Shown here: positions 1 to 64,000 of the stretch, in pieces
Layout: the number at the start of each line of letters is the position of its first letter
Position numbering within the stretch: the stretch's first letter is position 1
Source of the DNA: Sphingomonas sp.
GTDB lineage: Bacteria; Pseudomonadota; Alphaproteobacteria; Sphingomonadales; Sphingomonadaceae
Direction: 5' to 3'
Length of the DNA: 64,000 bases
Assembly (NCBI GenBank): GCA_037200705.1
Contig: JBBCID010000011.1
Span: 248,148 to 312,147, forward strand
The notes under the pieces: model-generated
Told to the model about the DNA's origin: nothing
Seen by the model: the letters and a program-made list of their open reading frames with translations, nothing else
The model's database searches: none
Translations under genes and position numbers: made by a program

Positions 1-130
1 CGCGGGTGCGATCGGCGCGGGCGGGCAGGGCGCGCTGTCGCTCTCGCCGCAGCGCGAGCTGCTCATCCCCGATCGGCCCGACACCGCCCAGCGCGAGGTG
101 CCGGGGCTGTTCTGAGGCCGGTGCCGCCGC

Positions 131-553
131 TCAGACCAGCTGGTTGAGCCGCGCGAAGCCGAGCGTGTCGAACATCTCCATCACGCTCACCGCCTTGCCG
201 TCGCGGAAGCGCCAGATGTCGGCCTTGGCGGTCCGCGCCTCGCGCCCCGAGCGTGGATCGCGCCAATGGCAGCTGCCGATCCACACCACCGTATCGCCCT
301 GCGCCACGATTTCCTCGGTCGGGAACTCGAGCATCTCGAGGTTGAGCACGAGCGAATCGAGATAGTCGCGGGCGTGCTCGATCCCGATGCGCTCCTGCGC
401 CATCGGATGCGGCTCGGCGGGATTGAGCACGGTGCGCATGACGATCTCGTCGGCGAGCAGGTCGAGGAACAGATCGGAGCTCGCCCCCTTGGTCTCGTGC
501 CACTGCTGATAGGCGTGGCGGAGACGATCGACGGGCGGCGGCGCTGAGGGCAT
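131..553 (-). CDS. SnoaL-like / NTF2-family protein
   Basis: 140-aa ORF with NTF2-like pattern (EEIVAQGDTVVW...ADIWRFRDGKAVSVMEMFDT); AGGAG RBS upstream. Confidence 0.8.
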   Translation of the reverse strand: MPSAPPPVDRLRHAYQQWHETKGASSDLFLDLLADEIVMRTVLNPAEPHPMAQERIGIEHARDYLDSLVLNLEMLEFPTEEIVAQGDTVVWIGSCHWRDPRSGREARTAKADIWRFRDGKAVSVMEMFDTLGFARLNQLV

Positions 554-585
554 CGGCGGCTCTCCTGATCCAGCGTTGGCTGCAA

Positions 586-601
586 GTTACACAAATGTAA
601 C
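586..601. promoter_or_regulatory. Palindromic operator-like site GTTACA-CAAA-TGTAAC
   Basis: Perfect 6-bp inverted repeat just upstream of the SnoaL-like gene. Confidence 0.35.
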
Positions 602-621
602 GATCGCCCACAATGGGGGGT

Positions 622-672
622 TGCAGCCGAAATGGTACTGATCGAGATCAACCCTGGACACTTCGTTGGGGA
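622..672 (-). ncRNA. Putative small hairpin ncRNA (Y-RNA/YrlB-like)
   Basis: Minus strand CCAACGAAGTGTCCAGGGTTGATCTCGATCAGTACCATTTCGGCTG: CGAAGTG pairs with CATTTCG; lies at the end of the tRNA-like array. Confidence 0.3.
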
Positions 673-734
673 GAGGAACTCGGGGAGCGCTCAATTCGGG
701 AAGGCGCGGGATTCGCGCTTCCGCTGGGGAAGGA

Positions 735-806
735 TGGTGCCCCGGGGGACTCGAACCACCCTCGCGCGGACCTCGACCCGCCGCTCTACCTCAGAGCTAC
801 TCCGGC
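735..806 (-). pseudogene. Degenerate tRNA-like gene
   Basis: GCCGGAG-TA-GCTC-TGAGGTA-GAGC D-arm, GGTTCGAGTCC T-loop, 3' ACCA; 6-nt anticodon loop and broken acceptor stem. Confidence 0.7.
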
Positions 807-808
807 AT

Positions 809-884
809 TGGTGCCCTGGGAAGAATTCGAACCTTCGACCTTCCGCTCCGTAGGCAGACGCTCTTTCCACTGAGCTACCGGGGC
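809..884 (-). tRNA. tRNA-Arg(ACG), divergent
   Basis: 76-nt cloverleaf GCCCCGG...CTACGGA anticodon loop...GGTTCGAATTC...CCAGGGC-A-CCA; one C5:A68 mismatch. Confidence 0.85.
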
Positions 885-895
885 GCTTTGACGCT

Positions 896-969
896 TGGTG
901 CCGCCGGAATGCGCGGAGCGTGTCGGAGCGATCCCGGGGGGATCGTACGACGCGCGCGCTTTCGGCGGC
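896..969 (-). ncRNA. Rod-shaped hairpin RNA with tRNA-like acceptor stem and ACCA end
   Basis: GCCGCCG/CGGCGGC perfect 7-bp stem followed by A-CCA; interior folds as one long hairpin capped by CGATCCC/GGGATCG; no D or T loop. Confidence 0.5.
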
Positions 970-987
970 AAGGACGCGGGATGGGGC

Positions 988-1030
988 TGCAGCGGGGTGG
1001 ATTCGAACCACCAGTCTCAGCGTTATGGGG
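988..1030 (-). pseudogene. 3' half of a tRNA-Met(CAT)-like gene
   Basis: CCCATAA loop, CGCTG, AGACT, perfect T-arm GGTGG-TTCGAAT-CCACC; 5' half absent. Confidence 0.6.
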
Positions 1031-1052
1031 TCAAAGAGTTGGCGATGAGGGC

Positions 1053-1063
1053 TTGACAGTCAA
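1053..1063. promoter_or_regulatory. Palindrome TTGAC-A-GTCAA (bidirectional -35-like element or operator)
   Basis: Perfect inverted repeat giving TTGACA on + and TTGACT on -, between the RNA array and the synthetase gene. Confidence 0.35.
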
Positions 1064-1127
1064 CTTAGAAAGGGCGGCCATGGAACTTACGCCAACTACG
1101 TATTTGCGTCGGGGAAGGATGGGGCCC

Positions 1128-2528
1128 ATGTCGACCCAAGAACGTGCTATCGAAAAAGCGGTGGGTATCTACGAGCGATGTCATCGATCCTTTCAGACGA
1201 TGGCACAGCACGTCAACGATACTATTAGAGACCGGTGTGACCCAGCACTACTCCACACCATAGAGTATCGCGCCAAAACCACCGAAAGCTTTCGTCGCAA
1301 AGCTCAGAAATCCGAAAACGGAGTACCTAAATACCCAGACCCGTTAAATCAACTAACGGATTTGTCAGCAGTTCGGGTGATTGTATTCACTCGGAACGCC
1401 GTGAACGATATATGCGACGTTGTTGCGAGCATGTATAATATAGTTGAAAAAGAGGATGTTGGAGAAAGGGTCTATAAGGAAAGGCGATTTGGATATCAGA
1501 GCATACACATCGTAGTGGAGCTCGATCGAAAGCTGTATATTGGGCTAGAGCCCAAAATAAAAAAGGCGCTCTGTGAAATACAGGTGCGAACGGTACTGCA
1601 GCATGCTTGGGCAGAAATGGAGCACGACATTCAATATAAGGGGAGCAATATTCCGGCGGAACTAGCGAAAAGATTTTCGGCTCTTGCAGGTCTTCTTGAA
1701 ATTGCTGACGGAGAATTTCAAAGAATTCAGCAGGATAGCTCAAAATTGAAGAGCGCCGTTCAGTCCAAACTGCTCGACGACCTGACTCAACAGGGATTCA
1801 ATCCGGATTCAGCGCCAAATTTGCCGATTTATAGTGTAAGAAATGTACGCCAGCTAGTAAGCGAGGGACGATATTCTGAGGCGCTAGAATGGTACAACGA
1901 CAAGATTAATAATGAGCCTAACAACCATACCGTCAAGATCGGACGCGCGAAGGTTTGGTTTCTTATAGGGGATTCGTCTAAGGCCTTGGAGGATTTAGCC
2001 GCCGCCGAAGCAATCATCCCTTCTGACCCGGTCATCGCACGTACTCGTAAGCTGGTAGAGGAGGGCGACGCCGACTCCCTCCGGGCTCAAGGTGCTGGCG
2101 GCTATGACCCCGGCTTGTTACAATCCGCATTAAACTCTTTGCGTAGAGGAGACGGAATTCAAGCCTTCGATGAGTTTACCACGCTCGAAGCACAGGGTTA
2201 TAATAAAGCCCTCTCTCTATTTGGTAAGTCATTAGCATGTACGATTGAAGGCGATGTGCTGGGTGCCTGGGATTTTATTGCAACTCTTAAAATAATTCCT
2301 GGAACTCCGATGTCGGTAAATATCTGTGCCCTCCAATACGTACTTCGGCTTCTTGAAGGTAAGCCTGCGGATGAAATATTAGGCGAAATTAAGCATATGA
2401 TGTCATTGGTGCCGGATTTTACGCTACCGCAGTCTCATATTGATCTACTGCTCTCTGGTATGCGAGAGAGGGGCGTTTCACTTATCGACGAGATAGCATC
2501 TAACCTCAATTTCTTGCGTAAGGCGTAA
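1128..2528 (+). CDS. RelA/SpoT synthetase-domain (small alarmone synthetase-like) protein with C-terminal TPR repeats
   Basis: Motifs RAKTTESFRRK, TDLSAVRVI, GYQSIH, EIQVRTVLQHAWAEMEHDIQYK; TPR-like GRYSEALEWY...IGRAKVWFLIGDSSKALEDL; GGGGAAGG RBS; visibly AT-richer than flanks. Confidence 0.9.
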   Translation: MSTQERAIEKAVGIYERCHRSFQTMAQHVNDTIRDRCDPALLHTIEYRAKTTESFRRKAQKSENGVPKYPDPLNQLTDLSAVRVIVFTRNAVNDICDVVASMYNIVEKEDVGERVYKERRFGYQSIHIVVELDRKLYIGLEPKIKKALCEIQVRTVLQHAWAEMEHDIQYKGSNIPAELAKRFSALAGLLEIADGEFQRIQQDSSKLKSAVQSKLLDDLTQQGFNPDSAPNLPIYSVRNVRQLVSEGRYSEALEWYNDKINNEPNNHTVKIGRAKVWFLIGDSSKALEDLAAAEAIIPSDPVIARTRKLVEEGDADSLRAQGAGGYDPGLLQSALNSLRRGDGIQAFDEFTTLEAQGYNKALSLFGKSLACTIEGDVLGAWDFIATLKIIPGTPMSVNICALQYVLRLLEGKPADEILGEIKHMMSLVPDFTLPQSHIDLLLSGMRERGVSLIDEIASNLNFLRKA

Positions 2529-2536
2529 GCAAGCAA

Positions 2537-4590
<2,054 letters not shown>

Positions 4591-4611
4591 CACGGACTCT
4601 AGCGGATCGGA

Positions 4612-5469
4612 TCAGAAAGTATAGGCCAGCCCGAGCACGGCGGTCCATTGGCTCGGCGATCCGGCGATGCGCGTCACCGGCGTGTCGGCGGCGTCGTTCA
4701 GCAGGCGGCGGTACGAGACCGCGCCGACCAGCGACAGGCCGTGGGTCAGATCGCCGGTGAGCGACACGTCGCCGATGCCGGTGATCGAATAGTCCTTCCA
4801 GCCCTTGCCCGCGCTGAACGCGGGGAGGCCGCTCGCGGCGCTGCCGGCGGGGGTGACGCCGAAATAGGTCTGGGCATAGCCGCCGCCCATGTAATCGGCG
4901 GCGAGCGAGAGGCCGACATAGGCCTTGGTGCTGAGCGGGGTGCCGTAATCGATCGCGGGGGTGATCAGATAGCTGCGGTACACGTGGTTGACGTCGCGCG
5001 TGTAGGCCACGCTGACGCTGAGCTTGTCGTAATCGCTGGTGATCAGCCCCTGCTTGCCGATGCCGATATAGCCGCCTGCCTCGATCGCGGCGCGTAGCTT
5101 GCCGAGCGCGCGGACGCGGGGATCCTTGATCGACGACGAGCGGTTGAAATTGACGCTGACGACGGGGCCGAGCTCGAAATCCCAGCCGGGGCCGCCCTTG
5201 GTGGGGATCAGATCGGCCCAGAAGCGGTTTCCGCGCAGCGTGAAGTTGATCCGCGAGACGCGCCCGATCACGCCGGGGACGGGCGAGAACACCATATCGT
5301 CCGACCCTTCGTAGCTCGGGACCGCGCCGGCGCCGATGCCGATCGTGAGCGAATCGCCGTCGAGCTTGGCGGGATCGATCACCGGCGCGGGCTTGGTGTC
5401 CTGCGCGATCGCGGGGGCGGCGATCAGCAGGGTCGCGAGAAGGGCGAAGGGACGCGGGATACTCGACAC
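4612..5469 (-). CDS. MipA/OmpV family outer membrane protein
   Basis: Signal peptide, PSYEGSDD motif, C-terminal GLAYTF; AGGAG RBS before GTG. Confidence 0.88.
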   Translation of the reverse strand: MSSIPRPFALLATLLIAAPAIAQDTKPAPVIDPAKLDGDSLTIGIGAGAVPSYEGSDDMVFSPVPGVIGRVSRINFTLRGNRFWADLIPTKGGPGWDFELGPVVSVNFNRSSSIKDPRVRALGKLRAAIEAGGYIGIGKQGLITSDYDKLSVSVAYTRDVNHVYRSYLITPAIDYGTPLSTKAYVGLSLAADYMGGGYAQTYFGVTPAGSAASGLPAFSAGKGWKDYSITGIGDVSLTGDLTHGLSLVGAVSYRRLLNDAADTPVTRIAGSPSQWTAVLGLAYTF

Positions 5470-5543
5470 GGAGACACTCCTGAATATGTTGCACGTGCGA
5501 AACGCTTCGGATCGGTAATCGCTCCGTGCGGGCTCGGCAAGGC

Positions 5544-6248
5544 TCAAGCGTCGAACGCGCCCACCCCGCCGTCGGTCCTGCACAGCCGGTCCCAGAAGCG
5601 GAAATAGAGGCCGAAATTGCACGCGTAGCGCTCGTGGTGGCGCTGGTGGTGGCTCGCGGTGATCAGCGGCCCGTGGATCAGGACGCGCGGAAACAGCTCC
5701 CAGCCCATGTGGTTGGTGACGCCCATCACCGTCATGATCGCGAGGACGAGGCCGAGCGCGGCGACGTGGATCGGGATCAGCAGGACCAGCGCGGGGATCA
5801 CGACCGCGCCGGTGACCGCCTCGAGCGGATGGAAGCTCATCGCCGCCCAGGCGGTGGGCGGGCGGCTGGCGTGATGGACCGCGTGTGCGCGGCGGAACAG
5901 CGCCGGGCGGTGCATCAGCCGGTGGGTCCAGTAGAACCAGGTGTCGTGCACGAGCAGGTAGAGCAGCACCGAGACCGGCAGGTACCAGAGCGGGGAGGCG
6001 TGGACGTCGGTATAGATCCGCGTCCAGCCGCGATGGGCCCAGCCCCAGGCGACCACCCCGGCGGGCACGCCGTAGATCGCGGCGCTGGCGAGGCTCCAGC
6101 CGATCTCGCGACGGATCTGCGGGATGAGGCTGGCGTAAAGGCCGGGGTGGCGCAGCCGCGTGGCGAACGCGAAGCCGCCCGAGGCGAGCAGATAGCGCAC
6201 GCCGACGATCAGCGTCATCGCCAGCGCGGAGAGGAGGATCGGCGCCAT
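5544..6248 (-). CDS. crtG: Sterol-desaturase-family carotenoid 2,2'-beta-hydroxylase (probable CrtG)
   Basis: His boxes HRLMH, HAVHH, HHQRHH; located beside the crtYIB cluster. Confidence 0.75.
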   Translation of the reverse strand: MAPILLSALAMTLIVGVRYLLASGGFAFATRLRHPGLYASLIPQIRREIGWSLASAAIYGVPAGVVAWGWAHRGWTRIYTDVHASPLWYLPVSVLLYLLVHDTWFYWTHRLMHRPALFRRAHAVHHASRPPTAWAAMSFHPLEAVTGAVVIPALVLLIPIHVAALGLVLAIMTVMGVTNHMGWELFPRVLIHGPLITASHHQRHHERYACNFGLYFRFWDRLCRTDGGVGAFDA

Positions 6249-6330
6249 GCCCGCCACCCTATCACCGGGGCGCGAAAGCGCGAACAGCGAGCGCGGCCGG
6301 CACCGCATGGGCACCGGCCGCCGTTCGCCC

Positions 6331-7197
<867 letters not shown>

Positions 7198-7300
7198 CGA
7201 AATTCTCCGGTCTCAATTGTTGACAAGGTCTCAGATAGAGACCAATAACCGATCCGTGAAGACGGCATTTTTCCGTCACCTGGTTACGCGGGAGTTCCCT

Positions 7301-7699
7301 ATGGACGCGCATGCGGCGCTCGGCGCCAAATTCGAAGGCTGGCTGGCGATGGGGTTCGACGAAACGCGCTGCCCTGTGCGCAACCTGCTCGATCAGATCG
7401 GCGATCGCTGGTCGATGCTGCTGCTCGCCGCGCTCGCGGGCGGGCCGAAGCGCTTCAGCGCGCTCGCGCGCGGGGTTCCCGACATTTCGAAGCGGATGCT
7501 CACCCAGACGCTGCGCACGCTCGAGACCGACGGATTCGTCCATCGTGACGTCCGGCCGACGGTTCCGCCCAGCGTGACCTATTCGCTCACCCCGCTCGGC
7601 CGGAGCTTCGCCGCGCCGCTGCTCGGGCTGGTCGAATGGGCCGAGGCCAATTTCGGCGCGGTCTGCGCGGCGCGGGCGCGGATGGCGCAGGCGGCATAG
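7301..7699 (+). CDS. HxlR-family transcriptional regulator (QorR/YtfH-like)
   Basis: [42 protein letters not shown]; divergent from the oxidoreductase. Confidence 0.9.
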
Positions 7700-7775
7700 C
7701 GGGGCCGCCGCTCGGGCAGGCGGGGCATGCTCGTGGGGGTTTCCCCCATGGAATCGATCCGCTAGGCCGCGCTGC

Positions 7776-8939
7776 ATGCCGGTCACCATCACCTGTGACG
7801 TCGCGATCGTCGGGGGCGGGCTTTCGGGCGGGCTGATCGCGCTGGCGCTCAAGCGCAGGCGGCCGGACTGCGACGTGCGGCTGATCGACGGCGGCCGGCG
7901 GATCGGCGGCAACCATCTCTGGTCGTTCTTCGCGAGCGATGTCGCCGCGCACGATCGCTGGCTGGTGGCGCCGGTGATCAGCTATGGCTGGACCAGCTAT
8001 GACGTTGCCTTCCCCGCGCACCGGCGGACGATCCGCGCGCCTTATTATTCGATCGAATCCACGCGGCTCGATGCCAACGTACGCGAGGCGCTGCCCGAAG
8101 ACGCGCTGATGCTGCGCCGCAAGGTGCTCGCCGCCAGCTCGAAGGCGGTGGTGTTCGCCGACGGCGACCGCGTCGAGGCGGGCGGGGTGATCGATTGCCG
8201 GGGGCCCGGCGATCTCGCGTTGCTCGATCTCGGCTGGCAGAAGTTCCTCGGCCGCGAGCTGCAGCTCGGCGACGCGCACGATCTCGAGCGCCCGTTGCTG
8301 ATGGATGCGACGGTCGAGCAGGACGACGGGTATCGCTTCGTTTATTGCCTCCCGTTCGCGGCGACGCGGATGTTCGTCGAGGACACCTATTACAGCGATA
8401 CGCCTGCGATCGACGCGGCGGCGATCGGCGGCCGGATCGACGCCTATGTCGCGGCGCGCGGCTGGCAGGTCGAGCGCGTGACGCGCGAGGAGGCCGGCGC
8501 GCTGCCGGTTGCGATGGGCGGCGATTTCGAGGCCTATTGGCAATCGGGCGGCAACAAGGTCGCCAAGGCCGGGCTGCGCGCCGGGCTGTTCCACCCGATG
8601 ACCGGCTATGCGCTGCCCGATGCGGTGCGCGCCGCGGCGCTGGTGGCGGGCGCGGGCGACCTGTCGGGCGCGGCACTGCACGAATTGCTCCACGGCCTCG
8701 CGCGAAAGACGTGGAAGCGGCGGCGCTTTTATCGGATGCTCGCCGCCATGCTGTTCAAGGCTGCCGAACCCGCCGCGCGATACCGCGTGCTCGAACGCTT
8801 CTACCGGCTCGATCCCGGGCTGATCGCGCGCTTCTATGCCGGGCATTCGAGCCTGTTCGATCGCGCGCGGCTGCTCTCGGGCAAGCCGCCGGTGCCGATC
8901 GGGCGCGCGGTCCGGGCGATGTGGGGGACGGCCAAATGA
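7776..8939 (+). CDS. crtY: Lycopene beta-cyclase
   Basis: GGGLSG, GGNHLWSFF, MDATVEQDDGYRFVY, GLFHPMTGY. Confidence 0.95.
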   Translation: MPVTITCDVAIVGGGLSGGLIALALKRRRPDCDVRLIDGGRRIGGNHLWSFFASDVAAHDRWLVAPVISYGWTSYDVAFPAHRRTIRAPYYSIESTRLDANVREALPEDALMLRRKVLAASSKAVVFADGDRVEAGGVIDCRGPGDLALLDLGWQKFLGRELQLGDAHDLERPLLMDATVEQDDGYRFVYCLPFAATRMFVEDTYYSDTPAIDAAAIGGRIDAYVAARGWQVERVTREEAGALPVAMGGDFEAYWQSGGNKVAKAGLRAGLFHPMTGYALPDAVRAAALVAGAGDLSGAALHELLHGLARKTWKRRRFYRMLAAMLFKAAEPAARYRVLERFYRLDPGLIARFYAGHSSLFDRARLLSGKPPVPIGRAVRAMWGTAK

Positions 8940-10414
8940 AGCGCGCGGCGGTGATCGGCGCGGGGTTCGGCGGGCTGGCGCTGGCGATCCGGCTGCAATC
9001 GGCAGGGGTCGACACCGTGCTGATCGAGGCGCGCGACAAGCCCGGCGGGCGCGCCTATTTCTGGGAGCGCGACGGCTTCACCTTCGATGCCGGGCCGACG
9101 GTGATCACCGCGCCGCAGGCGCTGCGCGAGCTCTGGATGCTCACCGGGCGCGACATCGGCGAGGACGTCAAGCTCGTGCCCGTCTCGCCCTTTTATCGGC
9201 TGAGCTGGCCCGACGGGACGCGCTTCGACTATTCGAACGACGACACCCAGCTTCGCGCCGAGATCGCGCGGCTCGATCCGCAGGACGTCGAGGGCTATCG
9301 GCGCTTCCTGGCTTATTCGGCGGGGGTCTATGCCGACGGCTACGTCAAGCTGGGGCAGGTCGCCTTCCTCGATTTCGGATCGATGGTGCGCGCGGCGCCG
9401 GCGCTGATGAAGCATCAGGCGTGGCGATCGGTCTATTCGATCGTCTCGGGCTTCGTGAAGAACGAGAAATTGCGCCAGGCGCTGAGCTTCCACACGCTGC
9501 TGATCGGCGGCAACCCGATGAGCGCGAGCGCGATCTATGCGCTGATCCACAAGCTCGAGCGCGACGGCGGCGTATGGTGGGCGTGCGGCGGCACCAACAA
9601 ATTGGTGAGCGGCATGGTCGCGCTGTTCGAGCGGCTGGGCGGCGTGGTGCGGCTCGGCGATCCGGTGGTCGCGATCGACACGCTCGGCGACCAGGTGACC
9701 GGGGTGCGGACCCGATCGGGCTTCCAGATGACCGTCGACGCGGTCGCGAGCAACGCCGACGTGGTCCACAGCTACCGCGACCTGCTCAAGGGATCGCGCA
9801 GCGCCCAGCGGACCGCGTCGCGGCTGGCGCGGATGCGCTATTCGCCGTCGCTGTTCCTCATCCATTTCGGGGTGGAGGGGCGTTTTCCCGCGATCCCGCA
9901 CCATAATATCCTGTTCGGGCCGCGCTACCAGGGGCTGCTCGCCGACATCTTCCAGTCGGGGGTGCTTCCCGCCGACCTGTCGCTCTACGTCCACCATCCG
10001 AGCGCGACCGATGCCGCGATGGCGCCCGAGGGGCATTCGACCTTCTATGCGCTGGCGCCAGTGCCGCATCTCGGCAAGTTCCCGGTCGACTGGGCCGAGA
10101 TCGGGCCGATCCTCGAGGCACGCATCCTCGACGAGGTCGGGCGGCGGCTGATCCCGGGGCTCAAGGAGCGGATCGTCACCAAATTCTCCTACGCGCCCAC
10201 CGATTTCGCGCGCGATCTGAACGCGCATCTGGGATCGGGTTTCAGCCTCGAGCCGATCCTGACGCAGAGCGCCTGGTTCCGCGTCCACAATCGCGATTCC
10301 GCCATCTCGAACCTCTATTTCGTCGGCGCGGGGACGCATCCGGGCGCGGGGATCCCCGGCGTCGTCGGCAGCGCCAAGGCGACCGCGGCCCTGATGCTGG
10401 GAGACGGCAGGTGA
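8936..10414 (+). CDS. crtI: Phytoene desaturase
   Basis: VIGAGFGGLALAIRLQ, FDAGPTVIT, GAGTHPGAGIPGV; ATGA overlap with crtY. Confidence 0.97.
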   Translation: MKRAAVIGAGFGGLALAIRLQSAGVDTVLIEARDKPGGRAYFWERDGFTFDAGPTVITAPQALRELWMLTGRDIGEDVKLVPVSPFYRLSWPDGTRFDYSNDDTQLRAEIARLDPQDVEGYRRFLAYSAGVYADGYVKLGQVAFLDFGSMVRAAPALMKHQAWRSVYSIVSGFVKNEKLRQALSFHTLLIGGNPMSASAIYALIHKLERDGGVWWACGGTNKLVSGMVALFERLGGVVRLGDPVVAIDTLGDQVTGVRTRSGFQMTVDAVASNADVVHSYRDLLKGSRSAQRTASRLARMRYSPSLFLIHFGVEGRFPAIPHHNILFGPRYQGLLADIFQSGVLPADLSLYVHHPSATDAAMAPEGHSTFYALAPVPHLGKFPVDWAEIGPILEARILDEVGRRLIPGLKERIVTKFSYAPTDFARDLNAHLGSGFSLEPILTQSAWFRVHNRDSAISNLYFVGAGTHPGAGIPGVVGSAKATAALMLGDGR

Positions 10415-10992
10415 GGCGCATCGCGGTCTATTGCGGATCGGCCTCGCCGGCGGACCGGACCTATGTCGAGGCGGCGCGCGCGGTGGGGCGCAGCCTCGCC
10501 GGGCGCGGGATCGGGCTGGTCTATGGCGGCGGCAAGCTGGGGCTGATGGGTGCGGTGGCGGACGCGGTGCTGGGCGCGGGGGGCGAGGTGATCGGGGTGA
10601 TCCCGCAGGCGCTGGTCGACGCCGAGGTCGCGCACCGCGGGCTCACCGAGCTCCATGTCGTCGAGACGATGCACGAGCGCAAGGCGCGTTTCACCGAGCT
10701 TTCCGATGGCTTTTTGACGATCCCCGGCGGCACGGGCACCATGGACGAATTGTGGGAGGCGCTGAGCTGGGCGCAGCTCGGCTATCATGCCAAGCCGGTT
10801 GGGCTGCTCAACGTCGCCGGCTTCTACGACGGGCTGATCGAATTCTGGCGCCACATCGGCGCGGTCGGCTTCGTGCGGCCGCAGCACCAGGGGCTCCTCC
10901 TCCATGGCGACGACCTCGATCGGCTGCTCGCGCGGATGGCGGCGTTCGAGCCGGGCGTGCCGATCATCCGCATGAAGCGCGCCGACCTGTGA
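10411..10992 (+). CDS. LOG-family (TIGR00730) nucleotide phosphoribohydrolase
   Basis: LVYGGGKLGLMG, MHERK, PGGTGTMDE. Confidence 0.92.
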   Translation: MRRIAVYCGSASPADRTYVEAARAVGRSLAGRGIGLVYGGGKLGLMGAVADAVLGAGGEVIGVIPQALVDAEVAHRGLTELHVVETMHERKARFTELSDGFLTIPGGTGTMDELWEALSWAQLGYHAKPVGLLNVAGFYDGLIEFWRHIGAVGFVRPQHQGLLLHGDDLDRLLARMAAFEPGVPIIRMKRADL

Positions 10993-11924
10993 CCCCGTCG
11001 CGCGCCGCGATCGTCGCGACCGCGCAGGAGCGAATCGCGCGCGGATCGAGGAGCTTCGCGGCGGCGAGCCGGCTGTTCGACCGCGAGACGCGCGAGCGCG
11101 CGTGGCTGCTCTACGCCTGGTGCCGCCGCTGCGACGATCTCGCCGACGGGCAGGATCACGGCCATGGCGGCGGGCCGGTCGCCGATCCCGAGGCGCGGCT
11201 GGCGGCGATCCGCGCGCGCACCGCGGCGGCGCTCGACGACGACTGGGTGGGCGACGCGGCGTTCGACGCGCTCCGGATCGTCGTCGCCGAGACGGGCATC
11301 CCGCACCGCCTGATCCACGACGTGATCGAGGGCTTCGCGCTCGATGCCGCCGGGTGGCGACCGCGGACCGACGAGGATCTGATGCGCTATTGCTATCATG
11401 TCGCGGGCGCGGTCGGCTGCATGATGGCGGTGGTGATGGGCGTGCCGCCCGACGACGCCGCGACGCTCGACCGCGCCTGCGACCTCGGGATCGGCTTCCA
11501 GCTCGCCAATTTCGCGCGCGACCTCGCCGACGACGATCGCGCGGGCCGATGCTACCTGCCCGTCGAATGGCTGGCGGAGATGGGGATCCCGCCGGACGCG
11601 GCGATGGCGCCGGCGCACCGCCGCCCGCTCGCGCTGCTCGCGGGCCGGCTCGCCGCGCGCGCCCACGCCTATGCCGCGAGCGGGCGCGCGGGAACGCCCG
11701 AGCTCGGGCTGCGCTCGGCCTGGGCGGTGCTCGCGGCGGCGGGGATTTATGGCGACATCGCGCGCAAGGTCGCCGAGCGCGGCGAGCGCGCGTGGGATCG
11801 GCGCGCCGCGACCGCGCCGTTCGAGAAGCTCGGCTGGATCGCGCGCGCGCTCGGCCAGGCGCTGCGGCGGGAGCGGCTCTATCCGGCGAATTCGCGCGCC
11901 GGATTGTGGACGCGGCCGCGTTAA
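10989..11924 (+). CDS. crtB: Phytoene synthase
   Basis: GSRSFAAAS, LYAWCRRCDDLADG, YCYHVAGAVG, FQLANFARDLADD. Confidence 0.95.
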   Translation: MTPSRAAIVATAQERIARGSRSFAAASRLFDRETRERAWLLYAWCRRCDDLADGQDHGHGGGPVADPEARLAAIRARTAAALDDDWVGDAAFDALRIVVAETGIPHRLIHDVIEGFALDAAGWRPRTDEDLMRYCYHVAGAVGCMMAVVMGVPPDDAATLDRACDLGIGFQLANFARDLADDDRAGRCYLPVEWLAEMGIPPDAAMAPAHRRPLALLAGRLAARAHAYAASGRAGTPELGLRSAWAVLAAAGIYGDIARKVAERGERAWDRRAATAPFEKLGWIARALGQALRRERLYPANSRAGLWTRPR

Positions 11925-11978
11925 CCATTGCCGGGAAGGAGACGCTAATCCCGCACGGCGCAGAGCGTGCGAGTGACC

Positions 11979-12176
11979 ATGCTCTCGCTCCGCCTCTCGC
12001 GCGCGCTCGCCCAGGGCCGCGCCGCCCCGCCCCGGCCGGTGACCCGCGCCGACCTGCTCGCGACGCTGCTGCGCAAGCGCGCCGCCGCGCACAATGCCGG
12101 CGCCGGCGAGCTCGAGGCGCTGCTGCGCGACCAGATCCGCTGGGCGCTGCCGATCGAGCGCGAATTCGCCGACTGA
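11979..12176 (+). CDS. Small hypothetical protein
   Basis: 65-aa ORF with host-like codon usage filling the gap after crtB. Confidence 0.55.
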   Translation: MLSLRLSRALAQGRAAPPRPVTRADLLATLLRKRAAAHNAGAGELEALLRDQIRWALPIEREFAD

Positions 12177-12180
12177 GCCG

Positions 12181-12231
12181 CGCGGGGCTTGGCAAGCCCC
12201 GCGACTTGCGCTCCCCTGGCGCCGGGGAGCG
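12181..12231. terminator. Two adjacent GC-rich hairpins
   Basis: CGCGGGGCTTG/CAAGCCCCGCG and CGCTCCCC/GGGGAGCG; no clear U-tract. Confidence 0.35.
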
Positions 12232-12238
12232 ACTCGCG

Positions 12239-12577
12239 ATGATCAACGGCGCACATGTCATCGTCTATTCGACCGACGCCGAGGCGGACCGCGCGCTGCT
12301 GCGTGAGGTGCTTCGATTGCCCCATGTCGATGTCGGGCATGGCTGGCTGATTTTCGGGCTGCCCCCGGCCGAGGTGGCGGTGCATCCCTCGGACGAGAAC
12401 GACCTCCACCAGCTCTATCTGATGTGCGACGATCTCGACGAGACGGTCGCCGAGCTGGCGGCGAAGGGAGTCGCGTGCGAGGCCGAGCATAGCGAGCGCT
12501 GGGGCCGGGTCACCGCGATCCGCCTGCCCGGCGGCGGCAAGCTCGGGCTTTACGAGCCCCGCCACGCCCGACCCTAG
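12239..12577 (+). CDS. VOC/glyoxalase-family protein
   Basis: MINGAHVIVYS...LYLMCDDLDETVAEL...WGRVTAIRLPGGGKLGLYEP. Confidence 0.85.
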   Translation: MINGAHVIVYSTDAEADRALLREVLRLPHVDVGHGWLIFGLPPAEVAVHPSDENDLHQLYLMCDDLDETVAELAAKGVACEAEHSERWGRVTAIRLPGGGKLGLYEPRHARP

Positions 12578-12960
12578 GCCGCGCCCGAGGCTCCCGAGAC
12601 GACCACGCCCGCGAGCAGCGGCGCGGCGACCGCGGCGATCTGCATCCACAAGGGATGCGGCACTACCAGCACGATTGCGAGCCCGACGGCGGCGGTGATC
12701 CCCGCGACGATCCAGCCGGCCCAGGCCCAGCCGGCGATCCGCACCGCGATCAGCCCGCCGGCCAGCGCGGCGATGAACGAGGCGCCGGCAATCATCGCCT
12801 GCGCGGTCATCGGCGCGGCGGCGATCGACGCGGCGAAAGCGGCGCGATCGCGGAAATCGGCGTCGGGCCAGCCGAACAGCCGGTGATCGAGCAAGGTCAG
12901 GCCATAGAACGCCCCGCCCGCGATCGCCGCGCCGATCACCACGCCCAGCAGTTTGCGCAA
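12574..12960 (-). CDS. Hypothetical membrane protein
   Basis: 128 aa with about four hydrophobic segments. Confidence 0.7.
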   Translation of the reverse strand: MRKLLGVVIGAAIAGGAFYGLTLLDHRLFGWPDADFRDRAAFAASIAAAPMTAQAMIAGASFIAALAGGLIAVRIAGWAWAGWIVAGITAAVGLAIVLVVPHPLWMQIAAVAAPLLAGVVVSGASGAA

Positions 12961-13027
12961 TCCCGTGCCCCCCAGAACGCGTGCCGAATCCGCAGTCTAC
13001 CCCAGCGGAGGAAGGGGTGCCAGCGTT

Positions 13028-13267
13028 TCAGCCGCCGCGTGACCCAAGTCGGGACGCCGACGTGCCCGCCATCTGTTGGCCGCGCTGCTCGCACGAACCG
13101 CCGATCACGGGAAAAGCGAGGTCGGTGCTGCGCTCGAGCACCGCGGGCATCGCCGCCTGGCACGCCATCACGCTTTGATAGCGGACCGGCTCGACGCGCT
13201 GCTGGCGGCATTGCGCGCCGTCGTCGTCGCAGCCGAGGATCGCCAACACGAAATAGACCGGTTCCAT
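13028..13267 (-). CDS. Small Cys-containing hypothetical protein
   Basis: MEPVYFVLAILGCDDDGAQC...; GGGA RBS-like sequence upstream. Confidence 0.6.
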   Translation of the reverse strand: MEPVYFVLAILGCDDDGAQCRQQRVEPVRYQSVMACQAAMPAVLERSTDLAFPVIGGSCEQRGQQMAGTSASRLGSRGG

Positions 13268-13361
13268 CGCGCTTTCCCTTCGCGGCCAAAACCGATGGCG
13301 GGTGCCGGCGGTTCCGGCGAAGCGTTGCAACCGCGCGACGCATGCCCCAAATCCGCGTCCG

Positions 13362-15176
13362 ATGCCTCCCATGACTCCCGCCCCGGCGCCCGAGCGGCCG
13401 CTGCTCGGAACGCTCAAGCGGTTCCTGCCCTATCTGTGGCCCGCCGACGCGCCGGGATTGCGCGCGCGGATCGTGATCGCGCTGCTGCTCGTGGTCTGCT
13501 CGAAGCTCGTGCAGGTCTATGGCGCGCCGTTCGCGCTGCAGGGCGCGATCGACCGGATGGCGAGCGGGTCGCGCGATGCGGCGTGGCTCGTCGCGGCGCT
13601 GGTCGCGGGCTATGCCGCGGCGCGATTGGGCACGGTGGTGTTCGACAACCTGCGCAACGCGGTGTTCGAGCGCGTCGGGCAGGAAGCGACGCGGCGGCTG
13701 GCGTCGGACGTGTTCCGCCACCTCCACGCGCTGTCGCTGCGCTTCCACCTCGAGCGGCGGACCGGCGCGGTGACCAAGGTCGTCGAGCGCGGGACCAAGA
13801 GCATCGACACGATGCTCTATTTCCTCCTCTTCAACATCGCCCCGACGATCCTCGAGCTGGCGATGGTGATCCAGATCTTCGCCAGCCGCTATGGGATGTG
13901 GCTGGTCGCGGGCACCTGCACGATGGTGGTGGTCTATATCGCCTTCACCCGCTGGGTCACCGATTGGCGCGCCAAGCTCCGCCAGCAGATGAACGACCTC
14001 GATACCGGCGCGGTGGCGCATGCCGTCGATTCGCTGCTCAATTTCGAGACGGTCAAATATTTCAACGCCGAGGAGCGCGAGGCGAAGCGCTATGGCGATG
14101 CCGTTCGCGCCTACGCCAATGCCGCGGTGGTGAGCGAGAATTCGCTCGCCTGGCTCAACATCGGCCAGAGCCTGATCACCAATCTGATGCTGGGAAGCGG
14201 CATGGCGCTGGTGGTGTTCGGCTGGGCCGCGCACAAGTTCACCGCGGGCGACGTGGTGCTGGTCTCGACGTTGCTGTCGCAGCTGTTCCGCCCGCTCGAC
14301 CTGCTCGGGATGGTCTATCGCACGATCCGCCAGGGGGTGATCGACATGGCGGCGATGTTCGACCTGATCGACACGCCGTCCGAAGTGGTCGATGCGCCGG
14401 GTGCGCGGGCGCTCGATGTGACCGACGGGCATGTCCGCTTCGAGGGCGTGCATTTCGCCTATGATCCCGATCGCGAGATATTGAAGGGGATCGATCTCGA
14501 TATCCCGCCGGGCAGCACCGTCGCGGTGGTGGGGCCCTCGGGCGCGGGCAAGTCGACGCTCGCGCGGCTGATGTACCGCTTCTACGATCTGACCGGTGGG
14601 CGGATCACGATCGACGGGCAGGATATCGCCCAGGTCACCCAGGCGAGCCTGCGCGGATCGATCGGCATCGTGCCTCAGGATACCGTGCTGTTCAACGACA
14701 CGATCGGCTACAACATCGCCTATGGCCGCGAGGGCGCGGACGAGGCGGCGGTCGCCGATGCCGCGCGCGGGGCGGCGATCGCGGGGTTCATCCAGTCGCT
14801 GCCCCAGGGGTTCGCGACGCGCGTCGGCGAGCGCGGGCTCAAGCTTTCGGGCGGCGAGAAGCAGCGCGTCGCGATCGCGCGGACCTTGGTCAAGGACCCG
14901 CCGATCCTGATTCTCGACGAGGCGACCAGCGCGCTCGACAGCAAGACCGAGGCCGATATCCAGGCGACGCTCGAGGCGATCGAGCGCGGACGCACCACGA
15001 TCGTGATCGCGCACCGGCTCTCGACCGTGGTCCATGCCGATCGGATCGTCGTGCTCGAAAGCGGGCGCATCGCCGAGCAGGGCACGCATGCGCAGCTGCT
15101 GCGCAAGCAAGGGCTCTATGCCGAGATGTGGGCACGCCAGGCTCAGGAGCGCGAGGGCGAAGTCGCCGCGGAATAG
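13362..15176 (+). CDS. ABCB-family ATM1/HMT-like ABC transporter (fused permease and ATPase)
   Basis: RFHLERRTG, DSLLNFETVKYF, GPSGAGKST, LSGGEKQR, ILDEATSALD. Confidence 0.95.
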   Translation: MPPMTPAPAPERPLLGTLKRFLPYLWPADAPGLRARIVIALLLVVCSKLVQVYGAPFALQGAIDRMASGSRDAAWLVAALVAGYAAARLGTVVFDNLRNAVFERVGQEATRRLASDVFRHLHALSLRFHLERRTGAVTKVVERGTKSIDTMLYFLLFNIAPTILELAMVIQIFASRYGMWLVAGTCTMVVVYIAFTRWVTDWRAKLRQQMNDLDTGAVAHAVDSLLNFETVKYFNAEEREAKRYGDAVRAYANAAVVSENSLAWLNIGQSLITNLMLGSGMALVVFGWAAHKFTAGDVVLVSTLLSQLFRPLDLLGMVYRTIRQGVIDMAAMFDLIDTPSEVVDAPGARALDVTDGHVRFEGVHFAYDPDREILKGIDLDIPPGSTVAVVGPSGAGKSTLARLMYRFYDLTGGRITIDGQDIAQVTQASLRGSIGIVPQDTVLFNDTIGYNIAYGREGADEAAVADAARGAAIAGFIQSLPQGFATRVGERGLKLSGGEKQRVAIARTLVKDPPILILDEATSALDSKTEADIQATLEAIERGRTTIVIAHRLSTVVHADRIVVLESGRIAEQGTHAQLLRKQGLYAEMWARQAQEREGEVAAE

Positions 15177-15240
15177 CCTCGTGCCATCCATGGCCATCGC
15201 TGCGCGGTGCGCTATGTTCGGCGGGCTCAAAGGGGGAAAC

Positions 15241-16164
15241 ATGCTCGCGATCCTCGTCATCATCGGCATCGTGGCGCTGGCCGTGGCGAGCTGGTCGGCG
15301 TCGGTGTCGCGGCGCGCGGAGGCGATGGTCCCGCCCGATGGCGGCTTCGTCGACGTGCCCGGCGCGCGGCTGCATTTTGTCGATCGCGGGGAGGGACCGG
15401 CGATCGTGATGGTCCACGGGCTGATGGGGCAGCTCCGCAATTTCGCCGGGCTCGCCGATCGGATGGCGACCGATCACCGCGTGATCCTCGTCGATCGGCC
15501 CGGCTGGGGGCATTCTTCGGTGATCGGCAAGCGGCCGGGCATCGCGGCGCAGGCCGAGGCGATCGCCGCGCTGATCGACAAGCTCGGGCTCGATCGGCCG
15601 CTGGTGGTGGGGCACAGCTATGGCGGCGCGGTGTCGCTCGCGCTGGCGCTGGCGCATCCCGGGCGGGTGCGCGGGCTCGCGCTGATCGCGCCGGTGACGC
15701 AGCCGATCGCGACGCTGCCGCCGGTGTTCCGCGGGCTCGCCGCGCCCGCGCCGCTCCGGCCCGTGCTCGCCTGGCTGCTCGCGGTGCCGATGGGAGTGCT
15801 GAGCGGCCGCAAGGGCGCGGCGCAGGTGTTCGCGCCCGATCCGGTGCCCGCGGACTTCGCGGTGCGCGGCGGCGGCGCGCTGGCGGTGCGGCCCAAGAGC
15901 TTCCTCGCCGGATCGCACGACGTCGCGGTCGCCCGCGCGGAGCTCGAAGCGCTGGCGCCGCGCTATGGCGAGATCCGCGTGCCGGTGGCGATCCTGTTCG
16001 GGCGCGCGGACGCCCTGCTCGATCCGGCACGCAATGGCGAGAAGACCGCCGCCGCGATCCCGGGCGGCTCGATCGATCTGATCGAAGGCGGGCACATGCC
16101 GCTGGTCGCGCGCGCCGACGAGACCGCGGCCTGGCTGCGCGCGGTCTCGGCGCGCATGGGGTAG
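15241..16164 (+). CDS. Alpha/beta hydrolase
   Basis: HGLMG oxyanion motif, GHSYGG nucleophile, GGHM; N-terminal membrane anchor. Confidence 0.9.
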   Translation: MLAILVIIGIVALAVASWSASVSRRAEAMVPPDGGFVDVPGARLHFVDRGEGPAIVMVHGLMGQLRNFAGLADRMATDHRVILVDRPGWGHSSVIGKRPGIAAQAEAIAALIDKLGLDRPLVVGHSYGGAVSLALALAHPGRVRGLALIAPVTQPIATLPPVFRGLAAPAPLRPVLAWLLAVPMGVLSGRKGAAQVFAPDPVPADFAVRGGGALAVRPKSFLAGSHDVAVARAELEALAPRYGEIRVPVAILFGRADALLDPARNGEKTAAAIPGGSIDLIEGGHMPLVARADETAAWLRAVSARMG

Positions 16165-16214
16165 GGTATCTTCGGTCGGGTTGAATGGGGCGATACCGCC
16201 AGTCGGTAACTGCC

Positions 16215-16487
16215 CTAGCCGAGCAAATCGCGTTCCTCGGGATGCCGCGCCAGATAGGCGCGGACGAACGCGCATTCGGCGCGCACCTCGAGTCCGCGCG
16301 CGCGGGCGTCGGCGAGTGCGAAGGCAATCAGCCGGCTGGCGATCCCCTGTCCCTCGAGTGCGGGCGGGACATAGGTGTGGGTGAAGGCGATCACGCCGTC
16401 GGCGAGCCGATAGGCCGCGAAGGCAAGGTGGTTCTGTTCGACCAGCTCGTAGCGGCTGTGCGCCGGGTTGTCGTGGACGTCGCTCAC
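16215..16487 (-). CDS. Small GNAT N-acetyltransferase (YjdJ-like)
   Basis: DNPAHSRYEL...FTHTYVPPALEGQGIAS...CAFVRAYLARHPE. Confidence 0.9.
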   Translation of the reverse strand: MSDVHDNPAHSRYELVEQNHLAFAAYRLADGVIAFTHTYVPPALEGQGIASRLIAFALADARARGLEVRAECAFVRAYLARHPEERDLLG

Positions 16488-16577
16488 TACGGACCTCCCT
16501 GGCGCGGGCGCTCTCTCGACTTCCCGTGCGCGCGTCGATAGCGCTTGGAGCGCTTCACCCGAGGATAGAACGCCGCC

Positions 16578-17267
16578 ATGCGAGACATTTACGATTGGCG
16601 CCCGCAGATCGACGACAGCCCCACCCGGCGCAAGGAGAATTTTCCGGACATCCGGGACCCGATGTTCTGGGAGTTCTACGCGATCGGCAAGCGCTATTCG
16701 ATGCTCCACGTCACCGGCTTCTTCAACATCTGGTCGTCGGTGAGCTACGTCTGCGGGCGCGGGATCGCGGGAGGCTTCGTCGAATGCGGCGTGTGGCTGG
16801 GGGGCGCGTCGCTGTTCGCCGCGCTCGCTTTCGATCACTTCGGCCAGCAGCGCGAGCTCCTGCTCTACGATACCTTCGCGGGGTTTCCGAAGGACTCGTT
16901 CGACGTCAAGGACGGACAGAAGGTCCGGGGCCCTTCCTACCCGAGCTTCAGGGCGGCGGTCGAGGCGAACCTGCGCGAGCACGGCGTCGAGCGATTCCGG
17001 ATCGTCGAAGGCGCGGTCGAGGCTACGCTCGCCGAGTTCAGGCCGGCGGCGATCAGCATCCTGCGGCTCGACACCGATCATTACACCAGCACCAAGGCGG
17101 AGATGGACCATCTCTTCCCGATCCTGAGCCCTGGCGGCGTGCTGATCGTCGACGATTACGGCTTGTACGAGGGATCCCGAAGGGCGGTCGACGAGCATCT
17201 CGCCGCGCACGGCGCGCCGATGATGCTCGCGCGCATCGACAAGGGGATCCGGACCGGGATCAAATAG
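16578..17267 (+). CDS. TylF/MycF/NovP-family O-methyltransferase
   Basis: VECGVWLGG, YDTFAG, ILRLDTDHYTST, GGVLIVDDYG. Confidence 0.9.
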   Translation: MRDIYDWRPQIDDSPTRRKENFPDIRDPMFWEFYAIGKRYSMLHVTGFFNIWSSVSYVCGRGIAGGFVECGVWLGGASLFAALAFDHFGQQRELLLYDTFAGFPKDSFDVKDGQKVRGPSYPSFRAAVEANLREHGVERFRIVEGAVEATLAEFRPAAISILRLDTDHYTSTKAEMDHLFPILSPGGVLIVDDYGLYEGSRRAVDEHLAAHGAPMMLARIDKGIRTGIK

Positions 17268-17282
17268 GCTAGACGCACCAGC

Positions 17283-19050
17283 GTGACCGACCCCCTCGAC
17301 ATCCTTCGCACGACCTTCGGCTTCGCGGAATTCCGCGGGGTGCAGCGCCATGTGGTCGATCGCGTGCTGGCGGGCAAGCGCACGCTCGCGGTGATGCCGA
17401 CCGGCGCGGGCAAATCGCTGACCTATCAGCTCCCGGCGCTGGCGATGGAGGGGACATGCCTGGTGATCTCGCCGTTGATCGCGCTGATGCACGATCAGCT
17501 CCGCGCGGCCGAGGCGGTCGGCATCCGCGCAGCGACGCTGACCTCGGCCGACGACAATCGCGACGAGACGATCGAGCGCTTCCGAAGCGGACAGCTCGAC
17601 CTGCTCTATGCCGCGCCCGAGCGCGCATCGGGCGAGGGCTTTCGCAACCTGCTGCGGAGCGCGCGGCTGTCCTTGTTCGCGATCGACGAGGCGCATTGCG
17701 TCTCCGAATGGGGGCATGACTTCCGCCCCGACTATCGGCTGCTCCGGCCGCTGCTCGACGCCTTTCCCGAGGTGCCGCGGCTCGCGCTGACCGCCACCGC
17801 CGATGCGCACACCCGCGCCGACATCCTCGAGCAGCTCGGCATCCCCGCCGACGGGCTGATCGTCTCGGGGTTCGACCGGCCCAACATCCGCTATTCGATC
17901 GCCCCGCGCGAGAACACCGGCCAGCAGGTCGCCGACCTGCTCGCCGAGCATCCGGGGCCGGGAATCGTCTATGCGCAGACGCGGATGGCGGTCGAGAAGC
18001 TGGCGGAGAAGCTCGGGTCCGGGGGGCGGCCGGTGCTGCCCTATCACGCCGGGCTCGATCCTTCGGTCCGGCGGCGCAACCAGGCGGCGTTCGTCACCTC
18101 GGAGGAGATGGTGATCGTCGCGACGGTCGCGTTCGGGATGGGGATCGACAAGCCCGACGTCCGCTTCGTCGCGCATGCCGGGCTGCCCAAGTCGATCGAG
18201 GCCTTCTACCAGGAGACCGGCCGCGCCGGGCGCGACGGCGATCCGGCGGTGGCGCAGCTCTTCTGGGGCGCCGAGGATTTCGCCCGGGCGCGCCAGCGGA
18301 TCGGCGAGGTCGAGCCCGGGCGCCAGGCCGGCGAGCGGGCGCGGCTGGCGGCGCTGGGCGCGCTGGTCGAAACCGCGGGGTGCCGGCGCCGCATCCTGCT
18401 CAGGCATTTCGGCGAGGACGCGCCCGAGCAATGCGGCAATTGCGACAATTGCCTCAATCCGCCGCTGGGGGTTGATGCGACGGTGGTCGCGCAGAAATAT
18501 CTGTCGGCGGTGTTCCGCACCGGGCAGATGTTCGGCGCGGGCTATGTCGAGAACATCCTGTTCGGCCGATCGAGCGAGCGCAGCCTGATGAACGGGCACG
18601 AGCGGCTCTCGGTGTTCGGGATCGTCGACGGCGACGAAGCGGCGCTGGTCAAGCCGGTGGCGCGCGCGCTGCTGCTGCGCGATGCGCTCCGCGCCAATCC
18701 GCACGGCGGGCTCGAGTTCGGCCCCGGAGCGCGCGCGATCCTCAAGGGCGAGGCCGGGCTCGCGCTGGTGCTCCCGCCCCGGCGCGAGCGGCGGCGCAAG
18801 GCCAAGGCGGGCGCGGTGCCCAATCCGGTGGGCGATCCGCTGTTCGAGGCGCTCCGCGCCAAGCGTCGCGAGCTGGCGCAGGCGGCGCAGGTGCCGCCCC
18901 TACGTGATCTTCCACGACGCCACGCTGCGCGAGATGGCGGCGGCGCGGCCGCGATCGCTCGCCGAGCTGGCCAGTATCTCGGGCGTTGGCGCGCGCAAGC
19001 TCGAGGCTTATGGTGAGGCCTTCCTGCAAGTGATCTGTGAGGCGGCATGA
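17283..19050 (+). CDS. recQ: DNA helicase RecQ (frameshift near 18900)
   Basis: MPTGAGKS, IDEAHCVSEWGHDFRP, YQETGRAGRDG, CGNCDNC; HRDC domain continues in another frame. Confidence 0.95.
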
Positions 19051-19475
19051 TCCACAAACTCGACGACCAGGTATCGGTCGCCCCACAGATCGCGCCGGGC
19101 GAGCTCGGCGAGCTCGCCGAGGACGGCTTCGCGATGGTGATCAACAACCGCCCCGATCACGAGGAGCACGGCCAGCCGCTGGCGTCCGCGATCTGCGAGG
19201 CGGCGCGCGCGGCGGGGATGGACTATGTCGAGATTCCGGTGACGCCGGGCGGCTTCACCGCCGAGATGGTCGCGGCGATGGCCGACGCGCTGGCCAAGGC
19301 GAAGGGACCGGTGCTCGCCTTCTGCCGATCGGGAACGCGATCGACCAGCCTGTGGGCGCTGGCCGAGGCCAGCCGCGGCGTCTCCGCCGACGCGCTCATC
19401 ACCAAGGCCGCGGCGGCGGGCTACGATTTGTCGGGGCTCCGGCCGACGCTCGAGACGCTGGCGGCGCGCGCGTGA
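19047..19475 (+). CDS. TIGR01244/DUF442 sulfurtransferase-like protein
   Basis: VINNRPDHE, AFCRSGTRS. Confidence 0.9.
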   Translation: MIHKLDDQVSVAPQIAPGELGELAEDGFAMVINNRPDHEEHGQPLASAICEAARAAGMDYVEIPVTPGGFTAEMVAAMADALAKAKGPVLAFCRSGTRSTSLWALAEASRGVSADALITKAAAAGYDLSGLRPTLETLAARA

Positions 19476-19861
19476 ACTGGCTCCAGCTGGGCGGTTCGAT
19501 CGCGGCGATCCTGGTGCTCGCCGGGGTGGCGCGCGCGCTGCGGCTGGGCGAGAGCCGGATCGGCGGACCCGCCGATGCGCAGCGCTTCGCCGAGGAGATC
19601 CTCGCCGGCTTCGATGCCGGGCCCGCGCTGGTGAGCGAGGACGGCGGCGCGGCGATCGTCGCGGGCAACGGCACGATCGCGGTGCTCAAGCGCCATGGCG
19701 CGCATGTCGCGGCGCGCCGGCTGCTCGCGCCGCTGCCGCTCGCCCCCGCGATCGAGGGCGTGACGGTCAGGACCGGCGAGCGGATGTTCGGCGACGTGAC
19801 GCTGCTCGGCGTGCTCGAGGCCGAGGTCCGCGGGCTGGAAGCCTCGCTGACAAGCCTGTAA
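19472..19861 (+). CDS. Hypothetical membrane-anchored protein
   Basis: GTGA overlap with upstream gene; MNWLQLGGSIAAILVLAG. Confidence 0.7.
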   Translation: MNWLQLGGSIAAILVLAGVARALRLGESRIGGPADAQRFAEEILAGFDAGPALVSEDGGAAIVAGNGTIAVLKRHGAHVAARRLLAPLPLAPAIEGVTVRTGERMFGDVTLLGVLEAEVRGLEASLTSL

Positions 19862-19871
19862 GCAGGCGCGC

Positions 19872-20831
19872 GTGACGCTTCCCAATCCGGTCGATTATGC
19901 GGTGCCCGCGTTCGTCCTGCTCGTGCTGGCCGAGATGCTCGTCGCCCGGGCGAAGGACCGCAGGCGCTATGAGCCGCGCGACACGCTGACCTCGCTCGCG
20001 CTGGGGACGGGAAGCACGGTCGCGGGGGCGCTGTCGCTGGGGCTGGTCGTCGCGATGGCGACCTGGGTCTGGCAGTTCCGGATCTTCGAGATCGGCTATC
20101 AATGGTATTGGTTCGTGCTGTGCTTCGTGCTCGACGACTTCGCTTATTACCTGTTCCACCGATCCGCGCATCGCGTCCGCTGGTTCTGGGCGAGCCACGT
20201 CATCCACCATTCGAGCCAGCACTATAATCTCTCGACCGCGCTTCGGCAGACCTGGACCGGCTTCCTCTCGATCGCCTTCGTCTTCCGGCTGCCGCTGTTC
20301 CTGATCGGGTTCCCGGTGCCGATGGTGCTGTTCGTCGGCGGGCTCAACCTGATCTACCAGTTCTGGATCCATACCGAGGCGATTCGGCGGATGCCGGGCT
20401 GGTTCGAGGCGGTGATGAACACGCCCTCGCACCACCGCGTCCACCACGCCACCAACGCGCGCTATCTCGACCGGAATTACGCCGGCGTGTTCATCGTCTG
20501 GGACCGCTGGCTCGGCAGCTTCGAGCCCGAGCGCGACGACGATCCTCCACGCTACGGCATCGTCAAGGATCTCGGCAGCTTCAACCTGCTATGGGCGGCG
20601 ACGCACGAATGGGTCGGGATCGCCCGGGACGTATGGCACGCCCCCACCTGGCGCGCGCGACTCCTCTACATGATCGCGCCGCCGGGCTGGAGCCATGACG
20701 GCAGCCGCGATACATCGGAAATGATCCGCGAGCGCTGGCGCGCCCGGGAGGAACGGGGGACCGCGTGGAAGAGGCCGACATCGTCGTCATCGGCGGAGGA
20801 TCGGGCGGGAGCGCCGCCGCGGGCCGCCTGA
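19872..20831 (+). CDS. Sterol desaturase/alkylglycerol monooxygenase-like protein
   Basis: HRSAH, HVIHHSS, LSTALRQ, HHRVHH, NYAGVFIVWDR; 3' end uncertain because it overlaps the next gene. Confidence 0.88.
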   Translation: MTLPNPVDYAVPAFVLLVLAEMLVARAKDRRRYEPRDTLTSLALGTGSTVAGALSLGLVVAMATWVWQFRIFEIGYQWYWFVLCFVLDDFAYYLFHRSAHRVRWFWASHVIHHSSQHYNLSTALRQTWTGFLSIAFVFRLPLFLIGFPVPMVLFVGGLNLIYQFWIHTEAIRRMPGWFEAVMNTPSHHRVHHATNARYLDRNYAGVFIVWDRWLGSFEPERDDDPPRYGIVKDLGSFNLLWAATHEWVGIARDVWHAPTWRARLLYMIAPPGWSHDGSRDTSEMIRERWRAREERGTAWKRPTSSSSAEDRAGAPPRAA

Positions 20832-22351
20832 GCGAAGGCGGCACATACAGCGTCGCGCTGCTCGAGGCGGGCGGGCGCAACACCGGACTCAAGACGATCG
20901 CCCCCGGCATGATGCCCTTCCAGGGCCCCAAGACCAACTGGGCGTTCGAGACGGTGCCGCAGCCCGGGCTCGACGGGCGGCGTGGATACCAGCCGCGCGG
21001 GCGCGGCCTGGGCGGATCGAGCGCGATCAACGCGATGCTCTACATCCGCGGCCATCCGCGCGATTACGACCAATGGGCCGAGCTCGGCTGCACCGGCTGG
21101 GACTGGGAGGCGGTGCTGCCCTGGTTCAGGGCGATCGAGCACAACACGCGCGGCGCCGATGCCTTCCACGGCGACAGCGGCCCCTTGTGGGTGAGCGACC
21201 AGGCGTTCGCGCACCGTGGGAGCAAGGCCTTCCTCGCCGCCGCCGCCAATCTCCAGATCCCGGTCAACCCCGATTTCAACGGCGCGCGGCAGGAAGGCGT
21301 CGGCATCTATCAGGTGACCCAGTGCCGCGGCGAGCGCTGGACCGCCGCGCGCGCCTATCTGGGCGACGCCGGCCGGCGTCCGAACCTCGAGATCCTGACC
21401 GACGCGATGGTCGAGCGCGTGCTGTTCGAGGACGGGCGCGTGTGGGGCGTCGCCTATCAGCGCGACGGCCAGGCGCGGATGATGCGCGCGCGGCGCGCGG
21501 TGGTGCTCGCCGCCGGCGCGTTCCAGACGCCGCAGCTGCTGATGCTGTCGGGGATCGGACCCGGCGAGCATCTGCGCGAGTTCGGGCTGGCGGTGCGCGT
21601 CGATCGCCCGGCGGTCGGCGCCGACCTGCAGGATCATATCGACTATGTCGCGGCGTTCGAGACCAAGGGCAGCTTCTTCGCCGGGCGCTCGGCGACGGGG
21701 ACGCTCAAGTCGCTGGCGGCGCTGGTCCGCTGGCTGGCGGTCCGCCGGGGGGCGATGACCTCGCCCTATGCCGAAGCCGGCGGGTTCCTGAGGACCGATC
21801 CCTCGTCCGCGATCCCCGACGTCCAGCTCCATTTCCTGATCGCGATCGTCGAGGATCACGGCCGCGCCAAGGTGAAGGGGCACGGCTTTTCCTGCCACGC
21901 CTGCGTGCTGCGCCCCGAGAGCCGGGGCAGCGTGCGGCTCCGGTCGCTCGATCCGCATGCGCCGCCGCTGATCGATCCCGCCTTCCTCAGCGCGCCCGCC
22001 GACATGGCGGTGCTCAAGCGGGGGGTGCGCGCGATGTATCGCATCCTCGAGGCGCCGCCGATGGCGGACTATCGGGGCCGCGACCGCTATCCGATCGACC
22101 TCGCCGACGATGCGGCGCTCGAGCGGCTGATCCGCGCGCGCGCGGACACGGTCTACCACCCGGTCGGGACCGCGCGGATGGGCTCGGACGAAGGCGCGGT
22201 ATGCGATCCCCGGCTCCAGGTGCGCGGGGTGGAGGGGCTGTACCTCGCCGACGCCTCGGTGATGCCGCGGCTGATCGGCGGCAACACCAATGCGCCGAGC
22301 ATCCTGATCGGCGAGCGCTGCGCGGCATTCGTGCGCGAAGATCTGGGCTAA
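20765..22351 (+). CDS. GMC-family oxidoreductase
   Basis: GGGSGG, GLGGSSAINAM, TVYHPVGT, GNTNAPSI. Confidence 0.95.
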   Translation: MEEADIVVIGGGSGGSAAAGRLSEGGTYSVALLEAGGRNTGLKTIAPGMMPFQGPKTNWAFETVPQPGLDGRRGYQPRGRGLGGSSAINAMLYIRGHPRDYDQWAELGCTGWDWEAVLPWFRAIEHNTRGADAFHGDSGPLWVSDQAFAHRGSKAFLAAAANLQIPVNPDFNGARQEGVGIYQVTQCRGERWTAARAYLGDAGRRPNLEILTDAMVERVLFEDGRVWGVAYQRDGQARMMRARRAVVLAAGAFQTPQLLMLSGIGPGEHLREFGLAVRVDRPAVGADLQDHIDYVAAFETKGSFFAGRSATGTLKSLAALVRWLAVRRGAMTSPYAEAGGFLRTDPSSAIPDVQLHFLIAIVEDHGRAKVKGHGFSCHACVLRPESRGSVRLRSLDPHAPPLIDPAFLSAPADMAVLKRGVRAMYRILEAPPMADYRGRDRYPIDLADDAALERLIRARADTVYHPVGTARMGSDEGAVCDPRLQVRGVEGLYLADASVMPRLIGGNTNAPSILIGERCAAFVREDLG

Positions 22352-23175
22352 AGCGTGCGATCAACGACTACTGGCGTCGCCACTCCTGTCGGCGGGATGA
22401 ACCGCAGCACAAAAGTGCCGTCCTTCCGCGCCATCGGTGCGATACCGCACCCCGCACAGGACGTCGCCGAACATCTCGGCATAGTATCGCGTGCCGTTGG
22501 CATATTCCCACGACACTTCCGGCCCGTTCTGAGTCCAGGCTCCCCGACATTGTCACCCTGCCGAAAGGTGTGATCGGCATTGAACACCCCGTTCTGATCT
22601 CCGGCGCGCCACGCCACTCTCCCTCTCCATGCGCCCGTTAGAGCCATCCATGCGCGAACACGCGTTCGGGCCATTTCGCCAATCGAGTAGGGGCAGGAAT
22701 CGACGACGTCGTCGCGGCCCTCGCCCGCCGGGCTCTTGGCGGCTGGAGGCGCAACAGCCTCGGGCGCCTCGGCCCTGGTTGGCGGAGCCCGATCGGCCCG
22801 GTCCGGCAGCCTGTAGTCGGTCCGGGTCAGCTGGAAGACTGCGGCACTGGTCTCGCTGTCACCGTAGCGAATGCCGCACAGCGTCTTGCCGATCCGCCGT
22901 GCCTGGGATCGGGGTCCCCCCGTGATCCGAATCTCGTAGAGCACACCGTTGGGTGTCCAACTCCCGGTCTTGTCGCCCGCAACCAACTCTCCGTCCGGAT
23001 AGATGTCCCATTGCAAGGACTCTTCGCCAATCTTCCCCGCCCAGCGACCGCCAAGGATCGCACGCTCGTCTCCGTCATTCACGCCTGCGCAGGCAATCTT
23101 TGATGGTCGGCACGGGGCGTGCCTGCGGTATAATGGTCGCGAGCTGATCACGGAGAACGTAGGCGGGGATAGCAC
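22348..23175 (-). CDS. Hypothetical protein (probably frameshifted)
   Basis: 275-aa ORF with atypical codon usage; two beta-rich segments joined by a Pro/Ala linker. Confidence 0.45.
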   Translation of the reverse strand: MLSPPTFSVISSRPLYRRHAPCRPSKIACAGVNDGDERAILGGRWAGKIGEESLQWDIYPDGELVAGDKTGSWTPNGVLYEIRITGGPRSQARRIGKTLCGIRYGDSETSAAVFQLTRTDYRLPDRADRAPPTRAEAPEAVAPPAAKSPAGEGRDDVVDSCPYSIGEMARTRVRAWMALTGAWRGRVAWRAGDQNGVFNADHTFRQGDNVGEPGLRTGRKCRGNMPTARDTMPRCSATSCAGCGIAPMARKDGTFVLRFIPPTGVATPVVVDRTL

Positions 23176-23222
23176 CCGCGAAAAAAAGTGTCATCCGCCA
23201 GCGCGCGCGGACAAGCCGGCGC

Positions 23223-23453
23223 TTACGGCGCGGCGCCGATCCCTCCAAATAGCTGCTCGGGACCGAAGCCGCCGATTCCAATTGAGACGCGCGATCGCGC
23301 CGCGTGAATCGCCGTGCTAGCCACGCCCACAGGCGGTTTGCTGGGCCTCCTCAGCATTCGAACGAATGCCGGAATGCCCGCCATCAGCGCGCCGATCGCG
23401 CCGATCGCAGTCCATGTTTCAATGCTGGTCGTCTTCGCCCCCTCGGAGATCAC
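23223..23453 (-). CDS. Possible small membrane protein
   Basis: 76-aa ORF with one hydrophobic helix followed by basic residues. Confidence 0.3.
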   Translation of the reverse strand: MISEGAKTTSIETWTAIGAIGALMAGIPAFVRMLRRPSKPPVGVASTAIHAARSRVSIGIGGFGPEQLFGGIGAAP

Positions 23454-23580
23454 AGCCAGATTCGCACGGCTATAGTAACACTCCCCGCAAACCTAGCCAT
23501 AGGTCTTCGCTGGGCCGGGCACCAAAAATGGGCCGACGCTTTCGCGCCGGCCCAAGTCGTCCGCAGGAGGAACCTCGTTG

Positions 23581-23615
23581 GACGCCGCACCGTCAGAGAG
23601 GTGCGGTGCGGCGCC
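23581..23615 (-). terminator. Hairpin downstream of amtB
   Basis: CGCCGCACCG...CGGTGCGGCG inverted repeat immediately after the stop codon. Confidence 0.5.
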
Positions 23616-23623
23616 CGAGCTCG

Positions 23624-25077
23624 TCAGTAGTTGTAGGCCCGTTCGCCGTGCGCGCTGATGTCGAGGCCTTCCCTGCTCGACTTCGACGCTCGGCCGGATG
23701 CCGATCGTGTATTTGAGGATCAGGAACAGGACCAGCGACACCCCGCCCGACCAGATCAAGGTGGTGAGGATCGCCTCGAGCTGGACCATCAGCTGCGAAG
23801 CGATGCTGTAGTCCGCCGGCGCCACCGCGACGCCGGGGAACTTGGTATAGTCGAAATAGCCCTGGCCGCCGAGCTTGGGGTCGGCGACGATCGCCGTCCC
23901 GAGCGCGCCGACGATGCCGCCGATGCAGTGGACGCCGAACACGTCGAGCGAGTCGTCGTACTTGAAGACGTTCTTCACCGTGGTGACGAAGAAGAAGCAG
24001 ATCGGCGAGACCACGAGGCCGAGCACCACCGCGGTCATCGGCGGCCGCGAACCCCGAGGCCGGGGTGACCGCGACCAGGCCCGCGACCGCGCCCGAGACC
24101 GCGCCGAGCAGCGACGGCTTGCCGTGGATCACCTGCTCCACGATCGCCCAGGAGACCGCCGCGGCCGCGGTGGCGACGAAGGTGTTGAATGAACGCCGTG
24201 GCGGTGACACCGTTGGCCTCGAGGTTCGAACCCGCGTTGAACCCGAACCAGCCGACCCACAGCAGCGAGGCCCCGATCATCGTCATCGTCAGCGAGTGCG
24301 GCGGCATCGGCTCGGTCTTGGAGCCGGTGCGCTTGCCGATCACGAGGCAGCCCATCAGCCCGGCGATGCCGGCGTTGATGTGGACCACGGTGCCGCCCGC
24401 GAAATCGAGCGCGCCCTTCAGGAACAGACGGCCTCCGTCGGTCGGCGCGTCGGGAAGGAAATCCGGGCCCGCCCAATACCAGACCATGTGCGCGATCGGG
24501 AAATAGACGATCGTCATCCACGCGACCATGAAGATCATCAGCGGCGTGAACTTCACCCGCTCGGCGAACGCGCCGACGATCAGCGCCGGCGTGATGCAGG
24601 CAAAGGTCATCTGGAAGCAGATGTACGCATATTCGGGAATGTAGACGTTGTTCGAGAAGGTCGCGGTATAGGTCGAGGCGCTGACCCCGTTGAGCAGCAC
24701 CTTGCTGGTGCCGCCGACGAGCGGCGCGAGGAAGCTTCCCCATTGCGCGCCCGAGGTGAAGGCTTCCGAATAGCCCCAGGTGACCCAGACGAGCGTGGCG
24801 ATGCAGACGATCATCAGCACCTGCATCAGCACCGACAGCATGTTCTTGGTGCGGACCAGGCCGCCGTAGAACAAGGCGAGGCCCGGAACCGACATCATCA
24901 ACACCAGCGCCGCCGAGGTGAGCATCCAGGCGGTGTCGCCCTTGTTGCCTCATCGTCGCCTGCGCGGCGGCGTCGGGCGCCTTGACGAGCGCGCCCTGCG
25001 CCCAGGCGGGGCAATGCCGCGAACAGGGCCGCGGCGACTCCCGCCGCGCCCGCGATCTTGTGACTATGCTTCATCAT
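23624..25077 (-). CDS. amtB: Ammonium transporter (multiple frameshifts)
   Basis: [45 protein letters not shown]. Confidence 0.95.
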
Positions 25078-25088
25078 TACCCCCTTGC

Positions 25089-25571
<483 letters not shown>

Positions 25572-25578
<7 letters not shown>

Positions 25579-25776
25579 GGCTCGTCCTTGATTTTGCGTG
25601 GCCGCCGCGAGGTCGCTGTCGTCGACCATGACGCGGACCGGGATGAGGAAGCGGCTGCCGTCGGCGATGCTCGCGCCGCCGTCGAAGGCGAAGGCGGGGA
25701 TGCCGTCGGATTCGAGCCGCGAGACCAGGATCTGCGCTTCGAAATAGTTGAAGCGGCCGAGCTCGACGAGCGCCAT
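25572..25776 (-). CDS. DUF2007-domain protein
   Basis: EAQILVSRLESDGIPAF...VRVMVDDSDL; frameshift near the 3' end. Confidence 0.75.
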
Positions 25777-26331
25777 CAGGAGGGGACCTGGGTCGGGTTG
25801 CGGCCAGCAGGCCGTCGATGCTCGCGGGTGCGCGCCGCATATTTGCCGAAGCGGGTCCTCGTCGCTCGAACCCGCGTGATATTTGCTCAGCGTCTGGCGT
25901 TCGCGCTCGAAGCGCATGTGGGGCACGCCCCAGCCGCACGAGGTCTGGACGCTCTCGACCGTCACGACGAAGATCTGGCGCGTGCCCGGGAGCAAGGTGA
26001 ACCGCCGTGCAAGATCGCCCCAGCCCCGGGTCCTGCGGCAGCACGGGCGTGCCGCGGCCATAGAGGCGCAGGATCAGCGCCGGGCTCTCGAACGCGCAGA
26101 ACATGATCGTGATGCGCCCGTCGGCGAGCAGATGCGCGTTGGTCTCGTTGCCCGAGCCGGCGACGTCGAGCCAGGCGATGGTGCTGGCGTCGAGCACGCG
26201 GAAGCTGTCCCATCCCCTTGGGGCTGAGGTTGATCCGCGCCGCCACCGCCGCGGTGGCGACGAAGAAGACCGGCTGGCGCGCGATGAAGGCGCGGTGGTC
26301 TTCGCCTGAGTTCATTCGAGAATTCGGACAT
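25776..26331 (-). CDS. Pyridoxamine 5'-phosphate oxidase-family FMN-binding protein (frameshifted)
   Basis: FFVATA, INLSPKG, GSGNETNAHL, SVQTSCGWGVP across several frames. Confidence 0.85.
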
Positions 26332-26410
26332 CATCGCCCCGCCTTCTGCCCCGCGCGACTGTAGCGTTCGGGGCGCCGCCACGCTAGCGTGGCGCAAGGA
26401 GGCCGGGGCA

Positions 26411-26748
26411 ATGCTGGTATTCTGGTGGACGGGTAAGGGCTTCTGGACGATCCTGCTCGTCTTCCTTGTCGGGGTGGTGGTGGCGGCGATCCAGGGCGCG
26501 CTGGGCGGAATTGGATCCGGCGGACCGTGGTTCGCGGTAAGCCGTTCTGGCGATCGCGGCAAGGGGCCAATTGGATTGTGGGCAGTCGTCTCAACGCCGC
26601 CAGCCGAGCACGGCTGAGGCCGTCCGGCGTGTGGAAGCGCCTGACCTATCGCCCCCGGAACCGGTTCATGTCGCTGCCCATGGAAAGTTGGTCAGTCGCG
26701 ATGGTGCTCGTCAGTGCGGCGCTGGCGCTTCGCGGCATCACCGGCTGA
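26411..26748 (+). CDS. Hypothetical membrane protein (frameshifted)
   Basis: AGGAGG RBS; MLVFWWTGKGFW...NWIVGSRLN...NRFMSLPMESWS. Confidence 0.6.
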
Positions 26749-26752
26749 GCAC

Positions 26753-27677
26753 TCACACGGCGCGGGGCTTTCGGGGAATGCCCGGCTCGCATTCGAGCGC
26801 GCGGCGATCCCAGTGGCCGAGGTCGGCGGCGGCGGCGTAGGTCGACTGGAGGAATTCCGCGAGCATGGATTCCGGATCGGGCGCCGCGCGAATCTGGTCA
26901 TAGTCGAGCAGCCATTCGCCGAGCGTCGCGTCGTAATAGGCGGGCGCCGGGATCGTGGCCTCGGCATAGCCCTCCGGCGCCGGATAGCCGTAGGCATAGA
27001 AGGCCGCCTTCGGGAAGGCGTCGCTGCCCGGCCAGAAGCCGGCGCTCGCTTCCTCGTGGCTATAGGCCTCGCAGGTGACCGCGTCGGGCAGGCCGGGGAA
27101 GCCGCCGGGATGCCGCGGCGCCACCCGCCCGAGAAACGCGTCACCGCGAGATCGAAGCTGCCCCAGAAGAAATGGACCGGGCTGGCCCTTGCCGAGGAAG
27201 CCGGTGCGATAGCGCTTGAAGACCTGATCGACGCGGCACAGCGCCGCATGGAAGGCTTCGACAGCGGCACGATCATAGGGGCGCGGCAGATGGTCGTCGG
27301 GGAAGCGCACCGGATCGGGGATTTCGTTGGGAAGCGTCGCGATCCGCACGGCGATGCCGAGATCGGCGAGCGCCGCCATCACGGCGCCATGGAAGTCCGC
27401 GACCGTCCCTGCGCCCAGCGGGACCGTGCGGAGGGCGTTCGCGGTGGCGATGCGCAAGGCGTGGCCGCGCAGGTCGAAGTCGATCTCGAACGGTCCCGCG
27501 CCGACGGGATCGGCGAGGTCGTCAGCCCGCGCGGGGTGACGTAGAGCGCGACGTGCCAGCCGTGGTTGAGCCACGGCGTCAGCGCGAGGCGCACCTTGCC
27601 GACGATCTGCGTCATCAGCTGGAGGTGGAGCGCGGTCTCGTGCCATGCGGCCAATCGAGCTCGGGCCAGCCGGTCAC
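26753..27677 (-). CDS. DUF5996-family protein (frameshifted)
   Basis: NHGWHVALYVTPRGLTT, SPVHFFWGSFDLAVTRFSG, EAYSHEEASAGFWPG. Confidence 0.85.
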
Positions 27678-29104
27678 GTCGCCGTTCCCCCCACCGTCAG
27701 CCCCTCGATCAGCAGCGTCGGCTGGCCGACGCCCCGCCGGGACCGACTGGCCGGCCTTGCCGCACATGCCGATCCCTTCGTCGAGCGCGAAATCATTGCC
27801 GATGCCGACCACCCTGGTGAGCACGTGGGGGCCGTCGCCGATCAGCGTCGCGCCCTTGATCGGCGCGCCGAGCCGGCCGTTCTCGATCGCATAGGCCTCG
27901 GTGCACGAGAAGACGAACTTGCCCGAGACGATGTCGACCTGTCCGCCGCCGAAGCTGCGCGCGAACACGCCCTTTTTGACGCGGCTGAGCAGCTCGGCGG
28001 GATCGTCGCCGCCGCCGCGCATGAAGGTGTTGGTCATGCGCGGCATCGGCGCGTGCTGGAAGCTCTCGCGGCGGCCGTTGCCGGTGGGCGCGACACCCAT
28101 CAAGCCGGGCATTGAGCCGATCCTGGAGATAGCCCTTGAGCACGCCATCCTCGATCAGGATGTTCTCCTGGGTCGGCGTGCCTTCGTCGTCGATCGACAG
28201 CGAGCCGCGCCGCTGGCCGATCGATCCGTCGTCGACCACCGTGACCCCCGCCGCGGCGACGCGCTCGCCGATCCGCCCCGAGAAGGCGCTGGTGCCCTTG
28301 CGGTTGAAATCGCCCTCGAGCCCGTGGCCGACCGCCTCGTGGAGCAGCACGCCGGGCCAGCCGGGGCCGCACAGCACGGTCATCTCGCCGGCGGGGGCGT
28401 CGACGGCGTCGAGGTTGACCAGCGCCTGCCTGAGCGCTTCGTCGACCGCGCGGTTCCAGGTGCCGGGCTCGAACAGATGGTCGTAGAGCGTCCGTCCGCC
28501 CATCCCGAAGCTGCCGGTCTCGCGGCGGCCGTTCGCCTCGACCACGATCGCGACGTTGAGGCGGACGAGCGGGCGCACGTCGGTGGCGACGAAGCCGTCG
28601 GGGCGGACGATCTCTACGACGCTCCACTGGCCGGTGAGCCCGACCGAGACCTGGGCGACGCGGGGGTCGCGCGCGCGGGCGGCGGCGTCGATCGTCTGGC
28701 AGAGGTTCACCTTGTCGGCGAAGGGGACGAGGTCGAGCGGGTCCTGGTCGGTGTAGAGATGGCGGTTGTTCTTGCGAGGCGGCGCGGCGCTGGGGCCGGT
28801 CGCGGGATCGAATCAGCGCCATCGTCTCGGCGGCGCGGCGGATCGCCTGCGGGGTGATCTCGTTGGCGTGCGCGAAGGCCGTGGTCTCGCCCGAGACCGC
28901 GCGCAGGCCAAAGCCCGACTGGGTGTCGTAGCTCGCGGTCTTCAATCGCCCGTCGTCGAAGCCGAACGCCTCGGTCTTGCGATACTGGAGATAGAGCTCG
29001 CCGTCCTCGGCTTGGCCCAGCGCCTCGGCGGTGAGCTTGATCGCGGTGCCGGGGTCGAGCGTGTCACGGTAGAGGAAGCCGCGCGGATCGGAGGGAAGCG
29101 TCAT
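27674..29104 (-). CDS. tldD: Metalloprotease TldD (frameshifted)
   Basis: GVLLHEAVGHGLEGDFNRKG, MPRMTNT, GMCGKAGQSVP. Confidence 0.95.
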
Positions 29105-29120
29105 GCGCTCCGATATAGGG

Positions 29121-29355
29121 CTACTGCGGGCTGGCGCCAGCCGGGATGTCGGGAAGCGTGGCCTGGTCGGCGCCGTCGGCGGGGCCGCCGATCAGCACGA
29201 AGCGCCGGTCGCAATAGCCGCAGTCGACATAGCCGTGCTCGTCGATCTGGAGGAATACGCGCGGAATGGCCGAGCGCGGCGGGGACGCCGGGGCCGCTCC
29301 CGTCGCAGGCGACGCGGGCATGGGAGACGCGGAGGGTTTCGGGCGGCGGGATCAT
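29121..29355 (-). CDS. zf-CHCC zinc-finger protein (frameshifted)
   Basis: VACDG...LGH(P)RVFL...CGYCDRRF. Confidence 0.85.
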
Positions 29356-29409
29356 CGCGCGGCGGGTAGCAAAGCGGGCCGCGCGAGACAATCGTCTTCG
29401 GCGCCGCGC

Positions 29410-29773
29410 TCAGGGCTTGGCGGCATAATCGTCGGCGCCGAAGGAAGTGGAGCGAGACATAGGGCTCGTCGCCCACCACCCACGAATCATGCCCCGGCGG
29501 CACATGAAACAGGTCGCCGGGGCGCATCTCGACGACATCGCCGTCGTCCATCGCTGCGGTCGCGCATCCCGAGAGCACCAGCCCGACGTGCTCGACATGG
29601 CAGCTCGCCGCGCCGGCCGCCGCGCCGACGTCGGCCGACCAGCGCCAGCCGGGCTGATAGGTCGCGCGGCCGATCGTCATTCCGCCCAGCCGGACGATCT
29701 CGAACCGCCCCTTCGCGAAGCTGCGCACCTCGTCGGGCGTCTCGAATCGCTTGAGCACGACCGCCATGTCCAT
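29410..29773 (-). CDS. Cupin-domain protein
   Basis: ATYQPGWRWS, CHVEHVG, PPGHDSWVVGDEP. Confidence 0.85.
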
Positions 29774-29876
29774 CGTCCACCCTCCATCGCCACGTTCGGC
29801 GCCGCTGATCCTGCCCGCCGCGCGCGAAAAGGGAAAGATGCTTGCCAGCCCCGGCGATTCGCCTAAGTCCGCTCGC

Positions 29877-30800
29877 ATGACCCAGGCGGCGATCGAGATC
29901 GATGGTCTGTGCAAGACCTATGCGGGCGGCAAACGCGCGCTGGATGGCGTCAGCTTCGACGTTCCGCGCGGGACGATCTTCGGGCTGCTGGGCCCGAACG
30001 GCGCGGGGCAAGTCGACGCTGATCAACATCCTCGCGGGGCTCGTCAACAAGACATCGGGCCGCGCGTCGATATGGGGATTCGACGTGGACGAGCATCCGC
30101 GCAACGCCAAGGCGTCGATCGGCATCGTCAATCAGGAGATATTGTTCGATCCCTTCTTCTCGCGCTCGAGACGCTCGAGATCCAGGCGGGGCTCTATTGC
30201 GTGCCCAAAGCGAGGCGCCGATCGATGGAGCTGCTGCGCGCGGTGCATCTCGAGGACAAGGCCAATGCCTATGCGCGCACGCTCTCGGGGGGCATGAAGC
30301 GCCGGCTGATGGTCGCCAAGGCGATGGTCCATTCGCCGCCGGTGCTCGTGCTCGACGAGCCGACCGCGGGGGTGGACGTCGAGCTGCGCCAGCAGCTCTG
30401 GGCCTATGTCCGCGAGCTCAACGGGCGCGGGGTGACGGTGGTGCTGACGACGCACTATCTCGAGGAGGCCGAGCAGCTCTGCGACCGGATCGCGATCATC
30501 AACCAGGGCAAATTGATCGCCAACGAGCCGACCCGTGCGCTGGTCGGCATGGCGCAGGAGAAGGTGGTCGAGGTGACGGTCGATCGCGACGTGCCGGCGG
30601 CGCCCGAGAATCTGTGCTTCCACAAGGTCGAGCTCAAGGGCATGCGGACGCTGGTGATCACCTATCGCAAGGACCAGGCGAACGCCGGCGAGGTGCTCGC
30701 CGCGGTCCAGCGCGATGGCTATGGCATCGTCGACGTCTCGACGCGCGAGGCCGATCTCGAGGACGTGTTCCTCAACCTCACCCGCGCCGCCAACGCCTGA
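29877..30800 (+). CDS. ABC transporter ATP-binding protein (YadG-like; frameshifted)
   Basis: GPNGAG(KST), LSGGMKRR, LDEPTAGVD. Confidence 0.9.
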   Translation: MTQAAIEIDGLCKTYAGGKRALDGVSFDVPRGTIFGLLGPNGAGQVDADQHPRGARQQDIGPRVDMGIRRGRASAQRQGVDRHRQSGDIVRSLLLALETLEIQAGLYCVPKARRRSMELLRAVHLEDKANAYARTLSGGMKRRLMVAKAMVHSPPVLVLDEPTAGVDVELRQQLWAYVRELNGRGVTVVLTTHYLEEAEQLCDRIAIINQGKLIANEPTRALVGMAQEKVVEVTVDRDVPAAPENLCFHKVELKGMRTLVITYRKDQANAGEVLAAVQRDGYGIVDVSTREADLEDVFLNLTRAANA

Positions 30801-30915
30801 GGCTCAGCCGATCGCGCGGCACGTTTCTCGGCATCCATCCGCCGAAGCTATCGCGCACGCTCGGGCCTGTACAGCCCGGCCCCTGGGCCTCTAATGCCGG
30901 GGCAGGGAGAATGGC

Positions 30916-32511
30916 TTGGCCGACGAACGCATCAGCGACATCCTCATCATCGGCTCCGGCGCCGCCGGCCTCACCGCGGCGATCAACCTCGCCGCGCGCT
31001 TCAAGGTGACCGTGCTCGCCAAGGGCGGGCTCGACGAGGGGGCGACCGCCTGGGCGCAGGGCGGGGTCGCGGCGGTGCTCGAACCCGGCGACCACGTTCG
31101 AAAGCCATATCGAGGACACGATGATCGCCGGCGCCGGGCTCAACGACCGCGCGACGGTCGAGTTCGTCGTCGAGGGGGCGCCCGCCGCGATCGACCGGCT
31201 CGCCAAGCTCGGCGTGCCGTTCAACGTCGCGCCCGAGACCAACCAGTGGCATTTGACGCGAGAGGGCGGGCACAGCCACCGCCGCATCGTCCATGTCGAC
31301 GACGCGACCGGATGGGCGGTGCAGCAGGCGCTGATCAAGGCGGCGCGCGCCAATCCCAACATCACCCTGGTCCCCCGACATGGTGGTGATCGACCTCGCC
31401 ACCAGCAGGCATGAGGCGCGCTATTCGGGCGCGGGCAACGTGTGGGGTGTCTATGCCTCAACCGCGCGACCAACCGCGTCGAGCTGTTCACCGCGCGCGC
31501 TACGATATTGGCGACGGGGGGGCGCCGGGCGCACCTACCTCTTCTCGACCGCGCCGCGCGGCGCGACCCGGCGACGGGATCGCGATGGCCTGGCGCGCGG
31601 GCTGCCGCATCTCGAACATGGAGATGATGCAGTTCCACCCGACCTGCCTCTACGATCTCGACGTCAAGAACTTCCTGATTACCGAGGCAGTGCGCGGCGA
31701 GGGCGGGCGGTTGAGGATCCCGGGGACGGGATACCGCTTCATGCCCGATTTCGACGCCCGCGCCGAGCTGGCGCCGCGCGACGTGGTGGCGCGCGCGATC
31801 GATCATGAGATCAAGCGGCTCGGGCTCGATTATGTCCATCTCGACATCAGCCATATGCCGCCCGAATTCGTCCGCGAGCATTTCCCGACGATCCACGCGC
31901 GGCTGCTCGACCTGGGCATCGACATGACCAAGGAGCCGATCCCGGTGGTGCCCGCGCAGCATTATACCTGCGGCGGCGTGGTGATCGATCGCGACGGGCG
32001 CACCGATCTGCCCAATCTCTATGCCGCGGGGGAAGTGAGCCAGTCGGGGCTTCACGGCGCCAATCGCCTCGCCTCCAATTCGCTGCTCGAATGCTTCGTG
32101 TTCGGCGAGAGCGCGGCGAACCACATCGCCGCGCATTGGGACGACCTGCGCCCCCCGCCCGCGATCCAGCCCTGGGACGAGAGCCGCGTCACCGATTCGG
32201 ACGAGGAAGTCGTCATCAAGCAGAACTGGACCGAGATCCGCCGCTTCATGTGGAATTACGTCGGCATCGTGCGCAGCACCAAGCGGCTCGAGCGCGCGGC
32301 GCACCGCATCAAGATGCTGCGCGAGGAGATCGGCGACTATTACGGCCATTTCCGCGTGACGCCGGACCTGATCGAGCTCAGGAACCTGCTCGAGGCGGCC
32401 GACCTGATCGTCAAATCGGCGCTCCACCGCAAGGAGAGTCGGGGCTTGCATTTCACGCTCGATTATCCGGCCGCGCTGCCCGAGGCGGTCGACACGATCC
32501 TGGTCCCCTGA
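30916..32511 (+). CDS. nadB: L-aspartate oxidase (frameshifted)
   Basis: [37 protein letters not shown]. Confidence 0.95.
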
Positions 32512-32517
32512 GGCGGC

Positions 32518-33215
32518 TCAGGGCGCGGGCAGCGCCCAGTCGATCGGCTTTTCGCCGCGGCTTTCGAGGAAAGCATTGGCCTTGGAGAAATGCCCGGAGC
32601 CGAAGAAGCCGCTGTGCGCCGAAAGCGGCGAGGGATGCGGCGCCCTGAGCACGAGGTGCCGCCCGCCGCGATCGATCGAATCGACGAACGCCGCCTTCTT
32701 CTGCGCATGGCTGCCCCAGAGCATGAACACCACCGGCTCGGGCCGCGCGTTGACCAGCCGGATCACCGCGTCGGTGAAGCGCTCCCAGCCGCGCCCCTGG
32801 TGCGAGGCCGCGGCGCCCATCTGGACGGTCAGCACAGCGTTGAGCAGCAGCACGCCCTGGCGCGCCCCAATGCTCGAGGAAGCCGTGGCGTGCCGGCGGG
32901 ATGCCGAGATCGGCCTCCATCTCCTTGTAGATGTTGACCAGGCTCGGCGGAGGGCGGACCTCTGGGCGCACCGAGAAGCACAGCCCGTGCGCCTGGCCGG
33001 GGCCGTGATAGGGATCCTGCCCGAGGATCACCACGCGCACCTCCTCGAGCGGGGGTCAAGTCGAGCGCGCGGAACCATTCGCTCCCGGCGGGGAAGATGC
33101 GCCTGCCGGCCTGCTTCTCCGCGACAAGGAACTGGCGCAGCGCCGCCATATAGGGGCTGGCGAACTCTTCGGCGAGCGGGGCGAGCCAGCTCGGGTGCAG
33201 CTTGACTTCGGGCAT
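32518..33215 (-). CDS. ung: Uracil-DNA glycosylase family 1 (frameshifted)
   Basis: [29 protein letters not shown]. Confidence 0.95.
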
Positions 33216-33264
33216 GGCGCCGATGTCCCGCAATCGCGGGCGCGGTGTCAATGCCGGGCGCGGG

Positions 33265-33448
33265 TCAGTCCTTGTGCTCGGGCTTCCCCTTGCGCTTGGT
33301 GTGCGCCATTTTTTTCGAGCTCCTTTTCGGTCATCGATTTCTCCATCCCGCGGGACGCGCCCTTGAGGCTGGATTTGGGCGTGTCGCCGCGCTTCGCCGA
33401 GAGGGCGGCGCCGGCGGCCTTCTGCTGGGCGGCGGATTTTGCGGGCAT
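33265..33448 (-). CDS. DUF3008-family protein
   Basis: MPAKSAAQQKAAGAALSAKRG...SMTEKELE. Confidence 0.85.
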
Positions 33449-33519
33449 GATGATGCTCCTCGTCGCTGGGTGCGCTATCAACCGGGATCGCGCCGCGTTC
33501 GTTCCAACAGGGGTTGAAG

Positions 33520-33891
33520 ATGCACGTCATGCACGATTCCAGGGCCCTGCCCGCCGAAACCATCGGCTTCGACCAGTTCCTCGCGGTCGACATCCGCGTC
33601 GGCACGATCGTCGAGGCACTGCCCTTCCCGGAGGCGCGCAAGCCCGCGTACAAGCTGCTGATCGATTTCGGCCCGACGATCGGCCGCAAGCGCTCGTCGG
33701 CGCAGATCACCGAGCACTACGGGCTCGAGGACCTGCCCGGCACCCAGGTCGCGGCGGTGGTCAATTTCCCGCCGCGCCAGATCGGCCCGGTGATGTCCGA
33801 GGTGCTGACGCTCGGCTTTCCCGATGCCGGGGGACGCGTCGTGCTGGTGCGGCCGAGCGTGCCGGTGCCCGATGGCGGGCGACTGTTCTGA
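33520..33891 (+). CDS. csaA: tRNA-binding protein CsaA/Trbp111
   Basis: VDIRVGTI, KRSSAQIT, VVNFPPRQIG, SEVLTLG. Confidence 0.9.
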   Translation: MHVMHDSRALPAETIGFDQFLAVDIRVGTIVEALPFPEARKPAYKLLIDFGPTIGRKRSSAQITEHYGLEDLPGTQVAAVVNFPPRQIGPVMSEVLTLGFPDAGGRVVLVRPSVPVPDGGRLF

Positions 33892-33941
33892 GCGGCTCCC
33901 TCCGGGGGGGTTGATCCGCACGGGCGGCCGCAATAGCCTCA

Positions 33942-33968
33942 TGTTTCCGAAAGTGAATTTCGGAAACA
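33942..33968. promoter_or_regulatory. Perfect 11-bp inverted repeat, operator-like
   Basis: TGTTTCCGAAA-GTGAA-TTTCGGAAACA about 20 bp upstream of ATG 33987. Confidence 0.65.
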
Positions 33969-33986
33969 AACCGGGGGAGAGGATCG

Positions 33987-34536
33987 ATGAAGCTCAGCAC
34001 CTTCTTGCTGTGGGCATTCGCGGCGCCGGCAGCGTTCGCCGCGCCCGCCGCGCAGGCCCAGAGCGACGACGAAGCCGCGCGGCAGATGAGCACCAATCCC
34101 GATCCGTCGACCTTCCAGGTCTATGGCCTCAGTCCCGCCCCGAAATCGGTCAAGGATCTGACGGTGCAGGGCGGCCGTGCGCTGCCCGTCCGGTCACCGG
34201 CAGCGGCAATGCCTGGGACGTCGGCGTCAACGTGCCGATCATCAAGCCGGTCAAGGCCGGGGACAATCTGGTGCTGATGTTCTACGCCAAGCTCGCCAAG
34301 TCCGCCCCCGGGATCGCCACCGCCAAGATGGCGGCGCAGATCCAGCTCGCAGGCGCGCCCTATACCGCGATCTTCAACAAGGGCTTCGACGTGACGCCCG
34401 AATGGCAGATCTTCCAACTGACGGGAAGGCGGACAAGGATTATCCCAAGGGCGCGCTCAACGCGGCGTTCCACCTCAACACCGGCCGGCAGACGATCGCG
34501 CTCGGCATCGTCGCCGTGCTCGACCAGGGGCAATGA
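33987..34536 (+). CDS. Secreted hypothetical protein, possibly CBM-like (frameshifted)
   Basis: GGAGAGG RBS, signal peptide; GNAWDV...PVKAGDNLVLMFYA...PEWQIF...QTIALG beta-sandwich-like pattern. Confidence 0.65.
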
Positions 34537-34540
34537 GCCG

Positions 34541-35269
34541 CTAGGCGCGGACGGCGGTGACCAGATAGTCGAGGCCGGTATCGTCGCCGAGGACGAAGCC
34601 GCGCGCGGGCGAGAAGCCCAGCCCACGGACCTCGGTGACCCTCAGGGCCCGCGCCGGCGAGCAGCTCGGTGAGCTCGTCGGGCGTGAGGAACCGGCGCCA
34701 GTCGTGCGTCCCCTTGGGAAATCGCGCCGGAGCCTTCGCCGATCGTGATCATCGCGAGGTGCGAGAGCAACGTGCGATTGGGGGTGGAAAGCACCATCAG
34801 CCCGCCCTCGGCGAGCGCGCCGGCGAGCCCCCGCCGCGAACGCGCGCGTGTTGGCGACATGCTCGATCACCTCCATCGACACGACCAGATCGAAGCGCCG
34901 CTCCGCCACCGCCTCGACCCCGCCGGCGAGATATTCGATCTCGAGCCCCGACGCGCCGGCATGCGCCTGCGCCGCGCCGATATTCTCGGGCGCCGCGTCG
35001 ACCCCGGTGACGCGCGCGCCCAGCCGCGCGAGCGGCTCGGTCAGCAGCCCGGCGCCGCAGCCGATGTCGAGCGCGGTCCGGCCGGCGAGCGGCGCGAAGC
35101 CGGCCGCATCGCCGCCCCAATGCGCATCGATCGCCGCGCGCAGATAGGCGAGCCGCGCCGGATTGAGCCGGTGGAGCATCGCCGACGAGCCCTTGGGATC
35201 CCACCAGTCGCGAGCCAGCGCGCCGAAATGCGCGGCCTCGGTGGCGTCGATCGTCGATGCGAAAGTCAT
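34541..35269 (-). CDS. ubiG: Ubiquinone biosynthesis O-methyltransferase (frameshifted)
   Basis: DWWDPKG, LHRLNPARL, LDIGCGAG, MEVIEHV, LSTPNRT. Confidence 0.93.
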   Translation of the reverse strand: MTFASTIDATEAAHFGALARDWWDPKGSSAMLHRLNPARLAYLRAAIDAHWGGDAAGFAPLAGRTALDIGCGAGLLTEPLARLGARVTGVDAAPENIGAAQAHAGASGLEIEYLAGGVEAVAERRFDLVVSMEVIEHVANTRAFAAGARRRARRGRADGAFHPQSHVALAPRDDHDRRRLRRDFPRGRTTGAGSSRPTSSPSCSPARALRVTEVRGLGFSPARGFVLGDDTGLDYLVTAVRA

Positions 35270-35365
35270 GGGCGTCCCCCCTAGCAGCCACGAGATGATC
35301 GCCCAAGCGGCTTGGGACGGACGGGGTTGCGTATTAGTTCGGTGCCACACCAAAGGGCTCAGCGC

Positions 35366-36348
35366 GTGATTATCCGATTGCTTCTGCTGGCGCTGCTGCT
35401 TCCTGCCGCGGAGCATCGCGGCCTATATGGATGCGCAAGGCCGCCAGGGGTTCAGCGGAACGGTGCTCGTCGCGCGGCGGGGCGTGGTGTTCGAGCGCCT
35501 ATGGCATGGCCGATCGCGAATGGGGCATTCCCAACACGCTCGACACCCGGTTCCGGATCGGTTGGCTCACCAAGCAGTTCACCGCTGCCGCGATGCTCGC
35601 CGAGTGCGGCAAGCTGTCGCTCGACGATCCGCTGCGCCGGTTCGTCCCCGATTGCCCGCCCGCATGGGCGCCGGTCCGCATCCGACAACTGCTCGACCAC
35701 AGCTCGGGCATCCCCGATTTCGTCCGGCTGCGCTTCCCCCAGCCGGCGAAGCTCGACGAGACGATCGCGCTGCTCGAGCGCCAGCCGCTCGATTTCGCGC
35801 CGGGCAGCGAGACGCGCTACGGCAATTCGGGTTCCTGATCTCGGCCTCTCTCGTCGAGAAGCTCTCCGGCTGCAGCTATGCCTGCTTCGTCGACGACGAA
35901 ATCTACCACCCGCTCGGGATGACCGTGTCGGGCTATGCCGAGGACGCGCCGATCCTCACGCATCGCGCGCATGGTTACACGCGACGGGGCATATCAGAAC
36001 GCACCCTTCATCGACATGTCTGTGCCGATCGGCGCCGGCTCGCAATATTCGACCATCGACGATCTCTACCACTGGGACCGGGCGCTCTACGGCTCGGCGC
36101 TGCTGTCCGACGCCAGCCGCCGCGCGATGTTCGCGCGCGGACGCGGCGACTTCGGGCTCGGCTGGGAAGTCTCGGAGGAAAACGGGCGCCGCGTGATCGA
36201 GCATAACGGCGACATCAACGGCTTCGGCGCGTTCATCGCCCGCTATCCCGATCAGGACGCGGTGATCATCCTCCTCACCAACACCGAGGGCACCAGGGTG
36301 CGAGACATCAAGGACGCGATCGCCGGGCTTCTGTTCGCCGCGCGCTAG
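35366..36348 (+). CDS. Serine hydrolase, beta-lactamase/AmpC family (frameshifted)
   Basis: FRIG(W)[29 protein letters not shown]. Confidence 0.85.
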
Positions 36349-36416
36349 CCTTGCTTGCCTTTGCCGGGCGCCCTTTCTATCAGCCCCGCTCTCGCAAGGG
36401 GGTTCGGCAGGCACCG

Positions 36417-37656
36417 ATGGCGCGGAAGTTCGGCGGCACGTCGATGGCCGGGATCGAGCGCATCCGCAGCGTCGCCGCGCGGGTCAAGCGCGAGGTCGAC
36501 GCGGGCAACCAGGTCGCGGTGGTGGTCTCGGCGATGGCGGGCGAGACCGATCGGCTGGTCGGCTTCTGCCGCGAGGCCTCGTCGCTCTACGATCCGCGCG
36601 AATATGACGTGGTGGTCTCCTCCGGCGAGCAGATCACCAGCGGGCTCCTGGCCATCGCGCTCCAGGCGGCGGGGGTCCCGGCGCGGAGCTGGCTCGGCTG
36701 GCAACTCCCGATCCGCACCTCGGACGGCCACGCCTCGGCGCGGATCGCCGAGATCGACACGACCGCGCTCGACGCCAGCCTGGCGGCGGGCGAGGTCGCG
36801 GTGATCCCGGGCTTCCAGGGCGTCGCCGCGGGCGAGCGCGTCACCACGCTCGGGCGTGGCGGATCGGATACGTCGGCGGTGGCGATGGCGGCGGCGATGA
36901 AGGCCGATCGCTGCGACATCTATACCGACGTCGACGGCGTCTATACCACCGATCCGCGCATCGTGCCGCGCGCGCGCAAGCTCAAGCGCATCACCTACGA
37001 GGAAATGCTCGAACTCGCGAGCGTCGGCGCCAAGGTGCTCCAGACGCGCTCGGTGGGGCTGGCGATGAAGGAAGGCGTGCGCGTCCAGGTGCTGTCGTCG
37101 TTCGTCGAGGCCGAGGGCGACGAACCGGGCACGCCTGATCGTGGGCGAAGAGGAGATCGACGACATGGAACGCCAGCTCATCACCGGCATCGCGCACGAC
37201 AGGAACGAGGCCAAGGTGACGCTCACCGCGGTGCCCGACCATCCGGGCGCGGTCGCCTCGATCTTCACGCCGCTCGCCGACGCCAACATCAACGTCGACA
37301 TGATCGTCCAGAACGTCGCGCATTCGACCGGATCGACCGACGTGACCTTCACCGTCCCCCAGGTCGAGCTGGTCCGCGCGCTCGACGTGCTCGGCAAGGC
37401 GCAGGGCGCGATCGGCTATCGGGAGCTGGTCCACGATACGCGCGTCTCGAAGGTCTCGATCGTCGGGGTGGGGATGCGCAGCCACGCGGGCGTCGCCGCG
37501 ACGATGTTCAAGACGCTGGGCGAGCGCGGGATCAACATCCAGGCGATCGCGACCTCGGAGATCAAGGTCTCGGTGCTGATTGAGGAGGATTATACCGAGC
37601 TGGCGGTCAGGGTGCTGCATACCGCTTACGGGCTGGACGCGGAAGACGCGAGCTGA
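36417..37656 (+). CDS. lysC: Aspartate kinase (frameshifted)
   Basis: [32 protein letters not shown]; two ACT domains. Confidence 0.95.
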
Positions 37657-37673
37657 AGGGCAGCCGTGCGCCG

Positions 37674-39168
37674 TCAACGCCCCCGGATCGCCGCGGACGA
37701 TGTGCGGCGTGATGACGATGTAGAGCTCGGTCTTCGCGCGCGTGCTCTTGTCGGCCGTGAAGATGCGGCCGAGGACGGGGATGTCGCCGAGCAGCGGGAC
37801 CTTGACGCGGGACTTGAGCTCGTTCTCCTGCACCAGCCCGCCGATCACGAACGCTTCGCCGTCGCGCACGGTCGCCGAGGTTTCGGCCTCGCGCTGGCTG
37901 ATCGTCGGATAGCCCTGCGAGAAGCCGGTGACGCTGGAGACGACGCAGAACACGTGCGAGGTGACGAACCCGTCGCTGCTCACCCGTGGCGCGATCTGCA
38001 GCGTGACCCCGACGTTGACATATTGCACCTGCTGCGAAACCCCGTTGACGCCGGACAGCGTGATCGCGGTGAGGATCGGAAGCGCGTCGCCGGTGATGAT
38101 CTTCGCGGTCGAGCCGCTTTGCGCCGCGATCTTGGGCTTCGAGATGATCCGCCCCTCGCCCTTCTCGATCTGCGCATAGAGCGCCGCCTGGATCGAGACG
38201 CTGTCGAGCCGCCGCCGCGGCGAATTGGTCAGGTTGGCGAACGGGATGAACTGCCCGCTCTGCACCGTCGCCACGGCGAGCTGGCCGTTGGCGTTGGTGA
38301 AATCGAGCCCCAGGCTCTTCGCGCCGCTTTCGGTCAGCTCGACGAATTCGGTCTCGAGCAGCACGCTGGCCAGCGGCACGTCGATCTTCGCGATCTGGGC
38401 GCGCACGCGCGCGACATGCTCGGGCGAGCCGCGCACCCAGATCGCGTTGAGGCGACGATCGACGGCAAGGCTCGAATCCACCGCCTGGCCGAGCGGTCGA
38501 TCGTCGGGGCCATTCTGGCTCGGCGCGCTCTGGACGGGCGCGTTGTTGGAGCCCGGCGAGCCGAATCCCGGCTCCTGGGGGAGGAACGAATCGTTGGAGC
38601 GCACCGCCGCGCCTTCGCTGAGCAGGCCGACGACTTCGCTGACGTCGGCATAGTTGAGCGGGATCAGTTCGAAATCGTCCTCGCCCGGCGGCGGGTCGAC
38701 CGCGCGCGGCAGCGGGCCAGCTTCGCCAGCGCTCGCCGCGCCGCGATCGCGGACACGCTCGGCCACGGCTGTCGATCGATCGAGCGCGCTCAGCTTGACG
38801 AGGAAACGTTGCCGCGAATCGGGGGTGATCTCCATATGGGTCCTGGCGGCCATGACGAAGGTCAGCCGCAACCAGCCCGATTCCTGGTTGAACACGATAT
38901 CCCTCAGCAGCGCCGCGGGCGTGTCGAGGCTGGCGGCCGGACCGCGCCGGATCCCGAGCAGCGTCACCGTGATCCGATTGGTGTCGTTCCCGGCGACGCG
39001 CGCTTCCGGCGCGGGGCGATCGAAATCCAGCGTCACCGCGGCCTCGCCCGGCCCGGCATCGCGCGCGGCGACCTGGGTGAGCGAGCCCGCGCTCTGCGCG
39101 AGCGCGGCGGCGCTCGACAGATAGAGCAGGACGGCGATGAATCGCTTTGGCAGATCGAGCCGGCGCAC
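37674..39168 (-). CDS. Secretin (GspD/PilQ-like outer membrane pore)
   Basis: Signal peptide, LIPLNYADVSEV (N-domain), VDRRLNAIWVRG, YVNVGVTLQIAP, KVPLLGDIPVLGRIF, ELYIVITPHIV; stop inferred after a G-run indel. Confidence 0.9.
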
Positions 39169-39243
39169 GGGTCCGTCTCCCCGGAGAAATCAGGCGGGCG
39201 ATGAGGGTGCAGGCCGGGCGCGGGCCCGGCCTGCGGGCGGCCG

Positions 39244-39923
39244 CTACCAGACGGTGACGTTGGAGCTGCCGTTGCTGCCATAGCCCTCGGTGGCGAGGAT
39301 TTGGTAGTTCATCGTGCCGAGGTTCATGCCGTGGCTCCGCCATGCATTGACGTGGTTGGCGAAGGTGATGGTGTTGTTGACGCCTTGGGCGCGCTTCGAG
39401 GTGCGCACGCTCCAGAACTGGTAGAAGGTCGCGGTGCCGATGATCGAGGGCGCGTTGACCCGCTGCGTGCGATAGATGTTGTAGGTGCCGCCGTCGCTGC
39501 TGACCGTGCCCATCAGCGTGGCGCCGCTGCCCGGCGGGGTGAAGCTGCCCCAGCTGTCGACGACATAATATTCGATCAGCGGATTGGTCGACCAGCCGTA
39601 GAGCGCGAGATAGCTGTTGTTGCCGGGATTGAAGACGCCGGCATTATATCCGATCACGCGCGTCGTCGAGCCGGTGCTCCAGCCCTTGCCGGCGACCATG
39701 TTGCCGCTCGAGCCGAGGCTGAAGGTCGTGCTGTAGTTGCCGGCGGCGCCGAGCGTCATGCAGGCGGTGCCGGAGTTCAGGTACATCTGGTATAGAAGCC
39801 ATTGTTCGTGCCGGTCTGGTTGCTGCAGATGGTCTGCGCGTGCACGCCCCCCGCGGCGGCCAGGGCCAGAGCCGACGGAACTATGCGTGTTAGCGCTAAC
39901 ATCGCCAGTCGCTTCAGGTTCAT
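39244..39923 (-). CDS. Endo-1,4-beta-xylanase, glycoside hydrolase family 11 (N-terminal frameshifts)
   Basis: [43 protein letters not shown] with both catalytic Glu; GAGGAGAGG RBS. Confidence 0.95.
39888..39901. promoter_or_regulatory. LacI-family (XylR-like) operator
   Basis: Perfect 14-bp palindrome TGTTAGCGCTAACA resembling the Caulobacter XylR site. Confidence 0.75.
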
Positions 39924-40306
39924 CTTTCCTCTCCTCGAGTCTGCATCTGTCGTTGATGTGCCGCATCCGCCGATCTGAGTCGGCGTTGTTAGGGCGATAC
40001 AGTTGGTGACATGCGGTGCCCGCGATCGTCAAGACAATGCCGGGACGAAGAGCAGGAAATGCCCCCGTGAATTCTGTCGCGCCTTGCTGAGAAGCCGTCG
40101 AGGGACGGCATCGTACAGGAGCGCGATCGCATTTTCCTCTCCAGGCCTTCGCTTCTGCTTTCGAAGTAGGATCAGACATTTTTGGTCTACTTTGGATCGG
40201 ATTGTCGAAACGTGCGGGCGCATGCAGCGGGTTCTCGAGCGGGTCCGGCGCGGCGGGCCAATTGCAACTTGCTCGGTTGCCGCGCCCCCGGCTAGGCCCT
40301 GCCGCC

Positions 40307-41340
40307 ATGACCAGCCCCTCCACGATCGGCGCCCAGCGCCTCGCTCGCCGGATGGCGCGAGGCTGCGAATTCCTCGGGTCCGAGGTCGCGATCATGTGCG
40401 GGGCGATGTCGTGGGGGTGTCGGAGCGGCACCTGGTCTCGGCGATGTCGAACGCGGGCGGGTTCGGGCTGATCGCCTGCGGGGCGATGACCCCCGAATTG
40501 CTCGACGCCGAGATCGCCGCGACGCGCGCGCTGACCGCCAGGCCGTTCGGCGTCAACCTGATCACGATGCACCCCGCGCTGTTCGACCTGATCGAAATCT
40601 GCAACCGGCACGGCGTGACGCATGTCGTCCTCGCCGGCGGGCTGCCGCCGACCGGCAGCATCGACGCGATCAAGGCCAATGGCGCCAAATTGGTCTGCTT
40701 CGCGCCGGCGCTCAGCCTCGCCAGGAAATTGATCCGCTCGGGCGTCGACGCGCTGGTGGTCGAGGGGATGGAGGCGGGCGGCCATATCGGCCCGGTCTCG
40801 ACCAGCGTTCTCGCGCAGGAGATCCTTCCCGAAGTGTCCGAGCAGGTGCCGGTGTTCGTCGCCGGCGGGATCGGGCGCGGCGAGGCGATCGCCGCTTATC
40901 TCGACATGGGGGCGGCGGGGGTCCAGCTCGGCACGCGCTTCGTCTGCGCGACCGAGAGCATCGCGCATCCCAATTTCAAGAAGGCGTTCATCCGTGCGTC
41001 GGCAAGGGATGCGGTCGCCAGCGTCCAGATCGATCCGCGGCTGCCGGTGATCCCGGTGCGCGCGCTCAAGAACGCCTCGACCGAGAGCTTCACCGCCAAG
41101 CAGCGCGAGGTCGCGCAGCTGCTCGACGAGGGCAAGGTCGCGATGGGCGAGGCGCAGCTCCAGATCGAGCATTATTGGGCGGGCGCGCTGCGCCGCGCGG
41201 TGATCGACGGCGATGTCGAGGGCGGCAGCCTGATGGCGGGCCAGTCGGTCGGGATGGTGACGAAGGAAGAGCCCGTCGCCGAGATCATCGCCACGCTGAT
41301 GGCCGAGGCCGCGCACGCGCTGGAGACGCGCGCGGAATAG
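40307..41340 (+). CDS. Nitronate monooxygenase/FabK-like flavin oxidoreductase (frameshifted)
   Basis: [37 protein letters not shown]. Confidence 0.9.
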
Positions 41341-41393
41341 GCTTGCGCGGCTTGCCGCGAGCCGTGCCGTTGCGCTAGCTTCGCGGCATGCCC

Positions 41394-42119
41394 ATGGCTG
41401 CCGCCCGTCGATCCGGCGCGCCGTCGCCTTCGGTCCGCGCGCTGTCGATCCTGCTCGCGGCGGTTGCCGCCGCATTGCCGCTGCTGATGCTGCTGCTCGG
41501 GCTCACCGTCCAGGCGATCCGATCGTTCCGCGACCAGCCGCAGGAGACCGAGTTCATCCCGCTGCCCGAGCCCGTGCCGACGCCCGCGATCCCGCCGCCG
41601 CGACCGCAGGCTAGGCGCCTGCCCGCTTCGCCGCCGGCACCGGCGGCTCCCGCCCCGGCGCCGATTCCCGCCGCGCCCAACTCGATCGTCCCGGCGCCCG
41701 ACATCACCAGCCCGCGCGACGGATCGGGGACCGCGGGCATCGGCGGCGGCCAGGGCGCCGGCGGCGTGGGTTCGGGAACCGGCGGCGGCGGAGCGACCCG
41801 GGCGCCCGCGCCGGTGCGCACGCCGGCGAGCTGGGCGGTGGTCCCGGGTAACCGCGAGATCGGTCCGTTCGATCCGTGGCCGGCCTATGTCCGGCACATC
41901 AGCGGCCAGGCGCTGATCTCGTGCCGGGTGCTGCGCTCGCGCAGGCTGGTCGACTGCCGCGTGCTCGACGAGACGCCGCGCGGCTTCGGCTTCGGCAAGG
42001 CGGCGGTCCAGGCTTCGGCCAATTTCCTGATGAATCCGCCGCTGCGCGACGGCGAGGTCGACGAGGCGGTCCGCGTGGCGATCCCGGTGACGTTCAACAA
42101 CCGCGATCGCCCGCGCTGA
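41394..42119 (+). CDS. TonB C-terminal domain protein
   Basis: TM helix, Pro/Gly-rich linker, GQALISCRV...[18 protein letters not shown]...VAIPVTF. Confidence 0.8.
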
Positions 42120-42121
42120 CC

Positions 42122-43088
42122 TCAGCCGAGCGCCTGCTCGGCGCGGGGGCGGACCCAGCGCCACATCACCCGCAGGCATTGCAGCGTCCAGACCACGCCC
42201 GTCGCGACGATCGCGATCTTGAAGGCCAGGTTGAGCGCGGTATCGAGCTCGGCCACCTTGGCGGCGGGCATGCCGAGCGAGGTCACCACCGCCCAATGCC
42301 CTGCGCGATAGATCGTCGCGAGCAAAGCGATCCCGCCGAGCGCGGTCGCCACCTCGATCGTGCGGTGGATCGCCTTCCAGCGGGGGCGTACCCATTCGAT
42401 CAGGTTCCCCACCAGCCGCGCCGCGGCGAGCGCCAGGATCGGCCAGTAGAGCTGATGGATGATCGGCGCGGGCTCGAGCCGGAAATCGGCGCCGCCCGAA
42501 TAATAAGGCAGCCGGATCACTCCCGTCCACCACAGCAGGAACGCGGCGCCGCCGGCGATCTCGAAGGCGAATTCCCAATTTCCCTCGGGCTTGTCCCGCA
42601 CGTCGGGAAGCTGCTCAGGCTTCCATTGGCGCAGGTGATCCGCCGGGAAGCCCGCGCGCTCCATCACCGCGAACACGATCGTCACGATCGCGAAGCTGGC
42701 GAGGAAGGAGGGCCAGATCCCGCCGAGCGTCTGGAACAAGGTGGGCAGCGTCGCGGCGTCGCCGAACAACGCGCGCGCGACGCCGACCGCGATCGTCAGC
42801 GCGACGACGATCATCGTCACGATCCTGAGCACGGAGAGGTAGAAAGGGAAGACGTCGGGCCCGATCAGCCATTGCTGCGGGCGATAGCGCGACGCGACCA
42901 CTAGGGGGATGGCCGAACTCCTTGAGCAGCGCGCCGGTCTCGGCCTTGGTGAGCGGACGGCCGAGCTCCGCCTCGCGGTCCTCGATCCGCGTCGCCAGAT
43001 CGTCGCGCAGCTCGGCGGCGATGTCGTCGGCCTTGGCGGCGGGCAGGGTGCGCCGGACCGCGTGGAGATAGCGTTCGAGCAGGTCCAT
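42122..43088 (-). CDS. HAAS-domain membrane protein (frameshifted)
   Basis: MDLLERYLHAV...DDIAAEL...LKEFGHP..VASRY followed by multiple TM helices. Confidence 0.8.
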
Positions 43089-43429
43089 CACTTGTCCCTT
43101 TCGGTCAGGCGCAGGATCGATTCGGAGATCGCGTTCCATTCGCCGAGAAGTTGCGCGAGCACGCCCACGCCATCGGGGCTGAGGCGGTAGAAGCGCTTGT
43201 TGCGTTTCGCTTCCTCGCGCCATTCGCTGGTGAGCAGGCCCTGCGTCTCGAGCCGGCGCAGCAGCGGATAGAGCGCGCTCTCGTCGATCGGCAGGCCCGC
43301 CGCCTCGAGGCTCTGGCGAAGCGTGTAGCCGTAGCGCTCGACGCGCAGCGCGACGAGCACCGCGAGGATCAGCGATCCGCGCCTGAGCTCGATCCGCAAT
43401 TTCTCGAACAGGTCCGCTTCGATGGGCAC
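43088..43429 (-). CDS. PadR-family transcriptional regulator
   Basis: ELRRGSLILAVL, YGYTL, LYPLLRRLE, KRFYRLS. Confidence 0.93.
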   Translation of the reverse strand: MPIEADLFEKLRIELRRGSLILAVLVALRVERYGYTLRQSLEAAGLPIDESALYPLLRRLETQGLLTSEWREEAKRNKRFYRLSPDGVGVLAQLLGEWNAISESILRLTERDK

Positions 43430-43434
43430 GAGCC

Positions 43435-43473
43435 ATGTCTCACATCGTGTATGACACATACTGTATGACACAT
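43435..43473 (-). promoter_or_regulatory. Tandem 14-bp direct repeats, probable PadR operator
   Basis: ATGTGTCATACAGT-ATGTGTCATACACG-ATGTGAGACAT immediately upstream of padR. Confidence 0.6.
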
Positions 43474-43606
43474 AGCTTGTCGTTGCGCAAGCAAATCGGA
43501 AATGCTCCGGGACGAAAATGGTAACCGGCTGATTCAACGTCTTTAATCTTGCAATCAGCTCAGCGATTTAGCACGATTCTGGGGCGGGCGAATCGGGGGG
43601 CACGTC

Positions 43607-44287
43607 GTGAAGAATCTCGTCAAATCGATATTTGTATCCGTCGGAGTCGCGCTGTTCGCGCCGCCGGCCGCGGCGCAGGTGCTGGTGCCGCCGCCGTTGC
43701 CGCCGATCGGATCGGCGCCGAACCAGAATATTCCCGAGCGCGATTCGCTCGGCCGCTATGCGACCCCCAACCTGGGGTTGTCGCGCGACGAGGTCGTCTG
43801 GCACCTGCGCGCCGCGCTCAACGTCGCGGCGCTCGCGTGCCGCGACGCCGAGGAGGAGCGGACGATCACCGCCTATAACCGGATGATCGCCGAGGATGCC
43901 GCGCCGCTCGCCGCCGCCGATGCCGCGGTCAAGGCCGACTATCGCGCGCGCTATGGGGTCGATTGGGCCGACCGGCACGACCACGACATGACCAAGCTCT
44001 ACAATTTCTTCGCGCAGCCGCCCGCGCAGGGCGGCTTCTGCGCCGCCGCGCAGGGCGTCCTCGCCGAGATCGATCGCGTCCCGCCAGCGGAGCTCGCCGA
44101 TTTCGCCGCCGAGGCGCTGCCGCGGCTGGAGGCGCCGTTCACCGATTTCTACCGCGACTATGATCGGTATCGACTCGCGCTCGCGGCCTGGAACGCGCAG
44201 GCGATGCCCGGCCGCGCCGGCATGGGCCTCGCGGCTGCCGCGCCGACGCAGCAGACCGCGAGCATCGCCGGGCTGGCGATGCCCTGA
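43607..44287 (+). CDS. Secreted hypothetical protein
   Basis: Signal peptide; WHLRAALNVAALAC, MTKLYNFFAQPP. Confidence 0.75.
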   Translation: MKNLVKSIFVSVGVALFAPPAAAQVLVPPPLPPIGSAPNQNIPERDSLGRYATPNLGLSRDEVVWHLRAALNVAALACRDAEEERTITAYNRMIAEDAAPLAAADAAVKADYRARYGVDWADRHDHDMTKLYNFFAQPPAQGGFCAAAQGVLAEIDRVPPAELADFAAEALPRLEAPFTDFYRDYDRYRLALAAWNAQAMPGRAGMGLAAAAPTQQTASIAGLAMP

Positions 44288-44336
44288 AGCCTGCGAGCAC
44301 ATGGCGCGCGCCGACGCAATCTGTTAGCGCGCGGCC

Positions 44337-46616
44337 ATGGCCCTCACCGCCGCCGCATCCGCCCGCGAGATCCTGACGCGCCTCCACGACGTGATGGCGA
44401 GGCGCCTGACCGCGCAGACGAAGCTCAATTCGGTGGTCAACATCATCGGCGAGGCGCTCGATAGCGAGGTCTGTTCGATCTACCTGCTGCGCGAGGGCGT
44501 GCTCGAATTGTTCGCGACGCGCGGGCTGGCGCAGGAGGCGGTCCACGTCACCAAGCTCGCGCTCGGCGAGGGGCTGGTCGGCACCATCGCCGCCAATGTC
44601 GAGACGCTCAACCTCGATCAGGCGGCGAGCCACCCCGATTTCGCCTATCGCCCCGAGACGGGCGAGGAGCGCTTCCACAGCTTCGCGGGCGTGCCGATCA
44701 TCCGCCGCGAGCGCGCGGGTGGGGGTGCTTGCGGTCCAGCACGCCGAGCCGCGCCGCTATCACGACCGTCGAGATCGAGGCGCTGCAGACGGTGGCGATG
44801 GTGCTCTCCGAGCTGATCGCCAACGCCGGGCTGGTCGACGCCGCGGGCGGGGGCACGACGCGACCGCAATCGACCGCGGCGGTACGCCTCTCGGGGTTCA
44901 AGCTGGTCGAGGGGATGGCGGCGGGGCAGGCGGTGTTCCACCAGCCGCGGATCATCATCGAGCATACCGTCGCCGAGGACACCGAGGCCGAGCGCCACCG
45001 CGTCTATGCCGCGTTCGACAAGATGCGCGAGCAGATCGACCGGATGGCCAGCCAGGCCGAGTTCGGCAAGGGCGGCGAGCACGACGAGGTGCTCGAGACC
45101 TACAAGATGTTCGCCTATGACGAGGGCTGGAGCCGTCGGATCAACGAGGCGATCGATTCGGGGCTCACCGCCGAGGCGGCGATCGAGCGCGTCCAGCAGC
45201 GCACGCGGATGCGGATGCGCGAGATCAGCGATCCGCTGCTCGCCGATCGGATGCACGACTTGGAGGACCTCTCCAACCGGCTGATCCGGATCGTCTCGGG
45301 CAAGCTCGGCACCGCCGCGCAGCTCGGCCTGAGGCACGATTCGATCCTGATCGCGCGCAACCTGGGCCCCGCCGAGCTGCTCGAATACGATCGCCGACGG
45401 CTGAAGGGCGTGGTGCTCGAGGAAGGATCGCTGACCGCGCACGTGACGATCGTCGCGCGCGCGATGGGGGTGCCGGTGCTCGGGCGCGTCCGCGACGTCA
45501 AGCGGCTGATCGCCGAGGGCGACATGCTGATGCTCGACGTCGGCGAGGAAAGCCTGTTCGTGCGGCCGACCGCGGCGATCGAGGAAGCGTTCGAGGCCAA
45601 GCTGCTGCTCAGCCAGAAGCGCCGCGCCGCCTTCGCCGCGCTCAAGACCGAGCCGCCGGTGACGCTCGACGGCCACCGCGTGACGCTGATGGTCAACGCC
45701 GGGCTGCGCGACGACGTCGCCGCGCTCGACCTGACCGGCGCCGACGGGATCGGGCTGTTCCGCACCGAATTCCAGTTCCTCGTCTCCGCGACGCTCCCGC
45801 AGCGCGAGGCGCAGCGGCGGCTGTACAAGGACGTGCTCGACGCCGCCGGCGATCGTCCGGTGGTGTTCCGCACCGTCGATATCGGCGGCGACAAGGCGCT
45901 CCCCTATCTCAACCACGACGAGGACGGCGAGGAGGAGAACCCGGCGATGGGCTGGCGCGCGCTGCGGCTCAGCCCTCGAGCGCGACGGGCTGATGAAGGC
46001 GCAGGCGCGCGCCTTGCTCGAGGCGGCGGCGGGGCGGACGCTCAGCGTGATGTTCCCGATGGTCTCCGAGCCCTGGGAGTTCGACGAGGCGCGCGCCCTG
46101 TTCGAGGCGCAGCGGCTGTGGCTCGGATCGCGCGGGCGCAAGCTGCCCAAGGAGATTCGCTACGGCGCGATGCTCGAGGTGCCGGCGCTCGCCGAGGTGC
46201 TCGATATCCTGCTGCCCCGGCTCGATTTCCTTTCGGTCGGCACCAACGACCTGACCCAGTTCCTGTTCGCCGCCGATCGCGCGCATCCCAAGCTGGCGCT
46301 GCGCTACGACTGGCTGAGCCTGTCGATCCTGCGCTTCCTCACCCGCGTCATCGATCAGGCCAGGGCGGCGGACGTGCCGATCGCGGTGTGCGGCGAGATG
46401 GGCGGTCGGCCCCTGGAAGCGATGGCGTTGATCGGGCTGGGGATCGACCGGCTCTCGATCACCCCCGCGGCGGTCGGCCCGATCAAGGCGATGATCCGAT
46501 CGCTCGATCGCGCCGCGCTGATCGGGCACATGCAGGGCGCCTTGCGCGAACCCATTGGTCCGCTTCGGGAATCGCTCGGGCAATGGGCGTCCGAACATTC
46601 GGTCGAGCTGGCCTGA
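44337..46616 (+). CDS. ptsP: PEP-protein phosphotransferase EI(Ntr) (frameshifted)
   Basis: N-terminal GAF domain, AHVTIVARAMG, GLFRTEF, SVGTNDLTQ. Confidence 0.95.
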
Positions 46617-46725
46617 TCCCTGGTTGGATTTCGTCGCGGGCACGTTGACAGCCGAGCCCCCGTGAGAGACACCGCCCGCGAGACGGGACCAGCGCGTCGC
46701 ACCCCCGAACCCGTCGGAGATCAGG

Positions 46726-47640
46726 ATGGAAGGCGAGCCCCAGGAAGAGGCCACGCTGTTTCCGACGACGGTCGGCGAGAAGCTGCGCGCGGCGCGCGAG
46801 GCGCGCGACGTCAACCTCGCCGATATCGCCGCGAGCACGCGCATTCCGCTGCGCCATCTCGAGGCGATCGAGCGCGGCAATTATGCCCAGCTCCCTTCCT
46901 CCACTTATGCGCTGGGGTTCGCCAAGGCCTATGCACGCGCGGTCGGCGTCGACGAGGTGGCGATCGCGCGCGACCTGCGCGTCGAGCTCGGCGACCGCTA
47001 CGACCGCGTGACGCCGCCGCCGATCACCTATGAGATGCGCGATTCGTCGCGGACGCCGCCGAGCGGCCTGGTGTGGGTCGGGCTGATCGTCGCGGTGCTG
47101 GTGCTGGTCGGGGTCGGGCTGTGGTACGGCACCGATCTGTTCCGCGGCAGCGCGCCCGCCCCCGAGGGGCTCGCCGCCGAGCCGACCCCGACGCCGTCGC
47201 CCTCCGACACGCCGACCGCCGTCGCCGGCGGCCAGGTCTCTTTGGTCGCGCTCGACGCGGTCTGGCTGCGCGTCACCGACGCGACCGGCAAGAAGCTGTT
47301 CGAAAAGGAAATGGCGGCGGGCGAGCGCTTCGACGTGCCCCCGACGCCGCTTCGACGTGCCCCCGACGCCGACCATCCGATCGCCAAGACCGGCCGCGCC
47401 GACAAGATCCAAGTGACCGTCAACGGATCGAACGTCGCGCCGCTCGGGCCCCCCGAGACGACCGTCGAGACCGAAGTGAGCGCGGCGGCGCTGCTCGCAC
47501 GCGGCGCACCGGGCGCGACGCCCACGCCCACGCCCGTCGGGCGCCGCAGCGCGTCCTCGACCCACGCCGCGCCGCTCGATCTGGCGACGCCGGCGCCCGG
47601 GCCGGCGCCGAGCGCGACGCCGACCCCATCGGCGCCGTGA
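46726..47640 (+). CDS. rodZ: RodZ-like HTH/DUF4115 protein
   Basis: VGEKLRAAREA HTH, YALGFAKAYARAVG, TM helix, VWLRVTD. Confidence 0.85.
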   Translation: MEGEPQEEATLFPTTVGEKLRAAREARDVNLADIAASTRIPLRHLEAIERGNYAQLPSSTYALGFAKAYARAVGVDEVAIARDLRVELGDRYDRVTPPPITYEMRDSSRTPPSGLVWVGLIVAVLVLVGVGLWYGTDLFRGSAPAPEGLAAEPTPTPSPSDTPTAVAGGQVSLVALDAVWLRVTDATGKKLFEKEMAAGERFDVPPTPLRRAPDADHPIAKTGRADKIQVTVNGSNVAPLGPPETTVETEVSAAALLARGAPGATPTPTPVGRRSASSTHAAPLDLATPAPGPAPSATPTPSAP

Positions 47641-47719
47641 GCCGTTGGCCTTGGGACTGGCGACAAGCCGCGCGGGTCCGCTATAGATGGGCGGGATCAA
47701 TGCACCCGGGGGTGTGGTA

Positions 47720-48686
47720 ATGCGTATCTTGATGGCGGCCGCGGTGGCGGTGACTGCGCTGGGCGTGAGCGGAACGGCGCATGCGCAATCGACGCCGCTC
47801 GAAAGCCGGGTCGATCGGCTCGAGCACGAAATGCGCGCGGTGCAGCGCAAGGTCTTCCCCGGCGGCGCCGGCCAGACCTTTGAGCCGCAGATCACCGCCG
47901 AGGCGCCCGCGGCCGACGTGCCCGGCGCGCCCGCGACCAGCCCGATCACCGATCTCACCCAGCGCGTCGCCGCGCTCGAGGCACAGGTGGCTACGCTGAC
48001 CGGGCAGGTCGAGCAGCTCGGCTTCCACCAGCGCCAGCTCGAGGACGCGTTCAACGCGAGCAGGCATTCGATCGAGGCGCGGGTGAAGGCGCTCGAGGAC
48101 ACGGCCTCGGCGGTCGGCACCACGCATGCGCCCGATGCGGTGCTGGTCCCGCCAGCCGACCCGATTCCGGGCGCCGGCCGATGCGCCCCGCCAAGCCCCT
48201 GGCCAAGCCCGCCGCGAAGCCTCCCGTCACCGCCGCCGCGCCGGCAGGCTCGCGCGCGGCGCAGCTCGCCGCGATCGAGCATCCGGCGACCGGCGACGAG
48301 GCCGAGGACGGCTATCTCTACGGCTATCGGCTGTGGCAGGCGAAGCTCTATCCCGAGGCGCGCCGCGCGCTCGAGGACGTCGTCGCCAAATATCCAAGCA
48401 CCGCCGCGCCAGCTTCGCGCAGAATCTGCTCGGGCGCGCCTATCTCGATGCCGGCGCGCCGAGCCTGGCGGCGGTCGCCTTCTACGACAATTACAAGAAA
48501 AACCCGAACGGCGAGCGCGCGCCCGACAGCCTGTATTATCTCGCGACCGCGCTGGTCCAGCTCAAGAAGCCGGCGAGCGAGGTGTGCAAGGTCTATTCGG
48601 AGCTGACCCAAATCTATGGCGATCGGCTGTCCGACGGGATGAAGACCGGAGTCGCCGAGGGCCGCACCAAGAACAAGTGCCCGTGA
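47720..48686 (+). CDS. CpoB/YbgF-like TPR protein (frameshifted)
   Basis: Signal peptide, coiled coil, NLLGRAY...GERAPDSLYYL TPR; upstream of tilS. Confidence 0.8.
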
Positions 48687-48687
48687 G

Positions 48688-49708
48688 GTGCCGCCGCCCG
48701 ATCCGGCGCTGATCGCACGGTTCCGCGCGGATCTCGAGGCGATCACCGGACGGGCGCCGGAGGCCGGCAGCAGGTGGCCGTCGCGGTCTCGGGCGGCGCG
48801 GACAGCCTGGGCTTGCTGCTGCTCGCGGCGGCCGCTTATCCGGGTGCGGTAGTGGCGGCGACCATCGATCACCAGCTTCGCGCCGAATCGGCCGCCGAGG
48901 CTGCCGAGGTCCACGCGATCTGCGAAACGCTGGGTGTGCCGCACGATATCCTGCGGTCTTCGGATCGGATCAAACCCCAGGGCAATCTGCAGGAGGAGGC
49001 GCGCGGCATGCGCTATACGCTGCTGTCGCTATGGGCGGGCTCGGCGGATTTCGCCGGAACGCGACCCTGGCGCGCCGAGTGGGTGGCCACCGCGCATCAG
49101 CAGGACGACGTCGCGAGGGGTTCCTGATGCGCGCGCGTCGCGGCGCCGGGGTGGGCGGTCTGGCCGAGATGGCCCGGGCGAGGCCCTTGCTGGATCCCAG
49201 GCCGGGTCCCCCGCTGATCCGGCCGCTGCTCGGCTGGCGACGTGCCAAGATCGCCGGGGTCGTCGCCGCAGCCGGCATCGCGCCGATCGAAGACCCGTCG
49301 AACCGCCATCCGAGATTCGACCGCAGCCGTATTCGCGGCCTGCTCGCCTCGACCGATGAGCTGCCCACCGATCGCCTGGCGATGGCCGCCCGAAACCTGC
49401 GCCACGCCGAGGAGGCACTGACGTGGGCGACCGAACGCGAATGGGCGATGCGAAGCCGCGTTGACCGCGAATCGGTCGGGATCGATCCGTCGGGACTGCC
49501 TTATGAACTGCGGCGCCGGTTGGCGTTGCATGCGATCCGGCAGGTCCGCGCCGAGTTCGGCCTGGAGGGGCTCTGGCGCGAGACGGGGATCGATCGTCTC
49601 GTCGACCTGCTCGACTCGGGTTCGGCGGGGACCCTGGCCGGGGTGATGGCGCGCACCAAGGGCTCGCTGTGGATCTTCACCCCGGCTCCGCCGCGCCGAT
49701 CACACTGA
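48688..49708 (+). CDS. tilS: tRNA(Ile)-lysidine synthase (frameshifted)
   Basis: [30 protein letters not shown]. Confidence 0.93.
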
Positions 49709-49778
49709 TCGCCACTGTTCCATTGCCATTAACCCGCGCGCGCCTATCTTGAGGGGACGCGAAAAGTATCGAGCGCCC

Positions 49779-51737
<1,959 letters not shown>

Positions 51738-51749
51738 GCGCAGCGGCGC

Positions 51750-52160
51750 TTGCGTACCCTCGCCACCGTCGCCGCGCTCGCGCTGGCGGTTGCCGCCCCC
51801 GGCCTGCGCGCGCAGGAGGCGGCGCCGATAAGCGTGGCGGAGTTCCTCGTGCTCTGGGGAAAGGTCCAGAGCCAGAAGCCGATTTCGCCGACCGCGCCCG
51901 ACACGATCCAGCTCGCGCACCTGTTCGGCGATACCGCGAAGGCCTATAAGGAACAGCTCGAGGCCGATGAAAGGGCCGGCCGGCCGCCGCGCGCATGCCC
52001 GATCAAGGGCAGCACCGACACCATGACCATGGACGAGATCGCCGACGCGCTGGATGCGATTCCCGAGGCTTTCCGCGGCCAGCCGTTCCGCGACGCAATG
52101 TTCGATTTTCTCGACAAACGCTATCCCTGCCCAGCTACCCCAGCATCCCCAGCAGGATGA
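51750..52160 (+). CDS. Secreted hypothetical protein
   Basis: Signal peptide; GRPPRACP...DKRYPC Cys pair. Confidence 0.7.
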
Positions 52161-53190
52161 GGATCGCCAGGAACGCGACCAGCACGATCTCGATGAAGAA
52201 GCACAGCACCAGCGTTCGCATTAGCGTCGCGAGCCAGCCCAGCCGATAGGCCTGCTTGAGCTGGCGGAACAGATGGACGAACGGCACCACGAACGCCACG
52301 CCGATCAGCAGTCCGCTCGAAACCCCCGCCGCGGCGCCGAGCGTGATCGCGATGAACAGCAACGAGATGAACGCGATCGAATAGGTGATGAAGACCGTGT
52401 GGTCGTAGAGCCGATACTCGCGCTTCCATGCGAACAGCAGCCATACGAACGGCAGCGACAAGGGGATCAGCAGCCACGAGAATTTGTAGACGCTCGACTG
52501 GAGCTTGTAGAGCATCAGCGACGGGTTCTTGTCCCATTTCTCGAGCCCGTGATCGAGCGGCGCCCAGCCGGTCCGGCGGGTCGAGACGCGGACGCCGTGC
52601 GGATCGAGCTTCGGGATTGCCGCGTCGATCACCTTGAGATCCTGGTCGGCCTCGGCGATGCGCTCGGCGAGCCTGGCGCGCTCGGGATCGCTCACGGCGC
52701 GCGCGTCGCGCTCGGCGATCGCGTCGGTGCGCTTCTCGATCAGCGCCTTGCGCGCCTGCGCCATCGCCGCCGCCGGCCGCGCCGCCGCCGACTCGACGTC
52801 GGTCGGCGCCGAGACGCCGAAGATCTGGAACACCGCGAACATCGTGAAGATCGAGAAGAGGAACAGCGCCATCGGCGACACGAACCGCGCGCGCTCGCCC
52901 TCGATATAGCGGCGCGTCAGCTCGCCCGGGCGCCACGCCAGCAGCGGCAGCGTCCGCCATAATTTGCCCTCGAAATGCGCGACGCCGTGGAGGATCTCGT
53001 GCCCGATCGCGCCCAGCGAGCGGTGGACGTGCGCCGACTGCCCGCAGGCATGGCAATAGGCGCCGACCAGCGCGGTGCCGCAGTTGAGGCAGATCTCCGC
53101 GTGCCCGCCGCCCTCGCCCGCGCGCGGCTCGATCGCGCGGCCGAGCAGCCCGCCGGTGACGATCTCGCCCGCCGCGTCGAATTCCCCCAT
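52135..53190 (-). CDS. DUF3667-domain membrane protein
   Basis: CLNCG...[27 protein letters not shown]. Confidence 0.9.
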
Positions 53191-53237
53191 GCCGCTTTCG
53201 CTACCAGCTTGGGCCCCGGCGTGCTAGCGGCTTGCCC

Positions 53238-54497
53238 ATGTCCGGGATCGACATCCCCTCGCTGATGGCCGCGATGAGCGGCCGCGCCCGCGCCGCCGGC
53301 GCCGCGCTCGCGGCGATGGACAGCAGCGCCAAGGCGCGCGCGCTGATGGCCGCCGCCGCCGCGATCCGCGTCGATCGCGACGCGATCCTCGCCGCCAATG
53401 CCGAGGACATGGCGATGGGCGCGGCCAAAGGCCTGTCGGGCGCGCTGCTCGATCGGCTGCGGCTCGACGCGGGCCGGATCGAGGCGATGGCGGCGGGAGT
53501 CGAGGCGGTGTCGCGGCTCGACGATCCGGTCGGCCAAGTCATCGATCGCGCCGAACGCCCCAATGGCCTGATGCTCACGCGCGTCCGCATTCCGATCGGG
53601 GTGATCGGCATCGTCTACGAGAGCCGCCCCAACGTCACCGCCGACGCGGGCGCGCTGTGCGTGATGTCGGGCAACGCCGCGATCCTGCGCGGTGGATCGG
53701 AAGCGATCCGCAGCAACCGCGCGATCCACGCCGCGCTCGCGCGCGGGCTGGCGGCGGGCGGCGCCCCGGCCGACGCGGTCCAGCTCGTGCCGGTGACTGA
53801 TCGCGCGGCGGTCGGCGCGATGCTCGCCGCCGAGGGCGCGATCGACATGGTGGTGCCGCGCGGCGGCAAGAGCCTGGTCGCGCGCGTCCAGGCCGAGGCG
53901 CGCGTGCCCGTGCTCGCGCACCTCGACGGACTGTGCCACACCTATATCGACCGCGGCGCCGATCCGGCGATGGCGCAAGAGATCGCGCTCAACGCCAAGA
54001 TGCGCCGCACCGGCATCTGCGGCGCGACCGAGACCTTGCTGATCGATCGCGGCTTCGCCGATCCCGCGCCGGTGCTCGCCGCGCTGGCCGACGCCGGGTG
54101 CGAATTGCGCGGCGACGCCGACGTCGTTGCCATCGAGCCGCGCGCGCATCTCGCCAACGCCGAGGATTGGGATACCGAATATCTCGATTCGATCCTGGCG
54201 GTGAAGCTGGTCGACGGGCTCGACGCGGCGATGGCGCATATCGCCCGCCACGGCTCGCACCATACCGACGCGATCGTCACCGACGATCCCGCCACCGCGG
54301 AGCGCTTCCTCAACGCCGTCGACAGCGCGATCGTGATGTGGAACGCCTCGACCCAGTTCGCCGACGGCGGCGAGTTCGGGCTGGGCGCCGAGATCGGCAT
54401 CTCCACGGGCCGCCTCCACGCGCGCGGCCCGGTCGCGCTCGAGGGGCTGACGACATACAAATGGGTGGTGCGGGGGACGGGGCAGGCGCGGCCTTGA
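53238..54497 (+). CDS. proA: Gamma-glutamyl phosphate reductase
   Basis: [31 protein letters not shown]. Confidence 0.97.
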
Positions 54498-54528
54498 TGG
54501 CCATGCATCATTTGTATACATTGGGTGC

Positions 54529-54780
54529 ATGAAGACTTTCGTCGTCACCGCGCGTCTCGATTCGGAAACTCTCGCCGGGCTCGACAAGCTCGCCGAATAT
54601 CACGAGCGCTCGCGCGCCTGGCTCGTCGCCAAGGCGATCAAGCAATATGTGAAGGAGGAGAGCGAGTTCTTCGCGTTTCTCAAGGAAGGCGAGGATGCGA
54701 TCGATCGAGGCGAATATCTGACGCAGGAGGAAATGGAGGAATGGGTCGCGAATTTGCATAAGACCGCCGACGCGGCATGA
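54529..54780 (+). CDS. CopG/RHH antitoxin
   Basis: VTARLD...LDKLA...RSRAWLVAKAIKQYV...EGEDAIDRG. Confidence 0.88.
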   Translation: MKTFVVTARLDSETLAGLDKLAEYHERSRAWLVAKAIKQYVKEESEFFAFLKEGEDAIDRGEYLTQEEMEEWVANLHKTADAA

Positions 54781-55063
54781 CGGCCGTCCGATGGTCGCGC
54801 GAGGCCCAGGCTGACGCCGCTTCCATCGACGAACATTATCACCAGCTCAACCCGGATACGCCGCACGTGTCGCCCGACAGGCCGTCAAGGCCGCGCGCTT
54901 TCTCGCGGAAAATCCAGAGGCCGGTCCCCCCGTCGGCAATCGCACGCGCAAATGGCGCGTCGCCGGAACGCCCTATCTGCTGTTCTACCGTCACGACGGA
55001 AAGTTTCTGCGGATCGTTCGCCTGATCCATGCGGCGCGCAACTGGCGGGATGAAATCGAATGA
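54777..55063 (+). CDS. RelE/ParE-family toxin (frameshifted)
   Basis: VRWSREAQAD...LAENPEAG...PYLLFYR...IVRLIHAARNW; ATGA overlaps on both sides. Confidence 0.85.
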
Positions 55064-55683
55064 AACGCGTCGGCCTCCTCGGCGGATCGTTCAATCCGGC
55101 GCATCCCGGGCATCGCGCGATCTCGCTCCACGCGCTGCGCGCGCTCGGGCTCGACGAGGTGTGGTGGCTGGTCTCGCCCGGCAATCCGCTCAAGCCCGAG
55201 GCGGGGATGGCGCCGTTCGCCGCGCGCAAGGCCTCGGCGCGGCGGATGGCGCGCCACGCGCCGATCCACGTCACCGGGATCGAGCAAAGGCTCGGCACGC
55301 GCTACACCGCCGATACGCTGGCCAGGCTGACGCGGATGTTCCGTCGCCACCGCTTCGTCTGGCTGATGGGCGCGGACAATCTGGCGCAATTCCACCAGTG
55401 GCAGGATTGGCGCGGGATCGCGCGCGAGGTTCCGATTGCGGTGATCGCGCGTCCGGGCTATGATGCATCCGCTCGCGCAAGTCCTGCGATGAGTTGGCTG
55501 CGGCGCTTTGTGCGGCCCGCAGGCCAGGCCAAGAATTGGACGCGATGGAGATTGCCGGCACTCGTGCTGTTGCGCTTCCGCCCCGATCCGACGTCGGCGA
55601 CACGCCTTCGGGCCGTCGACCCTGCCTGGCACCGGCGATTTTCGCCGCCTCCAGAACCACCCGCCACACTGTCGAACCCCTAG
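55060..55683 (+). CDS. nadD: Nicotinate-nucleotide adenylyltransferase
   Basis: GGSFNPAHPGH, WLMGADNL, SATRLR. Confidence 0.95.
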   Translation: MKRVGLLGGSFNPAHPGHRAISLHALRALGLDEVWWLVSPGNPLKPEAGMAPFAARKASARRMARHAPIHVTGIEQRLGTRYTADTLARLTRMFRRHRFVWLMGADNLAQFHQWQDWRGIAREVPIAVIARPGYDASARASPAMSWLRRFVRPAGQAKNWTRWRLPALVLLRFRPDPTSATRLRAVDPAWHRRFSPPPEPPATLSNP

Positions 55684-55691
55684 GAGTCCTC

Positions 55692-56096
55692 TTGGCAACA
55701 TCCCCCAATGTGCTGCGTTCGCCCGATACCGACGGTATCGAGGCGCTGCATCAACTCGTGCTTTCCTCGCTCGACGACGATCAGGCGGTCGAGACCGTCT
55801 CGATCCCGCTGGCGGGCAAGTCCAGCATCGCCGATTACATGGTGGTGGCCTCGGGCCGTTCGACGCGGCAGGTCGCGTCGATGGCCAACAAGCTCGCCGA
55901 GCGGATCAAGGCCGAATGCGGCCGCTCCGCGCGGGTCGAGGGGCTGCCCACCGCCGATTGGGTGCTGATCGATGCCGGCGACGTGATCGTCCACCTGTTT
56001 CGCCCCGAGGTGCGCAGCTTCTACAATCTCGAGCGCATGTGGGCGTTCGGCGACGCGCCGGTCGTCCAGGGCCTGAATCCCCAAGTGGAGCGCTGA
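55692..56096 (+). CDS. rsfS: Ribosome silencing factor
   Basis: ADYMVVASGRS, WVLIDAGDVIVHLF, FYNLERMW. Confidence 0.95.
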   Translation: MATSPNVLRSPDTDGIEALHQLVLSSLDDDQAVETVSIPLAGKSSIADYMVVASGRSTRQVASMANKLAERIKAECGRSARVEGLPTADWVLIDAGDVIVHLFRPEVRSFYNLERMWAFGDAPVVQGLNPQVER

Positions 56097-56097
56097 G

Positions 56098-56520
56098 ATG
56101 CTGCTCCACATCGTCGCGCGCGGGCGGATCGGCCGGGGGGCCGAGGCCGAGTTCGTCGAGCGTTACCTCAAGCGGCTCGCCTGGCCGAGCCGCGTGACCG
56201 AGCTTCCCGACACCGGCGGGCGGATGCCCGCGATCGAGGGCGCGACGCGGATCGTCGTGCTCGACGAGACCGGCGATAGCCTGCCCTCGCGCGTGCTCGC
56301 CGAGCGGCTCGGCGCATGGCGCGACGACGGCATCCGCGAGGCGCGCTTCCTGATCGGCGCGGCCGATGGCTTCGACGATGCCGACCGCGCCGGCGCGGAC
56401 CTGCTGCTCTCGTTCGGGCGCGCGACCTGGCCGCACCTCTTAGCGCGCGCGATGCTCGCCGAGCAGCTCTGGCGCGCCACCTCGATCCTTGCCAACCATC
56501 CCTATCACCGCGAAGGGTGA
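56098..56520 (+). CDS. rlmH: 23S rRNA m3Psi1915 methyltransferase
   Basis: FLIGAADG, TWPHLLARAMLAEQLWRA, HPYHR. Confidence 0.95.
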   Translation: MLLHIVARGRIGRGAEAEFVERYLKRLAWPSRVTELPDTGGRMPAIEGATRIVVLDETGDSLPSRVLAERLGAWRDDGIREARFLIGAADGFDDADRAGADLLLSFGRATWPHLLARAMLAEQLWRATSILANHPYHREG

Positions 56521-56523
56521 GCC

Positions 56524-57711
56524 ATGGGCCCGGCACGCAGTCTGACGCTCGCCGCTGCGCTGCTGGCGATGCTCGCCGGCGGCGGCTGGTGCGCGCGCAG
56601 GCGCCGAGCCTGGGCGAGCAGATGGGCCGCCTCAAGAGCGCGACCGCCGATTCGCAAGCCGCGCTGGCGCGCAGCCACGCGCTCGAGGCCGCCGCTGCCG
56701 GGGAACGCGACCGCGCGGTGCAGGCGCGCGCGCAGGAAGCCGCCGCCGCCGAGCGGATCAAGGCCGCCGAAGCGGACATCCTCGCCGCGCGCGCGCGAAT
56801 CGCGATCGTCGACCGGCTGCTCGCCGCGCAGCGCACGCGCGTCGCCGAGCGGCAGGGGCCGATCATGGAGCTGATCGCCGCGCTCCAGTCGATGGCGCGG
56901 CGGCCGGCGGCGCTGGGGCTGGTCCAGCCGGGATCGACCGAGGACATGGTCCATGTCCGCGCGGTGCTCGGCACGGTGATGCCGGTGGTCGCGGCGCGCA
57001 CCGCCGACGTCCGCGCCGAGCTCGATCGCGTCCGCGGGCTGCGCGCGCAGGCCGTGGCGGCGGTCGAGGGGCTGCGCCAGGGCCGCCAGCGGCTCGAGGA
57101 CGAGCGCGTCGCGCTGGTGCGGCTCGAGGCCGAGCACCGGATGCGCTCGCAGCAGCTCGATCGCAGCGCGATGGTCGAATCGGACCGCGCAATCGCGCTC
57201 GGCGAGCATGCGCGCGACCTGGTCGACCAGATGCAGTCGATGGGCGCCGCCGCGGCGCTGGGCGGCGACCTCGCGGCGCTGCCCGGCCCGCTGCCGCGCC
57301 CGCCGCAGCCGGGCGATCCGACCGCCGCCCCGGCGAGCACGCGCCCGCCCGCCTATCGGCTGCCCGCGGCGGGGCAGGTGGTGACCGGGCTCGGCGAGCT
57401 CTCGGATTACCGGCGTGCGCGCGCGCGGCGTGACGCTTGCCGTGGCGCCGGGCGCGCCGGCGGTGGCGCCGGCGGGCGGGCGGATCCTCTACGCGACGGG
57501 CTTCCGCGATTACGGCGGGATCGTCATCATCGATCACGGCCAGGGGTGGACCTCGCTGATCACCGGGCTCGGCGACGTCGCGGTCGCGCGCGGCCAGGCG
57601 ATCGCTCAGGGCCAGCCGATCGGCCACGCCGCGGGCGGCGAATCGCCCCGGCTGACGGTCGAGCTGCGGCGGCGCGGGCGCCCGATGGACCTGACCCGGC
57701 TGCTCGACTGA
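56524..57711 (+). CDS. Murein hydrolase activator EnvC family (frameshifted)
   Basis: Coiled coil plus M23-like C-terminus YGGIVIIDHGQG...VELRRRGRP. Confidence 0.85.
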
Positions 57712-57784
57712 TCCGCTTTGCCCGCCTCGCAAATGCCGCTATGCTGGGGCAATACACGCGCGACCCGTTTCCGAAAGTCAGTTG

Positions 57785-59116
57785 ATGCTTCGTCCGTTAC
57801 TCCAGGTTACCGCCGCCGTCAGCGCGCTGGCGCTGATCCCGATCTCGACCGCCGCGATGGCCGGCGTCGACGCCGGCAGCTATCACGAGCTCGAGGTGTT
57901 CATGGAGGTCTTCAACCGGGTGAAGGGCCGATTACGTCGACAAGGTCGACGATCAGACGCTGGTCAAGGGCGCGATCGAGGGGATGCTCGCCGCGCTCGA
58001 TCCGCACAGCTCCTATGCCGACGGTCTCGATTTCGACAATCTCAAGATCCAGACCGAGGCACCTATGGCGGGCTCGGCCTCAGGCGTCACGCTCGAGGAC
58101 GGCGCGGTCAAGGTGATCGCGCCGACCGAGGACACGCCGGCCTCGCGCGCCGGGATCAAATCGGGCGACTTCATCACCCATCTCGACGGCAAGTTCATCG
58201 TCGGCGGCAGCCTCGACGACGCGATCAAGCAGATGCGCGGCGCGCCGGGCACCAAGATCACGCTCACCGTCGTGCGCCCGGCGCGGACAAGCCGCTCCAG
58301 TTCACGCTGGTGCGCGAGATCATCGTCACCAAGCCGGTGAAGTGGGAGGTCAGGGGCGACGTCGGCTATATCAACATCAACACCTTCACCGCCTCGACCG
58401 GCGCCGACACCGCGGCGGCGGTGAAGGGAATCGACGCCAAGCTGGGGCACAAGCCGCTCGGCTATGTCGTCGACCTGCGCGAGAACGGCGGCGGGCTGCT
58501 CAGCGAGGCGATCGGCGTCTCCGACGTGTTCCTCAGCCACGGCGAGATCGTCTCCCAGCGCGGGCGCGAGAAGACCGACATCGAGCGCTATTACGCCGAA
58601 TCCATGTTCCCGGGAGATTTGGCGAGCGGGCTGCCGGTGATCGTGCTGGTCGATTCGGGCACCGCCTCGGCCTCCGAGATCGTCGCCGGCGCGCTCCAGG
58701 ACCATCACCGCGCGCTGGTGATGGGCGAGCGCAGCTTCGGCAAGGGATCGGTCCAGTCGATCATCCAGATGGGCCCGCGCGCCCGCGCTGCGGCTCACCA
58801 CCGCGCGCTATTACACGCCCTCGGGTCATTCGGTGCAGGAAGGCGGGATCAAGCCCGACGTCGCCGTGCCGCAGCTCTCCGATCCGATTACAAGGACCGG
58901 CCGGTGCTGCGCGAGGCCGACCTGCGCCGCCACCTGATCAACCAGGCCAATGTCGACGATTCTGTGCTCGAGGACGACGCCAAGCCCGATCCGCGCTTCT
59001 CGCAGACCGCCGACCAGCTCAAGAAGCAGGGCATCGACGACTTCCAGCTCCACTACGCGCTCCAGACGATCGCGCGGCTGGGCGCGCCCGCGCGGCTCGC
59101 GACCAAGGGCAAGTAG
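57785..59116 (+). CDS. ctpA: S41 carboxyl-terminal protease (frameshifted)
   Basis: LDPHSSY, PDZ domain, [27 protein letters not shown]. Confidence 0.9.
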
Positions 59117-59123
59117 CGGCCCC

Positions 59124-59610
59124 GTGCGCTCCGACGGCCTTGCGACGGCGCGCTGGATCGCGCTCCTGGTGCCGCTCGCGCTGATCGGCGGGGCGCTGGG
59201 CTTCCAGTTCATCGGCCATCTCGTGCCCTGCGAGATGTGCATGTGGCAGCGCTGGCCGCATTATGCCGCGATCCTGCTCGCCGCGCTGGCGTTCGTCGCG
59301 CGCGACCGCGTCCAGCAGGTGCTGCTGCTCTCGCTCGCCTGCACGGCGATCGCGGCGAGCGGCGCGATCGGGGTGTTCCACGCGGGCGTCGAATATCATT
59401 GGTGGCCGGGCATCACGCGTGCACCGCGCCGATCCGGCACGGCGCCAGCAGCGCCGACATCCTCGACAGATCCTCAACGGCCCGATGGTGCGCTGCGACG
59501 TGCCGCAATGGTCGCTGTTCCACATCTCGCTCGCCGGCTTCAACGCGCTCTTCTCGCTGGCGTGTGCGCTTGCGATCTTCGTGCTGGCGGCGTCGGGGCG
59601 GCGCGCATGA
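59124..59610 (+). CDS. DsbB-family disulfide bond formation protein (frameshifted)
   Basis: PCEMCMWQRWP, HAGVEYHWW, VRCD..WSLF. Confidence 0.88.
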
Positions 59611-60142
59611 GCGGCTGGCGGCCCGGCGATCGGCGCGGCGGCGCCGCATCGATGGTCCGCGTCGACAGGCTGGCGAATATGGGCGCGACGCGCATCTATG
59701 CCGGCCAGCTCGCGGTGATGGGCGATCGCACGCCGGCCGCGCGCGCGATCGCGGGGATGCTGGCGCAGGAGGAGCGCCACCGCCGCTTCTTCGACGCGAT
59801 GACCGCGCGGCGCGGCGTGCGCCCGACCGCGCTGCAACCGCTTTGGAACGTCGCGGGTTATGCGCTTGGCGCGGTGACCGCGGCGATAGGCCCCGAAGCG
59901 GCGATGGCCTGCACCGCCGCGGTCGAGACCGAGATCGATCGGCACTACGGGCAGCAGCTTGAGTTGCTGGGCGACGCGGATCCGAACTGGGCGCGGCGGT
60001 CGCCGAGTTCCGCGCCGAGGAAGTCGAGCACCGCGATGCGGCGCTGGCGGCGGGCGCGGAGAGTGCGCGGGGTATCCGCTGCTGGGCCGGGCTGATCCGG
60101 GCGGGATGCCGGGCCGCCATTGCGCTGTCGAAGCGGATATGA
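59607..60142 (+). CDS. coq7: Demethoxyubiquinone hydroxylase, Coq7 family (frameshifted)
   Basis: MVRVD..GEYGATRIYAGQ, QEERH, CTAAVETEIDRHY, EEVEH. Confidence 0.88.
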
Positions 60143-60170
60143 GATTTCGCGCGGACATGAGGAGAAGGCG

Positions 60171-60572
60171 ATGAACAAGCTGATGATCGCCGCGCTGATC
60201 GGCATCGCGCCGCTCGCGGCCGCTGCGCCCGCCGCCGCGCAGAACGCGGCGCAGAACGGCATCCTGGTCATCTACGGCAACGACAAGTGCCCGACCAACA
60301 CCCAGGGCGAAGAGATCGTCGTGTGCCAGCGCCTCGACGAATCGGAGCGCTTTCGCGTGCCCAAGACGCTGCGCGAGAATGCGATCGCGCCGCAGGCGGA
60401 AAGCTTCGCGGTGCGGATGAATTCGGTCGTCACCGACAACCCCACCGGCACGGGCAGCTGCACCGCGATCGGCCCGGGCGGCTCGACCGGCTGCTTCGTC
60501 AAGGAAGCCACCGCCGCGCGGCGCGAGACCAAGGCGCGCGAGAAGGACCAGACCGACCTGCCGTTGCCCTGA
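60171..60572 (+). CDS. Secreted hypothetical protein
   Basis: Signal peptide; IYGNDKCP, EIVVC, GSCTAIGPGGSTGC. Confidence 0.8.
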   Translation: MNKLMIAALIGIAPLAAAAPAAAQNAAQNGILVIYGNDKCPTNTQGEEIVVCQRLDESERFRVPKTLRENAIAPQAESFAVRMNSVVTDNPTGTGSCTAIGPGGSTGCFVKEATAARRETKAREKDQTDLPLP

Positions 60573-60631
60573 TCCCGTTGCGCCGCGCCGGCCGGGGGAT
60601 TAGCCCTTGACCCGGGAAACGGGGGATTCGC

Positions 60632-61142
60632 ATGGCCACGATCGTCGAACCGGCGCCGCGCGCCAAATCGCTAGCGCCCGATTTGTACGAGCGCTTCCTC
60701 GCCTTCGCCGCGATCGTGCTGCTCGGCTGCGTCGCGGCGGCGCTGGTGCGCGGCTATCCCGAGTGGAGCCGGGTCGCATGGCAGGTCTGGCCGCATCTTG
60801 CCACCGTGGTGCTTGCGCTGGCGCTGACGCCGGTGATGCTGCTGCGGCGGCGCGGCGATCGCACGCATCGGCCTGCTCGGCAAGGTCTGGGTCGTGGCGA
60901 TGCTGGCGACCGCATTGCTGTCGTTCAACGTGCGCGGGATCAACAATGGCCAGCTCAGCCCGATCCACCTGCTCTCGGCCTACACCGTGATCCAGGCGCC
61001 GCTGATCTGGTGGGCGGCGCGCACCCATCGCATTGCGGCGCACCGCCGGTCGGTGCGGCTGATGGTGACCGGCGCGCTGCTGATCGCGGGGGTGTTCACG
61101 TTTCCGTTCGGGCGGCTGCTGGGGCACTGGCTGTTCGGATGA
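60632..61142 (+). CDS. DUF2306-like membrane protein (frameshifted)
   Basis: HLATV...RRGDRTHR.LGKVW, SPIHLLS, FTFPFGRLLG. Confidence 0.8.
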
Positions 61143-62330
61143 GCCACTCGGGCGGCTCGAGCGCGACGCAATCGCGGATCAGCCACAGCATCGCCGCGGC
61201 GCGCAACGCCGCCGCCATCGCGATGTCGGCCGGAAGTCGCGGTCGGCCAGGCGCCGCTCATCGCCGCGAACCACCAGAATTCGGCGAAATAGGCGGCGAC
61301 GCCGGCGACCGCGAAGATCGCCACCGGCCGCAGCCGCGGCGCAGTCATCAGCAGCATCGGATAGAGCCACAGGTCGAACTGCGGCGAATAGACCTTGTTG
61401 GTGAGCAGGAACCAGGCGAGCAGCGGGGTGAACAGCACCCACAGCCGATCGTGGTGGCGCCGCCAGCCGAAGCCGACGATCATCGCCGCGCCGGCCATGA
61501 ACGCCAGTGCCGAGAGCAGGTTGCGCTGCCCGATCGGGGTCGGGAAGCCGGCCGAGACCTCGAGGATCTGCCAGATCGAGGCGGCGGTGCCGCTGCGCGC
61601 GCTCGAGAAGGTGTAGAATTCGCTCCAGTTGGGTCGGCGCGAGCAGCGCCACCGGCAGATCGACCAGCGCCCAGGCGGCGATCGCGGCGCCGGCGATCGC
61701 CAGCGCGTTCGGCACGCGCGCGAGCCCGTCGCGCCAGCCGCCGCGCGCGCCGAACAGCGCCTGGAGCCCGATCAGCGGGAGCAGCAGCATCGGGAACAGC
61801 TTGGCCGCCATCCCCAGCCCCGCCGCCGCCGCCGAATGGACCGGCCGGGCGGCGCGCGCGAGCAGCACCGCGCCCACCGCGAACGCGACCGCGAGCATGT
61901 CCCAATTATGCCCGACGTAGAGCACCAGCGGCGGCGCGCATGCCCAGGCCCATAGCCGCCGTGGCGCCATCCCCGCGCGCCACAGCATCCACAGCACCAG
62001 CCCCGCGAGCAAGGCGTTGACCCAGGTGACCACCCCCAGGAAGTCCATCGCATTGGCGTCGCCGCCGAACAGCAGCCGGGTGATCCCGCCTCGATCCAGA
62101 TCAGCGCGCCGGTGAGCACCGGATATTCCATTCGCGCCTGGAGATAGGGAAATCTCGCCCGCCGCCACCCCGCGCCCGGTCCAGAAGGGCACGGCGTCGC
62201 TGTAGCAGCCGGTGGTATATTGCTCGAAATCGGTCCAGCCGCCGGGCGCGCATTGCGCCTTGAACAGCCAGCCGAGCGCGCAGGTGAGCGCGAGCGCCAG
62301 CATCAGATTGCGCAGCCGGCGGTCCCGCAT
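61096..62330 (-). CDS. GT87/DUF2029 polyprenol-dependent glycosyltransferase (frameshifted)
   Basis: CYSD, EYPVLTG, NWDMLAV, AAKLFP, NKVYSPQF. Confidence 0.85.
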
Positions 62331-62437
62331 CGTGCCTCCCTCGCGCGCCTGATTAGTCGCGGCCGCCGTGCGCGTCCACCGGCGCGGCGCAACTTCCCGG
62401 GGACTCGCCGGTTGCGTTCGTGCAACCAAGGAAATCG

Positions 62438-62919
62438 ATGGCCGACGCGCGCATCTTCACCGATCTTACGGCTGACCACGACCGCCAGCGCGCGCTGATC
62501 GCGCGCGTGGGCGTGGCGGGCACCGACCAGGGCCGGCGCGAGGCATTCGAGACGCTGCGGCTCGAGCTCCAGGCGCATGCGGCGGCCGAGGAGGAATCGC
62601 TCTATGCGACGATGCTCGCCAATCCCGATCTGCGCGAGGGTGCACGCCATTCGGTTTCCGAGCATAAGGAGGTCGACGATTTGCTCGGCGCGCTGCTCGA
62701 CCTCGACTTCGGCTCGGCCGACTGGGACGCGAAGTTCGGCGAGATGCGTCACCGCTTACCTGCACCATATCGACGAGGAGGAGTCCGACATGTTCCCCGC
62801 CGCGGCCGGGGCGCTGAGCGCCGCCGAGGAAGCGCGGCTCGCCGACCGTGTTCGAGCGCCGCAAGCCGCGCGAGCTCGAGCGCGCCGAAGAGCATCCCCC
62901 TGGCGATGCGCGCGAGTGA
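62438..62919 (+). CDS. Hemerythrin HHE-domain protein (frameshifted)
   Basis: DHDRQR, HAAAEEESLY, EHKE, HHIDEEE. Confidence 0.88.
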
Positions 62920-63520
62920 CGATCGCCGGGGCGAATGGCCAGACGCTCCGCGATGCGGCGGCGGGCTGCACGCGCTGCGACCTCTATCGCCACGCGACCC
63001 GGACGGTGTTCGGCGAAGGCCCGCTTGACGCGGCGATGCTGTTCGTCGGCGAGCAGCCTGGCGACCAGGAGGATCTGGCGGGCCGTCCGTTCGTCGGCCC
63101 CGCCGGCGCGGTGTTCGATCGCGCGATCGCCGCCGCCGGGATCGCGCGGGCGGGAGGTCTATGTCACCAACGCGGTCAAGCACTTCAAGTTCGAGCAGCG
63201 CGGCAGGCGGCGCATCCATGCGAAGCCCAACGCCGGCGAGATCAAGGCATGCCGCTGGTGGTACGAGCGCGAGCTGGCGCTGCTGCGGCCGCGCGCGGTG
63301 GTCGCGCTCGGCGCCACCGCGGCGCGGCAGATGCTCGGCCGGGCGGTGACGATCGGCGGCGCGCGCGGGCGCCCGATCACGCTGGCCGAGGGCGGAATCG
63401 GCTGGGTCACGATCCACCCGAGCTTCCTTGCTCCGGATGCCCGACAAGGCGCGCGCCGAAGCCGAGTTCGCGGCGTTCGTCGAGGATCTGAAGGCCGCGC
63501 GGGCGGCGCTGGACGGTTAG
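62916..63520 (+). CDS. UdgX-like family-4 uracil-DNA glycosylase (frameshifted)
   Basis: CTRCDL Fe-S motif, GEQPGDQED, NAVKHFKF, RRIH loop, HPS. Confidence 0.88.
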
Positions 63521-64000
63521 GAGCCCCTGAGCCGCTCGGCGATCGCTTTGACCTTGTCGGCGCGTCCCGGCGCGCCTTTCTCGACCATCGCGCGATAGCG
63601 CGCCAGCGTCGCGGCGTCGGCACGCTCGGGCGAGCCCGAATCGAACGCGCGGCGGGATCATATTCGAGGCTGAGCTGGACGAAGCGGGCGTGGTCCTCGC
63701 CGCGGATCGCGGCGGTGAGCGCAAGCGCGAAATCGATCCCCGCGGTCACCCCGCCGCCGGTCACGCGGTTGCGATCGAACACGACGCGCTCGGCGACCGG
63801 CTCGGCGCTGAACCAGGCGAGCTGGTCGCGCGAGGCCCAGTGCAGGCGGCTCGATAGCCGGTGAGCAGCCCCCGCCGCGGCGAGAATCAGCGATCCGGTG
63901 CACACGCTGGTGATCCAGGTCGCTTCGGCCGCGACCTGGCGGACCCAGCCGAGCGTCGCGGCATCCTCCATCGCCGCGACGGTGCCGAATCCGCCGGGGA
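63517..64000 (-). CDS. DJ-1/PfpI family protein (isonitrile hydratase-like), 5' part outside the window
   Basis: PGGFG, TSVCTGSL, TGGGVTAGIDF, QLSLEYDP. Confidence 0.9.

What the first reader, a model, noticed from the sequence alone, without database searches (positions are those of the whole stretch)
622..2528. RelA/SpoT-TPR synthetase gene divergent from an array of tRNA-mimic RNAs: candidate RNA-regulated toxSAS or defence module
Seen: an AT-richer stand-alone synthetase gene with all four catalytic motifs, a TPR C-terminus, no hydrolase domain and no obvious neighbouring protein antitoxin. It sits head-to-head with up to five closely packed tRNA-like units, three of which end in ACCA and only one of which is a normal tRNA. 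A TTGAC-A-GTCAA palindrome lies between them. Known: several toxSAS families (FaRel2, PhRel2, CapRel) pyrophosphorylate tRNA 3' CCA ends, and CapRel is a self-inhibited anti-phage sensor-effector. Inference: the TPR domain may be the sensor or auto-inhibitor, and the CCA-ended RNAs may be decoy substrates, RNA antitoxins or replacement tRNAs. The linkage could also be chance insertion into a decaying tRNA cluster.
Basis: partly seen in the sequence, partly recalled or inferred. Interest (0 to 1): 0.8.

Follow-up and report, generated by a model that had tools for sequence, protein, structure and literature searches.

The report
TPR alarmone synthetase in defence hotspot
An intact foreign gene for an alarm-nucleotide-making enzyme with a helical-repeat tail sits in a fast-changing slot where related bacteria often keep anti-phage and toxin genes, so it is likely a self-contained defence or stress effector, while the tRNA-like pieces beside it are probably leftovers of a phage-type tRNA cluster rather than its regulators.

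Summary
The gene is real: an AT-rich, stand-alone small alarmone synthetase (SAS) with a TPR tail (likely start 1128, 466 aa, catalytic residues intact). The 'five tRNA mimics' are one tRNA-Arg(ACG), one decayed phage-type tRNA-Phe, one 3' half tRNA, one unique CCA-ended hairpin and one stretch that is not tRNA-like. The proposed RNA-enzyme partnership fails its own test: 0 of 14 homologue loci carry tRNA-like units, and the Phe relic lies behind thiC in two genomes whose thiC locus lacks this gene. The synthetase resembles RelP/RelQ more than CapRel and probably belongs to the uncharacterised MixRel subfamily; the SAS-TPR design is published (Tde-SAS, TPR as brake). New here: the thiC 3' end is a hypervariable cargo slot in this genus (29 of 60 AT-rich versus 6 of 313 controls), holding DarT-NADAR, a CapRel-like gene and other defence or toxin-antitoxin genes. 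Best reading: a TPR-braked (p)ppGpp synthetase acting alone, likely in phage defence, inserted next to a decaying array. An earlier scan note on another genome also called the thiC flank an insertion hotspot; none covered this protein.

The parts
1128..2528 (+). SAS-TPR gene, 466 aa: synthetase domain ~1-225, TPR-like helices ~227-315 and ~322-463
   Evidence: GC 0.47
809..884 (-). tRNA-Arg(ACG), one C5-A68 mismatch; best relatives are accessory tRNA-Arg genes of plasmid and phage arrays (87% to a plasmid tRNA-Arg(CCG))
735..806 (-). decayed phage-type tRNA-Phe(GAA): anticodon loop one base short, acceptor 3' strand two bases short and mispaired; ends GGCACCA
896..969 (-). CCA-ended rod hairpin with a perfect 7-bp tRNA-Thr-like acceptor stem; inside not tRNA-like; no homologue found
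   Evidence: z -5.6
982..1030 (-). 3' half of a CAT-anticodon tRNA (anticodon, T arm); 5' half missing, CCA out of register
1104..1127 (-). copy of the 3' end plus spacer of the Phe-like unit (24 nt, 83% like 719-742); abuts the ATG at 1128 and supplies a purine-rich RBS-like stretch on the + strand
1053..1063 (.). TTGACAGTCAA palindrome; not conserved at homologue or thiC loci
2537..4450 (-). thiC, whose 3' end bounds the variable cargo slot (TPP riboswitch at 4485-4592)
131..553 (-). SnoaL-like gene, other flank; host-like GC3 0.89

Best explanation
The gene is an intact, AT-rich, stand-alone alarmone synthetase with a TPR tail in a hypervariable cargo slot behind thiC, and it likely works alone as a TPR-braked (p)ppGpp-making effector, probably against phage, while the neighbouring tRNA-like units are likely decaying remnants of a phage-type tRNA array that it landed beside. 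Shown: intact catalytic motifs, RelP/RelQ-like fold, foreign composition, no conserved neighbour gene or RNA, slot shared with defence and toxin-antitoxin genes in relatives. Inferred: (1) the TPR part holds the synthetase down in cis, as measured for Tde-SAS, which explains why no antitoxin is needed; (2) a protein ligand, most plausibly a phage protein, binds the TPR and releases the brake; (3) the product is (p)ppGpp, perhaps with some (p)ppApp, and stalls the cell; (4) the gene replaced the upstream part of the array, because a leftover tRNA 3' end and spacer abut its ATG. My odds: independent of the RNAs 0.9, nucleotide rather than tRNA acceptor 0.7, anti-phage role 0.55-0.65.
For: No tRNA-like unit at 14 homologue loci (Rfam 0 hits; tRNA profile best E 4.2 while it finds three window units and both relics). 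Their neighbours differ (uvrA, hisS/pcm, sucD, glyoxalase, others) and the gene is 0.09-0.24 GC below its flanks in 10 of 11 loci measured. Near-full-length homologues in 2 of 330 other genomes of the genus. thiC slot: GC<0.60 in the next kb in 29 of 60 genomes against 6 of 313 host-like genes of G000 and 2 of 56 distal kb; first ORFs fall into 54 clusters of 59. 13 of 69 cargo ORFs scanned hit PADLOC (11 loci), including DarT with NADAR, PDC-M34, PDC-S08, PDC-S42, an RT and PD-T7-3; G072 has a CapRel-like gene in the same slot and orientation, without tRNA relics (E 4e-28 to 7ztb). Fold: Z 18.6 RelQ, 18.5 RelP, 12.8 CapRel, 11.9 Tas1; sequence E 3e-12 to 7e-7 for RelP/RelQ-type, 0.08 for CapRel. 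Tde-SAS: TPR removal raises synthesis about 3-fold, makes ppGpp (PMC10434055). Phe unit: 91% over 56 nt to a phage tRNA-Phe; all 10 unpaired cells are in the three chromosomal copies, none in the two phage copies.
Against: No activity, toxicity or phage test exists for this clade. Tde-SAS was non-toxic in E. coli and looks housekeeping. Kurata et al. state there is no clear sequence signature for tRNA-using toxSAS, so the product is not fixed by sequence. Most homologues sit alone between housekeeping genes, not in defence islands; only the Limnohabitans plasmid copy is among TA genes. No PADLOC control set was run, the 60 thiC genomes are related and were picked by thiC similarity, and many cargo ORFs have no family. 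The closest homologues (53-60%, P0003-P0007) were mostly out of reach: one was seen, with 577 nt upstream (L195). The PADLOC hit of the protein itself (PDC-S33, 59.5 bits) covers only the synthetase domain.
Confidence: 0.6

Rival explanations
1. Accessory stress-response SAS with no defence role: a Tde-SAS-like, mildly active (p)ppGpp source tuned by a host ligand through the TPR, carried as horizontally moved cargo; the RNAs are unrelated relics.
For: Tde-SAS has the same domain order and is non-toxic; ESM Atlas look-alikes are spirochaete SAS-TPR clusters; motif neighbourhood is ActRel/MixRel/DsRel; most homologues have no defence neighbours.
Against: Patchy, AT-rich, present in 2 of 330 other genomes of the genus; occupies a slot that relatives fill with DarT-NADAR, CapRel-like and TA genes.
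Confidence: 0.25
2. Self-inhibited tRNA-pyrophosphorylating toxSAS (works like CapRel, TPR instead of the pseudo-zinc finger), independent of the neighbouring RNAs.
For: Single-gene, foreign, in a slot used by a CapRel-like gene; no sequence signature excludes tRNA use.
Against: Far closer to RelP/RelQ than to CapRel in sequence and fold; only 26% over 87 aa to the G072 CapRel-like protein; its R. solanacearum homologue is the likely MixRel of that genome, not one of the four tRNA-targeting subfamilies.
Confidence: 0.1
3. One reading: the CCA-ended RNAs are decoy substrates, RNA antitoxins or replacement tRNAs for the synthetase, co-regulated through the palindrome.
For: Divergent layout; three units share G1-C72, C2-G71, C3-G70-type ends with A-CCA; the 896-969 hairpin is unusual (z -5.6; such strongly folding CCA-ended stems occur at 0.006 per kb in the assembly), and minihelices are FaRel2 substrates.
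Against: 0 of 14 homologue loci have such RNAs or the palindrome; the Phe unit occurs without the gene in G097 and G190 and is broken differently in each; its acceptor stem, the part toxSAS read, is the most damaged; the hairpin has no homologue in 270 genus genomes or 50,697 phage records; tested toxSAS antitoxins act as proteins.
Confidence: 0.05

Closest known systems
Tde-SAS (TDE1711, DsRel / SAS-TPR) of Treponema denticola (PMC10434055)
   Same: N-terminal synthetase with Syn1-4 plus C-terminal TPR domain, no hydrolase; TPR shown there to brake synthesis.
   Different: Tde-SAS is the only synthetase of its host and non-toxic in E. coli; this protein is longer (466 vs 410 aa), is rare foreign cargo, and probably falls in MixRel, not DsRel. 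No direct pairwise comparison with TDE1711 was possible.
MixRel SAS subfamily (Jimmy et al. 2020, PMC7229694, Dataset S2)
   Same: An intact 486-aa homologue (35% identity, 89% coverage) lies in R. solanacearum RS 489, whose only listed SAS is MixRel; the LQHAWAE.EHD.YK motif is in MixRel and ActRel rows.
   Different: MixRel is paraphyletic and I found no functional study; the TPR-tailed clade is not described in my searches.
CapRel SJ46 (fused toxSAS, PDB 7ZTB)
   Same: Single-gene synthetase with a C-terminal regulatory domain; a CapRel-like gene fills the same thiC slot in G072.
   Different: Pseudo-zinc-finger antitoxin rather than TPR; distant in sequence (E 0.08) and fold (Z 12.8 vs 18.6 for RelQ); modifies tRNA.
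Type I PANGU Pag1B/GRel (bioRxiv 10.64898/2026.04.06.716658)
   Same: SAS with a C-terminal partner-binding domain that makes pppGpp as an anti-phage effector.
   Different: Needs a neighbouring nucleoid-associated sensor gene; none is conserved here.
Phage and plasmid tRNA arrays / L-arrays (PMC8421152)
   Same: Closely packed same-strand tRNA genes with encoded CCA, spread horizontally; the Phe and Arg units match such tRNAs.
   Different: Only one unit is intact here; no rtcB or homing endonuclease beside it.

Membership tests
Small alarmone synthetase (RSH SYNTH only) | SYNTH domain with Syn1-4 residues, no HD domain | tested here: met
Small alarmone synthetase (RSH SYNTH only) | (p)ppGpp or (p)ppApp synthesis | not testable with these tools
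   needs enzyme assay
MixRel | best score to the MixRel HMM of Jimmy et al. | not testable with these tools
   HMMs not held; Dataset S1 too large to read
MixRel | full-length homologue classed MixRel in the published table | tested here: inconclusive
   RS 489 lists one SAS, MixRel[S], and has an intact homologue; the table gives no protein id, so the link is inferred
DsRel (SAS-TPR) | SYNTH plus C-terminal TPR architecture | tested here: met
DsRel (SAS-TPR) | phylogenetic membership of the spirochaete/deltaproteobacterial clade | tested here: inconclusive
   motif rows seen differ (LQDAWAE in DsRel, LQHAWAE here); no tree with references could be built
Bicistronic toxSAS (FaRel, FaRel2, PhRel, PhRel2, split CapRel) | conserved adjacent antitoxin gene | tested here: not met
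   no ORF space in the window; neighbours differ among homologue loci
Fused CapRel | C-terminal pseudo-zinc-finger antitoxin and full-length similarity to CapRel SJ46 | tested here: not met
   C-terminus is TPR-like; PDC-S33 model 59.5 bits over 20-178 against 290 bits full length for the G072 CapRel-like protein
tRNA-pyrophosphorylating toxSAS (mechanism) | pyrophosphate transfer to tRNA CCA; basic CCA groove | not testable with these tools
   no sequence signature; surface charge of the model not available
Type III-like RNA antitoxin system | RNA array conserved with the toxin gene | tested here: not met
   0 of 14 loci
Functional tRNA gene array (L-array) | several intact tRNA genes in tandem | tested here: not met
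   1 intact tRNA
Y RNA / YrlA tRNA mimic | Rfam YrlA match and Ro60/Rsr or rtcB neighbour | tested here: not met
   no YrlA match at E<=5 in window 1-8000; flanking genes are SnoaL-like, SAS and thiC

The most novel reading that the evidence does not exclude
In this lineage a TPR-gated synthetase modifies tRNA CCA ends on sensing phage, and phage-derived CCA-ended RNAs, above all the unique 896-969 minihelix-like hairpin, were co-opted as decoy substrates that buffer it: the first RNA-controlled alarmone-synthetase-family toxin. The less bold version (single-gene TPR-sensor alarmone anti-phage system, no RNA role) has a probability near 0.5 and would deserve about 0.6.
Probability: 0.05. Interest if true: 0.85.

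Novelty: new variant of a known kind. Interest (0 to 1): 0.38.

Why it matters
If right, a widespread, unstudied MixRel-type clade adds a single-gene design to alarmone-based immunity: a TPR sensor fused to a (p)ppGpp synthetase, next to CapRel (tRNA) and PANGU (two genes). The thiC 3' slot is also a practical source of candidate defence genes for this genus, since most of its AT-rich cargo has no family. The RNA-regulated toxin that gave the finding its high first score is unlikely.

Tried and rejected
Array DNA against 60 relatives and 400 genus genomes: only generic tRNA hits and the G097 Phe relic (2 candidates scored per genome, so weak hits can be missed). Units 1-2 against 270 genus genomes: 10 hits at E<=1e-4, none in a tRNA array, read as chance matches in GC-rich DNA. 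Units 2 and 5 against phages: only E>=0.7. Viral scans for the protein motif, the Arg D-arm and unit 1 found nothing. The acceptor pattern of unit 2 matched about 1100 viral stretches; of 121 matches examined 10 lay in loci with an ARAGORN tRNA, mostly tRNA-Thr, and no array-embedded rod was seen. The spacer match in homologue locus L194 is inside unrelated sequence downstream, without tRNA features. No sigma-70 promoter or terminator was called between 500 and 1900. Sequencing runs: one DNA run holds the locus in one contig (probably the source); two short RNA contigs (479-709, 2052-2256, depth 2) from the same sample do not cover the tRNA units and show nothing about expression; no joint skipping the gene. 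A partial-thiC tree puts G097 with G190 and G000 with G179, so the relic is not simply clade-inherited, but 656 columns of a recombining gene end are weak. Literature searches that found no description of this clade or slot. No complex prediction was run (no partner claimed).

Full report
Observation. The window is from a 62%-complete, GC 0.69 assembly (G000); I infer a Sphingomonas-like alphaproteobacterium from gene content (recalled, no call names it). The + strand ORF ending at 2528 encodes a RelA_SpoT synthetase domain (E 2.6e-20) without hydrolase. Homologues align from the ATG at 1128 (466 aa). Syn residues are invariant in 52 of 52 sequences, Y123 in 51 of 52. The AlphaFold model (pLDDT 91, pTM 0.79) matches RelQ and RelP at Z 18.6 and 18.5, CapRel at 12.8, Tas1 at 11.9, and two C-terminal blocks match TPR proteins at Z about 11, a level that helical repeats reach easily; the profile search also finds TPR proteins for positions ~250-310. 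The gene has GC 0.47 and GC3 0.47 against GC3 0.90 and 0.89 for thiC and the SnoaL gene.

The RNA region (minus strand). 809-884 is a tRNA-Arg(ACG) whose best relatives are accessory tRNAs of plasmid and phage arrays. 735-806 is a decayed tRNA-Phe(GAA): 91% over 56 nt to an intact phage tRNA-Phe, with a shortened anticodon loop and a short, mispaired acceptor strand. 982-1030 is the 3' half of a CAT tRNA. 896-969 is a 74-nt rod with a perfect 7-bp stem and ACCA (z -5.6); its stem equals that of many tRNA-Thr genes but its inside is not tRNA-like. Such strongly folding CCA-ended stems occur 34 times on both strands of the assembly (0.006 per kb), so it is unlikely to be chance inside a tRNA array, yet it has no homologue in what I searched; its origin is unexplained. 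633-733 is not tRNA-like. A 24-nt repeat (719-742 and 1104-1127; the 12-mer core occurs only at these two places in the assembly) puts a second tRNA-type 3' end and spacer directly against the start codon. I infer that the array once ran further and the gene replaced that part; a local duplication is an alternative.

Linkage test. Homologue loci came from GTDB (24 of 64 parts scanned, 80 loci kept, 7 near full length), JGI metagenomes (4), plasmids (5 records at >=80% coverage, 2 fetched for context) and the genus (19 of 330 with a match, 2 near full length, which appear to duplicate loci already held and were counted once, plus one matching positions 6-318). In these 14 loci (13 near full length, 1 partial; 11 with >=1.5 kb upstream, 2 with ~0.6 kb, 1 with none) Rfam finds nothing at gathering score and a tRNA profile that detects three window units and both relics gives at best E 4.2. 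Of 73 synthetase-only relatives, 7 have a single ordinary tRNA within 6 kb and none an array. Neighbour genes differ (44 ORFs scanned). Conversely the Phe relic lies 1.3 and 4.9 kb behind thiC in G097 and G190 (2 of 60 thiC loci), beside other cargo such as YefM-YoeB, with no match to this gene in those genomes at E<=1e-25. All 10 unpaired cells of the cloverleaf fall in the three chromosomal copies. The pattern search (2 of 400) was designed from those two copies and is not independent.

The slot. I fetched 60 of the 187 other genomes with a thiC match, taken from the top of the similarity list (three stretches are under 2 kb). The kb after the thiC stop has GC<0.60 in 29 of 60, against 6 of 313 long host-like genes in G000 and 2 of 56 distal kb; first ORFs form 54 clusters among 59. 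I scanned 69 of 96 low-GC3 ORFs: 13 hit PADLOC at E<=1e-5 in 11 loci (one is a generic methyltransferase), and Pfam adds NADAR, PIN/DUF433, ParE, Panacea, AIPR and HEPN. G072 has a CapRel-like fused gene in the same position and orientation as ours. No control scan against PADLOC was run and the genomes are kin, so this is a strong pattern, not a statistic. G169, marked unpublished, is only part of the denominators of the genus searches.

Family. Jimmy et al. Dataset S2 lists R. solanacearum RS 489 with one SAS, MixRel; that genome has an intact 486-aa homologue, 35% identical over 89%. The LQHAWAE motif appears in ActRel and MixRel rows of their alignment. MixRel is therefore the likely label, by inference. 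The SAS-TPR design is published for DsRel: Tde-SAS makes ppGpp, its TPR is a brake, and it is not toxic in E. coli. The tRNA-modifying subfamilies are FaRel2, PhRel, PhRel2 and CapRel, but the same paper says they have no clear sequence signature, so tRNA use is disfavoured, not excluded.

Mechanism and verdict. Most likely a self-contained, TPR-braked (p)ppGpp synthetase moved as cargo, released by a ligand such as a phage protein; the brake, trigger, product and anti-phage role are all inferred. The RNAs are most likely relics. Interest 0.38: the RNA-regulated toxin is unlikely, but an unstudied single-gene candidate and a defence-rich slot remain testable.

Papers seen: PMC10434055 (abstract, section 5, first part of Discussion); PMC7229694 (passages; supplement file 1 rows, cut when stored; file 4 passages; file 3 searched without hit; Dataset S1 and SI appendix too large, and they may hold the MixRel members and FlaGs contexts); 10.1101/575399, PMC11782079, 10.1101/2024.07.05.602228, 10.1101/2021.04.30.441581, 10.64898/2026.04.06.716658 and PMC8421152 (passages only; bioRxiv supplements closed). 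Not-in-print statements rest on searches of an open-access library only.

Noticed in passing
3' end of thiC in 60 genus genomes (L134-L193): Hypervariable AT-rich cargo slot holding DarT-NADAR (L144), CapRel-like (L177), PDC-M34 (L138, L166), PDC-S08 (L147), PDC-S42 (L187), an RT with a small upstream ORF (L188), PD-T7-3-like (L193), AIPR, Panacea, PIN/DUF433, ParE and many ORFs without a family.
   Followed up: partly
L016 5684-6001 and L020 5313-6001: Two near-full-length homologues sit right after uvrA, and two others (L017, L018) right after hisS: possible further cargo slots.
   Followed up: no
window 896-969 (-): Unique CCA-ended rod hairpin with tRNA-Thr-like acceptor stem; origin unexplained.
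   Followed up: partly
window 809-884 (-): The tRNA-Arg(ACG) has G37 and is 87% like a plasmid tRNA-Arg(CCG), so it may be an anticodon-switched copy; no other ACG tRNA is in the incomplete assembly.
   Followed up: partly
window 4485-4592 (-): Ordinary TPP riboswitch in front of thiC.
   Followed up: yes
window 570-632: Imperfect inverted repeat between the RNA region and the SnoaL gene (z -1.9); not called as a terminator.
   Followed up: partly
L103 1503-1573 (G097) and L417 5275-5343 (G190): Solitary broken phage-type tRNA-Phe copies behind thiC, each damaged differently, near YefM-YoeB-type genes.
   Followed up: yes
L142 (G179) just after thiC: Three AT-rich genes: methyltransferase, HARE-HTH protein and 8xMP membrane protein; looks like an unnamed defence-type cassette.
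   Followed up: no
L200 (NZ_CP081947.1): A 19-kb record labelled as a Pseudomonas plasmid carries what look like actinobacterial chromosomal genes and one tRNA-Arg; possibly a contaminant contig.
   Followed up: no
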